From a candidate division TM6 bacterium UASB340 (GTDB lineage: Bacteria; Babelota; Babeliae; Babelales; UASB340), in NCBI GenBank assembly GCA_001468925.1, contig LDIX01000004.1, positions 77,715 through 141,714 of the forward strand: DNA of 64,000 nt, written 5' to 3'. The notes beneath the pieces were generated by a model. The model was not told the DNA's origin. It made no database searches and worked only from the letters and a program-made list of their open reading frames with translations. The position numbers were made by a program, and so were the translations under genes. Shown piece after piece: positions 1 to 64,000 of the stretch. The first letter of the stretch is position 1; every line of letters begins with the position of its first letter.

Positions 1-94
1 TAACATCAAGCGTTGTCTTTTTACTACAGATCGGCTGCATAGCATTTAACAAATATAAAATATCTCTTTGAGCTATTGTAAATTTTCCATCCAT
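1..94 (-). CDS. dnaN: DNA polymerase III beta subunit (sliding clamp), first 31 codons only; the gene runs off the left edge
   Basis: The reverse complement of 1-94 starts with ATG (94-92) and reads MDGKFTIAQRDILYLLNAMQPICSKKTTLDV. This resembles the canonical clamp N-terminus (MKFTI..., then S-x-(K/R)-T-T-(L/I)-P-I-L). It is too short to appear in the ORF track. Confidence 0.6.
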   Translation of the reverse strand, partial: MDGKFTIAQRDILYLLNAMQPICSKKTTLDV

Positions 95-191
95 AACTTT
101 ACTCTCTTTAAATTTATTATAAAATTAAAAACTAATTAACTTGATTATTATAAAACACGTAACAAAATAGTAAAAGTAAAAATTAAAAAAC

Positions 192-809
192 ATGCATAAA
201 AATATATTATTTTTTTTAGAAAAAAATTTAACTGAAAATATTAAAAGCGAAATTGAAATACGATTAAACGAATTTAATCTATTCAAAAATAAAAATAATC
301 AAGAATGGTTCAATGAACTTTGCTTTTGCCTGCTTACGGCAAACTCAAAAGCCGAAACCGCAATAAAAATTCAAATAGAATTATCTATGGATGGTTTTGC
401 AAAAAAAACGCAAACACAGATCGCTTATACGATAAAAAAACATGGCCATCGATTTCATAACACTAAAGCATCATATATTTTTCTAGCGCGCAAATTTTTA
501 AATATTAAAGATATATTGCAAAATCTGTCCGATTTTCAGGCAAGGGAATTTTTAGTGACAAATATTAAGGGACTCGGATACAAAGAAGCATCACATTTTT
601 TAAGAAATGTCGGTTATAATAATTTTGCAATAATCGATAGACACGTTTTACGTTTTTTAAAGCATCATAATTTGATTAGTGAAATTCCAAAAACTATTAG
701 TAAGAAAAATTATTTATATTTTGAAGAAATTTTACAAAAATTTAATATTCCACAATCACGTTTGGATCTAATGATTTGGGCACACATGACAGGCAAAGTA
801 TTAAAGTAA
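192..809 (+). CDS. 8-oxoguanine DNA glycosylase/AP lyase, Ogg2 (archaeal-type) HhH-GPD family
   Basis: 205 aa. HhH-GPD signature IKGLGYKEASHFLRNVGYNNFAIIDRHVLRFL carries the catalytic Lys in GxGxKEASHFLR and the Asp in IIDRH. Size is typical of Ogg2 enzymes. Confidence 0.8.
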   Translation: MHKNILFFLEKNLTENIKSEIEIRLNEFNLFKNKNNQEWFNELCFCLLTANSKAETAIKIQIELSMDGFAKKTQTQIAYTIKKHGHRFHNTKASYIFLARKFLNIKDILQNLSDFQAREFLVTNIKGLGYKEASHFLRNVGYNNFAIIDRHVLRFLKHHNLISEIPKTISKKNYLYFEEILQKFNIPQSRLDLMIWAHMTGKVLK

Positions 810-813
810 ATGC

Positions 814-863
814 GCCCAGAGCATACGCTCAGGGCTACCTTAAAATCGCCCGCTTACGCAGGC
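814..863. repeat. Two related GC-rich hairpins: GCCCAGAGC-ATAC-GCTCAGGGC (814-835) and GCCCGC-TTAC-GCAGGC (848-863)
   Basis: Read directly. Each stem has one internal mismatch and a 4-nt loop. They lie just after the ogg stop and have no U-tract. Confidence 0.6.
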
Positions 864-910
864 TCAATAAACCAAATTTAATAACAACTTAAGATTTTAC
901 GTAGCAGTTT

Positions 911-1048
911 GTCATCCCGGGCAAGGACCCGGGATCTCTTTTTATACTTTCACACTTTATAAATATTTATATTTTTTATATTGATTTGTATTTATACAAT
1001 AAATTTGTGTGTTCAAGACGGAGATCCCGGCTCGGTGGCCGGGATGAC
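911..1048. repeat. 28-bp inverted-repeat pair (911-938 and 1021-1048) flanking an 82-bp AT-rich spacer; each copy is itself an 8-bp-stem hairpin
   Basis: Left copy is GTCATCCCGGGCAAGGACCCGGGATCTC. The reverse complement of the right copy is GTCATCCCGGCCACCGAGCCGGGATCTC, so the outer 10+10 nt are identical. Hairpins are ATCCCGGG-CAAGGA-CCCGGGAT and ATCCCGGC-TCGGTG-GCCGGGAT. Confidence 0.85.
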
Positions 1049-1108
1049 GGTGCAGAGCGCAATAAAATTCGATTAAGCGCTACGAATACAATGCGATATT
1101 GGGGTAAC

Positions 1109-1126
1109 GGACGGCTAATGCCGTCC
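1109..1126. other. GC-rich hairpin GGACGGC-TAAT-GCCGTCC immediately downstream of the xerD stop
   Basis: Perfect 7-bp stem with a 4-nt loop. No U-tract on either strand, so terminator function is uncertain. Confidence 0.5.
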
Positions 1127-1132
1127 ATACTC

Positions 1133-2065
1133 TTACGCCCTTGGATGCTTATCATCGTAAATTTTTCTTACATGACTTTTTTCAAGATGTGTATAAATTT
1201 GCACTGTAGAAATATTTTCATGCCCCAATAAAAGCTGTAATGAGCGTATATTTGCACCACTTTTTAATAAATGTGTTGCTAAAGAATGTCTCAACGTATG
1301 TGGTGAGACTTTTTTATTTATTTTAGTTTTTGATAAAATATTTTTTAAAATTATCCAAAAAGATTGCCTGGAAATCGGCTTTATATCGTTATTATAATAA
1401 GAAAAAAATAAATAATTTTTTCCAAAAACATGTTTATTTTTTTCAGCTTTTGGTTTTAAATTTTCATAAATTTTTTCCAAATAAAAATTCAAAAATTTTA
1501 AAACACCTTCAGGTAAAGGTATCACGCGCTCTTTGTTACCTTTTCCTACTAAAGAAATAAATCCTGTGTCAAAATGAATTTGATCTATTTTTAATTCAAC
1601 CAACTCTGAAACTCTCATACCGGACGCGTATAACAAAGAAAGCATCACCCTGTTTCGCACACCTTTATCGGAATTATCTTTTGCAGCAGTTTTTAATAAC
1701 TCTTCGATTTCACTTTCAGTAAGATAAATAGGCAATGTTTGTTCTAATTTGGGAAATATTAATGCACCGGCTTTATTTGAAATTTTAAATCTTTCAGACA
1801 AAAAATTAAAAAACGCTTTCAAACACGAAATTTTTCTAGACAGCGTTTTTGCCGACACACCACTTTCTTTTAATTTTTTTAAAAAATTTTTCAAATGGGT
1901 TTTATTTGAATTTTCCAGATTTACTTTTTTTTCTTTTAAAAATTGCAATAACTGTTCTACGTCTTTTTTATATGCAAGAAAAGTATTTTTTGAATATCTT
2001 TTTTCCGTTAACAAAAAAGTTATAAAAGCATTATACATGCTTTCATCGTTAATACCGTTCGGCAT
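1133..2065 (-). CDS. xerD: Tyrosine site-specific recombinase XerD
   Basis: 310 aa. Catalytic region SPHTLRHSLATHLLKSGANIRSLQLLLGHENISTVQIYTHL (R-H-R-Y family) and the XerD-typical C-terminal HPRA. Confidence 0.85.
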   Translation of the reverse strand: MPNGINDESMYNAFITFLLTEKRYSKNTFLAYKKDVEQLLQFLKEKKVNLENSNKTHLKNFLKKLKESGVSAKTLSRKISCLKAFFNFLSERFKISNKAGALIFPKLEQTLPIYLTESEIEELLKTAAKDNSDKGVRNRVMLSLLYASGMRVSELVELKIDQIHFDTGFISLVGKGNKERVIPLPEGVLKFLNFYLEKIYENLKPKAEKNKHVFGKNYLFFSYYNNDIKPISRQSFWIILKNILSKTKINKKVSPHTLRHSLATHLLKSGANIRSLQLLLGHENISTVQIYTHLEKSHVRKIYDDKHPRA

Positions 2066-2082
2066 AATAACTCCAAAACAAA

Positions 2083-3516
2083 TTAGTAAGCCTTTGCAAC
2101 CAACACATCAGTTTTAGCCGATTTGCCACAAGAAAAACAAGTTTTATTTTTTTTGCTATCAAGCAAGCATCTAATAGAAGCTTTATAATCTTTTAACTTA
2201 GTTTCACAATCTGATAACCCACACCAACCTGTTTGATATAAACCATTTTTTTCTTCAAGATTTTTTGCTATTTCGTTTAAATTATCAGCTTGATACCAAT
2301 TGTCGTTTAATCTTTTTTTTGCTTTTTCAAACAAACTTTTTTGAATATTTTCAAGCAATAAGTTAATTTCTTTATCAATGTTATCTATAGAAACAAACTG
2401 TTTTTTCTTTGTTTTATCCTGTTCAACTCTATTAACAAGAACAACCTGATTTTTTTCAATATCTTTAGGTCCTATCTCAAGTCTTACAGGAACACCTTTT
2501 AATTCCCATTTAAAAAATTTTGCACCCGGAGTTAATTGATCATCATTATCAATTTGTGCAAAAACACCATTATTTATAAGCAAATTTTTAATTTCTTCGG
2601 CTTTATTTATTACCAATTCTTTATCTTTTTCTTCTTTAAATATTGGTACAATTATAACCTGAATTGATGCAATTTTAGGTGGAATAATCAAACCGTTTTG
2701 ATCGCCATGAGTCATAATCAATGCACCAATAAGTCTTGTTGTAGCACCCCAAGAAGTGCAATATGGCGAACTTAAATTTCCATCTTTATCCTGAAATTGT
2801 ATATCAAAAGATTTTGAAAAACTGTGGGCCAAAACATGGCTTGTACAAAGTTGTAAAGCTTTACCATCTTGCATTAGACCTTCTATTGTAAATGTTCTAT
2901 CCGCTCCGGCAAAGCGCTCATTGTCGGATTTGATACCGGCTATCGCAGGAATAGCCAAATAATTTTCAACAAAATCTTTATAAATATCCAACATACGTTT
3001 TGAAAATTCAACAGCCTGCCCATGAGATTCATGAGCTGTGTGCCCTTCTTGCCATAAAAATTCTGTAGTTCGCAAAAATGGCCGAGTACGCATTTCCCAT
3101 CTGACAACATTAGCCCATTGATTTATTTTTAAAGGTAAATCTCTCCAAGATTTTATCCATTTTGAAAACATATAATAAATAATAGTTTCAGACGTTGGAC
3201 GAACAACCAACGGTTCTTCAAGCTCTTTTCCCCCGGCATGAGTTACAACAGCAAGCTCAGGCGAAAACCCTTCCACATGTTTTGCTTCTTTTTTCAAAAA
3301 GCTTTCCGGAATAAATAAAGGGAAATAGGCATTTTGCGTACCGGTTTCTTTAATTTTTTTATCCAATACTTTTTGTATATTTTCCCATATGGCATAAGAA
3401 TAAGGTCGAAAAACAAAACATCCTTTAACCGGACTTTGATCAACCAGTTCAGCTTCACTTAAAACATCTTGGTACCATTGTGCGAAATCTTTATTTATAT
3501 CCGAAAGTTTATTCAT
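2083..3516 (-). CDS. proS: Prolyl-tRNA synthetase, archaeal/eukaryote-like type (no INS editing domain, Cys-rich C-terminal domain ending in Tyr)
   Basis: 477 aa. Class II motifs ([45 protein letters not shown]). C-terminus is CGLSDCE...[18 protein letters not shown]. Confidence 0.9.
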
Positions 3517-3641
3517 ACTAATACCTATAACCCGATAAGTTCAAAATATTGACACGAAACACTAAAATAATTTATCAAATATTATAAATATTAAGTATTT
3601 TTGGAATAAAAATCAAAATTTTTAAGATTTAAAGGACTTAT

Positions 3642-5297
3642 ATGATTTTTTTACATGAACCTATAACCGTTATAAACCTAATTTTATGTTCTTTAACCGC
3701 TATCTTTAGTTTTTTTATATTCAGAAAAACTAAAGATCAATTTATTTTAAAAATAGCTTTATCTTTCTGCTTTTTTGCCATCGCTCATCTTATAACTCTA
3801 TTTCAACTTAATATAATTCTGACCACTCCATTAATTATAATAAGAACCTTGGCATATTTATTAATAATTTGGGGAATTTACAAAAAAATAGATTCTTATC
3901 TAAAATTAAAATTTTGGGGTTACTTAAGTATATTTATAGTTTTATTTTCAGTAATTTTTTTCATATCTTCAAAATATTTTTTAATAAAATTTAATCTATA
4001 TTTTTTATCTGAAGTAACAAATTTCATACTTTGCTTAACGGTAATACTTTTAGGTTATTTAGCAAATAAAAATCATAATTTTCCAATATTTAAATATATT
4101 GGAATAGGCTTTGCCATTTTTGCGTTTTTTCATTTAATAAAAATACTTAATATGGATCATATATTTCTTGTTCATTTAATAATTACAAGACTGATCGCAT
4201 ATTTTATAATATTTGCCGGAATATATTCAATAATCAAAGCTGAAACTTTAGATAAAATACTTCTTTATGCATCAAACGTTAAAGTTCAAATTACCATAAT
4301 TACACTAATGGTTGCTGTTTTGGTTTTTCTTTTTTATAAACAAAACAAAACATTTAGCTTTACTGATCCAAAACCGGATTTAAAAACAATAAAAGCTTTT
4401 TCCGATGAAAAAAACATCAATGAAATTAGAACCGGAATTTTTATTAAAAATTTCCCGGAATTCGATATAGTAAAAAATGAATTTACAGTAAATGCAATAG
4501 TTTGGTTTGAGTTTGATCCAAACTTAGTATCATTGGACAAAATTAAAAGCTTTTCCTTCGATAAAGGCAATATCCTAAAACAAGAGGATGTCCAGACAAA
4601 AATAATAAATGATAAACTATGGGCATATTTTGAAGTTATTGTAAGTTTTAGTAGCAATCTTGATTATAAACTATTTCCACTTGAGGATCATAAAATATAT
4701 CTAAAATTATTAAATAATAAAATGGATCCAAACTCAGAAATTCTAGTTTCATACAATACTGACTTACAAATAAGCGAAGAAATATTCACAAACGATTGGA
4801 AAATTATAAATACGGAAGTCGAATATGGTTATTCTGAGGAAATTCTTGATAAAAACGAACCGGACAAATCGACAAAATATCCTATAGTTTCTTTTGAACT
4901 TGATTTTCAAAAATCAGGTATTAGAAAAACATTGGCAATATTTTTACCACTTTATATGGTATTTTTCTTAAGTCTTTTTTCTTTAATTTTAAATACAAAA
5001 GACACAACGGGTATTCTATCTTTATCCGTAGGTAGTACAAGTGCATTGATCTTTGACCTTGTTGCAATTGAAAATATGAGTCCAAATGTACGATATTTTA
5101 CCGTATCAAATACAATTTACACGATATTACTAATAAGCTCTTTTATAATACTTTTATTGAATATTTACACTATAAAAAGTTTAAACATACAAAATCCTGA
5201 AAATGAAAAAAATCTAAAATTATTTAGAAGTTATTTTTTTATATTCTTTATACTTTCAACAATTCTTACAACCTATGCTTTAATATTTTATAAATAA
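3642..5297 (+). CDS. Pentameric ligand-gated ion channel (Cys-loop superfamily, GLIC/ELIC-like) homologue with an N-terminal polytopic membrane extension
   Basis: 551 aa. Extracellular-domain blocks IRTGIFIKNFPEFDIVKNEFTVNAIVWFEFDPNL and LDYKLFPLEDHKIYLKLLN (FPxD motif, no Cys pair). M1 LAIFLPLYMVFFLSLFSLIL, M2 GILSLSVGSTSALIFDLVAI, then SPNVRYFTVSNTIY, M3 and M4. Residues 1-232 add about 8 hydrophobic segments. Confidence 0.7.
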   Translation: MIFLHEPITVINLILCSLTAIFSFFIFRKTKDQFILKIALSFCFFAIAHLITLFQLNIILTTPLIIIRTLAYLLIIWGIYKKIDSYLKLKFWGYLSIFIVLFSVIFFISSKYFLIKFNLYFLSEVTNFILCLTVILLGYLANKNHNFPIFKYIGIGFAIFAFFHLIKILNMDHIFLVHLIITRLIAYFIIFAGIYSIIKAETLDKILLYASNVKVQITIITLMVAVLVFLFYKQNKTFSFTDPKPDLKTIKAFSDEKNINEIRTGIFIKNFPEFDIVKNEFTVNAIVWFEFDPNLVSLDKIKSFSFDKGNILKQEDVQTKIINDKLWAYFEVIVSFSSNLDYKLFPLEDHKIYLKLLNNKMDPNSEILVSYNTDLQISEEIFTNDWKIINTEVEYGYSEEILDKNEPDKSTKYPIVSFELDFQKSGIRKTLAIFLPLYMVFFLSLFSLILNTKDTTGILSLSVGSTSALIFDLVAIENMSPNVRYFTVSNTIYTILLISSFIILLLNIYTIKSLNIQNPENEKNLKLFRSYFFIFFILSTILTTYALIFYK

Positions 5298-5311
5298 ATT
5301 GGGAGAGCATT

Positions 5312-7486
5312 GTGAATAAATTATTTTTAATTTTTACTTTTTTATTTTTTATAAACTCAAAAGCAAATAGTGAAATAGATTTATTTCAAACTATTGATGA
5401 TATAAATCATTATGCAAATAAAATACCTGAATATCCTGAACCTGATAATAAAAATTGGTTAAAAGCCGATTATACAACTTTTTATAAAAAACAAACCCCG
5501 GATAAGCTTCAAGCTTTTGTGCAAAATATATATGACAAAATTACATTGCAAAGGGATACATGGGAATATAAAAAATTCAAACATTTACTCGAAAAAATAT
5601 CCGGTTTAAAATCTAAAGATCAAACTATAGATCAAAATAGTATAAAAATTACAGCTCAAAAAGATTCAACTTTTATAATTTTTACCGAAATTGGGGGAGC
5701 TTTTCACTCTTTGGTCAGAAGTCTAAACGAATTAATAAAGCTTGATATTTTAGACAAAAATCTAAACATAAAAAAAGAGAATTTTATTTTATTCAACGGT
5801 AATGTTCTTGGAAATTCACCATATATACTTGAAACATTTACATTAATACTGAAATTAATGGAAAAAAACCCAAAAAATATATTTTTTATTAAAGGCAAAT
5901 ACGAAATCGATGAAAATTGGCAAAATTTTGGACTAAAAAAAGAATTAATTATAAAATCCGGCACAAAAATTTTAGTAAAAATTCCACTAAAAGAAGAAAT
6001 TAACAAATTTTTAAGCAGTTTACCAATAGCCATTTATATAAATACTGACAAAAACAAAAACGATTTCATACGCATTTCATATTTTAATAGAAGTTTTTCA
6101 AAAATAATTGAAAAAGAAAATGTCATTGCAATTATAAATGGTGATAACAATAATATTACAAAACATAAAAAAACAGATGGTTTGTTTGAACTTTTTCCTG
6201 ATAAAGGAGCTACTGCCTGGTCTACAATATCCGGAGCAACAAAATATTCTCAAAAAATTTTTCAGTTCAAAAATGATGCTTTTGTAATACTAAAGCCAAT
6301 AGATAACAGCTTAGATTTATATTATAAAGACGCTAATTTGATAAAAGAGTTTGATAAAAAACAACTAAGTTTACTTTCACAAAAAACTGATACTCAAAAA
6401 GAGTTTATTACTGAAAAAGAAAAATCAAGTGAAATATTAATCGGGACTACAATGGATTTTTCCGGTGAAGATGCAAATATTTCAAGAGATGTATTGAAAG
6501 GTTTGCACCTGGTAATAAATAAAATTAATTCCAATGGCGGAATAAATGGCAAAAAAATAAAATTGGTCCATCTTGATAATAAGTATGATCCACAGTTGGC
6601 CGCTAAAAATGTTCAATTATTAATAGATGCCGGAATAGATAAACTTTTGTGCCCAATAGGCAGCTACCAATTCAAGGGATACATAGATTTTATAAAAAAC
6701 GGCAAAATTACCGTTTATTTTCCTGAAGTCACTTCACCTGAATACAGAAACAATAATTTAAATCATATTGTGCATTTTTTTGCAACATCCGATAGGGAGT
6801 CTGAAATACTTACAAACTATTTATTGAAAAAATTTTCACCAAATAAAATAGGAATATTTTATGAAGAAGAAACATTTAGTAAAAAATCTGCTGAAAAAGT
6901 AATTGAAATACTCACAAAAAATAATTTGCTAAAAGACAAAAACTGGGTTGAAGCTACTCATTTGCCCAAATCCGTTGACATTAAAGATGCCGCAAAAAAA
7001 ATTATCACCTTTAATCCGGAAGTTATTTTTTTACTTTCATCAGAAATAGCAATACAAAATTTAATTAATAGTTTGGGTATGGAATTTTTATTTAATAAAA
7101 TAATTCTTGGAATTAGTACATGTTCGGGATCTGCATTTAAAACATTTTTAAAAGAAAAAAAGCTAAAATTTATAAATACACAACTTACACCGGATCCAAT
7201 AAAAAGCGATATTGAGCTTGTTAAAGAATTTGTCACCGATACAACAAAAGCCGGCGAACCTTTAAGCACATTTATACTTGAAGGTTATATGGCAGCAAGT
7301 GTATTTTTTGATATTCTTAAAAAAATACCGGAACCAATTACAAATGAAAAAATTTTGGCTGAAATGGAAAATATAAAAAATCAAAATTATAAAGGTTTAA
7401 TGCTAAACTTTAACCCGGAAAGAAGAGAAATATTTAATACTGTCTGGCTCGATACCGGTGATGAAGTTATAATGAAAAATGAGTAA
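5312..7486 (+). CDS. Secreted fusion protein: degenerate (catalytically dead) PPP-type metallophosphatase domain plus C-terminal type-I periplasmic binding domain (LivK/ANF-receptor-like)
   Basis: 724 aa, GTG start 4 nt after GGGAGAG. Signal peptide MNKLFLIFTFLFFINSKANS. The PPP motifs are replaced: TEIGG for GDIHG, FNGNVLGN for LGDFVDKG, IKGKYE for LKGNHE. C-terminal ILIGTTMDFSGEDANISRDVLKGLHLVINKINSNGGINGKKIKLVHLDNKYDP is typical of LivK-family PBP1. Confidence 0.7.
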   Translation: MNKLFLIFTFLFFINSKANSEIDLFQTIDDINHYANKIPEYPEPDNKNWLKADYTTFYKKQTPDKLQAFVQNIYDKITLQRDTWEYKKFKHLLEKISGLKSKDQTIDQNSIKITAQKDSTFIIFTEIGGAFHSLVRSLNELIKLDILDKNLNIKKENFILFNGNVLGNSPYILETFTLILKLMEKNPKNIFFIKGKYEIDENWQNFGLKKELIIKSGTKILVKIPLKEEINKFLSSLPIAIYINTDKNKNDFIRISYFNRSFSKIIEKENVIAIINGDNNNITKHKKTDGLFELFPDKGATAWSTISGATKYSQKIFQFKNDAFVILKPIDNSLDLYYKDANLIKEFDKKQLSLLSQKTDTQKEFITEKEKSSEILIGTTMDFSGEDANISRDVLKGLHLVINKINSNGGINGKKIKLVHLDNKYDPQLAAKNVQLLIDAGIDKLLCPIGSYQFKGYIDFIKNGKITVYFPEVTSPEYRNNNLNHIVHFFATSDRESEILTNYLLKKFSPNKIGIFYEEETFSKKSAEKVIEILTKNNLLKDKNWVEATHLPKSVDIKDAAKKIITFNPEVIFLLSSEIAIQNLINSLGMEFLFNKIILGISTCSGSAFKTFLKEKKLKFINTQLTPDPIKSDIELVKEFVTDTTKAGEPLSTFILEGYMAASVFFDILKKIPEPITNEKILAEMENIKNQNYKGLMLNFNPERREIFNTVWLDTGDEVIMKNE

Positions 7487-7505
7487 AAATATTTGAAGGT
7501 AAAAT

Positions 7506-8078
7506 ATGAAAACAGGTAAAATATTTATAATTGCAGCACCATCCGGTGCAGGAAAAACTACCGTTACAAATGAAGCAATTAAAAGAATGGCAAATAAAAT
7601 AGATATTTCAAAAGTAATAACCTATACAACAAGATCTCCACGCACTGGCGAAATTAACGGCAAAGATTATCACTTTATATCACTTAAAGATTTTGAAAAT
7701 AAATTAAAAAATAACTTTTTTCTTGAAACTACAAAATACAGTGGTGAATTCTATGGCTCGCCGGCAAGTATTATAAACGATTTAAAACTTGGAAAATCTT
7801 TTGTAATTGTTACAGACTTAGTTGGAGTTAAAGAGTACAAAAAGTTATTATCAAATGCTATTTTAATTTGGATTACAATACCTAGTTTGGATATTCTTAA
7901 AGAACGTTTAATTAAACGCGGCGATGATAAAGATAAAATAGAAAAACGTATTGAATTGGCAATTAAAGAATTTAAAGAAGCAGAAAAGCCAAGATTATTT
8001 GATTATAAAATCATAAATAATATATTTGATCAAACTGTAGCTGAACTTTGTAAAGTTATAGAAACAAATGTTAATTAA
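7506..8078 (+). CDS. gmk: Guanylate kinase
   Basis: 190 aa. P-loop APSGAGKTT and TTRSPRTGEINGKDYHF. Confidence 0.9.
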   Translation: MKTGKIFIIAAPSGAGKTTVTNEAIKRMANKIDISKVITYTTRSPRTGEINGKDYHFISLKDFENKLKNNFFLETTKYSGEFYGSPASIINDLKLGKSFVIVTDLVGVKEYKKLLSNAILIWITIPSLDILKERLIKRGDDKDKIEKRIELAIKEFKEAEKPRLFDYKIINNIFDQTVAELCKVIETNVN

Positions 8079-8080
8079 AA

Positions 8081-8118
8081 TTGGACAAATATTACTATCG
8101 ATATAGACTTTTGTCCAA
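8081..8118. terminator. Stem-loop between convergent gmk and the EamA gene (TTGGACAAA-N20-TTTGTCCAA)
   Basis: 9-bp perfect stem read directly. The loop is long and the U-tract weak, so this is tentative. Confidence 0.35.
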
Positions 8119-8139
8119 TATTTAAAAAGATAAGTATTT

Positions 8140-9033
8140 TTATTGTTTTTTACGCATTTCATCTTTATAAAAGACAAATAAGCCAATTATTATGAAAATT
8201 AGTGATATTAAATAATGCCAAGTAATCTTTTCCATCAAAAAGATATATCCATAAAAAGCACCAAATACCGGGCATAAAAATCCGGCACTTGTAATAAAAG
8301 TTATAGAATACTTTTTTAAAAGCCAGCCATATAAATTATATACAATTATATTTGCAACTAAAACAAGTAAGAGTGTCCAAAAAAGAAACGGTCCAATTTG
8401 TGTAACCGGTGATTCTTTTATCCCATCTACAAATAAAAATGTAAAAAATGCACCGATTCCACCAAATAACATTGTTATACCATTTATCATTAAAAGCGAA
8501 TATCCGCGATCTAATAATTTTCTTACCAAAAACCAGGCGTACGCACCGGATATAACTGCAATCAAAAGTGTAATTTCCGGCAATGATACCGAAAATAGTT
8601 CCATTCGAGATTCTCTTATATCTGTTTGTGTAAGCAATATTGGTACCAAACCCAATATCCCAATAACAAGACCAATAAATTTTTTAAGTGACAGCTTTTC
8701 AGATAAAATAATATACGATAAAAGTGCCGCTATAAAAGGTGTTGCCGAATATATCAAAGTTGTTTTTGAAGAAGTTAAATATTGCAACGACCAAAATTCA
8801 AAAATAAAAGATATATAAATATGAAAAAGTGCTGTTTTTAAAAACAATCCCCAATCTTTTTTATGCACAAAAAATTGCTTGCGTTTAAAAAAATAGATAA
8901 AAGAAAGCATTAAAGTTCCAGCAACTATCATTCTAAATGCTATTAAAAAGAATGGCTTAGAAAAGGCCAAAGTAATTTTTGCTATTGTAAATGTTGATGC
9001 AAGAATTGCATATAATAAAAGAACTAAAAACAC
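8140..9033 (-). CDS. EamA/DMT-family transporter
   Basis: 297 aa with about 10 TM segments and the duplicated EamA-type architecture. Confidence 0.7.
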   Translation of the reverse strand: MFLVLLLYAILASTFTIAKITLAFSKPFFLIAFRMIVAGTLMLSFIYFFKRKQFFVHKKDWGLFLKTALFHIYISFIFEFWSLQYLTSSKTTLIYSATPFIAALLSYIILSEKLSLKKFIGLVIGILGLVPILLTQTDIRESRMELFSVSLPEITLLIAVISGAYAWFLVRKLLDRGYSLLMINGITMLFGGIGAFFTFLFVDGIKESPVTQIGPFLFWTLLLVLVANIIVYNLYGWLLKKYSITFITSAGFLCPVFGAFYGYIFLMEKITWHYLISLIFIIIGLFVFYKDEMRKKQ

Positions 9034-9046
9034 GATTTTCTCCCAT

Positions 9047-10102
9047 TTAATTAATTTTTTTGTTAAAAAAATAAAAAGATATTACAAAAAAAATTATTGG
9101 CGGTAAATAATAAAATATCGCAACAATCTCGCTTGTTAATGATAAAGATTTTACAGTATTTAACAATATATATGATAACAAAAAAATTAATCCCGATGAA
9201 AAAAGAGAAATTAAAAGATTACTTTTATTTTTAGCAAAAAGCATAATTAAAAAAAGAGAAATAAATGGAATTAAAAATTGCCATAAAACCTGCGCATAAC
9301 GTTTATGAATTTCCAAGATACAATTTCGTTTATCCGCCAACTTTAAATTATCTCGTGATTTTTTAAGTTCTTTTAATGTAAAAAATTTTAAATCCTGAAC
9401 GCCCAAATTATTATTTTCATAATTTAAAAATGGCTTTAAATTTATTTCAGTTTTTTCAAAATTGGAAATATAGGAACTATTTGAAGATATGTTTTGAATA
9501 AATCCATCATTTAATATTAAGATTTCATTTGTTAAATAGCCTTTACTGGCATTAACAATATACTGTTCTCCATTTTTTTCTTTAAACAATAATAATAATT
9601 TTAAAAATTCTAAATTATCTTGATTTTTAATTTGTTTTTTAAAAAATATTGTAAAATTACTGGACAAAGTATGAAATCTATTAGCTTGTAAATTTGAAAA
9701 ATGTTCTTTAGCCAAATTTAATATAAGTTGTTTTCCACTTTTATAACTTTTAGGCGCAAATCTGGTTACAATTGGAACATAAAATAATAAAATTATTAAC
9801 GAAAAAATAAATGTAACCAAATATATTATTTTTTTTGCTTTAGAAAAATAGTATATGGAAATTATTTCTTCTTCTATGTACATACTTCCCAAAGGAATTT
9901 GTACTGCCAAGCTTGATGCTATTGGAATTGCAAATTGTGCCATTAAAGGCATCATAAGAAAAAAAATTTTAGGTATGGTTGATAAAGATGAAATAACCGG
10001 AAGTCGTAAAAACACATCACTTGCAGCTAAAATTGCTATTAAAACTGTAAAATAAATTAAAAAAAAATAAAAAAACTTTTGAAAAAAATATTTAAATAAC
10101 AT
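9047..10102 (-). CDS. LptF/LptG-family (YjgP/YjgQ) LPS export permease
   Basis: N-terminus MLFKYFFQKFFYFFLIYFTVLIAILAASDVFLRL, a central soluble insert, and 3+3 TM segments. I moved the start to Met28 of the track ORF (10102) to avoid a 90-nt overlap with ymdB; the start is uncertain. Confidence 0.6.
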   Translation of the reverse strand: MLFKYFFQKFFYFFLIYFTVLIAILAASDVFLRLPVISSLSTIPKIFFLMMPLMAQFAIPIASSLAVQIPLGSMYIEEEIISIYYFSKAKKIIYLVTFIFSLIILLFYVPIVTRFAPKSYKSGKQLILNLAKEHFSNLQANRFHTLSSNFTIFFKKQIKNQDNLEFLKLLLLFKEKNGEQYIVNASKGYLTNEILILNDGFIQNISSNSSYISNFEKTEINLKPFLNYENNNLGVQDLKFFTLKELKKSRDNLKLADKRNCILEIHKRYAQVLWQFLIPFISLFLIMLFAKNKSNLLISLFSSGLIFLLSYILLNTVKSLSLTSEIVAIFYYLPPIIFFVISFYFFNKKIN

Positions 10103-10898
10103 TGTCCAAAATTCTAATACGTTCAATAGCCAATGCTTTTCCTGAAATAGAATCAATTTTTGAATATATTGCATTGATTTCAAAAGGCGGCTTAGTTTCC
10201 GGTTTAAATTTCGTTGGCAATTGAGTTATAAATTTTGTAATAATTGAATCTTTTTCCATTCCAAGTATTGAATCGTGTGCACCACAAAATCCAACATCGG
10301 TTATGTAAGCAGTGCCATTTGGTAATAATCTTTCATCTGCAGTTTGAATATGAGTGTGCGTTCCACAAAAAAGAGAAATTTTGCCATCAAGATAGTTGCC
10401 TAAAGCACGTTTTTCAGATGATGCTTCTGCATGGAAATCCACTATAATCATATTCGTTTTTGATTTTAATAAAGTTAATAACGACTCAGCTTTTCTAAAT
10501 GGACAATCAATATTTTCGCGCATAAATACACGCCCTTGAAGATTAATAACTCCAACAAATTTATCTTTTACTTGATAAATTGCATAACCTTTACCAGGAC
10601 AATCGGATGGGAAATTTGCCGGGCGTAACAAATAATCGGTTTTATTTAAAAAATCATAGATTTCTCTATTTTCCCAAATATGATTACCGGATGTAACAAT
10701 ATCAACTCCGGCAGTTTTTAATTGTTCTGCAATTTTTGCGGTTATACCCTTGCCATTTTTTGCAGAATTTTCGCCATTAACAATTATAGAATCTATAGAA
10801 TATTTATTTTTTATATTTGGTAGATGCTTTAAAAAAACATCTACCCCTAAATTTGAAACAATATCTCCAACAAATAAAAAATTTAATGTCTGTGTCAT
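10092..10898 (-). CDS. ymdB: YmdB-family metallophosphoesterase (TIGR00282, 2',3'-cyclic-nucleotide phosphodiesterase)
   Basis: LFVGDIVSNLG...IVNGENSAKNGKGIT...TSGNHIWE...DFHAEASSEK...GTHTHIQTADE. Start placed at ATG 10898, 10 nt after GGAGG. Lies downstream of rny, as in many genomes. Confidence 0.85.
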   Translation of the reverse strand: MTQTLNFLFVGDIVSNLGVDVFLKHLPNIKNKYSIDSIIVNGENSAKNGKGITAKIAEQLKTAGVDIVTSGNHIWENREIYDFLNKTDYLLRPANFPSDCPGKGYAIYQVKDKFVGVINLQGRVFMRENIDCPFRKAESLLTLLKSKTNMIIVDFHAEASSEKRALGNYLDGKISLFCGTHTHIQTADERLLPNGTAYITDVGFCGAHDSILGMEKDSIITKFITQLPTKFKPETKPPFEINAIYSKIDSISGKALAIERIRILDNVI

Positions 10899-10917
10899 TA
10901 TAACTAAACCTCCAATT

Positions 10918-12465
10918 TTATTTTGCGAATTCAATTATTCGCTTCTCTCTTATAACATTAACCTTTATCTGTCCGGGAAAATTGAGTTCCGATTCAACTT
11001 TTTTAGCAATATCTCTTGCAAGCATTGCCGCTTTATCATCATCCATTGTAACTTCATCAACAATTACTCGAACCTCTCTTCCGGCTTGTAACGCATATGC
11101 TTTTTTAACACCATCAAAACTTGTTGCTATATCTTCAAGTTGTTCTAAGCGTTTTATATAAGTGGTAAGTGTTTCGCGTCTGGCACCGGGTCTTGATGCT
11201 GAAATGGCATCTGCTATATGTGTAATTAATCCATAAATTGTTTTTGCTGGAATTTCATCATGATGACTCGCTATTGCATTTACAACAATAGGATCTTCAC
11301 CATATTTTTTAGCCAAATCTGCACCGATCATTGCGTGAGGTCCTTCAACTTCGGCAGATACAGCTTTTCCTATATCGTGTAAAAGACCGCAACGAGCCGC
11401 AATATCAGGATCCAATCCAAGTTCATTCGCAACCATTCTTGCAAAATATGCGACTTCTTTACTATGTACAAGATTATTTTGTGTATAACTTGTTCTAAAA
11501 TGCAAAGAACCTAAAAGTTTAACCAATTCGGGATGAACACCCCTAAACCCAAACTCCAAAACAGCTTGGCGACCAATTTCTTCGATATTTTGATCTATTT
11601 CTTCTTGGCATTTTGCAACAACTTCTTCAATTCTTGTTGGATTAATTCGACCATCCTGAATTAATTTATCCAAAGCTCTTTTTGCAACTTCCCTTCTTAT
11701 AGGATTAAAACCTGAAATAGTTATAATTTCAGGAGTATCTCCAATAACAAATTCCATTCCGGTTGCCATTTCTAAAGCTTTTATATTTCTTCCCTCTTTA
11801 CCAATTATTCGTCCCTTCATGTCTTCGTTTGGTAAATTAACAATACTTGAAGAGTGTAAAGTCACCTGGTCAGCAAGATATCTTTGCATTGCAGAAGTTA
11901 AAATTTCGATAGATTTATCTTTTGCGATTATATTAGTTTCTTCGTCCACTTTTGAAAGCCATTTTTGTTTTTCAAGTTTTACCTCTTTTTCCATCGCCTC
12001 AATCAAAATTTTGCGGGCTTCATCTTGACTCATACCGCCAACTTTTTCAAGTTTTATTACAAGATCATTGTAAAGTTTTTTCAACTTTGCTTCATCAAAT
12101 CCTAATGCATCAAGGCGCCTGGACATATCACGTTCTTTTTGTTGTAACTCTTTTCTTAGATCATCTAAAAGAACTTCTCGCTGTTCTATTGCATCTTCTT
12201 TTTTTTGCAACTTATGTTCAATACGTTGCTGTTCAATTTTTTCTTTTTTAATTTCCAAATCGAAATCGCTTCTTTTTTTATAAAGCTCTCTTTTAAGATT
12301 TGCCAAAGCTTCGCGTTTTTCATTTTCTGCAGCTTCTTTAGCATCGGCCAATAATTTTTGCGCCTCAAATTTTATTTTATAAAAGCTTTCTTTTTTTGTT
12401 TTAAAATAAAGAAATATTGATATGGCTCCTAATAAAAGCCCTGAAAAAAATATGACTATTAACAT
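10918..12465 (-). CDS. rny: Ribonuclease Y
   Basis: 515 aa. N-terminal TM, coiled coil, KH domain (MKGRIIGKEGRNIKALE), HD domain (LLHDIGKA...ASHHDE). Confidence 0.95.
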   Translation of the reverse strand: MLIVIFFSGLLLGAISIFLYFKTKKESFYKIKFEAQKLLADAKEAAENEKREALANLKRELYKKRSDFDLEIKKEKIEQQRIEHKLQKKEDAIEQREVLLDDLRKELQQKERDMSRRLDALGFDEAKLKKLYNDLVIKLEKVGGMSQDEARKILIEAMEKEVKLEKQKWLSKVDEETNIIAKDKSIEILTSAMQRYLADQVTLHSSSIVNLPNEDMKGRIIGKEGRNIKALEMATGMEFVIGDTPEIITISGFNPIRREVAKRALDKLIQDGRINPTRIEEVVAKCQEEIDQNIEEIGRQAVLEFGFRGVHPELVKLLGSLHFRTSYTQNNLVHSKEVAYFARMVANELGLDPDIAARCGLLHDIGKAVSAEVEGPHAMIGADLAKKYGEDPIVVNAIASHHDEIPAKTIYGLITHIADAISASRPGARRETLTTYIKRLEQLEDIATSFDGVKKAYALQAGREVRVIVDEVTMDDDKAAMLARDIAKKVESELNFPGQIKVNVIREKRIIEFAK

Positions 12466-12496
12466 TTTATAATTCCCTTAATTAACAAATTATCCC

Positions 12497-12538
12497 AAAA
12501 AAAAAATTAACATTAAGACATCAACCTTAATGTTAATT
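12497..12538 (-). terminator. Rho-independent terminator after zapA
   Basis: 13-bp stem AATTAACATTAAG / CTTAATGTTAATT (12505-12517 and 12526-12538). On the minus strand it is followed by a T10 run (complement of 12497-12506). Confidence 0.75.
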
Positions 12539-12588
12539 GTATAAAAAGGAACTATAATATAGAAAAATATATAAAAAGTAGTAATTTT

Positions 12589-12867
12589 TTAGGCGAGCTC
12601 TGAATCCAATAAATTCCCCAGCTTTAAAACTTTTTGCTGCAAAATTCCCAGATTGTCATTATTTTGTTTTAATTCTTTTGCCAACTCCAAAGCTAACATA
12701 ACGGCTGTGATATACCCATCATTTGTATTCATAGCCGATGCTATTTCTTTCATTTTTTTGTCAACATATTGTACCGCAAAAAGAACGTCGGACTCATTGT
12801 CATCAGTAGCAAAAGTATAATTTTTGCCAAAAATAACCGCCTGAATTTTTTTTAATTCTTTTTCCAT
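12589..12867 (-). CDS. zapA: Cell division protein ZapA
   Basis: 92 aa. VIFGKNYTFATDDNESDVLFAVQYVDKKMKEI follows the ZapA pattern (I-x-G-x-x-Y ... A-x-x-(L/V)-D). Confidence 0.7.
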   Translation of the reverse strand: MEKELKKIQAVIFGKNYTFATDDNESDVLFAVQYVDKKMKEIASAMNTNDGYITAVMLALELAKELKQNNDNLGILQQKVLKLGNLLDSELA

Positions 12868-12874
12868 AATTAAA

Positions 12875-13135
12875 TTACTTTACCACTTCTTTATTTTTCT
12901 CTTCGAGCGAGCTAATGCTATCAAGTAAATTTTTAATAGAATCTTTTATAAGATCCTTTTCAAGCTCAAATCCTTCAGAAGTTTTTTCTTTTGTTATTAA
13001 TGCCTGCTCAAGTTGCACGCACTTTGACAATAACTTATCGTTTTCTTTTTTCAACTCACTATTTTTATTTTGTAAGTCTTTGTTCTTCTGAACGATTTGA
13101 AGAACTTTTACCTCTAGCTCCTCTAACTGTTTCAT
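12875..13135 (-). CDS. Small coiled-coil protein, ZapB-like (tentative)
   Basis: 86 aa, almost all heptad-like coiled coil (LEELEVKVLQIVQKNKDLQNKNSELKKENDKL). Sits immediately upstream of zapA. Confidence 0.4.
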   Translation of the reverse strand: MKQLEELEVKVLQIVQKNKDLQNKNSELKKENDKLLSKCVQLEQALITKEKTSEGFELEKDLIKDSIKNLLDSISSLEEKNKEVVK

Positions 13136-13225
13136 TTTTCTACCTTTTTATACAATCAAAGGTTAATAAATTGACACTCGACATACAAAAATTTTATTAT
13201 TTTCATATGTCGCATATCAAGTTTT

Positions 13226-13573
13226 TTACTTTTTCGCCAATTCTACCAATTTTGTAAAGGCTTTTGGCTCAAAAATAGCAAGCTGACTAAGCATCTTTCT
13301 ATTAATTTTTATATTTATTTTATCCAAAGCATTAATAAATTTACTGTAACTAATGCCATTTTTTTTACAAGCCGCACTAATTCTAGAAATAAAAAGAGCT
13401 CTAAAATCTCTTTTTTTCAATTTTCTACCAATAAATGCAAACTCCATAGCTCTTAAAAGAGTCTCTTGGGCTCTTGTAAAAACTTTACTACGCAATCCCC
13501 AAAAACCTTTTGCTTGTTTTAACACTCTTTTATGGCGTTTTTTTGTAACTGTGCCTCGTTTAATTCTGCTCAT
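13226..13573 (-). CDS. rplT: 50S ribosomal protein L20
   Basis: MSRIKRGTVTKKRHKRVLKQAKGFWG is the canonical L20 N-terminus. Confidence 0.95.
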   Translation of the reverse strand: MSRIKRGTVTKKRHKRVLKQAKGFWGLRSKVFTRAQETLLRAMEFAFIGRKLKKRDFRALFISRISAACKKNGISYSKFINALDKINIKINRKMLSQLAIFEPKAFTKLVELAKK

Positions 13574-13619
13574 AATTGTCCTTTGTCAATGCTCTATTTT
13601 TTATCATTTAATAATATAA

Positions 13620-13814
13620 CTAATCCGGCATCAATATGCTTATATTTTTAGCATTTGCGCCTTCAAGCAAAACACCATGTTTAGATTGTCTTACTCTTTT
13701 TGTGCTTTTCGCCCAAGAATGATGACGTCTATATGATTTTGCTCTTTTAATTTTTCCATTACCGGTCTTTCTAAATCTTTTTCTGCATCCAGCATGAGTT
13801 TTCATTTTTGGCAT
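13620..13814 (-). CDS. rpmI: 50S ribosomal protein L35
   Basis: [24 protein letters not shown] is canonical L35. Part of the infC-rpmI-rplT order. Confidence 0.95.
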
Positions 13815-13840
13815 ATTATGGTTTCCTTAAAAAACTAATT

Positions 13841-14410
13841 TTATTTCAAAAAATATATTTTGGACCAAAATGGACCAGCCTTTTGTTCTTTTTCTTCAAG
13901 CAAAGTTCCAATTTGCTGATCCGTTAAATCTTTATTTATTCTTTCAAACAGTCTTGCACCCAGTTCTTTGATCATTATAAATTCACGACCCCTAAACTGC
14001 AGTGTAAATTTTACTTTTTTACCGTCTTTCAAAAATTCAACAGCTTTTCTTAATTTCGTGTTGTAATCATTATCATCAATATTCGGCCTAAGTTTAACTT
14101 CTTTTATTTGTATAATTTTTTGTTTTTTCTTAGCATCACTAAGCTGTTTTTTCTTTGCATACAAAAATTTACCAAAATCCATTATTTTGGCAATAATTAC
14201 ATTATCTTTTTCGCCTACTTGCACCAAATCAAGCCCGGCATCTTGAGCCGCTCGAAGAGCTTCAAATTTTGATATAACACCAAAATTTTCACCATCTGCG
14301 CCGATTACCTGCATTTGAGAAGCTCTAATTTTCTCATTTACAAAATAACTTGTAGCCAAAAGCTTATCACCACGCTCCGGCTGCCCATTTCCCTGTTTAA
14401 ATTTACTCAC
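13841..14410 (-). CDS. infC: Translation initiation factor IF-3
   Basis: VNEKIRASQMQVIGADGENFGVIS...DLVQVGE...KEVKLRPNIDDNDYNTKL. The true start may be a non-ATG codon, as is usual for infC. Confidence 0.9.
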   Translation of the reverse strand: MSKFKQGNGQPERGDKLLATSYFVNEKIRASQMQVIGADGENFGVISKFEALRAAQDAGLDLVQVGEKDNVIIAKIMDFGKFLYAKKKQLSDAKKKQKIIQIKEVKLRPNIDDNDYNTKLRKAVEFLKDGKKVKFTLQFRGREFIMIKELGARLFERINKDLTDQQIGTLLEEKEQKAGPFWSKIYFLK

Positions 14411-14433
14411 TAATAAATTCCTTATAATTCAAC

Positions 14434-15462
14434 CTACTCAATAGGGTCGGTGTTTTTCATTACGGCATCAAGAACACGATTAAGTAACTCTTGATTTTCA
14501 TTAAACGCCTTAACACAATTATCCCTACCTTGAGCAATTTTTTCTTCTTGGTACATAAACCAAGGACCTGACTGCTTTATAATACCAAGCTTTACAGCAA
14601 TCTCAAGCAGATCCAACTCTCTTGATATTCCATGGCCAAAAATTAAATCAATTTCAACAACTTTAAATGGCGGAGCCATTTTATTTTTAGCTACTTTTAC
14701 CGATACTCTATTTCCAAATGGTTTACCATCTTTCTTTAGTGTAGCAATACGTCTTACATCAAGGCGAACCGATGCATAAAACTTTAATGCGTTTCCGCCG
14801 GTTGTTGTTTCTTTATTTCCAAAAGGCATACTATCAATTTTATGTCTAATTTGATTTATAAATATTAAAGATGTTTTTGATTTATGTACAATAGGCGTAA
14901 GCTTTCGCAATGCTTGAGACATTAACCTTGCTTGAAGTCCAACATGGTGATCTCCCATATCGCCTTCAATCTCAGCCTTTGGCACCAATGCAGCTACCGA
15001 GTCTATAACCAATAAATCAATAGCTCCTGAACGAATAAGCATTTCTGCAATATCCAATGCCTGTTCACCATAATCCGGTTGAGAAATAACCAAATCTTTT
15101 GTGTTAACACCTATGCTTGTCGCATAAATTGGATCCATGGCATGTTCAGCATCTATAAATGCACAAATGCCACCGGCCTTTTGAGCTTGTGCTATTGCGT
15201 GTAACGTCAAAGTTGTTTTTCCGGATGCTTCCGGACCATATATTTCAATTACACGACCTCTTGGAAGTCCTCCTATGCCCAATGCCTTATCAATCATAAT
15301 AGAACCGGTTGAAATTGTTTGAACACCATCAACCGTTTTTTGACCCAAAAGCATTACTGCGCCTTTCCCAAATTGTTTATCAATCTGGGCAAATGCTACT
15401 TCCAAGGCCTTATGTTTTGCTTCGAACTCTGCGTTACCGGCTGCAACTTTTTTTACTTGCAT
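14434..15462 (-). CDS. recA: Recombinase RecA
   Basis: [20 protein letters not shown]...FIDAEHALD-like...FINQIRHKI. Confidence 0.97.
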
Positions 15463-15492
15463 AAAACTATTCTTTCTCTTGTATTTATAAAA

Positions 15493-17490
15493 TTAAATAT
15501 CAATATCTTCAGGATAACTCATTCCCCTTTGCGCTCCCAATGTTTTTTCGAACTTTTCTATTTTAGCAGTTCTTAATAAAGATGCAATAAAAGCCTGTAT
15601 ATAAGCACCTTTTTCTTTATCCAAAACAGTTTGCATTAAACTGTTTTTTTCTTGTGCAAAAGATATCAAATTGGTTTGTTCAATGTTTTTTAACTGCACC
15701 AAACAGTAATCATTCTTATTTTTAACAGATAAAACCTGATCGCCACTATCAAGCACAAAAGCCGATTGAATAAAAGATTCTTCAAGGCCTAAATCATCAA
15801 GTTTATCACTCTTTTTAACAGATTTTGTTTCCACAATATTTAAACCAAATAACTCCGATACAGTTTTTAAGGTTTGTTTTTTTTCTAGAATTGATCTTTT
15901 GGCCGTATTAATATCTTGTTTTAAAAGCTTTTTAGCATTCTTTTTATAAATATTTTTTAAAACTGTAGCTTTTACTTTATCAATTGAAGGTATAAAACTT
16001 TTTTGAATATTATTTACCTGAAACAAAACAAAATCTTGTTTATATGCAAAAAAACCATACTGACCAATTTTTTTGTTAGGTGAAAATATGTGTTCAATAA
16101 GAGCAGACTCTATTGATTCATCTTTTGTAATATTTTTTTCAAATAATTTTGTGTCTATTTTTTTTAGGTTATTTTCTTTTACAAAATCATTTAATACATT
16201 TTCATTTGAAAGAACTTCATGAACAATTTTTTGCAAATCTGATCTTAAGCCTGTTAATGTCTTTTTACTCTTTAATGTTTTTAATATTTCATCTCTAACA
16301 TCGTCCAAAGGTTTTGTAGATGCACCTTGCCTTTGTTCAAGTTGAATAAGTTCATAACCATCTGAAACTTTTATTATATCTGAAATTTCACCGGGATTTT
16401 GTAATCTAAAGGCCGCTTTTTCAAACTCCGCATCATATGTGCCTTTATCGAAGAAATTTATAAGACCGCCATTTAAAGCTGTTTTGGTATCTTGAGAATA
16501 TTGTTTGGCCATATCAGCAAAATTTGCTTTTTTGGATATTACCTTTTCTTTTATTTCTTTAGCTGTCTTTAAAATTGATTCAATTTTTTCGGCTGAAGCG
16601 TTTTTATCTATCTTGAAAAGAATATGTCTTATTTTTACTTTAGGAGCAATTCTAAATAATGTTGAACTGTTTTTATCATAAAAAGATTGTATCAAAGATT
16701 CATCTATGACTATATTTTTTTTATAATCGGCACTTTTTACAAGCCAATAGGCAGCAGATCTTTTTTCCGGAACTCTATAATTTTCTTTGGTATTTTCAAA
16801 AAAGTTTTTTAATTCATCATTACCAATTTCTTTAGATTCTGCTTTTTTAAGATAATCATCAAATTTAAATTTAATTAAGCTAAAACTCTTTTTTGCAATT
16901 TTATTTGTAAAAATTTCCTGTAATTTTTTTACAGGAATATAGTTTGCAAGTTGAACAAAATTTTGAAAAGTTTCTCTTTCAATCGAATGCTGCAATTTAT
17001 CTTCAAATTCTGTAGGAGTTGTACCAATTTGCATTAAATATCTCTTATAAACATCCAAATTGATATTTCCCGCACTGTCTTTTAAAAATTCAGGCAATTT
17101 TGCAATTAACTCTTTTTCAAAATTCTCCTGATCAACATCAACATTATAATATGATTTTTCCATATCCAATATTTTATTATTTATGCATGCATCAAAAGCA
17201 GCCTGTTCAGGGTTTAAAAGACCAAACATGGATAAAAATAAATCCATTGAAATACCTGTTCTTCTGGCATAATCTTTATATAATTCAATTTGATTTTTTA
17301 TATCATTTAAAGATCTTTGATAATCAATTAATTTTATATCCTGTCCATTAATTTTTGCTATGGCTATTTGAGCCGGATGTTGGCTTCTATATGTCAAATA
17401 CGTGGCAAAAGTACTTGCAGCTAATGCAAAAAAAACAACCCATAAAACCGAATGCCATTTTTTCATCTCTTTTCTAAATATGTATATCAT
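15493..17490 (-). CDS. ppiD: Periplasmic chaperone / parvulin-type peptidyl-prolyl isomerase, PpiD-like
   Basis: 665 aa. N-terminal membrane anchor, SurA-N-like region, rotamase domain IRHILFKI...FADMAKQYSQD...GGLINFFDKGTYDAEFEKAAF...VSDGYELIQL. Confidence 0.75.
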   Translation of the reverse strand: MIYIFRKEMKKWHSVLWVVFFALAASTFATYLTYRSQHPAQIAIAKINGQDIKLIDYQRSLNDIKNQIELYKDYARRTGISMDLFLSMFGLLNPEQAAFDACINNKILDMEKSYYNVDVDQENFEKELIAKLPEFLKDSAGNINLDVYKRYLMQIGTTPTEFEDKLQHSIERETFQNFVQLANYIPVKKLQEIFTNKIAKKSFSLIKFKFDDYLKKAESKEIGNDELKNFFENTKENYRVPEKRSAAYWLVKSADYKKNIVIDESLIQSFYDKNSSTLFRIAPKVKIRHILFKIDKNASAEKIESILKTAKEIKEKVISKKANFADMAKQYSQDTKTALNGGLINFFDKGTYDAEFEKAAFRLQNPGEISDIIKVSDGYELIQLEQRQGASTKPLDDVRDEILKTLKSKKTLTGLRSDLQKIVHEVLSNENVLNDFVKENNLKKIDTKLFEKNITKDESIESALIEHIFSPNKKIGQYGFFAYKQDFVLFQVNNIQKSFIPSIDKVKATVLKNIYKKNAKKLLKQDINTAKRSILEKKQTLKTVSELFGLNIVETKSVKKSDKLDDLGLEESFIQSAFVLDSGDQVLSVKNKNDYCLVQLKNIEQTNLISFAQEKNSLMQTVLDKEKGAYIQAFIASLLRTAKIEKFEKTLGAQRGMSYPEDIDI

Positions 17491-17620
17491 TTCTATCCTT
17501 TCTAATAATATTTAGTTATAAAAAAAGCGATTATGCTCAAATTGTATCTTTAAGATGAATTATAGGCAACAAAAATTTTTTGAATAAAAATAAAAATATA
17601 TAAAAAGTATTTTTTTAAGA

Positions 17621-18559
17621 TTATCTTTTAAAGCTAAAAGGACTAAATGAAAATTTTTCAGTATTTGACACTTCAATAATTTTATTATCAAAAGAGTTAT
17701 TATCAGACAAATTTTGAATCTGGGTTTTGAAGCTTTTCCAAAATACCTGTTGTTTTCTGGCATATTGCCTAGTTTTGCAATAAATAATTTCCGTTAAATT
17801 ATCTAAATCTTCCAGCTTTTTACCGGTTTTGATCCAATGTAAAATTTCGTTGTATCCAATCAAGCCCTTTTTATCAAAAAAGTTTTCCCAATTTGTACCC
17901 ACAAATTTTTCAACTTCTTGTATCCAGCCGTTTTTTATCATTTCAACCGTTCTTTTTTTAATTCGTTCGTTTAAAATTAAACTATCGGGATTTATAAAAA
18001 TAAATAAAAAATTAAACGGTGGGTCAAATTTAGGCATGGCATCAGAGGGTTTAATTCCTAAATTTTTCCAAATATCTATAGCTCTTTCAATCCTATAACT
18101 ATCGTTTGGATGAATTTTTGCAGCACGTTCAGGATCAATTTTATTCAAATAATCCCAAGAGTATTGAATATCGAAAGTATGCAAGTCAGGGATCCTGTCT
18201 TTATTTAATTCAATAGGTGGGAAAAGTAGTGATTTTAGATAAAAAAGTGAGCCACCAACAATAATTGGTGTTTTATTTTTAGCAACAATATCATTTATTT
18301 TATTAATAACAAGATTTTTATATTCAATTACAGACAAATCTTTTGGCTCATTTAAAATATCAAATAAATGATATGGGATCTTTTGATTTTTCCAGTCAGG
18401 CTTTGCCGTACCTATAGATAAATTAGTATAAAATTGGCCAACATCTGCATTTATAATCTCGCCACCCTCAATTTGTGCAATTTTATCCGAAAAATCGGTT
18501 TTTCCGGATGCAGTAGGCCCGGAGATTATTATTACAAACGGTTTATTATTATCTTTCAT
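17621..18559 (-). CDS. miaA: tRNA dimethylallyltransferase
   Basis: IIISGPTASGKTDFS...PIIVGGSLFYLKSLL...PYHLFDIL. Confidence 0.9.
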   Translation of the reverse strand: MKDNNKPFVIIISGPTASGKTDFSDKIAQIEGGEIINADVGQFYTNLSIGTAKPDWKNQKIPYHLFDILNEPKDLSVIEYKNLVINKINDIVAKNKTPIIVGGSLFYLKSLLFPPIELNKDRIPDLHTFDIQYSWDYLNKIDPERAAKIHPNDSYRIERAIDIWKNLGIKPSDAMPKFDPPFNFLFIFINPDSLILNERIKKRTVEMIKNGWIQEVEKFVGTNWENFFDKKGLIGYNEILHWIKTGKKLEDLDNLTEIIYCKTRQYARKQQVFWKSFKTQIQNLSDNNSFDNKIIEVSNTEKFSFSPFSFKR

Positions 18560-18576
18560 GCATAAATAATAACAAA

Positions 18577-19122
18577 TTATGCAGCAGATGAAAACTGCGT
18601 AATATTGGATTGTGTATATAAAAATTGCTTAAATGGAGCGTGTAATTGATCCAATACCGATTGCGAATCGTGTCCGGATACAACAGCTATTTCTTGAACT
18701 AGAAGTTCTTCCGCCACTGCAACAATTTTTTTCTCGCCAAAGGATAATTCTTTCTGTTGAGCAATATTCATTAATTCTTTATAAACATGCGCAACATCAT
18801 CAATTTTGCCGCTTTGAAGCCTTAATTGATAATCTTTATTTCTTCTATTCCAGCCGCTTGGAGTAAAGTCCAAGAATTCAAATTTTCTTTCCGGTGGCAA
18901 ATAAAAGAATTTAAAGATTTTATTAATTGCATCAAGGTTGCAAAGGTATCGGATTCCGCAGGAGCCTATTTTATCTAGGGGAAGAAGAATTGTAGTTTCT
19001 TTATATAGAAACTTTAGTTTAAATAATTTTAAACTTTTTTCACCTACCATTTTTTCTATTACTTCTTCTATTATGGCAACGCCATAACCCGGATAAAAAA
19101 TATTATCCTGTACATTAAACAT
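18577..19122 (-). CDS. carD: CarD/CdnL-family RNA polymerase-binding regulator
   Basis: MFNVQDNIFYPGYGVAIIEEVIEKMVGEKSLKLFKLKF matches the CarD_TRCF domain. Start moved to ATG 19122, 5 nt after AAAGGGG. Confidence 0.8.
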   Translation of the reverse strand: MFNVQDNIFYPGYGVAIIEEVIEKMVGEKSLKLFKLKFLYKETTILLPLDKIGSCGIRYLCNLDAINKIFKFFYLPPERKFEFLDFTPSGWNRRNKDYQLRLQSGKIDDVAHVYKELMNIAQQKELSFGEKKIVAVAEELLVQEIAVVSGHDSQSVLDQLHAPFKQFLYTQSNITQFSSAA

Positions 19123-19368
19123 AAAAACCCCTTTCATCTTGCTGAATGAAAAACTAACCTCAGCCTGATGTATACCCAGATTGAACAACCCCTCCATATA
19201 AAAATTTCAAATAACTATTTTAAAAAAATAGGGCGCACCCTTTATTAAGAATACGCCCATTTAAAAATTCAAAATTTAATCGCTGTCTTGATGAATTGTA
19301 AACTTTGGAATAAAAAAAATTATACATTCAAAATCCCTAACATTTTCTTATCGAAAACTTTGAAGTAA

Positions 19369-19397
19369 ATTTTAGCAGAAAAAACATTCAATCCCAA
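19369..19397 (-). promoter_or_regulatory. Candidate sigma70-type promoter facing carD (TTGGGA-N17-TAAAAT on the minus strand)
   Basis: Read directly. -35 is the complement of 19392-19397, -10 is the complement of 19369-19374, with a 17-nt spacer. It would give a leader of about 240 nt. Confidence 0.3.
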
Positions 19398-19526
19398 CTT
19401 ATTATAAAAAAACTGAGTTTTTCTTCATTTTTGCCGTATTTATAAAATTATCTTATTTAACATTTGCATGCGATTGGATTTAATATTACCATTAATTAAT
19501 ACTAACCTTAAAAATGAGAGTGTGTT

Positions 19527-20159
19527 ATGGCAAGAAAAGAATCGGATATAAATGAACTTATATTTAGAATTACTGTAATTTTAATATTACTTTTAGCTTT
19601 TAAACCTTTTTATTTATACATTCATTCAACAGATAATAAAGAACAAGTTAAACAAGAAAAACAATCTATTATTACACCAAAAATTGTAGTTCAAAAATCT
19701 TTAAATGAATCAGTAAATACAAATACAAGAGATAAAGTAGTATTTAATAATAATTTAAAAGTATTAAGTAATAACAATACTAAAACTTTAAATAGTAATA
19801 ACGGTAATAAAAAAAATATTAAAAAAATTGTTTTAAGAAATAATAATAAAAGCGGCAAGCAAGTTTTAACTACGAAAAACACCTCTGATAATTCTGATAA
19901 TAATGTAGAACAAATCAATAATTACGTTGAAAAAATAAATGCTTATATAGAAGAACAAGATTTTTTACTTTCATCAATAGATTTAGAAAACGAAAATATG
20001 CCTATAATTCTTGATACAATAAAAAATAATCTTGATGAAATAGAAAAGCAAGCAGAACAAAATAAGATAAGCAATCTTATAAATAATACAAAAATAAATG
20101 AGCTTAAAACAAATATAGAATCATATAAGCAAGTAATAGAGCAAGTAAAAAATTTATAA
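19527..20159 (+). CDS. Hypothetical membrane-anchored protein, Asn/Lys-rich low complexity with a C-terminal coiled coil
   Basis: 210 aa. N-terminal TM segment IFRITVILILLLAFKPFYLYI. No recognisable domain. Confidence 0.5.
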   Translation: MARKESDINELIFRITVILILLLAFKPFYLYIHSTDNKEQVKQEKQSIITPKIVVQKSLNESVNTNTRDKVVFNNNLKVLSNNNTKTLNSNNGNKKNIKKIVLRNNNKSGKQVLTTKNTSDNSDNNVEQINNYVEKINAYIEEQDFLLSSIDLENENMPIILDTIKNNLDEIEKQAEQNKISNLINNTKINELKTNIESYKQVIEQVKNL

Positions 20160-20176
20160 AACGGATAACGACGAAC

Positions 20177-20211
20177 CCAGGATTTGTTTGAATTAATCAA
20201 ACTAATCCTGG
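20177..20211 (+). other. Long stem-loop after the preceding ORF (15-bp stem, one T-T mismatch, loop ATTAA), followed by a C-rich tract
   Basis: CCAGGATTTGTTTGA-ATTAA-TCAAACTAATCCTGG, then GTGCTCGCCCCCCTCAACCC. No U-tract. Confidence 0.5.
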
Positions 20212-20319
20212 TAGTGCTCGCCCCCCTCAACCCTTGATTATATAATACTAAAAAATAACTATAAAAAATAAGACATTTAAAAAATTGGCATTTTGATCCC
20301 ATATAAAAAGAAAAAACAA

Positions 20320-21681
20320 ATGCAAGAAAATTCAAATCTTAATATTAAAAAAAATTTTATATCTAGTTTTAGGTGGAATATAATCGGAAGTATATTTTTT
20401 GAAAGCTCAAAAGTTGTGAATCAAATACTTCTTATAAAAACACTATCTACACAGGATTACGGTTTGATGGCTTCAATATTTTCCATTATATATCTGACTA
20501 TTTATATGTCAGAATTTGGAATATCCCAATCTGTTCCGGTTTTTATAAATATATTTTTAAAAAACAAATTTAATTTTAAAAAATTATTATACAAAATTTA
20601 TCTATTACCCCAGATAATAATTTTTATTATTGCGGGGCTAATTACTACTTTATTTTATAAAAACAGTATTTTTATAAATACAAACTCCCCATATTTATTA
20701 TTAATACCTGTTATAATTTTATTTGAGGGAATTAGAATATTTTTACGAAGATTTTTGCATACTATATTTTTATCAAAAGAGATAGTAATAGTAGAATCAA
20801 TTTTAATGATATTATTTTTAAGCTCTATTTGGGCGCCATATTTCTTGTTTAATCAAATAATTACATTAAATTTAATTTTTATTTCTTTTTTAATTAACTC
20901 GATTTTAGCTCTTATATGTTTTATGGTTTTTATAAAAAATTACCAATCAACTTTACCGAATATTCAAGAAAGTCTAGATAAAAAGCTTTTACATAAAATA
21001 TTTAAATCAAGATTTTTAAATTATTTCATTAATCTTGATAAGAATTTTTTCACGGGTAATTTTTTGACACCATTTTTTGCATCAAATTTTGGCATGCTTG
21101 AAGCCGGAATATTTAATCTGGCCAATCATATCGCAGAATCTATAAAAGCGATTACAAAATCAACTGTTATATTTTCGGGTAGTAGCTTGTTTGCAAAACT
21201 AAAATCAAAATCATTAAGGGTTAAAAGAACTATATTTAAATTAATTTGTGAGAATATAAACAAAATTATTTACCCAATAGTTATATTTATAGTAATAAAT
21301 AATAAACTATTTTTCGGTTCTACGGCTATAGATAAACTTTCAAGCTCAATTATTACATTGACCGGCTTATTTTTTCTTATCACATGTCTTGAATATTTTT
21401 TTACGGCATATGAACAATTTTTTATTATAGAAGAGAAGACCGAAAAGTTATTACTTTTAAAACTATTTGAATTTTTAATGTTTTATATAGTTATAAACTT
21501 TAATGGAGCTTCTATTTTAATTATTCTATTAGGTCTGTTAATTACAAAATTAATAAGCTTTGCTGCTACAAGCTTAACGGCTTTTTATATATGGCAGCTA
21601 AAACCTTCTTTAAAAATAGATGTAAAGAGCTTAATATCTTATATATTTTTATCTATTTTAATTAGATTTTTAATTACCTAA
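20320..21681 (+). CDS. MOP-superfamily polysaccharide/oligosaccharide flippase (Wzx/RfbX-like)
   Basis: About 12-14 TM segments. The N-terminal FRWNIIGSIFFESSKVVNQILLIKTLSTQDYGLMASIFSIIYL is typical of the Polysacc_synt family. I prefer ATG 20320 over the TTG at 20293. Confidence 0.65.
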   Translation: MQENSNLNIKKNFISSFRWNIIGSIFFESSKVVNQILLIKTLSTQDYGLMASIFSIIYLTIYMSEFGISQSVPVFINIFLKNKFNFKKLLYKIYLLPQIIIFIIAGLITTLFYKNSIFINTNSPYLLLIPVIILFEGIRIFLRRFLHTIFLSKEIVIVESILMILFLSSIWAPYFLFNQIITLNLIFISFLINSILALICFMVFIKNYQSTLPNIQESLDKKLLHKIFKSRFLNYFINLDKNFFTGNFLTPFFASNFGMLEAGIFNLANHIAESIKAITKSTVIFSGSSLFAKLKSKSLRVKRTIFKLICENINKIIYPIVIFIVINNKLFFGSTAIDKLSSSIITLTGLFFLITCLEYFFTAYEQFFIIEEKTEKLLLLKLFEFLMFYIVINFNGASILIILLGLLITKLISFAATSLTAFYIWQLKPSLKIDVKSLISYIFLSILIRFLIT

Positions 21682-21801
21682 TATATAATTAAAATATTTA
21701 AGTAATTGAGTAAAATGTAGAGCTTAATTTATTTATAAAAAGATAGATCGAAAGTGCGCGGCGCCATACATCCCTTTTTAGGTTTTTTGATTTTCAAGAT
21801 C

Positions 21802-21856
21802 TTTTAAAAAATATTTTAAAAATTAAAATAAATTTAAAAATTAAAAATATAAAAAA
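21802..21856. repeat. 55-nt tract of 100% A+T with reiterated TTAAAAAT-like units
   Basis: TTTTAAAAAATATTTTAAAAATTAAAATAAATTTAAAAATTAAAAATATAAAAAA, read directly. Confidence 0.9.
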
Positions 21857-21862
21857 CGTTCT

Positions 21863-21958
21863 ATTGGTTGTTTCTTTTTAATCTTACGCGAGTGCGTATT
21901 ATTGGTTATTGGTTATTACTTATACTAATTAATCTATTACTTATCAATATAATTGGTT
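21863..21958. repeat. Four copies of the heptamer ATTGGTT (21863, 21901, 21908 tandem, 21952)
   Basis: Read directly. This part of the strand is otherwise G-poor. Confidence 0.85.
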
Positions 21959-22160
21959 ACTAATTTATCTATCTAAAAATTCTAACACTATATGTTATAT
22001 GAATACAGGTATAACAATATACCCATTTTATGTTTTATTCTTTTTCTTTTATTTTTATAATCCAATATTTTATTATCTATCTATATATATATCTATTTAT
22101 ACCTATATCTATTTATTTTTATACTTAATCCATAGTTAACCAGAAGTTACTCCAATACTT

Positions 22161-22263
22161 ACTTCTATATACTTCTATATATTTATACTTATATTTCTTA
22201 TATATATACTTTTATATACTTTCTTCTTTTATTACTTGTTCTTTTATTACTTGTTCTTTTATT
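22161..22263. repeat. Short tandem repeats: ACTTCTATAT x2 (22161-22180) and CTTTTATTACTTGTT x2.5 (22226-22263)
   Basis: Read directly. Confidence 0.9.
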
Positions 22264-22293
22264 CTTTTTTTTATTCCTTATTCTTTTAATTTC

Positions 22294-22499
22294 ACGGAGT
22301 CGATTACCTCCTGCTACCAATAAAACATCCAGATCAATACTTTAAAACAACGCTCTCAAATTTGCCAAAAAACAAAACTTTCAAATCTCTCCAATACCAA
22401 ACTAGCCCCCTACTCATTCCATCACCCAACACACTCAATAAAACCCAACCCCTCCCCCATTTCCTTTCTTATAAAAAGAGCAGGAGGTAGAGACGGAGT
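22294..22499. repeat. 192-bp C/A-rich, G-poor element bounded by 11-bp inverted repeats and flanked by a 7-bp direct repeat (MITE-like footprint or long-range RNA helix)
   Basis: ACGGAGT (22294-22300), cgat, TACCTCCTGCT (22305-22315), 163-nt interior, AGCAGGAGGTA (22479-22489), gag, ACGGAGT (22493-22499). Confidence 0.8.
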
Positions 22500-22731
22500 G
22501 CGGAATCGCGTTTTTTCAAATAAAACCAAGTTTCGCTTCGTACATACAACCCTGCAACAAATGAGGATAAGTTATTTAGATTATTAAATACACCTTAAAT
22601 TATACGACACAGATTTAACTATAATTTAAGATTTTTAATAAATTTTGGGGTCAAAAATCCTAATCACTCCAAAAACCTAGGCCCTTAAAACCAATCTAAG
22701 TCCGTTACGCTAAGATTTTATATAAAAACTC

Positions 22732-22760
22732 TTGACAAATCTACATTGCAAGACTAAGAT
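22732..22760 (+). promoter_or_regulatory. sigma70-type promoter for dnaK (TTGACA-N17-TAAGAT) with overlapping palindromes
   Basis: TTGACA at 22732-22737, a 17-nt spacer, TAAGAT at 22755-22760. Perfect palindrome CTAAGA-TAT-TCTTAG at 22754-22768. CTTGACA-N8-TTGCAAG at 22731-22752. Confidence 0.6.
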
Positions 22761-22929
22761 ATTCTTAGTTTTTTATGATTACAAGTTAAGCTAAAACACA
22801 AGCAAATCACGCGCCATCGAAAAATAACAAGATAAACAAAACTTGTTGAAAATAAAAAAAATATTTTAAAATATTTTGAAATTAAAACTTTAGTTATTTA
22901 CTATAAAACTTTAACGAAAAGGGATTTAA

Positions 22930-24843
22930 ATGGCAAAAATTATAGGTATAGACTTAGGAACCACAAACTCTGTCGTTTCATTTATGGAAGGCGGCGTAGC
23001 CAAAGTTATTCCAAATCAAGAAGGTAATAACACTACTCCTTCTATTGTTGCATACACCAAAGATGGTCAAAGATTGGTCGGATCCGTAGCAAAACGTCAG
23101 GCCGTAACAAATCCGGAAAATACAATTTTTTCCGCAAAAAGATATATTGGTAGAAAATTTTCAAGTTTAACAAAAGAAGAAGTTTCTCTAGCTCCATACA
23201 AACTTGTAGCCGGCAAAAATGACGATGTAGTAATAGAAATACGCGGTGAACAAATAACACCGCAAGAAATTTCTGCTGCAGTTTTACAAAAATTAAAACA
23301 AGCCGCACAAGATTATATTGGGGAAACTATAACCGATGCAGTGATTACCGTTCCAGCATATTTTAACGATGCTCAAAGACAGGCAACAAAAGATGCCGGA
23401 ACAATTGCAGGCTTAAATGTTAAAAGAATTATTAATGAGCCAACAGCAGCTGCTCTTGCATACGGAATGGACAAAAAGAAAAATGAGACTATAGCCGTAT
23501 TTGACTTTGGTGGTGGTACATTTGATATTTCCATATTGGAAGTCGGTGATGGTGTTGTAGAAGTAAAATCCACAAATGGCGACACGCTTTTGGGTGGTGA
23601 CAATATCGATGCAAAATTAATCGATTATTTGGTTCAAGAGTTTAAAAAAGAAAATGGCATTGATCTTACAAAAGACAAGATGGCATTACAAAGACTTAAA
23701 GAAGCTGCTGAAAAAGCAAAGATTGAACTTTCAGCCACAACTGAAACGGAAATAAATCTACCATACATTACAGCAGATGCTAGCGGACCTAAACATTTAG
23801 TCATAAAATTGTCACGCGCAAAACTTGAAAATATTTGTGAAGATATATTTAAAAAGTTATTTATTCCTTGTGAAAAAGCTATCAAAGATGCCGGAATAGA
23901 AAAAAATCAAATTGATGAAGTTGTATTAGTTGGTGGTTCAACACGAATTCCTAAAGTTGTTGAATTGGTAAAAAACTTCTTTGGCAAAGAACCAAATAAA
24001 TCGGTAAACCCTGATGAAGTTGTTTCTATTGGCGCTGCAATTCAAGGTGGTGTTCTTGCAGGTGACGTTACAGATGTATTATTATTAGATGTCACCCCGC
24101 TTTCTCTTGGAATTGAAACAATGGGTGGAATTGCAACAAAATTAATAGAACGAAACACAACAATACCTACAAAAAAATCTCAAATTTTCTCAACAGCAGA
24201 AGACAATCAAACAGCAGTTGATATTCACATTGTTCAAGGTGAACGTGAATTTGCAAAAGATAATAAAACATTGGGAAGATTTAGACTCGATGGAATTCCT
24301 GCTGCTCCCAGAGGTATTCCACAAGTTGAAGTAACGTTCGATATCGATGCCAACGGCATAGTTCATGTTACTGCAAAAGATAAAGGCACAGGCAAAGAAC
24401 AACATATTACCATTTCAAATTCTTCAGGTCTTTCTAAAGAAGAAGTTGAAAATTTGGTAAAACAAGCGCAACAGCATGAAGCTGAAGATAAAAAACAAAA
24501 AGAAATTGTTGAAAAACGCAATGCTTTAGACAATATGATTATGTCTATAGAAAAAACATTAAAAGATAATAAAGAAAAACTTCCGGCTGATGAAGTCTCA
24601 AAAGTTGAAACTGCTTTAGAAGAAGCTCGTAAAGTATTTAAAGAATCTGAAAATGATGCTGAAAAACTACAAAAAGCGCATGATGATTTATTAGCCTCTT
24701 CACATAAAGTAGCTGAAATACTTTATAAAGAAGCTCAAAGTAAAACTACGCAAAATCAAGACAATAACCAAGATAACAGCACAGATAAAGATAAAAACTC
24801 CGGAGACACCGGGCCAATAGACGTTGATTCTGAGCAAAAGTAA
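22930..24843 (+). CDS. dnaK: Molecular chaperone DnaK (Hsp70)
   Basis: 637 aa. [18 protein letters not shown]-like [21 protein letters not shown]. Confidence 0.98.
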
Positions 24844-24864
24844 AAAAACTCAAATCTGTAAAAA

Positions 24865-24891
24865 GGGCCCAAAACATTGGGCCCTTTTTTT
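24865..24891 (+). terminator. Rho-independent terminator after dnaK
   Basis: GGGCCCAA-AACA-TTGGGCCC followed by T7. Confidence 0.9.
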
Positions 24892-24930
24892 GTGTCATAA
24901 AACAAATATATGCTTTTAAATTTTTAAAAA

Positions 24931-24959
24931 TTGACACCTGCTAGATCAAATATGCTAAT
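24931..24959 (+). promoter_or_regulatory. Candidate promoter for the small-ORF locus (TTGACA-N17-GCTAAT)
   Basis: TTGACA at 24931-24936 and GCTAAT at 24954-24959, preceded by TATG. Confidence 0.4.
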
Positions 24960-25010
24960 TTAAAAATAATATATATAAAAAAATTAAAAAAAGTTTAGGG
25001 AGACGTAAAA

Positions 25011-25220
25011 ATGATAAATCTAAGAAATATATATTCTATTCTTCTTGGTCCACCGATTTTAACAATACTAATTTTATCCGGTTGTTTTAAAAATAAAAAA
25101 GTTAATTGTAATAATAAAAATACTAAAAAAAGGGAGCTTTTATGCAAAAATGTTGCACAGAAAAAAAATGTAAGAAATGTGGACAGCCTGCATGCAAATG
25201 TAAATGTAAATAGTTACTAA
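25011..25220 (+). CDS. Small lipoprotein-like ORF (69 codons as written); the C-terminal half may be in the wrong frame
   Basis: ATG lies 7 nt after AGGGAGA. Signal peptide plus lipobox LILSGC. The A7 tract at 25125-25131 is the only place this frame can join the overlapping Cys-rich frame. Confidence 0.5.
   Translation: MINLRNIYSILLGPPILTILILSGCFKNKKVNCNNKNTKKRELLCKNVAQKKNVRNVDSLHANVNVNSY
25142..25213 (+). CDS. Overlapping 23-codon Cys/Lys-rich ORF (MQKCCTEKKCKKCGQPACKCKCK), either independent or the real C-terminus of the lipoprotein
   Basis: ATG lies 5 nt after AGGGAG (25131-25136). 7 Cys and 8 Lys in 23 residues. Frame is -1 relative to 25011..25220. Confidence 0.4.
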   Translation: MQKCCTEKKCKKCGQPACKCKCK

Positions 25221-25233
25221 CTAAAATTTACAT

Positions 25234-25270
25234 AAAAAAAGAGTGGATAAAATTTATCCACTCTTTTTTT
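25234..25270. terminator. Bidirectional rho-independent terminator between the small-ORF locus and the convergent M3 peptidase gene
   Basis: A7, then GAGTGGATA-AAATT-TATCCACTC, then T7 or more. Confidence 0.85.
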
Positions 25271-25295
25271 ATTAACGTTATATATTTTTCAATTT

Positions 25296-27398
25296 TTAAA
25301 TACCAATATCTTTTAAAAACGCTTCTTGATTTGGTTCTCGACCAAGAAAATCTTTTAGCAAAATATCCGGGTCAACACTTCCACCTTTTCCCAAAACCAA
25401 ATTTATAAGTTTTTGGCCTATTTCAGGATTTAAAAGACCTGAATTTTTAATATTCTCAAACATATCAAGTGCAAAAACTTTGGACCACATATATCCATAA
25501 TATTTTGCAGAATAACCCATTAAATGTCCAAATGATGCCTGCATATGAGTTTCCGGCTCAAAACGAACATTTTTCATATATTTTTCGTAAAGATCTTTAT
25601 TTATTTTATCAATATTTTTATTCTGCCCACTCTTAAAACTCTCAAGAGAAAGTAATGATAATACAACCTGTCTTGTAACGAAATATCCTAAATCTAGTTT
25701 TTTTAATTCAAGTTTTTTATCTATCAATTCATCCGGTAACGATTGACCGGTTTTATAATGTGAACTTACAAGCTTAAGCATCTCTTTATCCCACATCCAT
25801 TCTTCAAACATTTGAGATGGCAATTCTACAAAATCTCTTTTTACATTTGTTCCTGAAAAAGTTGCCAACTCTGTCTGCCCAAGTAATCCGTGCATAGCAT
25901 GACCAAACTCATGAAAAAATGTTTCAACGTCATTATGTTTTAAAAGAGCAGGCTTCTCTTTTGTGGCTTTTGGAAAATTTGCAATGACCATTATTACAGA
26001 TGGTACTTCATGATCTTTATGTTTTGTAGTTGGGATTATATCTATCATGCAAGCGTGTGAATATTTATTTTCTCTTGGATAAAGATCCAAAAATAAATAC
26101 CCCTTTAAATTTTCGCCATCTTTATCATAAATTTTTGCAACGAACACATCTTTATGCCATAAATCATTAACAGTAACCAATTCAAATTTTAAAGATAAAA
26201 ATTTTTGATAAATTTCAAAAATTTTATTAATTGTATTTTCCACAGGAAAATATTCAGATATAACTCTTTCATCAATATCAAAATATTTTTTCTTATATGA
26301 CTCTACAACAAAAGAATAATCCCATGGGCTCATCTTACCATTTGCATCTAAAACAACGCCTTCAGGCAAATCTTTTAAAAATAATTCAAATTCTTTATCC
26401 ATTTTAATTATAGTTTTATCTGCAAGTTCCGTTAAAAATTTTTCAGCTCGTTCGGGATTTTTTGCCATCTGTGAATCTATATCCAATGCAGCAAAACTTT
26501 CAAAACCCAATAATTTTGCAAGTTCATCTCGTTTGTTTATAACCAAATTTAGATTTTCGATATTTTTAGGATATGCTCTATTTTGAAACAAAAAATATAA
26601 CTTTTTTCTTGTATTTGAATTTGTACAATTTTTTATTATTTCAAAATATGTAGGATAATCACATTTTAAAATATATTTTCCATTTTCAGTTTTACTTAGT
26701 GCATTTATAAAATCAGGCGTCATGCCGGATAACTCAAACTCTTCAACTTCTATAAAACTATTATCTGCATTAACATTTTTATCAAATTCCGATCTATATT
26801 CAGAAATCTCTTTTTTCAATTCTTTTATTTGTAAAAATTTATCTTCAGCAAGATCAAAACCACTTCGCTTATAATCTTTCATCGATTCTTCTAAAAAATA
26901 TTTCTCTTGAGCGTTTAAATTTTCTTTTATCGAAATATTCTCTACATAAGCTTTAAATGAATTATAAATATCTTTATTAAAAAAATTTTCGATACTAAAT
27001 TTTTCAAGTTCTATTGAAATATCATGACAAGCCTGTCTAATTTGATTATCAGGGCAAACAAACTCATAAGTTTGTAAAGCATTAATTCCAGCTCCAAAAT
27101 TAGCCTCCAATACATCAAGCGCTCTAGCAGTATTATCAAATGTTCTATCTTCCGGTTTTATATTTAAAAAATCTTTTATACCGGTTAAAGCAAGCTCTTT
27201 TAAATATTCAGATCTTGCTTTAATATCTGCTACCGATTTTGGAAACAAATTTACAACATCATTTATATCTTTAAATTTTCCGGAAATAATTTCTTTATAA
27301 TCCTGCATATTTATAACATCTTTCGAGCTGTTCAAAAAAGAACAACCGGATAAAATTAAAACCAAACCCCAAATAAAACTTTTCTTAAACTCAATCAC
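25296..27398 (-). CDS. M3-family zinc oligopeptidase (thimet oligopeptidase / oligopeptidase A-like), lipoprotein
   Basis: 700 aa. FHEFGHAMHGLL (HEXXH) and lipobox LILSGC. Confidence 0.85.
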   Translation of the reverse strand: MIEFKKSFIWGLVLILSGCSFLNSSKDVINMQDYKEIISGKFKDINDVVNLFPKSVADIKARSEYLKELALTGIKDFLNIKPEDRTFDNTARALDVLEANFGAGINALQTYEFVCPDNQIRQACHDISIELEKFSIENFFNKDIYNSFKAYVENISIKENLNAQEKYFLEESMKDYKRSGFDLAEDKFLQIKELKKEISEYRSEFDKNVNADNSFIEVEEFELSGMTPDFINALSKTENGKYILKCDYPTYFEIIKNCTNSNTRKKLYFLFQNRAYPKNIENLNLVINKRDELAKLLGFESFAALDIDSQMAKNPERAEKFLTELADKTIIKMDKEFELFLKDLPEGVVLDANGKMSPWDYSFVVESYKKKYFDIDERVISEYFPVENTINKIFEIYQKFLSLKFELVTVNDLWHKDVFVAKIYDKDGENLKGYLFLDLYPRENKYSHACMIDIIPTTKHKDHEVPSVIMVIANFPKATKEKPALLKHNDVETFFHEFGHAMHGLLGQTELATFSGTNVKRDFVELPSQMFEEWMWDKEMLKLVSSHYKTGQSLPDELIDKKLELKKLDLGYFVTRQVVLSLLSLESFKSGQNKNIDKINKDLYEKYMKNVRFEPETHMQASFGHLMGYSAKYYGYMWSKVFALDMFENIKNSGLLNPEIGQKLINLVLGKGGSVDPDILLKDFLGREPNQEAFLKDIGI

Positions 27399-27413
27399 AT
27401 TAAACCCTTTTTA

Positions 27414-27444
27414 AATAAAAAAAGACCGGCAATAAATACCGGTC
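27414..27444 (-). terminator. Rho-independent terminator after the 27470 gene
   Basis: GACCGG / CCGGTC stem (27424-27429 and 27439-27444). A T-run follows on the minus strand (complement of 27417-27423). Confidence 0.7.
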
Positions 27445-27469
27445 CTTAGTATAATAAATTTTACCAAAA

Positions 27470-28714
27470 CTAAAAATCCATATAATCAACTTGATTTATA
27501 TCCATCGCAGAAATATTTCCCAACTCCGGATCAATTACGACCTGAGATGGGTCATAAAACGATTCAGCTTTATCAACACCGTCAAGATCATCAAATTTTC
27601 TTATTATAAGTTCAAAAGGTATGCCGATAGAATCAAAATAAGGCAATAACACCGGCTTAATTTTATCAACCAAGCTGTTCCAATTTTTTCTAATTCCCTT
27701 AATTCTTCTTAAAAATCCCCAAGTTCTTTTCTGTGTATCCGTTAAGATTTTATTATATTCCGGCAAAGATTTTGTAAAATTTTTTATAGCTTCAGCTTTT
27801 TCTTTATTATTTTTTGCTTGTATAATTTTTAAATTTAAATCTTGGCCCTGCTGAGTTTTTAAAAATTTTTCTCTGGCAATATAATATTCTATTGCAGTTT
27901 TAAGACCAATAGCAGCAGATATTTTTGATATATCTTTCCAGTTATTGGTTTCTATTAAATCTTGACTGTTAATTTGAGATTTATCTTTTAATTCTATTGA
28001 AAAATCATAATTCGAAATTTCTTTAAACAAGTTCCATTGATCATCAAAATAGTCTTTTAAACTTTTTTGCGCAATTTTTATATTTGATATAATTTTTGCA
28101 AAAAAATTATCAGTACCGAATAAAGAGTCAATTCCATCAAAATCTTTAACAAGCGATAGTTTATAAAACAAAAAAAATAATTCTTGGGAAAATTGCGTAG
28201 ATATTATTATATTATTTTTATAATCATTAAATAACAAAATTAATTTAATTAAAAATTCATTTTTAGGTTCTATATCCATCAACGATTTAAACCCAAGTTT
28301 GATCAAGCTATTTCTAATTACTAAATTTAACCACTCGGGAGAGTCAACAATACTTATTTTTGTTGCAAATCCTGTGAATGGTTGTATTAAATCTCCGTGG
28401 CCCAAATAACCAAAATCAAACAAAAGTTCTCCGGTATCCACTTTTTGTAATTTTAAAGCAGTCGAATTTAAATAACTTGTAGATTGTAGATCAAGTCCAA
28501 CTTTAAATGTTGCAAAACTACTCAATAAATCTTGAGCTTTATAAAGACCCTGTCTGGCTTTTTCTATTTCACCGGTTATTATTTCATTAATACTCGGAAA
28601 ACCTGCGGCTTCTTTTTTTATCACAGTATCAACATCCGCCGATGGCATTTGTAAAAAACAATAATTTAAATTTAAAAAATTTAAAATTACAAAAATATAA
28701 AAATTTTTTTTCAT
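27470..28714 (-). CDS. Hypothetical secreted protein, paralogous at its C-terminus to the upstream gene
   Basis: Start moved to ATG 28714, 4 nt after AGGAG; the track's TTG start lies inside a terminator hairpin. Signal-like MKKNFYIFVILNFLNLNYCFL. C-terminus is LRRIK...KPVLLPYFDSIGIPFE...VDYMDF. Confidence 0.6.
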   Translation of the reverse strand: MKKNFYIFVILNFLNLNYCFLQMPSADVDTVIKKEAAGFPSINEIITGEIEKARQGLYKAQDLLSSFATFKVGLDLQSTSYLNSTALKLQKVDTGELLFDFGYLGHGDLIQPFTGFATKISIVDSPEWLNLVIRNSLIKLGFKSLMDIEPKNEFLIKLILLFNDYKNNIIISTQFSQELFFLFYKLSLVKDFDGIDSLFGTDNFFAKIISNIKIAQKSLKDYFDDQWNLFKEISNYDFSIELKDKSQINSQDLIETNNWKDISKISAAIGLKTAIEYYIAREKFLKTQQGQDLNLKIIQAKNNKEKAEAIKNFTKSLPEYNKILTDTQKRTWGFLRRIKGIRKNWNSLVDKIKPVLLPYFDSIGIPFELIIRKFDDLDGVDKAESFYDPSQVVIDPELGNISAMDINQVDYMDF

Positions 28715-28723
28715 ACCGCTCCT

Positions 28724-28760
28724 AAAAAAATAGGCCACCAAGAAATTAATTCCGGTGGCC
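28724..28760 (-). terminator. Terminator-like hairpin between the two paralogues
   Basis: GGCCACC (28733-28739) and GGTGGCC (28754-28760) with a 14-nt loop. On the minus strand it is followed by TATTTTTTT, then the SD of the next gene. Confidence 0.55.
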
Positions 28761-28783
28761 CATCTTTAGTTAAAAATTATAAG

Positions 28784-30928
28784 CTAAAAATCTAAAGAGC
28801 CAAAATCTCTATTCATATCAAAATCTGAAACACTCATTCCGGCACCCTGTTCTTCTACAAAGAATGAAATTTCAACAGGAGAAGATGAATCTTTTAAATC
28901 CTCTTCTACCGTAACACTAGGAAAAGGAATTCCAATAGATGCATACATAGACGCCAAAGCATCTATTACCGGTTTAACATTTTTTATACGTCTTAATAAA
29001 ATATTCAAGTCTGAAAGCATTGCATCATATGGAGATTTTTGTTTACCTGCAATGTCTAAATTAATACCTCTTGAAACATCAAAAAGATATGCACCCTTTG
29101 CTTTTGTCGTAGCATCTTTAGCTTTCAAATAATCATTTCTTAAAGTAATATAATTTTCAGCCTTTTTATCTGCAGTCATAAATGCAACCTGGGCTTTTTG
29201 TTCAGCCCATACTAATCCTGAGCCCTCTTTTGTAAATTTGTTAATACTTCTATCATAAAGCCCTGCAACACCAACTTTATCTGCAAATGCTTTTGGCCCA
29301 AGATTTACTTGTTTATTATCTATTGTAACTGTAGTATCACTTCCCGGTGCCGACACTTTGGCTGTTGCAACTTTTATATCTTTATAAAATCTATATAATA
29401 AACCTAATAATATTTCTATAGCTTGTTTGTTTGTTAATTCAGATAAATCAAAAATATAACCCTGTTCTCCAAGATGTTTATAATTTAAAAATTTATTAAT
29501 TTTTTTCTTAAAATATCCAAGATATTTAATTAAATTTAATTTTTTATCAAATAATCCTGAATTATCTTTCATACCAATAATATCAGATTGATTATCCAAA
29601 ATTTTAAAATTTACACTGTTTTTTAGTTTTTTAAATTGGTCTATTATTTGCTTTTTCCAATTGCCCAATTCACCAGGAATCGAAATTTTTGATAATATTT
29701 CAATAAAATCATTAATAATTGAATCAAGTTGTTTTCTTACAACTTGTTTATTTTTTGCTTCATCAAATTTTTGGGTTAGCTGCAAAATAGTAACATATGT
29801 TTTTAATACATCCGTAGCGGTTTTTATATTTTTAAATTCCGGAACAACATTTTGTATGAAATAATATGTTTTTGAATCAATTGTTCCTCGTCTCCACGTA
29901 TCGGACAATTTTACCAAATAATCACTTACTCCATCTTGAATATTATAATATTCATCTAAAGAGACACTTAATGGCAATTTATTAATAATATCTTTTATAA
30001 AGCTTGGAATTATTTCATTTAAAACTTCAGGATCACTGTATGTCACAAATTTTGTCCAGGTTATCCAAGGTTTTAATAATTTTTGCCCGGTTTCATCCGT
30101 ATAAAAATTTTCTTCTAAAATTTTACTCTTATCCCAATCGGCAGTATTTAAAAATTTGGTAAAAAAGAAAGGTATTGTTTGTGTTAATTTTGCTTTTTCA
30201 TTTGGAATATAAGTTTTTAAAAGTAAAGCCAATTTTATACAAGCAACATGTATTGGCTTTAAATACCCAATGCCATTTTCGATATAAAGCATTTTTTCAA
30301 ATGGCGCAAAAACAGGATTAAATAATTTTCTAGTCTGTTCAAAAAAGTTGCCTATAGCCTTTATACCTAAAATAATTTTTTCATTTTCCGTTAAATCAAC
30401 ATTTAAAAGCATATTAAATAAACGAGCTTCATTAAAATCAACAGCTCCAAAAGTTATTTGTTTAACAGCATTGGTAAAAGTATCCATTTTTGGAATTTTT
30501 AATTGCCCTATGGTTGGAGACTTGAAAAGAATTGGTGCAGGATTAAATCCCTTATCAACAATTTGAATACCCGGTTCAATTGGAATTATGGCTTCTATAC
30601 TACCCCTATCTCCCGGTAAATTAATTTTAATTTCAATAACGGCACTATCTACATTTAAATTATTTATAGCTTCTTTAATTTTTTCTGCAGAATTTTTTAA
30701 AGTATCTTTTATAGAATTAAAAACACTAACGGATTCATTCTCAAGTTTTTCAGGAACTTTTACTTCTTCAGGCTGTATTTCCGGTTGTACAACGGGATCT
30801 GTAACCATTTGAGTATTTGTTTGATCTGTCGCTTGACCTGAACCGGCATCCATAGCAATTAAATTTTTATCCAAACAAAAACAACTAAATAATAGTAAAA
30901 AAATTAAAGACTTATTATAACTCTTCAT
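28784..30928 (-). CDS. Hypothetical large secreted protein
   Basis: Start placed at ATG 30928, 6 nt after AAGGAG. Signal-like MKSYNKSLIFLLLFSCFCL. C-terminus is LLRRIKNVKPVIDALASMYASIGIPFP...NRDFGSLDF. Confidence 0.6.
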   Translation of the reverse strand: MKSYNKSLIFLLLFSCFCLDKNLIAMDAGSGQATDQTNTQMVTDPVVQPEIQPEEVKVPEKLENESVSVFNSIKDTLKNSAEKIKEAINNLNVDSAVIEIKINLPGDRGSIEAIIPIEPGIQIVDKGFNPAPILFKSPTIGQLKIPKMDTFTNAVKQITFGAVDFNEARLFNMLLNVDLTENEKIILGIKAIGNFFEQTRKLFNPVFAPFEKMLYIENGIGYLKPIHVACIKLALLLKTYIPNEKAKLTQTIPFFFTKFLNTADWDKSKILEENFYTDETGQKLLKPWITWTKFVTYSDPEVLNEIIPSFIKDIINKLPLSVSLDEYYNIQDGVSDYLVKLSDTWRRGTIDSKTYYFIQNVVPEFKNIKTATDVLKTYVTILQLTQKFDEAKNKQVVRKQLDSIINDFIEILSKISIPGELGNWKKQIIDQFKKLKNSVNFKILDNQSDIIGMKDNSGLFDKKLNLIKYLGYFKKKINKFLNYKHLGEQGYIFDLSELTNKQAIEILLGLLYRFYKDIKVATAKVSAPGSDTTVTIDNKQVNLGPKAFADKVGVAGLYDRSINKFTKEGSGLVWAEQKAQVAFMTADKKAENYITLRNDYLKAKDATTKAKGAYLFDVSRGINLDIAGKQKSPYDAMLSDLNILLRRIKNVKPVIDALASMYASIGIPFPSVTVEEDLKDSSSPVEISFFVEEQGAGMSVSDFDMNRDFGSLDF

Positions 30929-30938
30929 TAAAATCTCC

Positions 30939-31148
30939 TTAATTTGACATTTCACACTTTAAAAATAAAGAAATTAAACAATATATGCCGGATAAGGCAA
31001 CAAGCGCATAAATAGCCATATTTAAATATGGAACCGGAATATATTTACACAATAATTCAACCAAATTTATTCTCAAAAAAGCTACAAACCCCCAATTAAT
31101 AGCTCCAATAGATGCTAACGATATCTGAAAAATATCAAATTTTTTCAT
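30939..31148 (-). CDS. DUF378-family small membrane protein
   Basis: 69 aa. IASIGAINWGFVAFLRINLVELL is characteristic of DUF378 (YuzA-like). Confidence 0.7.
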   Translation of the reverse strand: MKKFDIFQISLASIGAINWGFVAFLRINLVELLCKYIPVPYLNMAIYALVALSGIYCLISLFLKCEMSN

Positions 31149-31176
31149 AGAAATCTCCCTTTCTAAATATATAATT

Positions 31177-31227
31177 TTACAAATAAATTCTGTATTGTAT
31201 TAAAACAATTATAAAATTTATTTGTAA
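31177..31227. repeat. 13-14-bp perfect AT-rich inverted repeat (TTACAAATAAATT ... AATTTATTTGTAA) with a 25-nt spacer
   Basis: Read directly. Lies between two co-oriented minus-strand genes. Function unknown. Confidence 0.5.
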
Positions 31228-31242
31228 AGTATTTAGATAATT

Positions 31243-31833
31243 TTAATTTTTAACCATTTCCATTATACTTTTCTTAAGACCGGCAATATCAAAAGATTCC
31301 ATTGACAACAAGCTTAGTCCGGACGAATCAAAATAAAGAGTTTCATTTTTTATTTGAAGCGATTTGGATTTGCAAAATAAAATTACCGGAAATTTAATAT
31401 TATTTTCGTCAAAAGTGATATTGTTAGCGTTTATAAATAATTTAATTAATCCAAACAAATCTTTATTTTTTGATTCATCTATTGATAAAAAAGTTATCTT
31501 ATCAGCAAAAAAATCTGCCAATTCATGATAATTTTTTTTAAAATTATTTTTTTGAGAATATATGTAAAAAATAAGAGGCAAATTTTTTTGAATTGTAAAA
31601 TATAAAAACTCAGGAACAGTTCTTAGATAAAAAACATTGGAAATAGTTCCATCTTCTTTTTTTTCTTTTAAAAGTTGAATCTTTTGAGGTTGATTTACAG
31701 CTAATTTATTTGATGAAACATCAAATAAATTGGATATGAACAAATCATGTTCAGGCGGCTGATATGAATCTATTTTAAATATAAAAAAAACAAATAAGAA
31801 TATTATGAATTTCGATACAATACGAACTTTCAT
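31243..31833 (-). CDS. Hypothetical secreted protein
   Basis: 196 aa. Signal or anchor MKVRIVSKFIIFLFVFFIFKIDS. The start is preceded by GGGGGGCTTAGGG. Confidence 0.5.
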   Translation of the reverse strand: MKVRIVSKFIIFLFVFFIFKIDSYQPPEHDLFISNLFDVSSNKLAVNQPQKIQLLKEKKEDGTISNVFYLRTVPEFLYFTIQKNLPLIFYIYSQKNNFKKNYHELADFFADKITFLSIDESKNKDLFGLIKLFINANNITFDENNIKFPVILFCKSKSLQIKNETLYFDSSGLSLLSMESFDIAGLKKSIMEMVKN

Positions 31834-31913
31834 CCCTAAGCCCCCCTATCCCAAAAGCTTCCCCAAAAGTTTCTAGTCTATTTTAATAAAAACAAAATAG
31901 TTTTTACAAGAAT

Positions 31914-32615
31914 TTATAAATTTTTCAAAATTTGCATCAACCGCTTGGCGCTTTCATGTTCCGGAAATAGATATAAAACTGTGTTTATTTCATTTTTTGC
32001 TGCCTTAATATTGGACAAATTATGATAAACAAGGGCAAGATAATAATGAGCATCTATATAATTTGGAGATAATTGAATCGCTTTTAAAAGTTTATTTTTT
32101 GCCAATTCATAATCATTTTTAAAAACGTAAACTTTACTTTGATTAAAAAGAGCAACTTCAGGCGTAAGATAATCTTTATTATTTATTAAATTTTGCCATA
32201 TATTGAATGCATAATCAATTTTATCGTTGTCATGATTAAGAATACCAACTTGGGCAAGCAAGCAAGCTTTATTATTAAAAATTTCGCATTTTAATTTTTC
32301 ATCTTTTGCTTTTTGTAAAGCGATATCAAACAAAGAATCTCCAAGTTCATCATAACCAAGCTCAAATAAAAGTGTCGCCTTAAATGCTAAATATTCAGTC
32401 TTTTGATCTATTTTTAGAGCTTCATCTATATAGTCAATCGCTTTTTTATATGCATATTGTTTGCCATTTTTTGTATCTTGAACTTCTTCAATAGCCATTT
32501 TGTAATAATTTTGTGCAAGTTTTTTATTTTCTTGTTTACTACAACCAATTATAAAAATTAATAAAAACAATATAAAAAAAGCATTAAATTTAAATTTACA
32601 GATTTTTATGTTCAA
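31914..32615 (-). CDS. TPR-repeat lipoprotein
   Basis: TTG start 7 nt after AAGGAG. Lipobox FIIGCS. Several 34-aa TPR-like repeats (AHYYLALVYHNLSNIKAAKNEINTVLYLFPEH). Confidence 0.7.
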   Translation of the reverse strand: MNIKICKFKFNAFFILFLLIFIIGCSKQENKKLAQNYYKMAIEEVQDTKNGKQYAYKKAIDYIDEALKIDQKTEYLAFKATLLFELGYDELGDSLFDIALQKAKDEKLKCEIFNNKACLLAQVGILNHDNDKIDYAFNIWQNLINNKDYLTPEVALFNQSKVYVFKNDYELAKNKLLKAIQLSPNYIDAHYYLALVYHNLSNIKAAKNEINTVLYLFPEHESAKRLMQILKNL

Positions 32616-32693
32616 GAAAATTCTCCTTTGTTATAATTTATAGTCATTTAAATTTTAGTATAATTTTGTTTTAGTTTTAAGGGAATTTTTTAA

Positions 32694-34142
32694 GTGGAAA
32701 ATATTTGGCAAAACTTTTTAAAAAACATAAAAGAAGAAGTCGGAAGCCAAACGGTCGAAACTTGGTTTAAGGCTGTATCCCTTGAAAAATTAAACCATGA
32801 AACAAACACTGTTTATTTAAATGCGCCAAATCAGTTTGTTAAAAATTGGCTAAAAGAACATTATTTAAATTTAATAACAAATAATCTTCAATCACTTTTA
32901 AAACTAAATAATTTAAATGTTGAATTTATAAGTCCCGAAGTAAAACAAATAAACAAAAAAAATATTATACCGGCATCGGTTATTCAGACAATAGAGACTC
33001 AAGCAACTGTAAATAAAAATCAAAATAGTAATATTGAAAATAATCCTAATAATTCAATAGAAAAATCGGAACCAAAATTAAATTTACCAACAAAAGAAAA
33101 TAATCTATTAAAAAAAACAAACAATTTAAATCCAAACTACAATTTTGATACTTTTATTGTTGGACCAAACAATTCTTTAGCTCATGCCGCAGGTTATGCA
33201 ATATGTCAAAATTTGGGAAAAGTATACAATCCATTATTTATATACGGTGGAACAGGCCTTGGTAAAACACATTTATTACACGCAATAGGAAATGAAGTTA
33301 AAAATAAAGACAATTCAAAAATAATTTTGTACCAAACAACGGATAAATTTACAAACGAATTTATAAGTGCGATCAGATTGGATAAAATTGCAATATTCAG
33401 GCAAAAATATCAAAAAATAGATCTTTTATTACTCGATGACATTCAATTTTTATCAAATAAAGAACAAACTCAAGAAATGTTTTTTCACATATTTAATTTA
33501 TTATATGAAGAAAAAAAACAAATAATTTTATCAAGCGACACTTTTCCAAAAGAAATTAAAGGTCTTCAGGCAAGATTAAAATCAAGACTCGAATGGGGAC
33601 TTGTTGTCGATATCCAAATGCCCGACCTTGAAACAAAAATAGCAATATTACAAAAAAAGGCTGAACAAAATGGAATAATTTTAACGGAGGATGTTGTAAA
33701 TTTTATTGCATCAAAAATAACATCCAATATACGAGAGCTTGAAGGATGTCTAATTCGAGTAAGTGCTTTTAGTACATTAACAAATAAACCAATTTCCTTA
33801 GATCTTGCAAAAAGAGTTTTACTTCATTTAAACGATAATAATAAAAAAGAAGGAATAATGCTTGAACGAGTTTTACATGTAACTGCATCTTATTATTCAA
33901 TGTCCATAAATGATTTAAGATCACAAAAAAGACAAAAGAATATAGCGTTAATCCGACAAGTTACTTTTTATATGATGAAAAAATTAACATTTTGTTCACT
34001 AAAAACAATTGGCGAATTTGTAGGTCAAAGAGATCATTCTACCGTATTGCACGCAATAACAAAAGTTGAACAAATGATAGAGCAAGATAGAGATTTTGCA
34101 AAAAAATTAAATAATATAGAACAAAAAATATTAACTTCATAA
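32694..34142 (+). CDS. dnaA: Chromosomal replication initiator DnaA
   Basis: 482 aa, GTG start. FDTFIVGPNNSLAHAA, Walker A GGTGLGKTHLLHAIG, LLLDDIQFL, SNIRELEG, C-terminal HTH DHSTVLHA. Confidence 0.97.
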   Translation: MENIWQNFLKNIKEEVGSQTVETWFKAVSLEKLNHETNTVYLNAPNQFVKNWLKEHYLNLITNNLQSLLKLNNLNVEFISPEVKQINKKNIIPASVIQTIETQATVNKNQNSNIENNPNNSIEKSEPKLNLPTKENNLLKKTNNLNPNYNFDTFIVGPNNSLAHAAGYAICQNLGKVYNPLFIYGGTGLGKTHLLHAIGNEVKNKDNSKIILYQTTDKFTNEFISAIRLDKIAIFRQKYQKIDLLLLDDIQFLSNKEQTQEMFFHIFNLLYEEKKQIILSSDTFPKEIKGLQARLKSRLEWGLVVDIQMPDLETKIAILQKKAEQNGIILTEDVVNFIASKITSNIRELEGCLIRVSAFSTLTNKPISLDLAKRVLLHLNDNNKKEGIMLERVLHVTASYYSMSINDLRSQKRQKNIALIRQVTFYMMKKLTFCSLKTIGEFVGQRDHSTVLHAITKVEQMIEQDRDFAKKLNNIEQKILTS

Positions 34143-34157
34143 ATTAAAGGAGAATAT

Positions 34158-35057
34158 GTGAAGCGAGTAAATATTTTTAATATCACATTATCAATAATTT
34201 TTACACTACTTATTTCAAGCTGTCTTAAAGATGGCCCACAGAATAAGAAAAATTTAAGTAATTCAAATCACGGAAAAAATGGCTATAAAGAATTAGACTT
34301 TTTAGTTGAAAATTTAACAGGCAAAACAATTTATGTTACATGCTTTTCTTACATAAAAAGACATGACTTTAATCGTTGGCGATGGGATAAATCACAAATT
34401 TACAAACTAAACGATAAAGAAAAAGCTGTAATCGATATTGATACAATAGAAGACCAAGAGACAAGAGAAAATGTTTATGCATCACTGGCAATATTTGATA
34501 ATAAAAAAGACGCCCAAGAAAGTACGTTTGAATTATTGGATGAAAACAACAGGCTTGATCTCGATAAAATTTACAAATTAAAAAATAAAGTGGTAAAATT
34601 GGGTGTGGAAAAGTACGGATTTAAAAAAGACATACTCATAAACACTATAGAAAATATAGAAAATAATAATACAATATCTCAAAATGAATTGGATTTTTTA
34701 GTTAGAAACAATACGGGAAAAAATGTTTATATTTGTTGCTTTGTATATCAAAAAAAAGAAAATGATCTGGTTTGGAGATATGATAAAACAGATATAAAAC
34801 TACTTGAAAGAGATCAAACTATGCTTGTAGATATAGACACAATGGACAATGAAGAGAACAGAAATTTATCAAAAGGATATCTAGCAATTTTCAACGAAGA
34901 AGATAAAGAAGCAGCCGAAAAATCTACGTTTGAACTTTTACCTGTAAACAATAAAATAACATTAGGATATTTACACCAACTTAAAAATAAAACTGTCGAA
35001 TTGGAAATAGAAAGATACGGTATTTTAGATGATTTTTTTGAATACTCTATTAAATAG
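34158..35057 (+). CDS. Lipoprotein built from two tandem copies of an uncharacterised ~115-aa domain
   Basis: GTG start, lipobox LISSCL. Repeat 1 is ELDFLVENLTGKTIYVTCFSY...STFELLDENN...LKNKVVKLGVEKYG. Repeat 2 is ELDFLVRNNTGKNVYICCFVY...STFELLPVNN...LKNKTVELEIERYG. Confidence 0.65.
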   Translation: MKRVNIFNITLSIIFTLLISSCLKDGPQNKKNLSNSNHGKNGYKELDFLVENLTGKTIYVTCFSYIKRHDFNRWRWDKSQIYKLNDKEKAVIDIDTIEDQETRENVYASLAIFDNKKDAQESTFELLDENNRLDLDKIYKLKNKVVKLGVEKYGFKKDILINTIENIENNNTISQNELDFLVRNNTGKNVYICCFVYQKKENDLVWRYDKTDIKLLERDQTMLVDIDTMDNEENRNLSKGYLAIFNEEDKEAAEKSTFELLPVNNKITLGYLHQLKNKTVELEIERYGILDDFFEYSIK

Positions 35058-35067
35058 TAATTAACAT

Positions 35068-35973
35068 ATGGAAAATAAAATTTATCACAAATCAGTATTG
35101 GTAAACGAGGTTTTACAATATCTAAATCCGCAACCAAATAAAATTTATATAGATGCAACATTTGGTGGAGGTGGACACACAAATGCAATATTGGAAAAAG
35201 AACCAAATTGTAAAATTATTGCCTTAGACTGGGACAAAAATGCAATAAATAAAAATTTTCCAAAATTAAAAGAAAAATTTGGAGATAGAATAAAAGTTCT
35301 TTGGGGAAACTTTGCCAATATTAAAAAACTTTTAGAAACAGAAAAAATAGAATATGTTGATGGAATTTTGGCAGATTTTGGAACATCACAACATCAAATA
35401 GAATTTAGTGCAGGATTTTCATTCCAAAAAGACACCCCGCTTGATATGCGAATGTCTCAAGCTCATCATTATTTTAAAGCCAGCGATATTGTAAATAGAT
35501 TTCGAGAAAAAGAACTCGCCGATATAATTTTCAAATACGGCGAAGAACGATATGCAAGAAGAATTGCAAAAGCGATAGTTGAACAAAGAAAAACAACAAA
35601 ATTTGCAACCACAGGACAATTGGCAAAATTAATAGAATCAGTAGTGCCAAGACAAAAAACTTACACAAAAAAATTTTACACTCATCCGGCAACAAAAACA
35701 TTTCAAGCATTGAGAATATTTGTAAACAAAGAACTTGAAAATATAGAAATTTTTTTAAAAGATTCTTTAAATATTCTAAATGCAAACGGTAATATGGTTT
35801 GTATAAGCTTTCATTCACTTGAAGATAGAATCGTAAAAAATTTCTTTAGAGAAAATAAAAATTATCTTGAAATTCTTACAAAAAAACCAATCATTGCAAC
35901 AGACGAAGAAAGACAAAAAAATCCATCCAGTAGATCCGCAAAATTACGTGCTGTAAAAAAAAAAATTTTTTAG
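35068..35973 (+). CDS. rsmH: 16S rRNA (cytosine1402-N4)-methyltransferase RsmH/MraW
   Basis: HKSVLVNEVL...DATFGGGGHT...ADFGTSQHQ...FHSLEDRIVK...NPSSRSAKLRA. Confidence 0.93.
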   Translation: MENKIYHKSVLVNEVLQYLNPQPNKIYIDATFGGGGHTNAILEKEPNCKIIALDWDKNAINKNFPKLKEKFGDRIKVLWGNFANIKKLLETEKIEYVDGILADFGTSQHQIEFSAGFSFQKDTPLDMRMSQAHHYFKASDIVNRFREKELADIIFKYGEERYARRIAKAIVEQRKTTKFATTGQLAKLIESVVPRQKTYTKKFYTHPATKTFQALRIFVNKELENIEIFLKDSLNILNANGNMVCISFHSLEDRIVKNFFRENKNYLEILTKKPIIATDEERQKNPSSRSAKLRAVKKKIF

Positions 35974-35983
35974 AGTGTAACAG

Positions 35984-36012
35984 TTGACAAATTCAATTGC
36001 TTGTTTTAGAGT
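35984..36012 (+). promoter_or_regulatory. sigma70-type promoter for spoVG (TTGACA-N17-TAGAGT)
   Basis: TTGACA at 35984-35989 and TAGAGT at 36007-36012. The SD GAGGAA lies upstream of ATG 36062. Confidence 0.5.
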
Positions 36013-36061
36013 TACATCGTTTAGTTCAGCGTATTAGTAATTTTACGATCGAGGAAACGCA

Positions 36062-36325
36062 ATGAAAATTACCGAGGTAAAAGTATACTTGGCAAACGAA
36101 GGCAAACTTAAAGGTTATGCAACTATGGTCATTGATGGTTGTTTTATTGTAAGAGACATGAAAATTATTAAAAGCGACAACAAAGGATATTTTGTTTCAA
36201 TGCCATCACGACGCAAAAAAGACGGTACATTTAAAGATATCGTACATCCATTGGATGCAGAAACAAGAAAAACAATTGAAGAAACAATTGTGGCTGAATA
36301 TAAAAAAGCAATAGAAGAAGCTTGA
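36062..36325 (+). CDS. spoVG: SpoVG-family nucleic-acid-binding protein
   Basis: MKITEVKVYLANEGKLKGYATMVIDGCFIVRDMKIIKSDNKGYFVSMPSRRKKDGTFKDIVHP is a canonical SpoVG sequence. Confidence 0.92.
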   Translation: MKITEVKVYLANEGKLKGYATMVIDGCFIVRDMKIIKSDNKGYFVSMPSRRKKDGTFKDIVHPLDAETRKTIEETIVAEYKKAIEEA

Positions 36326-36368
36326 TATATTTGGATTTTTGATTTAATTTATTAGTGAAATTCATCGT

Positions 36369-36443
36369 TGGGGCGTAGCCAAGTGGTACGGCAGCGGGTT
36401 TTGGATCCGCCATGCGAAGGTTCGAATCCTTCCGCCCCAACCA
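36369..36443 (+). tRNA. tRNA-Gln (anticodon UUG), CCA encoded
   Basis: Manual fold: acceptor TGGGGCG/CGCCCCA with U1:A72, D-arm GCCAAGTGGTACGGC, anticodon arm GCGGG-TTTTGGA-TCCGC (anticodon TTG), T-arm GAAGG-TTCGAAT-CCTTC, then ACCA. Confidence 0.9.
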
Positions 36444-36487
36444 TCTTTTATTCAATCTCATTTTATCTTAAATTTAGAGACAATTTC

Positions 36488-37282
36488 GTGAAAATATCAA
36501 AAGATTTCGAATTTAATTTTTTTGAAACACAAGAAAGTTTTATTCACCCCACGGCCATTGTCGGCAATAATGTAAAATTTGGCAATAATGTAAAAATCGG
36601 CCCAAATTGTGTTTTAGTTGGAGATATTTTTATTGCTGACAATACAATAATTTATCCAAATGTAACAATTGGAATGCCGGCACAAAATCTGGATACCGTA
36701 AAAAGTTTGGGTTCAATTCGGATTGGGAAAAATTGCCGCATAAGAGAATTTGCAAGTATTGGCGCTTCAAAAATAGAAACCGGACAAACCATAATAGGTG
36801 ATAATTGCTATATAATGTCATACTGCCATATTGCACACGATGTAATTCTTGAAGACAATGTTGTTATGATAAATAATGTAAATCTTGGCGGACACGTACA
36901 TGTTGAAAAAAATGCTTTTCTAATGGCAAATAGTGCCGCACACCAGTTTTGTCGAATTGGCCAATATACATCACTTGCACCCTATAGTGCAATTAGGCAA
37001 GATCTTCCACCATTTGGCATGTTTTCCGGGTTGCCTGCAAAATATTTTGGGTTAAATTTGGTTGCACTTAAACGCAATAGTTTTTCAAAAGAATCCATAA
37101 ATAATATAAAACATGTTGCAAAGCTCTTTTTTCAAGATAAATTATTGCTTGAAGATATAGAGATTTTGGCCAAAAATGAGCCGATTTGGGGTTTAGATAT
37201 TCATGTACAAAGTTTTTTAAATTTCATAAAAAATAGTTCTCGCGGTGTATCCAAAAAATGCGCTACCGATATTGAGGGGTAA
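36488..37282 (+). CDS. lpxA: Acyl-ACP--UDP-N-acetylglucosamine O-acyltransferase
   Basis: IHPTAIVGNNVKFGNNVKIGPNCVL hexapeptide repeats, HIAHDVILEDN, AAHQFCRIG, GLNLVALKRNSFS. Start set at GTG 36488 because the track ORF start overlaps the tRNA; the exact start is uncertain. Confidence 0.85.
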   Translation: MKISKDFEFNFFETQESFIHPTAIVGNNVKFGNNVKIGPNCVLVGDIFIADNTIIYPNVTIGMPAQNLDTVKSLGSIRIGKNCRIREFASIGASKIETGQTIIGDNCYIMSYCHIAHDVILEDNVVMINNVNLGGHVHVEKNAFLMANSAAHQFCRIGQYTSLAPYSAIRQDLPPFGMFSGLPAKYFGLNLVALKRNSFSKESINNIKHVAKLFFQDKLLLEDIEILAKNEPIWGLDIHVQSFLNFIKNSSRGVSKKCATDIEG

Positions 37283-37283
37283 A

Positions 37284-38222
37284 ATGGTAAAAATTGGAAT
37301 AATTGGCCTTGGGCATATGGGAAATTATCATGCATCGGCGTGCACATTGGCCCAAAATATTAAATTAGTGGCTGTTGCAGATCCAAATGAAGAAAATTTT
37401 AAGAAAATAAAAACGGATAATATTATAAAATCAATAAATTATAAAGATTGGATAGATATGGTTGATGCTGTAATTATAGCAGTACCAACAGAATATCATC
37501 ATCAAATAGCAAAAGATTGTTTGCAAAAAAATAAACATGTGCTGGTTGAAAAACCAATAACAAAAACACTTGATCAAGCTATAGAATTATTTCAAATTGC
37601 AGAAGAAAAAAATTTGGCCTTGCATATTGGTCATGTTGAAAGATTTAATGGTGCAGTTCAAGAATTAAAAAAAATTATTAACGATCCTTATCTTATTGAA
37701 TGTCATCGCATTGGGCCTTTTGCAGCACGAGTGCAAAATGACAGCGTTGTTCTGGATTTGATGATACATGATATAGATTTGGTGTTAAATATAGTAAATT
37801 CAAAAATATCAACATCAGAAATAATTTCCAGAAAAATAAAATCTAATTTAGCAGATATTGCCGTGGCACAAGTTAAGTTTGAAAATGGAGTTCTTGCAAA
37901 TATAACCTCAAGCCGTTCCTCTCAGATAAAAGAAAGAACAATGTGCATTCATCAAAAGGACGCTTTCATTAAATTGGATTTTACAACTCAAGATATTTTC
38001 ATACACAGACATACAAGTGATAGTGTAATTGTTGGAAATAATCAATTACAATATAAACAAGAAGCTATGATAGAACGTCTTTTTGTATTTAAAGACAATC
38101 CTTTAAAACAAGAAATAGAATATTTTGCAAATTCAATAAAATCCGGCAAACAACTTAATAATGCAAAAAACGATATTGCAGCGCTAGAATTAACATTAAA
38201 ATTGGATAGTTTGGTAAAATGA
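37284..38222 (+). CDS. Gfo/Idh/MocA-family NAD(P)-dependent oxidoreductase (possible UDP-GlcNAc 3-dehydrogenase, GnnA-like)
   Basis: MVKIGIIGLGHMGNYH Rossmann motif and VLVEKPIT. ATG 37284 follows GAGGGG. Embedded between lpxA and lpxI. Confidence 0.7.
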   Translation: MVKIGIIGLGHMGNYHASACTLAQNIKLVAVADPNEENFKKIKTDNIIKSINYKDWIDMVDAVIIAVPTEYHHQIAKDCLQKNKHVLVEKPITKTLDQAIELFQIAEEKNLALHIGHVERFNGAVQELKKIINDPYLIECHRIGPFAARVQNDSVVLDLMIHDIDLVLNIVNSKISTSEIISRKIKSNLADIAVAQVKFENGVLANITSSRSSQIKERTMCIHQKDAFIKLDFTTQDIFIHRHTSDSVIVGNNQLQYKQEAMIERLFVFKDNPLKQEIEYFANSIKSGKQLNNAKNDIAALELTLKLDSLVK

Positions 38223-39025
38223 TTGCCATAATAGCCGGAACCGGACACCTACCATTAGATGCAGCAAAAGCCCTTTTAGAACAAAAAAAAATTTTTATTG
38301 TGATTTGTTTATTTCCAAATGACAATAAAGAGATCTTAGAGCAAACACTTTCGGAAAAAAATATAAAAATTATTTCTCAAGAATTTTATAAAGCCGGAAC
38401 AATTTTATCTTTACTACAAGAAAATTTTGTAACTGAAGTTTTATTTATAGGCAAAGTTGATAAAAGTAATTTATTTAGAAATCTAAAACTTGACTGGCTT
38501 TGTGTTAAAACTTTGGCAAAAGCAGCTACAAAAAGTGATCAAACATTAATGGAAGCCATCATAAATACGGTTCAAGATTATGGAATAACTGTTTTAAAAC
38601 AAAGCGATATTTTGAAAAATTTATTTGTAAAACCCGGTGTTTTATGTGGAAAACTAACGCAAGAAATTGAAGAAGATGTAAATTTTGGTCTTAATGTAGC
38701 AGATAAACTTTCATTAATAGATATTGGCCAAACCGTAGTTGTTAAAAACAAAATGATAATTGCAGTAGAAGCAATTGAAGGCACTGATAACTGTATAAAA
38801 AAAGCTATTGAATTTGGTCATGATAATCTTATAATTTGTAAAACGGCGCATAAAGATCAAAACCAAAAATATGATCTACCAACCCTTGGGCCCAAAACTT
38901 TGGAAAATATTAAAGCAGGTCAGGTTAAGGCTATAGCATGGCATTCGGATAAAACTTTTATTTCCAATTTTGACCAATTTGTAAGATTGGCCAAAAATCT
39001 AAATATCACACTTATTTCGGTTTAA
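38219..39025 (+). CDS. lpxI: UDP-2,3-diacylglucosamine pyrophosphatase LpxI (DUF1009 family)
   Basis: MIAIIAGTGHLPLDAAKAL, GKVDK, DIGQTVVVKNKMIIAVEAIEGTDNCIKKA. Confidence 0.8.
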   Translation: MIAIIAGTGHLPLDAAKALLEQKKIFIVICLFPNDNKEILEQTLSEKNIKIISQEFYKAGTILSLLQENFVTEVLFIGKVDKSNLFRNLKLDWLCVKTLAKAATKSDQTLMEAIINTVQDYGITVLKQSDILKNLFVKPGVLCGKLTQEIEEDVNFGLNVADKLSLIDIGQTVVVKNKMIIAVEAIEGTDNCIKKAIEFGHDNLIICKTAHKDQNQKYDLPTLGPKTLENIKAGQVKAIAWHSDKTFISNFDQFVRLAKNLNITLISV

Positions 39026-39043
39026 TTCATATGGGCGATAATA

Positions 39044-39739
39044 TTACGCCTTTGGCATATAAAACTGATTTCCAACATCGATACCCATTAAAGAAACAGC
39101 ATTTTTATATCCGCCATTAAAAAACCATTCACGACCCTGCCAAATTTTTATTAATTTTGTTTTATAAGGATGCAAAGATTTTACATGTTGGTATTGTGTA
39201 AAAGAAAGTTCTTTTAATGCCTTTTTTGTACTACCATTCATTTTTTCTAAAACCCATAAAGCTGCGGCTTCACCCGTTCTGTCTCTACCGGATTTGCAAT
39301 GAATAAGAATTGGTCTTTGGGCATTGTCATACATATATAAAAGTTTTGATAATTTTTTCTGGGTTGGAAATTTATCGGCACTCATTCTGATATTACAAAA
39401 TTTTACACCCATAGATTCAGTTACCATTTTTTCATCTTGCCACCAAGATTGATCTTTATTTGTACCTCTTAAATTAATGACTGTTTTTATACCATGTTTA
39501 TTTATTAATTTTGCCAAATCAATAGAATTTAACTGTCCGGATCTGTAAAGATTACCTTTATCAACAACACCCTCGTTATTAACTTTATGTTTTACAGCAT
39601 TAACAATAGTTTTTGGAAAAGATGTTATTTTTTTTATCTTATTTTTAAGTTTTTTATGACCCGAATAAACATCGCCTGAAACAATAAAAAGATTGGCAAC
39701 AAAGATAATTAATATCTTGTTAGTATTTTTAAAAAACAT
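39044..39739 (-). CDS. Secreted Cys-based (CX5R) protein tyrosine / dual-specificity phosphatase-family protein
   Basis: Active-site loop LIHCKSGRDRTGEAAA. Signal-like MFFKNTNKILIIFVANLFIVSG. I prefer ATG 39739, which is preceded by a G7 tract; the track's TTG 39757 would put that tract in-frame. Confidence 0.7.
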   Translation of the reverse strand: MFFKNTNKILIIFVANLFIVSGDVYSGHKKLKNKIKKITSFPKTIVNAVKHKVNNEGVVDKGNLYRSGQLNSIDLAKLINKHGIKTVINLRGTNKDQSWWQDEKMVTESMGVKFCNIRMSADKFPTQKKLSKLLYMYDNAQRPILIHCKSGRDRTGEAAALWVLEKMNGSTKKALKELSFTQYQHVKSLHPYKTKLIKIWQGREWFFNGGYKNAVSLMGIDVGNQFYMPKA

Positions 39740-39846
39740 AAAAAGCCCCCCCGGCAATTTTGAATTATAACCTTCATTTAATACTTTATTATCGCAATTA
39801 AACGAATGTTACTCAAACGCCAGGAGGCTTTTCTATTTGAAATTTA

Positions 39847-42291
39847 TCAAGCTAATAAGATATTTTTGCCATTTTCATAAAATGCTCGCTCAGCCAAGCT
39901 ACGGCCTGCAATTCCGCCAAAAACTTCTCCAAATTTTTTTGCTATTGCAGAAGAAATTGAATCCATAATTCTATCTGAAAAGAAATTTAAACGTTCCTGT
40001 GTAATCTGATTGCTTAGAAACTCTTTTTCAAATTGAGCCAATTCTAATTCGGTAAAAGTTCCCGATTTTACAAGTGATGCAAAAAAGTATTGCTGCAGTT
40101 GGTCGCCACCCGGTAAATCATTTTTCATAAAAAGATATGGCACATTATCTTTTACCATACTTTTCATTATAAATAATTTTTGGTCCGGTTTACTTAAATT
40201 TTTAAACTCAGATTTTCCGGTAAGTTCTTCAGTTTCCAACATATTTTTAATATTTGAATCAAATACATCGTGTATCAAAGCATCTGCCAATACTAAAGCA
40301 AGTCTTGATAATATATAATTAAATTGTTTTTTAAGGCCAAGAGCTATTCTTTTACCAATATATGAACCAATATTTACCGAAACATATCCCATGCACCTAT
40401 TGGTCCAATACTCTTTATCTGTAATTTGAGCATAATTTTTATTGCCAATATAATAGATCGAGTCTGAGCCGGTCAAAAAATCCAATCCTGTACCAATGGG
40501 GTTAAAAAAGTATTTGCTAAATTGCCATTCTTTATCTATCAATGGTATATATTCCTGACCAAAAACCGTATTTTTATCTATATTTGCCACTTTTTTCAAA
40601 TTATTATTTTCAAAGGCTTTAGCCACACCTATTGGAACAAAAGTATTAACTGCAAATCTGATTAATTTAGGACTGATTAGTCCAAGTGTTTTATTTTCTA
40701 TTGCATCTAACGTTTTGTAATCAACTTTTGAATAAATTTGGTGCTCAAGATAATCAGCAAAAGAGATATAACCATCTTTTATGGAAAACCAAACAGCACT
40801 ATTTATATTTCTTCTTATATTTTTATTAGACCAAAAACTTAGATAATCAATATGCTTATTATCGTCCATTCGAATTTTTTGCATCGAATTATTTTTATTA
40901 TCGTGCCAGAGATAACCACAAATATATGCATCATAAACATATGCAGAGCCAACCCTGAAAAAAGTTCGCATAAACCAATTTTGTTTATCAACTAAAAAAT
41001 TTGGGTCTAAATAAAATCCAAATGCATCGGATTGTATTTTTTTAAATGCATTGGCAACATCAATTTTTCCTGCTCTAACATCAGAAATTATTTTTAAAAG
41101 ATATACCGGGAAAAAAAGTGAACTTATTGCACTATCGCCTAAAAGTAATTTAAATAAATATTTTTTATTATCTTTATTATCTTGATTATCTTGCAAATAA
41201 TAATTTAAAAACTTTTTATAAAATCCATATGAAAATAGTATGGCAGGAGCAAATTTTGCAACATCATCGGCACCGTGTAAAATTTTATTTACAGCAGTTC
41301 CAACAGGACCGGCTTGAGCCAACATAAACGAGGTTGAATCAAAATTACCTTTATTATCTATTGCAAAAACAAACGGCTTAAATTCTTGAAATATCTGATC
41401 TCTCCAATAAATTGCCGCTTCAACTTTTTCTTTATCCAACTTATTTGATTTTATGAACTTATCAAGATTCGAAACAACCTTTTTTAAAGCAGCTTTAAAT
41501 CTTAGATTTTCATTTTTAATATACAAAGCCAAAGCGTCAAACATTTCAGGAAATTTACCTAAAGATAATAGTTTTACGATTTCTTTTAAACTATTAAATT
41601 TATGTAAGTTATATTTTTCCAATTTATTTTTAATATCAGGCAAAATATTTTCTAAAGATTCTAAAATATTTTTAAGCTCTTTTTTAGTTACATCGTCCAA
41701 TTGATTATTTTGAATTTTTAAAATAAAAGCTTGATCTAAAATTATTTCCTGAATTTTATCAGTAACACTTACAAAGAGTTCAGTTTGAATTACAAGCTTT
41801 AAATCATTTAATAAACCAATTATTGGAAATAATGGATTTGAAGCCGGAATAAAATTAAATATTCGAGCCATCGTATTACCGCTAAGTTGCCATGTTGCCA
41901 TTACTTCAGTCTTAAGTTCATCTGGAAATTGATCTGCCATAGCTGCAGGATTTTTGAAAAATTTTACCAAATCGATATTTGAAGACAAAATATCGCCATT
42001 ATTGTCACTATTTTCCGGCTCTTTATCAAGATTATTTAAAATATCATCTTGAATTTCACTTGGGTCAAACTCGTTTGAATCGAGATTATCAAATTGCTCT
42101 AAAAATTTATCTAAAGCCGCGGTGTCATTTGATTGTTGTTCCTGCGCTAAACGGGTTACACAATTATTTTCGCTTATAGGTGTGATTATTTTTACACAAT
42201 TTCTATTTTCAGGACTTTTTGCAAAAGAAATATTTTCTATAAAAGATACGAATATTAAGAAATAAAAAAATATTTTTTTTAAATTAATCAT
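39847..42291 (-). CDS. Hypothetical large secreted protein (814 aa)
   Basis: Signal peptide MINLKKIFFYFLIFVSFIENISFA, then an acidic N-terminal region. No motif I recognise. Confidence 0.55.
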   Translation of the reverse strand: MINLKKIFFYFLIFVSFIENISFAKSPENRNCVKIITPISENNCVTRLAQEQQSNDTAALDKFLEQFDNLDSNEFDPSEIQDDILNNLDKEPENSDNNGDILSSNIDLVKFFKNPAAMADQFPDELKTEVMATWQLSGNTMARIFNFIPASNPLFPIIGLLNDLKLVIQTELFVSVTDKIQEIILDQAFILKIQNNQLDDVTKKELKNILESLENILPDIKNKLEKYNLHKFNSLKEIVKLLSLGKFPEMFDALALYIKNENLRFKAALKKVVSNLDKFIKSNKLDKEKVEAAIYWRDQIFQEFKPFVFAIDNKGNFDSTSFMLAQAGPVGTAVNKILHGADDVAKFAPAILFSYGFYKKFLNYYLQDNQDNKDNKKYLFKLLLGDSAISSLFFPVYLLKIISDVRAGKIDVANAFKKIQSDAFGFYLDPNFLVDKQNWFMRTFFRVGSAYVYDAYICGYLWHDNKNNSMQKIRMDDNKHIDYLSFWSNKNIRRNINSAVWFSIKDGYISFADYLEHQIYSKVDYKTLDAIENKTLGLISPKLIRFAVNTFVPIGVAKAFENNNLKKVANIDKNTVFGQEYIPLIDKEWQFSKYFFNPIGTGLDFLTGSDSIYYIGNKNYAQITDKEYWTNRCMGYVSVNIGSYIGKRIALGLKKQFNYILSRLALVLADALIHDVFDSNIKNMLETEELTGKSEFKNLSKPDQKLFIMKSMVKDNVPYLFMKNDLPGGDQLQQYFFASLVKSGTFTELELAQFEKEFLSNQITQERLNFFSDRIMDSISSAIAKKFGEVFGGIAGRSLAERAFYENGKNILLA

Positions 42292-42382
42292 CTTATAATA
42301 AATCCCTAAAAGATCTTAGCCCCAAATATGTTTATATAACTTTTTAAGAGATTTATTATGTCATTATCGATAAATTTGTCAA

Positions 42383-42408
42383 ACAAAAAAGGCACGGTTT
42401 CCCGTGCC
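42383..42408 (-). terminator. Rho-independent terminator after the 42435 gene
   Basis: GGCACGG-TTTC-CCGTGCC. On the minus strand it is followed by T6 (complement of 42385-42390). Confidence 0.8.
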
Positions 42409-42434
42409 ATTCTTGTTTATTTTAAAACATCAGA

Positions 42435-43181
42435 TTAATAATTAACAGTTACCGTATTTGCTCCGGTCACTTTCTTTAAATCTGATACATATTCAGATGT
42501 TGGTTTTACAGTTTTTTTATTAACTTCTGAATCAAGTATTTTTGTAACTTTTTCAAGTTCAGTTAATTGTGCTTTCTTATTGTTATAACCTTCAGCATTA
42601 TTAACGTTTGTAATTTGTAATTCAACTAAATTTGTTTTGCCGCTACGAAGTTTTTTTCTTGCTTCAGATAATTGATAATTTGGATCATTGATCAAGCCTT
42701 CATTATGCTTTCTTTCAATATAACCTAAAACGCCCTTATATATCTTTGCAAAAGAATATGCCGGAAATGCCAATTTAAGAGCTGTAAATACTGCAGGTAA
42801 ATATTTCATATTACCAATACCAAAGTATGGTATTAAAGATGTTAGCGAGTATATTCCATACAAAAATCCACCACCAACTACAGAAGCCGGAATAGCAGAC
42901 GCCAAATATCTTTTTGTCCAAAGATAATTATTAATTTTTTTAGGTGTATCTTTAACAAATTTAACTGTTGCATCAATCTTATTATTTACATTATTTAATC
43001 CATTATCTACAGCCGCCACACCTCTACCAACAAGTTTAAAACCGGCTACCGATCCATTCCAAATTGATTTTAATAAACCAGGTTGCTCATTCTTTTGTTC
43101 ATCTACAATTTGCATAGCATATGAATTTTGGTTTGAACTAAGCGCAAATATTAATAAAAGTATACTTAGTGATTTTTTCAT
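42435..43181 (-). CDS. Hypothetical secreted/membrane protein
   Basis: 248 aa. Signal peptide MKKSLSILLLIFALSSNQNSYA and central hydrophobic segments. Confidence 0.5.
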   Translation of the reverse strand: MKKSLSILLLIFALSSNQNSYAMQIVDEQKNEQPGLLKSIWNGSVAGFKLVGRGVAAVDNGLNNVNNKIDATVKFVKDTPKKINNYLWTKRYLASAIPASVVGGGFLYGIYSLTSLIPYFGIGNMKYLPAVFTALKLAFPAYSFAKIYKGVLGYIERKHNEGLINDPNYQLSEARKKLRSGKTNLVELQITNVNNAEGYNNKKAQLTELEKVTKILDSEVNKKTVKPTSEYVSDLKKVTGANTVTVNY

Positions 43182-43377
43182 AAGAAAACCTCCAATATTA
43201 TAAATTCACTAAAAATAACCACACATTTTAAAACCAAAACTTATAAAGTATTAAAACAATACAAGTTTCAATTTAACTATTAAAAGAATACTAGACTTAA
43301 AATATCGAACAACCGACAGGTACTTAATACAAAAAAAACGATAAAATACTATTAAATCAAACGATTCGAGTAATAAT

Positions 43378-44481
43378 TTAATTTCTATTTGAAAAGTTGG
43401 CGATTATACCAAGCATACAAAAGATTGCAACCAGAGAACTTCCACCATAGCTAATAAATGGTAATCCAAGCCCTTTTGTGGGTAAAAGACCGCAAGAAAC
43501 CATCAAATTTATAACGGCTTGAATGGTTATAAGAACAACAAATCCAATGGTGGTAAAAAAAGCAAAATCAGATTCCATTTTTAACGCTATTCGAACGCCA
43601 AAATATAAAAACATTAAATATAAAGCGATTATAACCAAAGAACCTACAAACCCAACTTCTTCGGCAATAATTGGAAAAATAAAATCGGTATGTTGCATAG
43701 GAAGATAGAAAAACTTTTGAGAAGAATTGGAAATTCCAACGCCCCAAAATTTACCACATCCTATAGCTATAAGTGATTGAATAATTTGAAAACCGCTACC
43801 TTTAGGATCAGCCCACGGATTTAAAAAGATTAAAATTCTGTTTAATCTATATGATTTTGAATAAATTAAATAAATAATTGCCGGAATTGATAATAAAACC
43901 GTAGAAAATAGATGTATCATATTAAAATTTGCAATAAAAAACAAAACCAATGCTGTAGAAAATATAGTTATAACCGATCCAAAATCCGGTTGTTTTAATA
44001 AAATTAAAAAAGTAATACCCAAAATTATTAAAAACGGCAAATAACTATGAACTAAAGATTTTACCTTTTTTTTCTTTTTTTCTATAAAATACCCTATATA
44101 TAAAAATAAAAATAATTTTAAAAATTCACTTGGTTGCAAACTAAAGTTTCCCAAAGTCAACCATCTGGATGAACCATGCAACTTAAGCCCCATATTTGAA
44201 ACCAAAGTTAATGTAGTCAGAATCAATGATAAGAAAAATAATAACGGCGTAAATTTTTTCAAACTATTTTGCGGCACAGCGGCAAAAATAAAAAAACTTA
44301 TAATAGCCGGAACCAAATACAATAATTGTTTTTTAATAAAATAAAATGAAGATCCAAATTTTTCAAAAGCATATACGGAACTGGAAGAATATATAAAAAT
44401 AAAACCTATTAAAGTTAATGCCAAAACTATAATTAACAGAAATCTCAAATCTTTTTTTACTTCGTTATGATCATATTCCAT
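43378..44481 (-). CDS. ftsW: SEDS-family peptidoglycan glycosyltransferase FtsW
   Basis: 367 aa, about 10 TM segments. SLQPSEFLK, PDFGS, LPTKGLGLPFISYGGSS. Lies immediately downstream of murD. Confidence 0.85.
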   Translation of the reverse strand: MEYDHNEVKKDLRFLLIIVLALTLIGFIFIYSSSSVYAFEKFGSSFYFIKKQLLYLVPAIISFFIFAAVPQNSLKKFTPLLFFLSLILTTLTLVSNMGLKLHGSSRWLTLGNFSLQPSEFLKLFLFLYIGYFIEKKKKKVKSLVHSYLPFLIILGITFLILLKQPDFGSVITIFSTALVLFFIANFNMIHLFSTVLLSIPAIIYLIYSKSYRLNRILIFLNPWADPKGSGFQIIQSLIAIGCGKFWGVGISNSSQKFFYLPMQHTDFIFPIIAEEVGFVGSLVIIALYLMFLYFGVRIALKMESDFAFFTTIGFVVLITIQAVINLMVSCGLLPTKGLGLPFISYGGSSLVAIFCMLGIIANFSNRN

Positions 44482-44489
44482 AAATATTT

Positions 44490-45929
44490 TTACCCCTTTT
44501 TCCTTAAAATCAAATTCTTAAAAGAATCTCCCCTGTGCTTATAATCTTTAAATAAATCATAACTGGAACCGGTAGGTGAAAATAAAACCTGATCTCCGGG
44601 TTTTACAATATCAAAAACAGCTTCAATAACATTTTCCAATGTTGGATAACAACTATAGCAAGAAAAATTTGCACAATCTTTTCCAAAACAAAAAACAGCT
44701 TTTATATTTTTTATTTTTTTCAAAAATTCTACTAATGGAGTTCGATCTACCCCCTTTGATAATCCACCCAAAATTAAAATTATCGGTTTTTCATTTTTTG
44801 ATAATTTAGCTACAGCTTCCATAGTTGATTGATAAACGGTAGATTTGGAATCATTATAAAAATCAATTTCATTAAAAGTTGTAAACAATTCAAGTCTATG
44901 ATTTTGTAAATTTTCTTGTGAATAAAAATTACTGGTTTTGGCAAAAATTAATTCAAGTTGCTTTAAGTCAAAATCTAACAAAAATAGTGTTGCCAAAATT
45001 GTAACCCAGTTTTTTTCAAAACTAACATTTGGCAAATGTGTAATATCAAACAAAACCTTTTGTTCAACAATTTTATTGTTAAATATTTTATAAAAAATCA
45101 AATTGTTATTTGATACTGAAAAAATGTTAAATTTTTTTATACCTAAATTTGTTAGACTATCAAAAGATTTATTAAAATCTTGAGCCATACAACAAAGTTG
45201 AGTTTTAGTTTTTAAAATTTTAGTTAAAAATATATTTTTTATATCCGGCGACAAAACATCAAATAAAAATTCTGATGGAAAAATAAAATATTGATTCTCA
45301 TTTTGATATTCAAATATATGACATTTGGATTGAAAATAATCTTTCAAATCAATATGCCAATCAAGATGATTCGAATAAAAATTTGTCCATATGGCAATAT
45401 CGGGCGCAAATTTTTTATTTAATTTTAATTGAAAACTGGATAATTCCAAAAATGCCAAATCCGTATTATTTTGAGTAGCAACCAAATCAAGCATTGCATT
45501 TCCAATATTTCCTGCAGCACATGTTGATAAGTTTTCATTATCTTTTGTGAGCATTTTGGACGCAAAATTTGCAAGATATGAAGTTGTTGTGGTTTTACCT
45601 AAACTTCCTGTAATGGCTACAGTTTTTTTAGAAAAATAATCAGAAAGCAAATCAAGTTCACAAATAAATTTGGACTGATCATAAGAATCAAAATTTTTTA
45701 ATTTAAATCCAGGGCTTACAAAAATTTTGGTACTTTTTTCAAAAAAATTATTTAAATTTAATATATCAAAAAAAGAGACACCCAAAGAATCTAAATCTTT
45801 TAACTCATCAAAAGTAAGTTGTCTTTCATCAAAAATATTTATTTTTAAATTTTTATCTAATTTTTTGAAAAAATTTAGAGCCGATTTTCCAACAATTCCA
45901 AATCCTAAAATGCCAACGCTGTCTTGCAT
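44490..45929 (-). CDS. murD: UDP-N-acetylmuramoylalanine--D-glutamate ligase
   Basis: 479 aa. GFGIVGKS, ITGSLGKTTTTS, NDSKST, LILGGLSKG. Confidence 0.85.
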   Translation of the reverse strand: MQDSVGILGFGIVGKSALNFFKKLDKNLKINIFDERQLTFDELKDLDSLGVSFFDILNLNNFFEKSTKIFVSPGFKLKNFDSYDQSKFICELDLLSDYFSKKTVAITGSLGKTTTTSYLANFASKMLTKDNENLSTCAAGNIGNAMLDLVATQNNTDLAFLELSSFQLKLNKKFAPDIAIWTNFYSNHLDWHIDLKDYFQSKCHIFEYQNENQYFIFPSEFLFDVLSPDIKNIFLTKILKTKTQLCCMAQDFNKSFDSLTNLGIKKFNIFSVSNNNLIFYKIFNNKIVEQKVLFDITHLPNVSFEKNWVTILATLFLLDFDLKQLELIFAKTSNFYSQENLQNHRLELFTTFNEIDFYNDSKSTVYQSTMEAVAKLSKNEKPIILILGGLSKGVDRTPLVEFLKKIKNIKAVFCFGKDCANFSCYSCYPTLENVIEAVFDIVKPGDQVLFSPTGSSYDLFKDYKHRGDSFKNLILRKKG

Positions 45930-45962
45930 TGCAGTAAAGCCTCAAAATTAAATATTTAAAAA

Positions 45963-46439
45963 TTATAAATTAACTATTAGGTAATTTAGCATTTTTATCC
46001 AATTTTGCACAAATAATAGAGATGTTTTGGTATCAAGCTTTCCTGATTTAATAAATTTCAGACCATCTTCAAGTCTCTCTTTATTAATTTTTCCAACTCT
46101 TCTAACAAAAAATCTTCTATTAATTTTTGATAAGATTAAATCAATACTTTCTTTTTCTGAAAAATCTATTTTGGAACTTTTTACAGAATCCAACAATAAA
46201 ATTTCTGAATACAATCTATAAAATAAAATTTCTATTTTTTTAAAATATCTCTTAACCCATATTTTATAAATTTTATGAATTGCTGTGATAATTATAATAA
46301 TAGATACAAATGTTAAAAAATAATCCAAATGATGCACCAATACTTGCAAAACTCCGGAAATACCCGAAATAGCTTTGGTTGTACCTAAGCCCGGTAAACC
46401 TATAGGTGCAAATAAAAAAAGATAACTAAATAGTATCAT
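45963..46439 (-). CDS. Hypothetical membrane protein
   Basis: 158 aa with two N-terminal hydrophobic segments. Sits between the amidase gene and murD. Confidence 0.45.
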   Translation of the reverse strand: MILFSYLFLFAPIGLPGLGTTKAISGISGVLQVLVHHLDYFLTFVSIIIIITAIHKIYKIWVKRYFKKIEILFYRLYSEILLLDSVKSSKIDFSEKESIDLILSKINRRFFVRRVGKINKERLEDGLKFIKSGKLDTKTSLLFVQNWIKMLNYLIVNL

Positions 46440-46447
46440 AATTACTC

Positions 46448-47635
46448 CTAATTTTTGCTTAAAGTCTCAACATATTTCTCAATACCCTTTGAAATTCCAA
46501 TTGCCAAAAGTTGCCTGTAAGCAGGAATTGACAACCTTTTAGCCTCTTTTTGATTTGTTATAAACCCAACTTCAATGAGAGCCGCCGGAATATCATTTTC
46601 CAGTAAGACTCTAAAATCGTTTCGTTTAATACCTCGATCTATTACATCCGAAACTTTTTTGCTATTTAAATATTCGATTATTCCATTTTGAATACTTAAA
46701 GCAAGTTGTTCAGACTGATCAATATTATTTTTTAATGTTATATCTGCAAATTTTGCAATAGTTTCATCATTTTCATTAAAAACAAATAGAAATCCGCCTC
46801 TCCTGTCTCGAGCTAAAATATCATTTGAATTTAAAAAATAAGATTCGATACCGGAAGCATTAGAAACACTTGGAACAGCATTTGCATGAATGGAAACAAA
46901 AAAATCTGCTTTTAATTGTGTAGCCAAATCGGTTCTATCTTTTAAAGATAAAAATTTATCTTGAGTTCTAGTTAAATAGACCTCAAAACCTTTTTTTTTT
47001 AACAAAAGTTGAACGCGGCGAGCAATATCAAGTGTTAAATCCTTCTCTTTTAATAAAAAAAAACCCAGCGCACCGGTATCTTGTCCACCATGTCCGGCAT
47101 CAACTAAAATACGATTTTTTTTTTGCAATTCAGAATTTTTACAATCAATTAATTTATTATCAAAATCATTTGATTTATTTTTTGCATAAAGCAACTGCTT
47201 TCCCTGTTCCTGTAATTTTTGCAAATCACTTTTTTTAAAAAAATCGATTAACAACCTTGCCGGATCTTCAAGTTTATTCCAGCGAATTAAAATATCATCC
47301 GTTGAAAAAGTTATTAATATAACAACTCTTGGACTTGGTGCCTGTGAATAAAACAATTCGGCTTTTTTTATGATATCGCCCAAACTTTTTATAGATTCTA
47401 CAACATTTTTTTCCTTAAAATCTTGTATATTCATAGCCGGAAAAGATATTTCCAACTGCATCTTTTCGGCATCTATTCGTTTTTCAAAATATAAAGAATT
47501 TGTAAATTCAAAAAAAAGTTGTGGCGCCAATCTCTTATTACAAATTTCAACATACTTCAAAGAATTTATTGAATAAACCGATCTTGAACCTAATAAGACG
47601 CACAAAATGATAATTTTTTTGAAATAAGTATTCAT
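46448..47635 (-). CDS. N-acetylmuramoyl-L-alanine amidase (Amidase_3, AmiC-like with an N-terminal AMIN-like region)
   Basis: ILVDAGHGGQDTGA, FVSIHANA, ALIEVGFITN. Confidence 0.85.
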   Translation of the reverse strand: MNTYFKKIIILCVLLGSRSVYSINSLKYVEICNKRLAPQLFFEFTNSLYFEKRIDAEKMQLEISFPAMNIQDFKEKNVVESIKSLGDIIKKAELFYSQAPSPRVVILITFSTDDILIRWNKLEDPARLLIDFFKKSDLQKLQEQGKQLLYAKNKSNDFDNKLIDCKNSELQKKNRILVDAGHGGQDTGALGFFLLKEKDLTLDIARRVQLLLKKKGFEVYLTRTQDKFLSLKDRTDLATQLKADFFVSIHANAVPSVSNASGIESYFLNSNDILARDRRGGFLFVFNENDETIAKFADITLKNNIDQSEQLALSIQNGIIEYLNSKKVSDVIDRGIKRNDFRVLLENDIPAALIEVGFITNQKEAKRLSIPAYRQLLAIGISKGIEKYVETLSKN

Positions 47636-47791
47636 AAGCCCACCCCTTTTTATTCTATTAATACATTTTTCAACATAAATTTACTAAATAACTTTTCTAA
47701 TTGTCAATTAAAAAGATTTATTTCTGAATAATTTGTATAAAAAGGGCAAATTTAATATTCTTATTTTTTATAAGTTTTTTTTAGGATAATT

Positions 47792-48712
47792 ATGGAAATA
47801 CTTAAAAATATAAGTCTAAAAGATAAAAATTGGTTTAAAACCGGTGGCAATTCAAAATTTTTCTGTGAGCCTGAAACAGAACATGAATTTGTACAAGCTA
47901 TAACTTTTGCCAATAAAAATAATCTGGAAATATTTGTTTTAGGTGATGGTGCAAATTTACTTATAAGTGATAATGGTTTTAATGGATTAACAATAAGGCC
48001 TAAGCTCAAAAATATAACTATAAACAAAAACATGGTAATGGCTCAAGCCGGTGTAGCGATTCAAGATTTAATAAATTTTTGTCTTGATAATAACTTACTT
48101 GGCATTGAAGATTTCAGTTGTATTCCCGGTTCTATTGGAGGTGCTGTATATATTAATATTCACTATTTTGAAAAATTTTTAAGTGATTATTTAATTAATG
48201 CTCAAATTATAAACTCTAAAACCGGTGAAATAATTGTTGTAAATAAAAGTTGGTTTAATTTTGGTTATGATCAATCTAAATTACAAAATAAAAATTATTT
48301 TTTAGTTAGTGCTACTTTTGAATTAAAAAAATGTGATAATTTGGAAGCTGCATATGCTAAAGGTCGTCGCGATGAGATTATAAGATACAGGCAAAGACAA
48401 TATCCAACATCAAATAGTTGTGGCAGCTTTTTTAGAAATTTTCACGAAAATGAAGTAAGTTTGGAAATCAACGGTAAAAAAATGATATTTGTAGCCTACT
48501 ATTTAGACAAACTAGGAATAAAAGGCAACCTAAAAATAGGTGGTGCTCAAGTTTCTTTTAAGCATGCAAATATGATAGTTACAGATGATACTGCAATAAG
48601 CCAAGATGTTATAAATTTGGCAAAAGAAATACAAAATCTTGTATTTAAAAATTATGGGATAAAACCTGTTGCAGAATGTCAATTAATAGGTTTTGAAGAA
48701 AATATTTTATAA
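47792..48712 (+). CDS. murB: UDP-N-acetylenolpyruvoylglucosamine reductase
   Basis: NWFKTGGNSKFF, VLGDGANLL, PGSIGGAVYINIH, SCGSFFRN. Confidence 0.9.
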   Translation: MEILKNISLKDKNWFKTGGNSKFFCEPETEHEFVQAITFANKNNLEIFVLGDGANLLISDNGFNGLTIRPKLKNITINKNMVMAQAGVAIQDLINFCLDNNLLGIEDFSCIPGSIGGAVYINIHYFEKFLSDYLINAQIINSKTGEIIVVNKSWFNFGYDQSKLQNKNYFLVSATFELKKCDNLEAAYAKGRRDEIIRYRQRQYPTSNSCGSFFRNFHENEVSLEINGKKMIFVAYYLDKLGIKGNLKIGGAQVSFKHANMIVTDDTAISQDVINLAKEIQNLVFKNYGIKPVAECQLIGFEENIL

Positions 48713-48717
48713 AAAAA

Positions 48718-50004
48718 TTAACAAACAACCAACTGAAATTTAGGTTCACCATTTATCATTTTTAAGCTTAAATAAGATGGTTCATAATAAAAACCTGGTA
48801 TATCACATGACATATGTATAAAAATTGGTTTTTCACAACTCCCAATGTCGCAAATTCCCAATGACAAATTTATTATTCCATTTAAAACATCCTGAATATT
48901 GTTTATATTTTTTAAAAAAATTTCATAATTTTTAAATGTTTTAGATTCAAATAATCCATGATAATGACCTTTTAAAAATCCATCAATTCCATATAAATCC
49001 ATGCGCTCTAATGCTAAAAGAGTAGGATATTTATATGCACAGTTACGTACAAATACAAAACTATTTTCAGATAATTCAGGATCTAAATCATCCCACAAAA
49101 AAGGTGAAACAAAATATTTTTTATCCGAATATATAGGACCCGTAAGTTCAAATTCATAATCACTATTAAGTAAATCTCTTGGATCATAATTAAAATTAAA
49201 GCCGCCATGATTTATTTGATATGTTTTATTTTTTAATTTTAAATATATTACTTCAGGCAATATGTTAAATACAGACAAGATATTATAATAAAATATTGCA
49301 ACATCATCTTCTGCTAACTTTTTTTTCAATTCATCAAAAAATCCATAATACATATTCATACTGAAAGATTCATGGTTACCCTTTAAAATAAATACCGAAT
49401 CAGGATTTAATATTTTTAAAAAGAAAATAAAAAATAAAACTTCGAAACTATCCTCCCCTTTATCAACAAAATCCCCCAAAAAAATAAGTTTTCTATTGCC
49501 AATTATTTCAAGATTTTCATTGAAAACATTATTAAGAAGAAGTTGTTTGAAAATTTTTACCAATGCAAAAAAATTTCCATGTATATCACCTAAAAAAACT
49601 ATTTCGTCAAAATTATCAATATCAATTTTTTTTGCATAATAAAATTGAAAATAATCCGGAGATATATTATCCATCATTTCGATATTTAAAGCTAAATCAC
49701 AAGAATTTTCAAAAAAATCTGCCGCATTATAATTTATCCACTTATTAGTATCATTTAAATCTTGCAAAATAAGTTTATAAACATATGACACCAATGGATA
49801 AAAAATAGAAGTCTCATTAATTTTTATTGGGTACTTTTCTTTATTATTTAATAATTCACAAATTTTACTAAAATTATTCAATCCAAGTTTTTTTATCGAT
49901 TCTTTTAAATTTTGTGAATTATCAAACATAGCAAATAGATTATTAAACAAAAAAAAAGAATATATAACAAACAAGAATATTTTTAATTTTTTAAATCTGA
50001 TCAT
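48718..50004 (-). CDS. Secreted PPP-family Ser/Thr protein phosphatase (intact metallophosphatase motifs)
   Basis: VFLGDIHGNF, IFLGDFVDKGEDS, ILKGNHES, INHGG. N-terminal signal-like KLKIFLFVIYSFFLFNNLFA. Confidence 0.8.
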   Translation of the reverse strand: MIRFKKLKIFLFVIYSFFLFNNLFAMFDNSQNLKESIKKLGLNNFSKICELLNNKEKYPIKINETSIFYPLVSYVYKLILQDLNDTNKWINYNAADFFENSCDLALNIEMMDNISPDYFQFYYAKKIDIDNFDEIVFLGDIHGNFFALVKIFKQLLLNNVFNENLEIIGNRKLIFLGDFVDKGEDSFEVLFFIFFLKILNPDSVFILKGNHESFSMNMYYGFFDELKKKLAEDDVAIFYYNILSVFNILPEVIYLKLKNKTYQINHGGFNFNYDPRDLLNSDYEFELTGPIYSDKKYFVSPFLWDDLDPELSENSFVFVRNCAYKYPTLLALERMDLYGIDGFLKGHYHGLFESKTFKNYEIFLKNINNIQDVLNGIINLSLGICDIGSCEKPIFIHMSCDIPGFYYEPSYLSLKMINGEPKFQLVVC

Positions 50005-51130
50005 TTAATATCTTAAACCTATAATCTTTCATTAAATCAATCATAAACTGAATATTATGAATTGTAGCCAAAGTTAGTCCAATAAGCTCATGCGCTTTAA
50101 ATAAGTGATAAACATATGACAATGAATAGTTTTGGCATGTAATACAACTACAATCAGTTTCTATAGGTCCATGATTAAGAGCATTTCCACTCTTAAAAAT
50201 TCTCATTAAGCCTTTTTTTGTAAATAATAGACCGTGACGAGCGGCACGAGTCGGATGTGAACTATCAAATGTATCAATACCAAGTGGGACAATTCCGGCA
50301 ATAGATTCAAGATCTCCAATTCCTAACAAATGATTAGGTTTATCTTGCGGCAAATTTGGCATCAAAGATTTTAACATATCAAACATTTCAAATCTATCTT
50401 TACCAACACTGCCGCCAATTGCAAAACCATCAAAATCAAGCTTTGTTAAATTATCACAACTCTTTTTGCGTAAATCTTTGTCTACACCACCATGCAAAAC
50501 AGCATATAAAGCCTGCTTGTTTATATTTTTTTTATGTTCATCCAAAGATCTTTTTTCCCATCTATGGGTACGATCTAAAGACTTTAATAACTGCTTTGAA
50601 TCAGCATGATATGGTAAAAGTTCATCAAAACTAACAATAATATCTGCGCCAATTTCTTTTTGAGCTTGAATTGATGTTTCGGGTGTTAGCAAAATTTTGG
50701 CACCATCTTTGTAAGACCTAAATAAAACACCCTCTTCGCTAATTTTTATAACTGAACTATCATGTTTTTTTTGTCCCTTACTCTTTAGTTCTTGAGCAAC
50801 TCCGCCGTATGCAAGACTAAATACCTGAAATCCACCCGAATCCGTAATTATAGGAAAACTTCTTTTAGCAAATTTATGAATTCCACCGGCTTGTGCGATC
50901 AACTTTGAACCCGGCTGTAAAATTAAATGATATGTATTTGCAAACATCAACTGCAAACCCATTTCATCCAAAGTTTTATTATCTAGCGCTTTTAATGTTC
51001 CATTAGTTCCAACAGCAACAAAACAAGGTGTATCTATTATTCCATGAGGAGTATAAATACGCCCAACTCTGGCTCCGGATTTTTTAGATTTATATATAAT
51101 TTCAAACTTAAAAAAATCATTAGAAGTCAT
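49991..51130 (-). CDS. tgt: Queuine tRNA-ribosyltransferase (tRNA-guanine transglycosylase)
   Basis: FMFANTYHL, ITDSGGFQVFSL, LLGIGD, zinc site CSCITCQNYS...YHLF. Confidence 0.93.
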   Translation of the reverse strand: MTSNDFFKFEIIYKSKKSGARVGRIYTPHGIIDTPCFVAVGTNGTLKALDNKTLDEMGLQLMFANTYHLILQPGSKLIAQAGGIHKFAKRSFPIITDSGGFQVFSLAYGGVAQELKSKGQKKHDSSVIKISEEGVLFRSYKDGAKILLTPETSIQAQKEIGADIIVSFDELLPYHADSKQLLKSLDRTHRWEKRSLDEHKKNINKQALYAVLHGGVDKDLRKKSCDNLTKLDFDGFAIGGSVGKDRFEMFDMLKSLMPNLPQDKPNHLLGIGDLESIAGIVPLGIDTFDSSHPTRAARHGLLFTKKGLMRIFKSGNALNHGPIETDCSCITCQNYSLSYVYHLFKAHELIGLTLATIHNIQFMIDLMKDYRFKILNDQI

Positions 51131-51800
51131 TTGAATCCAAATTTTTTATCAAATATTTTTTTGTAAAACCAATAATAGGCATAGCGATCAGAGTTATTAA
51201 TACTTTTATAGAAAATCCAACAATTATAACTTGTACCGGAGACCCCACTATTCCAAACAAACCTATAAAAACAAATAAAATAGTGTCGATCAATTGTGTA
51301 AATATTATTGAAATAATATTTCTTAAGACCAAATATTTCCCATCATATTTTTCGTTTAATAGCGCATAAAAGCTTGCATTAAATCTTAAAGAAACAAAAT
51401 AAGCAAACATAGAGGCCATAACAATCCTTGGCGCAAATCGCAAGATTTCATTAAATAAAATATGTGCCCAATCATGCTGACTTGGAATATAAGATAGGTG
51501 AATAAATGACATTGAAAGATAAAAAAATATGGCAAAAAAGCTAATTTTTATAGTTTTCCTTGAAAATTCAATGCCAAAATATTCTTGTAGCAAATTTATG
51601 CCTAAAACTATTCCTATGACAAAAACATCAGAACATGTAGCATTTAATCCAAAAATAGTCATTTGCTTCAAGACAAATAAATTTGAAAGCACAGTTTCGA
51701 GACAAATAAGTCCAACAAGTGCACTTTTACCGAATTTTAATGCTAAAAACGTAGCTACTACAATAGATATAATGTGTAAAAAAAATATTAATTCGTTCAT
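51120..51800 (-). CDS. yhhQ: Queuosine-precursor transporter (YhhQ/DUF165 family)
   Basis: 226 aa polytopic protein. LSNLFVLKQMTIFGLNATCSDVFVIGIVLGINLLQEYFG and QLIDTILFVFIG. Overlaps the tgt start by 11 nt. Confidence 0.75.
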   Translation of the reverse strand: MNELIFFLHIISIVVATFLALKFGKSALVGLICLETVLSNLFVLKQMTIFGLNATCSDVFVIGIVLGINLLQEYFGIEFSRKTIKISFFAIFFYLSMSFIHLSYIPSQHDWAHILFNEILRFAPRIVMASMFAYFVSLRFNASFYALLNEKYDGKYLVLRNIISIIFTQLIDTILFVFIGLFGIVGSPVQVIIVGFSIKVLITLIAMPIIGFTKKYLIKNLDSNDF

Positions 51801-51919
51801 AATAATTAATTATAAATAAAAATAAAATAAAATCATATGGTAAAACAAACAAAAAATTATGTTATAATTACTAAAGTTTTTTAGTATTATAGCCTTTTTT
51901 TATTACCAAGGATTTGAAA

Positions 51920-53227
51920 ATGTCCTCAAATGTAACCCTTGAAAAAATAGTGTCTCTATGTAAGCGCAGAGGTTTTGTCTATCAAAGTGCCGAAATATAT
52001 TCAGGTTTAAATGGTGTTTACGATTTTGGCCCACTCGGATCACAATTAAAACAGAATATTAAAAACGCATGGATTCAAGATTTAAATAGAGGTAAAGAGG
52101 ATATTGTATTTTTGGATGGATCAATTTTGGGAGCACAACAGGTTTGGCAAGCATCAGGACACGCTGATAACTTTAGCGATCCATTGGTTGATTGCCAAAA
52201 TTGTAAAAAAAGATTTCGATCTGACGATATAAATTTGGAAAAACCTTGCCCATCGTGCGGTATAAAAAAATGGACAGACGTTCGACAATTTAAACTAATG
52301 TTTGAAACGCAACTTGGAGCTGTTAGCAACGAATCAAATATTGCTTACTTAAGGCCGGAAACAGCCCAATCAATTTTTATAAATTTTAAAAATGTTTTAA
52401 GTTCTACCAAAGTTAAAATTCCATTTGGAATTGCCCAAATTGGTAAAGCATTTAGAAATGAAATCACTCCTAAGCAGTTTTTATTCAGAATGCGCGAATT
52501 TGAGCAAATGGAAATGGAATTTTTCTGTAAAGGTGAAGATGCCAATAATTTCTTTGATATTTGGGTAGAACGTAGATTAAATTTTTACAAAAATATCGGT
52601 CTAAATATGCAAAATATAAAAACCAGACATCATGCTCAAGATGAACTTGCGCACTATTCAAAAGCTTGCATAGACGTTGAATACAATTTTCCATTTGGTT
52701 TTAAAGAACTTGAGGGAATAGCATATAGAACAAACTTTGATCTTTCTCAACATGCAAAATTTTCAGGAAAAGATCTTTCTGTTTTTGATGATGAAAAAAA
52801 AGAATCTTTTGTTCCACATGTTGTTGAATGTTCCGTTGGTGTGGACAGATTATTTTTAACACTATTATTTGATGCTTATACCGAAGATGAAGTTGAAGGC
52901 GAAATACGAACAAGCTTAAGATTAAGCCCTAAAATCGCACCGGTTACTGCAGCAATTTTACCATTAAGTAAAAATTTATCTGAAAACAGTATAAAAATTT
53001 ACGATCACTTAAAAAAGAATGGTTTTAGGGTTCAGTTTGACGAATCAGGATCAATAGGCAAAAGATATAGAAGGCAAGACGAAATTGGCACACCTGTTTG
53101 CATAACATATGATTTTGAAAGTATTGAAGATAATAAAGTTACATTACGAGATCGTGATAGTTTAAAACAAGAAAGAATTTCAATCGATCAAATCGAATAC
53201 TATTTAAATAATATTTTGAATAAATAA
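51920..53227 (+). CDS. glyQS: Glycyl-tRNA synthetase, homodimeric (alpha2) type
   Basis: LCKRRGFVYQSAEIYSGLNGVYDFGPLG, YLRPETAQSIF, GKAFRNEITP, FRMREFEQMEMEFF. ATG 51920 (6 nt after AAGGAT) preferred over TTG 51914. Confidence 0.9.
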   Translation: MSSNVTLEKIVSLCKRRGFVYQSAEIYSGLNGVYDFGPLGSQLKQNIKNAWIQDLNRGKEDIVFLDGSILGAQQVWQASGHADNFSDPLVDCQNCKKRFRSDDINLEKPCPSCGIKKWTDVRQFKLMFETQLGAVSNESNIAYLRPETAQSIFINFKNVLSSTKVKIPFGIAQIGKAFRNEITPKQFLFRMREFEQMEMEFFCKGEDANNFFDIWVERRLNFYKNIGLNMQNIKTRHHAQDELAHYSKACIDVEYNFPFGFKELEGIAYRTNFDLSQHAKFSGKDLSVFDDEKKESFVPHVVECSVGVDRLFLTLLFDAYTEDEVEGEIRTSLRLSPKIAPVTAAILPLSKNLSENSIKIYDHLKKNGFRVQFDESGSIGKRYRRQDEIGTPVCITYDFESIEDNKVTLRDRDSLKQERISIDQIEYYLNNILNK

Positions 53228-53242
53228 AAAAAGAGAGTTTTA

Positions 53243-53818
53243 ATGAATATTATACGAAAAATATATGACTGGATGGGGAAAAAAGTACATTCAAAATATG
53301 CAAACTTGTGGCTTGCTACACTTTTTTTTATAGAAGCTATTTTTTTTATTCCCGTAGACCCTTTACTTATACTTTTTTGTGTAGAAAATAGTAAAAAATC
53401 ATTAAAATATGCAGCAATTGCAACTTTATCATCTGTAGCCGGCGGTGTTTTTGCTTATGGTATAGGCAAATTGATGTGGGATACCATTGGCATAAATTTG
53501 GTTAAATGGATAATATCCGAATCTGTATTTAATGCCGCAATATTAAAATATAAACTTTATCAAAATTGGGCAGTTTTAATTGCAGGTTTTACACCATTAC
53601 CATATAAAGCAGTAACATTATCTGCCGGATTTTGTGGTTTATCACTATTACCATTCATCTTTTATTCAATAATATCCAGAGGTGCCAGATTTTTTCTAGT
53701 TGCAGGGTCTATTAGAATATGGGGACCTCAAATTAAAATTTTTATTGACCGATATTTTAACCAATTGGTAATATTATTTACAATAATTCTTATAGCCAGC
53801 GTTTGGCTTTTAAAATAA
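53243..53818 (+). CDS. YqaA/DedA-related membrane protein
   Basis: 191 aa. WLATLFFIEAIFFIPVDPLLI and FTPLPYKAVTLSAG. Confidence 0.7.
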   Translation: MNIIRKIYDWMGKKVHSKYANLWLATLFFIEAIFFIPVDPLLILFCVENSKKSLKYAAIATLSSVAGGVFAYGIGKLMWDTIGINLVKWIISESVFNAAILKYKLYQNWAVLIAGFTPLPYKAVTLSAGFCGLSLLPFIFYSIISRGARFFLVAGSIRIWGPQIKIFIDRYFNQLVILFTIILIASVWLLK

Positions 53819-53862
53819 AAATCGTACACTAAAATTATGCAAATTTAACTATAAGGATAATT

Positions 53863-54516
53863 ATGAAATGTACTGTTATTGGTTTAGGACGTTTCGGGTA
53901 TCAATTGGCAACATCTCTTGCAGATCAAGGCATGGAAGTATTGGCAATTGATAGCAACGAAACAATAATTGCCTCAATTAGAGATAAAGTGACTCAAGCT
54001 GTTTGCCTAAGAGTTACAAGCGAAGATTCTCTTTTAACACTTGGCATAGAAGACATGGATACTGTAGTTGTTGCAATGGGGGAAGATTTTGCTCAATCAA
54101 TTTTAATTACGGCATTACTTAAGAAAAATCTAAATGTAAAAAATGTAATATCCCGAGCCGTAAGCAAAATTCACGAAAATATATTAATTCTAGTTGGTGC
54201 CGACAGAGTTGTATTTCCTGAACAAGATATAGGAATAAAGCTTGCAAATAATTTAGCTTTTTCTTTAATAGAATTTTTTCAAGTAACGGAAAAATTTGCC
54301 CTAACCGAAATTGAAGCACCAAAAAGCTTTGTAGGAAAAACTCTTTCCAGCATAAATCTTAAAAAATCACGCCAGGTTTCATGCATAGGTGTGAATGTAG
54401 ACGATGAAATAAATTTAATAGATCCTGATTATGTTGTTCAGCAAGGTGATAAATTATTATTCGCCGGTAATAATGATAAATTAGCAGATCTGGCAGAAGA
54501 AAAAGAAGAAGAATAA
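53863..54516 (+). CDS. TrkA/KtrA-type K+ transport regulatory (RCK) protein
   Basis: VIGLGRFGYQLATSLADQGMEVLAID (TrkA-N Rossmann fold) plus a C-terminal TrkA-C domain. No adjacent KtrB/TrkH gene. Confidence 0.8.
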   Translation: MKCTVIGLGRFGYQLATSLADQGMEVLAIDSNETIIASIRDKVTQAVCLRVTSEDSLLTLGIEDMDTVVVAMGEDFAQSILITALLKKNLNVKNVISRAVSKIHENILILVGADRVVFPEQDIGIKLANNLAFSLIEFFQVTEKFALTEIEAPKSFVGKTLSSINLKKSRQVSCIGVNVDDEINLIDPDYVVQQGDKLLFAGNNDKLADLAEEKEEE

Positions 54517-54547
54517 AAAAGAGCAGGTTTTAAACCTGCTCTTTTTT
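54515..54547. terminator. Bidirectional rho-independent terminator between the ktrA-like gene and rplU
   Basis: A6, then GAGCAGGTTT-T-AAACCTGCTC, then T6. Confidence 0.85.
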
Positions 54548-54569
54548 ATTTGATTTGCGATAAAAATAA

Positions 54570-54902
54570 TTAGATTGATTCAATTCTAATTATGGTCATT
54601 AATTGTCTATGACCTTTTTTGGTTCTTTGTTTATGACGTCTTTTATGTCTGAATACTATTACTTTGGGACCTTTATCTTGTTTTACAATAGAAGCATGCA
54701 AAACCGCACCGTTAACAAACGGTTGTCCTATTTCAAATTTATCTTCGCCAGTCTTGCGAAATAACACTTCTTTGAATTCAACTTTATCTCCGGCATTTCC
54801 CTCAATTTTTTCTATTGAAACTGTTTTTCCAGGTATTGCCTGATACTGTTTTCCACCTGTTGCAAAAATTGCATATTGATCAAATGCTATAATATCTTTC
54901 AT
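54570..54902 (-). CDS. rplU: 50S ribosomal protein L21
   Basis: YAIFATGGKQYQAIPGKTVSIEKI...KVIVFRHKRRHKQRTKKGHRQ. Confidence 0.93.
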   Translation of the reverse strand: MKDIIAFDQYAIFATGGKQYQAIPGKTVSIEKIEGNAGDKVEFKEVLFRKTGEDKFEIGQPFVNGAVLHASIVKQDKGPKVIVFRHKRRHKQRTKKGHRQLMTIIRIESI

Positions 54903-55075
54903 GCGTAAATCCGCCTTTCAACAACCCAAAGGTCCTAAAATTTTAAGTATTTTTACTAATTTATATCAAATAAACGGGTAAATATACTATACCAAAAATG
55001 CTCTTGGTGTCCAGCTAAAAGCCTAAACAATTATAATTTTTGACTAAACTTTACAACTTGAATATTCAAATTTAA

Positions 55076-55600
55076 TTAAAATGGTAAATCGTCTTCAAAT
55101 GGCTCTTCATCTTTAAGTTTAACTTCGCCTGTTGATTCAGAATCTTCTATAGTCTTAGATTTTCTTTTAGAAGGCTTCTCTTCAGATGAAGATTTTGCAT
55201 GTCTTTCCGTTATCTCTTCTAATTGATTGGCTGTGGCAACAACTTCTTCAGTTGAAACTCCAGCCTGATTTGCACCTAAAAATGTAACTCTGTCGGCAAC
55301 GATTCCATGTTTACTTCTTTTTTGGCCATCATTATCTGTCCATGAATCAAGTTTTAATCTACCTTCAACCAAAACTAAGCTGCCCTTTTTTAAATATTGG
55401 TTTGAACTTTCAGCCTGAGGTCCCCAAACATCAACATCAACAAAACAAACTTCCTGAATCATCGAACCGGTTTGTTTATTTTTAAATTGTCTGTTTGACG
55501 CAAGACCAAGTCTGCAAACAGCCTGACCGGAAGTTAACTGTTTGTATTCCGGATCTCTTGTTAAATTCCCCATCATTATTATACGATTATAACTTGCCAT
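55076..55600 (-). CDS. ssb: Single-stranded DNA-binding protein
   Basis: NRIIMMGNLTRDPE OB-fold and the acidic tail ending DDLPF. Confidence 0.93.
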   Translation of the reverse strand: MASYNRIIMMGNLTRDPEYKQLTSGQAVCRLGLASNRQFKNKQTGSMIQEVCFVDVDVWGPQAESSNQYLKKGSLVLVEGRLKLDSWTDNDGQKRSKHGIVADRVTFLGANQAGVSTEEVVATANQLEEITERHAKSSSEEKPSKRKSKTIEDSESTGEVKLKDEEPFEDDLPF

Positions 55601-55688
55601 AAATTTTCCTTTTAATTAATTAAATTAGATAATACAAAAATTAGTTGTAGATTTTAACAGCCAAAAAAATTTTTTACAAACATTTATT

Positions 55689-56795
55689 TTAACAACATTC
55701 ACGTTGACATAAATTTTTTTTAATTTTTTCTAAATCTTTTTTTATTTCAAAATAGTAATCCTGTTTATTTATAAAAGAATTATGAAGCTTATCAACTTCA
55801 TTTGCTATTAAATTTTCTTTACAATCACCTTGTATAAATTCTTTAAAAACAATTTTTTTTGAAAATAAATTAGGTAGTCCCATGCATTTTATATTTACAA
55901 CTAACTTGGCAATGAGGTATGTAAGCCATGATGTTTTGTAAATTATAATTGATGGTACACCAAGTAAAGCCAACTCCAAAGAAACCGTTCCTGGTTTTGT
56001 AATTGCCAAAATAGATTGCTTAAGTTCTTTTTTCTTTTCGTCTTCGTCTAAAATAAAAATTATATTTTGCATGTAATTTTTTAAATTATTTTTAATTAAT
56101 TCTGTTTTTACAAAATTAATATCTAGAGATCTTGCTATTGGCAATACTATTTTTATTTCAGGGTAATTTATTAATATTTTTTTTATTAAATTAACAAAAA
56201 ATGGCATTAATTTTACAATCTCTTGTTTTCTCGATCCCGGCAATATTGCAATTTGATTTTTAACTTTCAGATCAGAATAAATAAAAGTTTTTAAATTTTC
56301 ACATAATGGGTTACCCAAAAACTGTGCATCTAGCCCTCTGTCTTTATACCATTCAACTTCAAATGGGTACATAACAATTAAATTATCACAATATTTTTTC
56401 AATTTTTTAATTCTATACTCACCCCAAATCCAAACTTGCGGCGGCGATACATAAGTAATTTTTATTTTTTTATTTTTTTTCTTTATTGCTTTTGCAAGAA
56501 TTAAATTAAATCCTGGAAAGTCTACAAGAATTAATTCGTCAAAATTATTTTCTAAAATATAATTAGTTATTTTTTTTAAGTAACTAAAAATAAATTTAAG
56601 TTTTCCCAAAATTTCTACAACACCTACAATATTTAATTTATTAAAATCGTCATAAATTATAGCGCCGGCTTGTTGTAAATTTTGTCCACCAACGGCATAA
56701 GCCACAATCTCTTCTTTTTCTTTTATTTTATTTAAATACCACCCTGCTGTAATATCGCCGGAAAGTTCTCCGGTAACTATAAATATTTTTTTCAT
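55689..56795 (-). CDS. lpxB: Lipid-A-disaccharide synthase
   Basis: MKKIFIVTGELSGDITAG, VDFPGFNL, YVSPPQVWIWGEYRIKK, TKPGTVSLELALLGVP. Confidence 0.85.
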   Translation of the reverse strand: MKKIFIVTGELSGDITAGWYLNKIKEKEEIVAYAVGGQNLQQAGAIIYDDFNKLNIVGVVEILGKLKFIFSYLKKITNYILENNFDELILVDFPGFNLILAKAIKKKNKKIKITYVSPPQVWIWGEYRIKKLKKYCDNLIVMYPFEVEWYKDRGLDAQFLGNPLCENLKTFIYSDLKVKNQIAILPGSRKQEIVKLMPFFVNLIKKILINYPEIKIVLPIARSLDINFVKTELIKNNLKNYMQNIIFILDEDEKKKELKQSILAITKPGTVSLELALLGVPSIIIYKTSWLTYLIAKLVVNIKCMGLPNLFSKKIVFKEFIQGDCKENLIANEVDKLHNSFINKQDYYFEIKKDLEKIKKNLCQRECC

Positions 56796-56800
56796 GTTAA

Positions 56801-57253
56801 TTATAATTCTTCTATGCTTTCACTTTTAGGTAAAACATTACCATTATCGATTTCTTTAACTGCACTTGCCGGAATATCTTTTAACGTATAACTTTTATAT
56901 TTTTTTCTCACAAAAATATTTTTCGTTTCGTCTTCTTCATACAATACAAACATATTTTCGTCGACAATTTTTAATAAATAAGAGACAACCAAAAGCGACC
57001 CTAAAGTTATTTTTTTATTTTCTAAAAAAAATTCTTTTGGCTTTTCATACATATAAAAAACTAAATTTTCTAAAAAAGTTTTGTCTTTTTCTGTTAAAAT
57101 ATCCGTATCTATTTGTTGTTCCAAACTTACCTGATCCGGTAATAAATCTTGCTGTATATAATTTTCAGCCGATAAATTTAATTTAAAAATTAAAACTAAA
57201 ATTAAAATAAATTTAAAAATTTTATTCATATTATTTTTTAACTCTTTAAGCAA
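56801..57253 (-). CDS. Hypothetical secreted protein
   Basis: 150 aa with signal-like NMNKIFKFILILVLIFKLNLSA. Confidence 0.45.
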   Translation of the reverse strand: MLKELKNNMNKIFKFILILVLIFKLNLSAENYIQQDLLPDQVSLEQQIDTDILTEKDKTFLENLVFYMYEKPKEFFLENKKITLGSLLVVSYLLKIVDENMFVLYEEDETKNIFVRKKYKSYTLKDIPASAVKEIDNGNVLPKSESIEEL

Positions 57254-58269
57254 AAATCTTTATTTAAATCTTCTTTTATTTTATTTATAGCATCAAGCTG
57301 GGTTTTTAGTTTTATATTAATATTTTGCACAAGACCTAAACTTGTTCCTAACTGTCCCCTACTTGCCTTTTTGAAGGGTTTATCATTATCAATAATCCCT
57401 TCAACTTTTGAAAACATATTTTTTTGAATTTCTGCAATTTGAATTTGTAAATCACCAATAATTTTATTAATTTCACCTATTTTTTTATTTAATTCAGACA
57501 AATTATTTAAATTTTCTTTTATACTTAACCCTATGTCTTCTTTAATTTCAGCTTTCGACGAATTTTTATTATTTTTTGTTTCCGTTATTACAAAATTATC
57601 TGCAAATAAATTTAAATTCATAAAAAACAAAATAAATAAAAATAAATATTTAAAACCTATTTTCACATATTGTAAAAAAGCTACAACAGAAAAAATTGTA
57701 ATTAAAATTAATAAGATATAATAAGTTTTTGCAGGAGCCCACCCCATAAAACTACAAATAAAAATCCATGAAATAAATAAACACTGAAAAAGTGTGGTCG
57801 CTTTACCCCAAATTGTTGGCTGTACTCTAAATTGTATATTTTTATTCATAAGAAAAAATGATCCTAACAATATTGCAAATTCTCGCATTAAAAGTAAAAA
57901 TACAAACCAACCGGGAATAGCATATAAAGGTGAATTCAAAAAAGCCAACGATGTAAAAACAGAAATTAACAATAACTTATCTGCTATTGGATCTAAAAGC
58001 TTACCTAGATAAGTTTCCTGATTTAAATACCTTGCCAAAAATCCGTCAAACAAATCGGTTAACGCTGAAATTGCAAATAAAATAAATGCTTTTGTCCATT
58101 CCATTTTATATATATTAATTACTATAAATGGCGTTAACAATATTCGACCAATGGTTAAAAAATTAGAAACAGTCCACCAATTTTTATCTTTAAAAATGTT
58201 TTTAAATCTATTCATAAATGTCCAATTTTTAAAAAAATTTAAATTAAATTTATATTTATTATAGTACAA
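57238..58269 (-). CDS. pgsA: CDP-alcohol phosphatidyltransferase (PgsA-like) with a ~140-aa C-terminal coiled-coil extension
   Basis: NFLTIGRILLTPF and DLFDGFLARYLNQETYLGKLLDPIADKLL (D-G-x2-A-R...G-x3-D-x3-D). Beyond about residue 205 there is a hydrophobic segment, then a coiled-coil tail. Confidence 0.75.
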   Translation of the reverse strand: MYYNKYKFNLNFFKNWTFMNRFKNIFKDKNWWTVSNFLTIGRILLTPFIVINIYKMEWTKAFILFAISALTDLFDGFLARYLNQETYLGKLLDPIADKLLLISVFTSLAFLNSPLYAIPGWFVFLLLMREFAILLGSFFLMNKNIQFRVQPTIWGKATTLFQCLFISWIFICSFMGWAPAKTYYILLILITIFSVVAFLQYVKIGFKYLFLFILFFMNLNLFADNFVITETKNNKNSSKAEIKEDIGLSIKENLNNLSELNKKIGEINKIIGDLQIQIAEIQKNMFSKVEGIIDNDKPFKKASRGQLGTSLGLVQNINIKLKTQLDAINKIKEDLNKDFCLKS

Positions 58270-58426
58270 AAATATAGCCTTTGGGTCTAATAATTAAGAC
58301 ATAATCAAAAAATAACTAAGTTTATTTGTACAAAGTTTCATAATAACATGATAAATTAGCTTCTTTAATATTACAATTTATGTTAGGTTTTATAACCTAA
58401 TATAAAATATTTTTGAAGGGTCTATC

Positions 58427-59626
58427 GTGTTAAAAAATATAAGAATCATTAATATTTATCTAATACTATTTTTTTTATTTAACAATTTAAAAGCCAATTT
58501 CAAATATGATTTTGGAGAATATAATGAACCAATATATAGCTCTCAAAAAGGCGCCATAAAAGATGCTCTAGGAATTTATCACAATGAAAATCAAGAACCT
58601 TTTACACTCCAAGAAGAAATATTTTTTCAAGCAAAAGAAAATAACAAAAGCTTAAACGATTCCGAACTTTTTGATCGAAATTTTTTAAAAAACAATATAT
58701 TTCAAGTACATGAGACTTTAGTAAATAATTACAATGGGCAAGAAGTAATAATTACAACTCAAGATAATATAGAAATTAATTGTCTATATTTTAACAGAAA
58801 CTCTGACAATTTAATTGTAGTTGGCGCTGGTTTTACAAATGCAAAAGAATTAATGGCTCCATTTATAAATATGTTTCCTAATTATGACATAGTCTTATTT
58901 GATTACAGAGGCCATGGTATTAATCAAAAAGACATTTCTGTTTGGTATAAACCATTAACAAAAGTAAAAAAATATATAAATAAAGCTTTTGGCGTTGATA
59001 CAAATATTACAAGAATGGCCAGTATGGAAGATTTAGATGTTACAGCTGTTGTTGAATATTTTAAGTATAATAACAATAAAAAATACACTTGTGTTACAGG
59101 TTTAGGCATTTGCTATTCAGCTTTAATATTTTTACAAGCTCAAGCATTACATAGAACTAAAAAACTCTTTGATAAAATTATTTTAGATGGTTGCTGGTTA
59201 TCTCTAAAAAAATTTGTAACAAAATTGTCGCAAGACCCAAAACTACTAATATCCCCACAATTTGGCGGCTTGCAATATACATATCCATTTAATCAAAAAT
59301 GGTTTCAAAAAGGTTTTCGAATAATGGCGCCAATAGTACTCAATATTGATTATGAAAATTCAAATCTTAATAATTTACTAACATTTATAACAAATACACC
59401 AATTTTATATTTTTACGGCAAAAATGATTTAACAATAGATAGAACAGATTTTGAAACTATTTTTAATGGGCTTAGCGCCTCTGAAAATAGAAACGCAATA
59501 ACCGCAATAATAACACCAATACCACATGTCAGAAATCATTTATGGATAAAAGAATTCTATAAATTCGCATGCGATAATTTTATAGAATTAGATAATAATG
59601 CTTTTATAAAAAAATTACGTGGTTAA
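58427..59626 (+). CDS. Secreted alpha/beta-hydrolase-fold protein, possibly with a Cys nucleophile
   Basis: GTG start after GAAGGG. Signal-like IINIYLILFFLFNNLKA. Elbow-like TGLGICYSA, YGKNDLTID, and PIPHV near the C-terminus. Confidence 0.55.
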   Translation: MLKNIRIINIYLILFFLFNNLKANFKYDFGEYNEPIYSSQKGAIKDALGIYHNENQEPFTLQEEIFFQAKENNKSLNDSELFDRNFLKNNIFQVHETLVNNYNGQEVIITTQDNIEINCLYFNRNSDNLIVVGAGFTNAKELMAPFINMFPNYDIVLFDYRGHGINQKDISVWYKPLTKVKKYINKAFGVDTNITRMASMEDLDVTAVVEYFKYNNNKKYTCVTGLGICYSALIFLQAQALHRTKKLFDKIILDGCWLSLKKFVTKLSQDPKLLISPQFGGLQYTYPFNQKWFQKGFRIMAPIVLNIDYENSNLNNLLTFITNTPILYFYGKNDLTIDRTDFETIFNGLSASENRNAITAIITPIPHVRNHLWIKEFYKFACDNFIELDNNAFIKKLRG

Positions 59627-59628
59627 TA

Positions 59629-60486
59629 TTATTTTATCATAGCTCTTAATTTTGCAATTCTTTTTTCCATTGGTGGATGTGTTGAAAAAAGTGCAAATAA
59701 ATTACTACCACTAAATGGATATACTATAAAAAGTGATGCGGTGCTGGCTTGCGCATTAGAAATAGGCTCAACCATTCTTTTTGTCGCACTATTTTGTAAC
59801 TTTTCCAACGCTGATGCCAAAGAAAGAGGATCATAAGAAATTTTTGCACCGGTTTCATCAGCTAAATATTCTCTAGATCTTGAAATAGCAAGTTGAATTA
59901 AAGTAGCCGCAATAGGCATTAAAATAGCAACAAGAATAGCACTTAATCCTGCGCCCCTATCTCTTGAATCTCTGCTACTTGAAAAAATAAAACTCCAACG
60001 AAGCATATCTGCCAAATACGCAATTGCCATAGCTACTGTAGCAGCAATTGTTGCAATTAAAATATCTCTATTTTTTATATGTGATAATTCGTGAGCCAAA
60101 ACTCCTCTTAACTCATGTTCATCTAAAATTTCCAATATACCTTTAGTAACAGCAACTGAAGCATTTTCCGGATTTCTTCCGGTAGCAAAAGCATTCGCCA
60201 TTGAACTGTCAATATAAAAAAGTTTAGGCATTGGAATTTTAGCATTTATTGAAAGCTCATGAACTATATCATAAATATTTTTGTATTTATTTTCATCCAA
60301 AGGAACAGCTTTATATAATTTTAAAACTATTTTGTCTGAAAAAAAATAGGTTATAAAATTCATAAAAATAGATATTGCAAATGCAAAAATTAAACCGTTT
60401 CGACCGCCGATCCAAAAACTAATTAAAAATAAAATTGCACTTAATGAAGCTAAAAATATAACTGTTTTCAATTGATTCCAAAACAT
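59629..60486 (-). CDS. htpX: Membrane zinc protease HtpX (M48)
   Basis: VLAHELSHIKNRD (HEXXH), EYLADETGA, 4 TM segments. Confidence 0.92.
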   Translation of the reverse strand: MFWNQLKTVIFLASLSAILFLISFWIGGRNGLIFAFAISIFMNFITYFFSDKIVLKLYKAVPLDENKYKNIYDIVHELSINAKIPMPKLFYIDSSMANAFATGRNPENASVAVTKGILEILDEHELRGVLAHELSHIKNRDILIATIAATVAMAIAYLADMLRWSFIFSSSRDSRDRGAGLSAILVAILMPIAATLIQLAISRSREYLADETGAKISYDPLSLASALEKLQNSATKRMVEPISNAQASTASLFIVYPFSGSNLFALFSTHPPMEKRIAKLRAMIK

Positions 60487-60501
60487 ATAAAACTCCTAAG
60501 T

Positions 60502-60960
60502 CTAATCTTTATCTTCGTATTCAATTTCCCAATCATTAAAATCTTTTGAATCATGGTCATCACTATCAGTAGCTTTATCGTCATCACAACCGCATTCTTT
60601 TTTCATATCCAAAAGTATTTTTCCGTCTTTATCCATTTCACTTTTTATCAGATTCTTTTCTGCATCAAGCTGTACTTGAGCTGTTTCAAAAAGCTTATTC
60701 ATCTCTTCTTGCATTTTTTTCATTTTGCCCTGAAGTTTTAATATCATTTGAACTCCTGCAATATTCACACCCATTTTATGCGTAAGATTTATAACATGTT
60801 CCAATCTGTCTACATCTTCTTCAGAAAAAAGTCGAGTATTTCCTTCTGTTCTTTTAGGACAAATAAGACCTTCTTTTTCGTACATTCTTATCGTTTGTTG
60901 ATGAACCGCAAACATTTTTGACACTACCGAAATAGAATAAAAACCCTTACGTCTTTTCAT
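60502..60960 (-). CDS. hspR: MerR-family heat-shock regulator, HspR-like
   Basis: YSISVVSKMFAVHQQTIRMYEKEGLICPKRTEGNTRLFSEEDVDRLEHVINLTHKMGVNIAGVQMILKL matches the HspR-type MerR HTH. Acidic C-terminal tail. Confidence 0.75.
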   Translation of the reverse strand: MKRRKGFYSISVVSKMFAVHQQTIRMYEKEGLICPKRTEGNTRLFSEEDVDRLEHVINLTHKMGVNIAGVQMILKLQGKMKKMQEEMNKLFETAQVQLDAEKNLIKSEMDKDGKILLDMKKECGCDDDKATDSDDHDSKDFNDWEIEYEDKD

Positions 60961-60970
60961 ACAGCAAACC

Positions 60971-62809
60971 TCACTCTTCTGTTTTTAAAATAGTTAAAAA
61001 AGCTTCTTGAGGAAGCTCAACATTACCAACCTGTTTCATCTTTTTCTTACCCTCTTTTTGTTTTTCCAAAAGCTTGCGCTTTCTTGTTATATCACCGCCA
61101 TAACATTTTGCTATAACATTTTTTCTTAATGCTGAAACAGACTCTCTAGCTATAATTTTTGCACCTATTGCGGCTTGAATTGCAACTTCAAACATTTGTC
61201 TTGGGATTACTGATCTTAATTTTTGTGTTAGCTGACGGCCTAAATAATAAGCTTTATCTTCATGCACAATAACAGATAATGCATCAACAGCTTTACCATT
61301 TAAAAGCACATTCATTTTTACCAAATTTGCATCCTGAAATCCGGCAGGTTCATAGTCAAAGCTTGCATATCCGGATGAATATGTTTTTAATTTATCATAA
61401 AAATCTATAATAATTTCATTTAAAGGCATTTTATATCTTAATATAATTCTATTTTCATCAAGATATGTCATATCGGTTTGTTCACCCCTACGCTCTTGGC
61501 ATAGTTGCAAAATAGGACCTAAATATTCTTTTGGGGTAATTATTGTTGCATTTATCATAGGCTCATAGATGATATCTATTTTGGAAGTTTCCGGAAAATC
61601 TGAAGCTCGTTCTATTGAAAATTCAGATCCATCGGTTTGTTTAATTCTATACAACACAGTAGGTGAAGTTGCTATAATTGTAAGTCCATATTCTTGTTCA
61701 AGTCTTTGCTTAAATACATCCATATGTAAAAGCCCTAAAAAGCCACATCGAAATCCAAGACCAAGAGCCACGGAACTCTCTTTTTCTACATGTACGCTTG
61801 GATCATTTAATGTTAATTTTTCAATAGCATCACGAACATCTTCATAATCCGAATTATCAACCGGGTAAATACCAGCAAAAACCATAGGCTTTGCAGGTTT
61901 GAAACCAGGCAACGCTACAACAGGTTTTTTAGTATGATAAAAAGTATCGCCAACTCGAGCTTCTTTAACTGTCTTCATACCAGAAATTAAAAAACCAACC
62001 TGACCTGTAAATAAATTTCCGGTAACGGTTGGCTCCGGATACATCAATCCAATATCCAAAACTTCATATTCAAGGCCTGAGTGCGCAGATACAATCTTGT
62101 CACCCTTTGCTATCGATCCATCTATAACTTCAATTAAACAAATCACCCCACGATATTCATCATACCAGGAATCAAATAATAAACATTTTAGCGGATTACT
62201 TTCATTTCCCTTTGGGGCAGGAATACGTTTTACAATTTCAGTAAAAAGATCTTTAACTCCAACACCTGTTTTTGCCGAAATACGTAAAACTTCCGATTTA
62301 TCTATATCAAAAGCAGTTTTTAATTCACGCTCAACAACTTCAGGCTGAGCATTAATCATATCTATTTTATTCATAACGGGAATAATTATTAAATCTTGCT
62401 CAAAAGCAAGATAGAAATTTGCCATAGTTTGAGCTTGAACACCTTGCGCCGCATCTACCAATAATAATGCTCCCTGGCAAGCATACAAAGATCTTGAAAC
62501 CTCATAGTTAAAATCAACATGGCCCGGAGTATCAATCAAATTTAATAAATAAGTTTGACCTTCATATTCATAAAAAAGAGATGCCGTTTGAGCTTTTACA
62601 GTTATACCGCGTTCTTTTTCAACTTGAAGCTTATCCAAAAATTGTTCATTTTTATTTCTATCGGAAATCGTTCCGGCAAGCTCTAACATACGATCTGCAA
62701 GCGTAGATTTGCCATGATCAATATGAGCAATAATGGAAAAATTTCTAATATGCGTTTGTTTAAAATTTTTTAAATCTATAGTTTTTAAATCTTTATAAGC
62801 CATAATCAA
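60971..62809 (-). CDS. lepA: Translation elongation factor 4 (LepA)
   Basis: IRNFSIIAHIDHGKSTLADR, DTPGHVDF, NKID, and the C-terminal LepA_C region. Confidence 0.97.
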   Translation of the reverse strand: MIMAYKDLKTIDLKNFKQTHIRNFSIIAHIDHGKSTLADRMLELAGTISDRNKNEQFLDKLQVEKERGITVKAQTASLFYEYEGQTYLLNLIDTPGHVDFNYEVSRSLYACQGALLLVDAAQGVQAQTMANFYLAFEQDLIIIPVMNKIDMINAQPEVVERELKTAFDIDKSEVLRISAKTGVGVKDLFTEIVKRIPAPKGNESNPLKCLLFDSWYDEYRGVICLIEVIDGSIAKGDKIVSAHSGLEYEVLDIGLMYPEPTVTGNLFTGQVGFLISGMKTVKEARVGDTFYHTKKPVVALPGFKPAKPMVFAGIYPVDNSDYEDVRDAIEKLTLNDPSVHVEKESSVALGLGFRCGFLGLLHMDVFKQRLEQEYGLTIIATSPTVLYRIKQTDGSEFSIERASDFPETSKIDIIYEPMINATIITPKEYLGPILQLCQERRGEQTDMTYLDENRIILRYKMPLNEIIIDFYDKLKTYSSGYASFDYEPAGFQDANLVKMNVLLNGKAVDALSVIVHEDKAYYLGRQLTQKLRSVIPRQMFEVAIQAAIGAKIIARESVSALRKNVIAKCYGGDITRKRKLLEKQKEGKKKMKQVGNVELPQEAFLTILKTEE

Positions 62810-63051
62810 CTTTTTATAAAAAACATTAAATGTTTAACCAAAAATATACCCGCCAATGTTGCTGCAACAGCACCAATATTACCTATAATTATATACCAAA
62901 TTACGGTTTTGTATTCACCGGCTAAAAAAGAACCCAAATAATTTATAAGCAATATATTAAAAGACATCGATAAAGCAATATTATGAGCCATAAAACTTCT
63001 TAATATAGTTCCAAGTATTCTACCAATTGCTATAAATAAAATCTTTAACAT
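62806..63051 (-). CDS. crcB: Short CrcB/FluC-like membrane protein (81 aa, appears truncated or degenerate)
   Basis: AIGRILGTILRSFM and FNILLINYLGSFLAG resemble CrcB TM1/TM2 motifs. Only 3 hydrophobic segments, and the TTFSTF-type motif is absent. Start at Met20 of the track ORF. Confidence 0.4.
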   Translation of the reverse strand: MLKILFIAIGRILGTILRSFMAHNIALSMSFNILLINYLGSFLAGEYKTVIWYIIIGNIGAVAATLAGIFLVKHLMFFIKS

Positions 63052-63058
63052 AACCCAC

Positions 63059-64000
63059 CTACATATGCTCCGGTTTTTCAACACCAAGCAAATCAAGCCC
63101 ACAGACAAAAACCATATTTACTAAATTTAATGTAAACATTCTTGCCTTACTTAAATCTATATTTTCTTTATCTATAACTTTATTACCGGAATAATATGCA
63201 TGAAAAATATTTGCCAACTCGACCATATAATAAGACAATAAATGTGTTTGATATGTTTTTTCTATTGAAATCAATATTTCACCAAAAGCCAAAAGCTTCT
63301 TGATGACATCAAACTCTTGATTACATAAATTATTTAAACAAACATCAACTTCTTTTTTAGATATCTTATTATTTATTAAATTATTTACAAAATCTTTAAA
63401 TTCCAATTCAAGTTCAGCTTTTTTTAATATCGAATTAATTCGCACATATGCATATTGAATATAAAAAACAGGATTTTCGTCTGTTTTTTTTAATGCAACT
63501 GCCAAATCAAACTCCAAATGTGCTTCAGCTTTTCTGTGTAAATAAAAAAATCTGGCTACGTCTTTTCCAACCGTATCTATTATCTCTCTTAAAGTTGTAA
63601 ATTTACCGGCACGCTTTGACATACGCTCAGCTTGTCCTGCATTTTTAATGCTTACGAGCTGATACAGAACAATATCAAGGTTATTTGAATCAAGACCCAG
63701 CGCATCAACTGTAGCTTTAAGCCTATTTACATAACCATGGTGATCTTGACCTAAAATATCTATCAATTTATCAAAACCACGTTCAAATTTATTTTTATGA
63801 TAAGCTATATCTGCAGCAATATATGTAAGTTCTCCGGTGCTTTTTCGAACAACCCTATCTTTGTCATCACCAAAATTTGTAGCTCTGAACCACAAAGCAC
63901 CTTCATTTTCATAGGCAAGATCTTTTTCTTTTAATTCCAGAATAACTTTTTCAACCAAGCCGGAATCATGTAAAGTACGCTCCGAAAACCATTTATCAAA
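63059..64000 (-). CDS. argS: Arginyl-tRNA synthetase, C-terminal part (the gene runs off the right edge)
   Basis: The frame stays open to position 64000 (FDKWFSERTLHDSGLVEKVI...). GALWFRATNFGDDKDRVVRKSTGELTYIAADIAYH and the anticodon-binding DALR-type C-terminus. Confidence 0.9.
   Translation of the reverse strand, partial: FDKWFSERTLHDSGLVEKVILELKEKDLAYENEGALWFRATNFGDDKDRVVRKSTGELTYIAADIAYHKNKFERGFDKLIDILGQDHHGYVNRLKATVDALGLDSNNLDIVLYQLVSIKNAGQAERMSKRAGKFTTLREIIDTVGKDVARFFYLHRKAEAHLEFDLAVALKKTDENPVFYIQYAYVRINSILKKAELELEFKDFVNNLINNKISKKEVDVCLNNLCNQEFDVIKKLLAFGEILISIEKTYQTHLLSYYMVELANIFHAYYSGNKVIDKENIDLSKARMFTLNLVNMVFVCGLDLLGVEKPEHM

Follow-up and report, generated by a model that had tools for sequence, protein, structure and literature searches.

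What is the repeat-bounded unit that lies upstream of dnaK in a genome of Candidatus Dependentiae (TM6)? Dependentiae are uncultivated, host-dependent bacteria, and the source genome has a G+C content of 28.5%. The unit sits in a 1.25-kb non-coding stretch within the 64,000 nt of DNA analyzed here (hereafter the window), in a region that also includes an A/T-only run of 55 nt and repeated boxes. On re-reading the sequence directly, the repeats and the interior lie exactly where the original prediction placed them: a left ACGGAGT (22294–22300) is followed by cgat and the left arm TACCTCCTGCT (22305–22315), then by a 163-nt interior (22316–22478), the right arm AGCAGGAGGTA (22479–22489), gag, and a second ACGGAGT (22493–22499). 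The interior (A65 C56 T37 G5) is indeed C-rich unlike its surroundings, with 34% C and 3% G, compared with 15.8% C and 12.7% G in the whole window. A GTG at 22498 starts a 29-codon ORF, VRNRVFSNKTKFRFVHTTLQQMRISYLDY*, that ends at 22587. With at most one mismatch, the 11-nt arm matches only two sites in 64 kb, where 0.17 matches are expected, a rarity that argues against a chance match and makes the inverted repeat more than a coincidence. The arms are also the sole 11-bp perfect inverted repeat in the window with at least five G/C and a spacing of 50–300 nt; the remaining 65 such inverted-repeat pairs are A/T-only or nearly so. Two readings of this layout had been proposed, a MITE or transposon with target-site duplication, and an RNA in which a long-range helix of the arms sequesters an SD sequence. 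We propose that the unit is most likely an undescribed structured RNA.

Pairing and covariation of the repeats

On comparative sequence evidence, each “direct repeat” belongs to one strand of a basal helix with pseudo-symmetry, and the “terminal inverted repeats” form a second helix, P2. The 5′ strand of the basal helix, CAC-GGA-GUC (22293–22301, plus strand), contains the left ACGGAGT, and the 3′ strand, GAC-GGA-GUG (22492–22500, plus strand), contains the right one. The two copies pair with each other to give P1 (CAC/GUG), a 3x3 purine loop (G-N-A/G-G-A), and P1b (GUC/GAC). A symmetric 3x3 loop of 5′-G-N-A and 5′-G-G-A would permit tandem G.A pairs. The 5′ arm of P2, UUACCUCCUGCU (22304–22315, plus strand), contains the left inverted repeat and its 3′ arm, AGCAGGAGGUAG (22479–22490, plus strand), the right one, both being delimited by the fold and by covariation. 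The core is thus an interrupted helix of ~18 bp, consisting of P1, the 3x3 loop, P1b, a small variable internal loop, and P2, which is 5–13 bp long across members.

Comparison among orthologous units (described below) bears on this fold. The sequence of P2 is wholly different between lineages, yet its pairing is kept. The 5′ strand of the basal helix has the consensus [C/A]ACGNAG[T/G]C, while the 3′ strand is the best-conserved segment of the unit: 10 of the 15 tabulated instances have exactly GACGGAGTG, the variants pairing with a matching change on the 5′ strand, and the 3′ motif GACGGAGUG is nearly invariant. Compensatory variants of the basal helix occur in L008, L013, L018, and L169. The outer pair of P1, C-G, is A-U in L018; its middle pair, A-U, is G-C in L008 and U-A in L013; and the middle pair of P1b, U-A, is C-G in L008 and L013 and A-U in L169. 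In L001, the P2 3′ arm has a 1-nt insertion (AGCAGGATGGTA) that is tolerated as a bulge.

Since MAFFT on full-length units fails to register the non-homologous arms, we used hand-registered structural alignments (A3 and A5) of N-padded mini-sequences with trimmed interiors. In a 14-sequence alignment of this kind, 94.0% of the cells assigned to pairs are paired, compared with 34–45% when the partner strand is slid by 1–3 columns, and double-sided compensatory changes are found at 15 of the 18 pairs, including all 12 in P2; these pair counts lean towards structure, given the manual registration, the trimming and padding, and the removal of three bulged bases (in L006, L011, and L008). None of 500 shuffles reached the observed value by any measure. 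Two checks are independent of the bias in A3 and A5. RNAalifold on an unbiased MAFFT alignment of the untrimmed sequences recovered P1 and P1b, and an alignment-free test of P2, using the 25 nt inside each motif and 1000 shuffles, gave p < 0.05 in 11 of 15 members with a mean z of −3.1. The duplex test of the window copy gave z = −5.2.

Almost all pairs are Watson-Crick, the sole G.U inside a helix being in L008. Three cells are wobbles, all of them G.U on the plus strand, and there are no A.C mismatches. These G.U cells, the purine-rich loop of the plus strand, and a U-run in three genomes weakly suggest that the plus strand, which is also the dnaK strand, is the one that is read. In L005, L007, and L169, the invariant 3′ motif can pair instead with a perfect downstream complement. 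Reading both ACGGA motifs as CsrA-type sites was dropped on inspection, as the 5′ GGA is GAA, GUA, or AAA in 9 of 16 members.

Orthologous units and the earlier readings

Orthologous single-copy units are carried by 15 further Dependentiae genomes, whose DnaK proteins are 69–98% identical, and together with the window this gives 16 loci (L001, L004, L005, L006, L007, L008, L011, L012, L013, L017, L018, L031, L088, L166, and L169 being the others). L009, L010, L014–L016, L087, and L089 lack the unit. In 14 of the 15 further genomes that have it, it precedes dnaK and shares its strand. The exception is L017, a weak match (E = 0.19) accepted on motif detail, where the unit is convergent with the dnaK 3′ end and precedes no gene, a placement that argues for an independent gene. 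INDEPENDENCE from dnaK is backed by this placement and by the other gene that lies between the unit and dnaK in L012 and L011. Only L001 aligns with the window across the whole region; the unit is 93.8% identical between the two, compared with 60–70% in both flanks. A search of 1.23 Mb on both strands with a motif regex and a covariance model (R1) gave matches in Dependentiae only, and none at E < 1 in 448 kb of mostly other phyla. R1 and a second model, R2, were built from trimmed seeds and under-score members with long interiors, so that their negatives cover short forms only; even with filters off, R2 missed the window’s own copy at E < 1. Two R2 matches were set aside, one in L098 as a false positive inside a coding region, and one in L106 as unconvincing.

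These orthologues bear on the first of the earlier readings, in which 11-bp terminal inverted repeats would bound a MITE or transposon remnant and the 7-bp repeat would be its duplicated target site. Like MITEs, the unit of this one genome is ~200 bp long, with inverted repeats at its ends and short direct repeats outside them, and in the window alone the layout resembles an insertion footprint. Unlike MITEs, it is single-copy and syntenic across deep divergence, with one unit in every related locus and, in all but one of the 15 other carrier genomes, an unchanged syntenic position. Orthology and synteny persist where DnaK is just 69–84% identical, which makes the unit ancient and vertically inherited. 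Its arms covary rather than being conserved, having unrelated sequences between genomes while complementarity is kept, and the supposed direct repeats are base-paired with each other and mostly unequal in relatives: in 10 of the 15 tabulated units, the 7-mer on the left is not the same as the one on the right (for example, ACGAAGT and ACGGAGT), and where the two change they do so in a complementary, not a parallel, manner (L169, L013, and L018). The further copies that a mobile element would leave did not turn up, as BLAST of the unit against the 64-kb window returned the self match only, and the arm and GACGGAGTG occur nowhere else in it. No empty site was seen; L001, the sole relative alignable across the region, carries the unit. 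There is no transposase nearby. The mobile-element reading is already contradicted by this sequence comparison, and we consider its probability negligible. The case carries a caution, in that direct repeats flanking inverted repeats in one genome can be the strands of a pseudo-symmetric RNA helix, and a transposon footprint and an RNA helix are separated only through comparison with other genomes.

The RNA reading in the original prediction fares differently in its two parts. The long-range helix of the arms stands and is kept by covariation, whereas the SD-sequestering riboswitch or thermometer controlling the 29-codon ORF (22498–22587) does not. It was suggested by the window, where an anti-SD-like ACCUCCU pairs with a perfect AGGAGGU 9 nt before the GTG, and it recalls thermometers such as ROSE and fourU in having a helix with an SD-like sequence near a heat-shock gene. 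Unlike in ROSE and fourU, the helix does not contain the dnaK ribosome-binding site, and the SD-like sequence is not conserved. The SD/anti-SD core is limited to the window, L001, and L008, and in L001 AGGAGG is interrupted by the 1-nt insertion; the corresponding arm elsewhere is GGCAGAAU, ACAGAAGA, GACAAAA, or AUUGGCUUCGGGU. The GTG is simply the last three letters of GGAGUG, which is invariant and pairs in P1. The small ORF is cut to 11 codons by a frameshift in L001, in a region that is 70% identical with 12 gap columns, and has no counterpart in more distant genomes. The SD/anti-SD content is therefore incidental, and sequestration, likewise already contradicted by the sequences of relatives, is very improbable.

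The C-rich interior and the flanks of the unit

The interior (22316–22478, plus strand) is C/A-rich, G-depleted, and predicted to be unpaired in both the MFE and centroid structures of the window copy. Its length is highly variable between genomes, with a loop of ~15 to 163 nt (~15–22 nt in L012, L031, and L011) and a stretch of 47–191 nt between the two motifs in orthologues. The C content of the interior is 26–51% in all members, compared with 14–23% across the loci, and G is usually scarce; an apical region of such composition cannot fold on itself. The interiors together hold 38 CCCC runs, compared with ~2.5 expected, and only 6 GGGG, although the positions of the C-runs are not conserved and they are absent in L012, L006, and L007. 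Between the window and L001, the interior is 92.6% identical and without indels, compared with 60–70% in the flanks, and by this sequence comparison it is under purifying selection between close relatives. The recurrence of C-rich composition in distant members likewise argues that the interior is not a free spacer. Against this, the best conservation is in the paired base and not in the C-rich loop, which is unusual for an sRNA that pairs through a seed, and the loop could be a spacer only.

Depletion of G extends hundreds of nucleotides upstream, beyond the unit as originally delimited. Directly 5′ of the hairpin is a G-poor, T/C-rich tract (22020–22292, plus strand; 6 G in 274 nt), which includes three copies of a 15-nt tandem repeat, TTCTTTTATTACTTG, at 22224–22288 (repeat family D2), and the two longest G-free runs of the window (22033–22134 and 22147–22237) are found here, just upstream of the unit. 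The tract is 60–65% identical to that of L001 with many indels, and among orthologues its composition is kept while its sequence is not: in most of them, the 250 nt that precede the unit are rich in T and contain 2–12% G, and the equivalent in L017 is A/C-rich and likewise G-poor. A simple C-rich-loop sRNA leaves this upstream depletion unexplained.

Downstream, a semi-conserved 3′ tail (22501–22518, plus strand) consists of CGGAAUCGCG followed by U6, that is, a weak hairpin and a U-run that may mark an RNA 3′ end. GUGC[A/G]AAAUCGCG recurs in L001, L006, L169, L005, L004, and L031, and the U-run follows the tail in the window, L001, and L006 only. A terminator scan did not call the tail, whose resemblance to a terminator is weak and limited to one lineage. 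Directly upstream of the hairpin, where the flank is conserved in composition only, no conserved −35/−10 was found. Between the helix and the dnaK start codon are more than 400 nt, which include dnaK’s own conserved promoter. Other candidate features of the region were rejected. A second hairpin around box 8 (ATTAT[G/A]CGACAC) fits the window and L007, while in other genomes the box pairs in other ways; the idea that box 8 is a general promoter signal was dropped, there being three occurrences in 64 kb, one of them inside recA; and a small ORF of the conserved block upstream, ending in ...YIPF*, was discarded because L005 and L166 do not keep its stop codon.

Possible roles of the unit and related systems

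Our preferred reading, to which we give a probability of roughly 40%, is that the unit is a single-copy, vertically inherited candidate structured RNA of Candidatus Dependentiae, a helical clamp presenting a C-rich single strand. The basal helix with its invariant purine loop would serve for recognition or stability, most likely by binding a protein, and the clamp would keep the C-rich segment exposed and single-stranded. In this state, the segment could interact with a G-rich partner, for example the purine-rich ribosome-binding regions of mRNAs. C-rich-loop regulatory RNAs of Gram-positive bacteria act in this way. In 6C (PMC6486639), RoxS (PMC5419742), and IsrR (PMC9410917), unpaired C-rich loops pair with G-rich mRNA sites, and the G-rich targets of the C-rich segments of 6C, RoxS/RsaE, and IsrR are located at ribosome-binding sites or close to them (PMC6486639, PMC5419742, PMC9410917). 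As in 6C of Actinobacteria and RoxS/RsaE and IsrR of Firmicutes, which show unpaired C-rich segments, often CCCC, on stable stems in a low-G context, unpaired C-rich segments on a stem closed by the covarying P2 are found here by structure prediction and alignment, and the unit is likewise single-copy and vertically inherited within its lineage. Unlike these RNAs, it has its conserved nucleotides in the basal helix and not in the C-rich loop, one very large C-rich loop of variable length in place of several small hairpin loops, and an unrelated phylum as its home; neither a promoter nor a terminator was clearly recognized, and the unit does not match these RNAs, or any other family, in Rfam sequence or structure. 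Rfam gave no match at the gathering threshold, and at E ≤ 10 the 1.36-kb region gave only two unrelated weak matches on the minus strand.

The alternative pairing of the 3′ motif raises a further, unlikely reading, in which the unit is the sensor/effector core of a Dependentiae-specific riboregulator. Here GACGGAGUG would toggle between the 5′ motif, pairing with which would close the clamp and expose the C-rich strand, and the downstream complement, which is preserved by covariation in L005, L007, and L169; temperature, a protein, or a ligand would be the driver. If true, this would mean that a phylum of uncultivated bacteria, obligately associated with hosts, has a new class of switch RNA.

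The composition of the locus can also be read in terms of transcription termination. A Rho-type factor-dependent terminator or attenuator would insulate dnaK, with the G-poor RNA as a rut-like loading site and the hairpin as a pause or release site, so that transcription reading through from genes upstream, or coming from a distal promoter, would be stopped ahead of the dnaK promoter, which is tightly controlled. An established property of rut sites is that they are unstructured and rich in C but poor in G. As in Rho-dependent terminators, extended G-poor RNA with C > G, predicted to be unstructured, precedes a structured region between transcription units, and G-depletion with C > G is kept over 200–500 nt (upstream tract and interior) while sequence and tandem repeats turn over fast, which indicates selection on composition and not on sequence. 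The unit faces dnaK and its promoter in 14 of the 15 other genomes, in L017 it faces the dnaK 3′ end, where read-through would yield antisense dnaK RNA, and the alternative pairing in L005, L007, and L169 is switch-like. We nevertheless regard this reading as doubtful. C-rich and G-poor RNA of at least ~70 nt, predicted to be unpaired, is present in the window (34% C and 3% G in the interior; 2% G in the tract before it) and missing from L031, L011, and L012, whose 15–22 nt loops are too small for rut, and some members have hardly any C-rich segment; the tract upstream is rich in T, not in C (12–28%); and the genes upstream in L001, L005, and L169 already have strong intrinsic terminators, located before the conserved upstream blocks. 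Moreover, rut sites have no conserved secondary-structure module, and a generic pause hairpin needs neither the invariant purine internal loop and covarying helices of the unit nor the near-invariant GACGGAGUG. In another reading, only the basal helix would matter: P1, the purine loop, P1b, and P2 would be where a specific ribonuclease or RNA-binding protein docks or processes the RNA, and the C-rich interior would be a tolerated expansion segment. The pseudo-two-fold symmetry suggests that this protein may be a dimer. Conservation peaks in the base, where GACGGAGUG is almost invariant and the G-N-A/G-G-A loop is kept; the stretch between the motifs varies from 47 to 191 nt, with a small loop in L012, L031, and L011; and the inner 5–7 nt of both strands are identical when read 5′ to 3′ (ACGGAGU and ACGGAGU), as is typical of homodimer sites. 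A merely tolerated expansion fits poorly with an interior that is 92.6% identical without indels between close relatives whose flanks are at 60–70%, and with the recurrence of C-rich interiors in distant members; in addition, the symmetry is broken in L169 and L013, and the locus, whose flanking genes vary, offers no candidate protein. We see a protein-binding site without a role for the interior as a minority possibility.

Compensatory changes would be expected equally for a DNA hairpin, and the unit might act as DNA, as a hairpin or cruciform whose loop has C-runs on the plus strand and G-runs on the minus strand, with G-quadruplex or i-motif potential, in replication, recombination, or promoter architecture. 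The predominance of Watson-Crick pairs (with a single intra-helix G.U, in L008), at least four G-runs on the minus strand of the interior in the window, L088, L008, L005, and L017, and the A/T-only run and repeated boxes of the region are in keeping with this. The G-run clusters are missing, though, from the short forms and from L006, L007, and L012, the orientation to dnaK is fixed in 14 of the 15 other genomes, and the purine-rich 3x3 loop and the G.U pairs on the plus strand only are features of RNA. A replication origin was rejected, since GC skew does not change sign at the locus: the 4-kb windows on both sides of 22 kb are negative and follow gene orientation. Overall, we think a DNA-level role rather improbable. 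The enterobacterial “dnaK motif” (PBC-38-1), a conserved structured candidate in the intergenic region upstream of dnaK, is suggested to act possibly as ssDNA (PMC11109978); it is known in Enterobacteriaceae only, between dnaK and satP, and overlaps the promoter (PMC11109978). The unit resembles PBC-38-1 in being a conserved structured candidate upstream of dnaK, and differs in its phylum and in being set apart from the dnaK promoter, on its upstream side, with no similarity established between the two.

Our literature search found nothing on ncRNAs of Dependentiae, nor an applicable dnaK-associated motif. The candidate clamp is of interest as a phylum-restricted element that would combine a covarying clamp, an invariant purine loop, and a C-rich single strand beside the main chaperone gene, and it offers a concrete candidate for experimental RNA biology in Dependentiae and for a new family entry. 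Regarding the rest of the window, an exact-protein look-up of its DnaK returned no record, a tRNA/tmRNA scan identified a tRNA-Gln at 36369 only, and the “ORF-free gap” at 12465–13841 consists of rpmI, rplT, and two short ORFs.

A hairpin element conserved in Dependentiae

The non-coding stretch at 21682-22929 of the window (1248 bp) lies between a 462-aa ORF, in which no Pfam domain was found, and dnaK (22930-24843), encoded on the same strand as the hairpin element considered here (the unit, 22293-22500). DnaK homologues assign the window to Candidatus Dependentiae / Babeliales (TM6), with a top match of 98% identity and the next at ~83%. Direct reading of the sequence bore out the layout in the original prediction at every position: on the + strand, a left "direct repeat" ACGGAGT (22294-22300) is followed by cgat, the left arm TACCTCCTGCT (22305-22315), an interior of 163 nt (22316-22478), the right arm AGCAGGAGGTA (22479-22489), gag and a right "direct repeat" ACGGAGT (22493-22499), with a GTG at 22498 as the first codon of a 29-codon ORF. 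No other perfect 11-bp inverted repeat in the window has 5 or more G/C together with a spacing of 50-300 nt, and no further arm copy with one mismatch or fewer was found in the 64 kb (0.17 matches expected).

The dnaK loci of relatives (L numbers) came from an exact-protein look-up and from DnaK-based scans of genome and metagenome collections, and the unit was found in 16 distinct Dependentiae loci. The closest relative, L001 (DnaK 98%), can be aligned over the entire intergenic region. The unit is 93.8% identical between the two (interior 92.6%, zero indels), whereas its flanks (the T-rich tract on one side, the sequence 3' of it on the other) reach only 60-70% and contain many indels; the unit, interior included, is therefore under purifying selection. 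In more distant Dependentiae, with DnaK at 69-84%, an orthologous unit occupies the same position, with a 5' motif [C/A]ACGNAG[T/G]C and an almost invariant 3' motif, GACGGAGTG; the arms between the motifs are unrelated in sequence among genomes but keep their complementarity, and the motifs are 47 to 191 nt apart across members. A two-motif regex applied to both strands of 1.23 Mb of fetched loci matched only upstream of dnaK in Dependentiae, in every case on the dnaK strand, and R1, a covariance model built from trimmed seeds and informative on short forms only, gave no match at E < 1 in 448 kb of mostly non-Dependentiae loci. A short-form model detected no unit in L009, L010, L014-L016, L087, L089, L090, L093, L095-L098 and L106, which is not proof of absence, since this model misses long-interior copies and some loci have little upstream flank. 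No Rfam family matched the unit, and our literature searches turned up no account of it. The unit is structured, conserved and single-copy, is specific to Dependentiae, and is a candidate for a new RNA family in an uncultivated phylum.

Helical structure and covariation

The predicted fold is common to every member: a short basal helix P1 (CAC/GUG), an internal loop, a second short helix P1b (GUC/GAC), a short variable internal loop, the helix P2 formed by the arms, and the apical region. The loop between P1 and P1b is a symmetric 3x3 loop, 5'-G-N-A over 5'-G-G-A, and ACGGAGU set antiparallel to ACGGAGU gives A-U, C-G, three purine-purine oppositions, G-C and U-A. The "direct repeats" are therefore the two strands of one pseudo-symmetric helix. 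The arm pairs of P2 (5' / 3') are UACCUCCUGCU / AGCAGGAGGUA in the window, AUUCUGCC / GGCAGAAU in L004, GGAAaUUCUGC / GCAGAAgUUCC in L005, UCUUCUGU / ACAGAAGA in L006, CUUCUGCU / AGCAGAAG in L007, UUUUGUC / GACAAAA in L088, CCCUCAUCCUA / UAGGAUGAGGG in L031, CCGCCAGCCUU / AAGGCUcGGCGG in L011, ACCCGAAGCCAAU / AUUGGCUUCGGGU in L012, CCCCCAC / GUGGGGG in L013, and GACCUCCUGCCC / GGGCGGGAGGGUC in L008. Compensatory changes also occur in the basal helices: the middle pair of P1 (mostly A-U) is G-C in L008 and U-A in L013, its outer pair (mostly C-G) is A-U in L018, and the middle pair of P1b (mostly U-A) is C-G in L008 and L013 and A-U in L169.

In a 14-sequence alignment registered by hand, by eye, 94.0% of cells were paired, compared with 34-45% when the partner strand was slid by 1-3 columns; 15 of the 18 pairs had double-sided changes, and none of 500 shuffles matched the observed value on any measure. 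Because this alignment was built by eye, two independent checks were run. P1 and P1b were recovered when RNAalifold was given an ordinary MAFFT alignment of the untrimmed sequences, and an alignment-free test of P2, in which the 25 nt internal to each motif were scored for duplex energy against 1000 shuffles, reached p < 0.05 for 11 of the 15 members (mean z -3.1).

Both readings first offered for the element are essentially excluded; the observation is confirmed, and its interpretation is replaced. A MITE insertion fails because the unit is single-copy within the 64-kb window and orthologous over deep divergence, its termini covary rather than being conserved, the flanking repeats are unequal in most genomes, and no transposase is nearby. 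Nor are the repeats a target-site duplication: in L169 and L013 they are altered at different, complementary positions, as predicted by base pairing and not by a duplication or a repeated protein site. From the alternative RNA reading, the pairing of the arms survives, as a helix kept by compensatory change, and the SD-sequestering switch does not, because the SD is not conserved, the GTG is part of P1 and the ORF lacks a counterpart. SD/anti-SD arms are confined to the window, L008 and, imperfectly, L001, where one extra nucleotide in the right arm (AGCAGGATGGTA) breaks AGGAGG; the supposed GTG start codon consists of the last three nucleotides of the invariant GGAGUG; and the 29-codon ORF is cut to 11 codons by indels in L001 and is absent from other genomes. 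In this lineage the 5' arm and its flank (22305-22318, GAUUACCUCCUGCU) resemble the 3' tail of 16S rRNA (GAUCACCUCCUUUCU). L008 likewise carries ACCUCCUGCC; since the other members do not, the likeness is probably drift in a pyrimidine-rich arm.

The C-rich interior and possible modes of action

The interior does differ in composition from its surroundings, as first described, with A 65, C 56, T 37 and G 5 in 163 nt against 15.8% C and 12.7% G in the window overall (G+C 28.5%). Interior C content is 26-51% in every member versus 14-23% locus-wide, CCCC runs number 38 where about 2.5 are expected (GGGG only 6), and in AT-rich genomes the interior is strongly G-poor as well. The window's interior is wholly unpaired in the predicted fold. 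The L005/L007/L169 clade keeps small hairpins there, e.g. UUUGCC-CUCA-GGCAAA, and in their window counterparts the G residues are gone.

We infer that the unit acts as RNA from the + strand. This strand is weakly favoured, since the three wobble cells of the 14-sequence alignment are all G.U on it, with zero A.C mismatches, the internal loop is purine-rich on it, and the unit is followed by a semi-conserved tail, GUGC[A/G]AAAUCGCG, to which the window, L001 and L006 add a U-run. The unit need not be a dnaK leader: an extra gene separates it from dnaK in L012 and L011, and in L017 a copy with every hallmark (AAC-GUA-GAC ... GUC-GGA-GUU, two CCCCC runs in the interior), accepted for its motif details at E = 0.19, is found beyond the 3' end of dnaK on the other strand, convergent with it and preceding no gene. 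In the window, dnaK has its own canonical promoter, TTGACA-N17-TAAGAT, at 22732-22760 (98.8% identity to L001), so the unit lies >230 nt upstream of it.

We propose, with a probability of about 0.4 for the mechanism as a whole, that the basal helix, together with the invariant purine loop, would serve as a recognition or stability module and would display the C-rich, G-depleted stretch in an accessible, single-stranded form that could then pair with G-rich partners. In 6C (PMC6486639), RoxS/RsaE (PMC5419742) and IsrR (PMC9410917), C-rich loops pair with such partners, and the strand may work by analogy with them. The long C > G tract could act as a rut site in a Rho-type terminator or attenuator that insulates dnaK, which we consider unlikely; it is also improbable that the unit is a protein-binding element whose loop is merely tolerated. 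A hairpin or G-quadruplex element acting at the DNA level is very unlikely, and the locus shows no skew switch suggestive of an origin.

Besides pairing in P1 and P1b, the 3' motif can form a 16-18-bp hairpin with a perfect, covarying downstream complement in L005 (3436-3497), L007 (2476-2524) and L169 (3400-3455); in L169 motif and complement have both changed. The hairpin may be an alternative pairing, specific to that clade, that would compete with P1/P1b. The unit is moderately interesting, and would be more so if this pairing were a regulatory switch.

The G-poor tract and the dnaK neighbourhood

G-depletion extends far beyond the element first described: the two longest G-free runs in the window (22033-22134 and 22147-22237) are directly upstream of the unit. 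In most genomes the 250 nt upstream are T-rich and G-poor, abound in lineage-specific tandem repeats and cannot be aligned; in L017 the tract is A/C-rich and likewise G-poor. The short tandem repeat differs from genome to genome: TTCTTTTATTACTTG three times in the window (22224-22288), CTGTCCGAA six times in L169 (about 3030-3085) and CATTCTTCAATT three times in L005 (about 3190-3250); sequence turns over rapidly at constant composition. Upstream of the tract, a conserved block (21759-21908) contains a palindromic GC hexamer whose sequence varies among genomes (GGCGCC, CCGCGG, CGCGCG), then TACATCCC-TTTT(T)AGG, TTGATTTTCAAGAwCTTTTAA, a 55-nt A/T-only run (21802-21856) and two CGTnnTATTGGTTA 38 nt apart. 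The block could serve the G-poor transcript as promoter or as a site where a regulator binds.

The dnaK promoter, together with its spacer AAATCTACAT, is kept among close Dependentiae (window 22706-22771), a direct repeat ACTAAGAT lies on both sides of the promoter (about 22710 and 22753), and the L005 spacer is an inverted repeat, CTTGA-N10-TCAAG; the promoter looks to be overlapped by a putative operator, possibly for a heat-shock repressor. A conserved box, ATTAT[G/A]CGACAC (window 22597-22613), precedes the dnaK start by 130-370 nt. It is present also in Dependentiae in which no hairpin was found (L015, L010, L090, L096), and L012 has it twice. The closest genomes have a -10-like hexamer at a fixed 10 nt after the box, and no consistent hairpin was found around it. 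A near-match, ATATGCGACATATG, follows rplT at 13215 (- strand).

In L001 a 1129-aa ankyrin-repeat gene (4096-7485), missing from the window (cf. 24844-25295), lies between dnaK and the M3 peptidase gene, and on the upstream side of the conserved non-coding region the gene content varies by relative (LRR, ankyrin and hypothetical proteins); this makes the surroundings of dnaK a hotspot of variable effector-like genes. Elsewhere in the window, an apparent 1.4-kb ORF-free gap downstream of infC (12465-13841, - strand) is an ordinary small-gene operon of rpmI (L35), rplT (L20) and two short coiled-coil ORFs.
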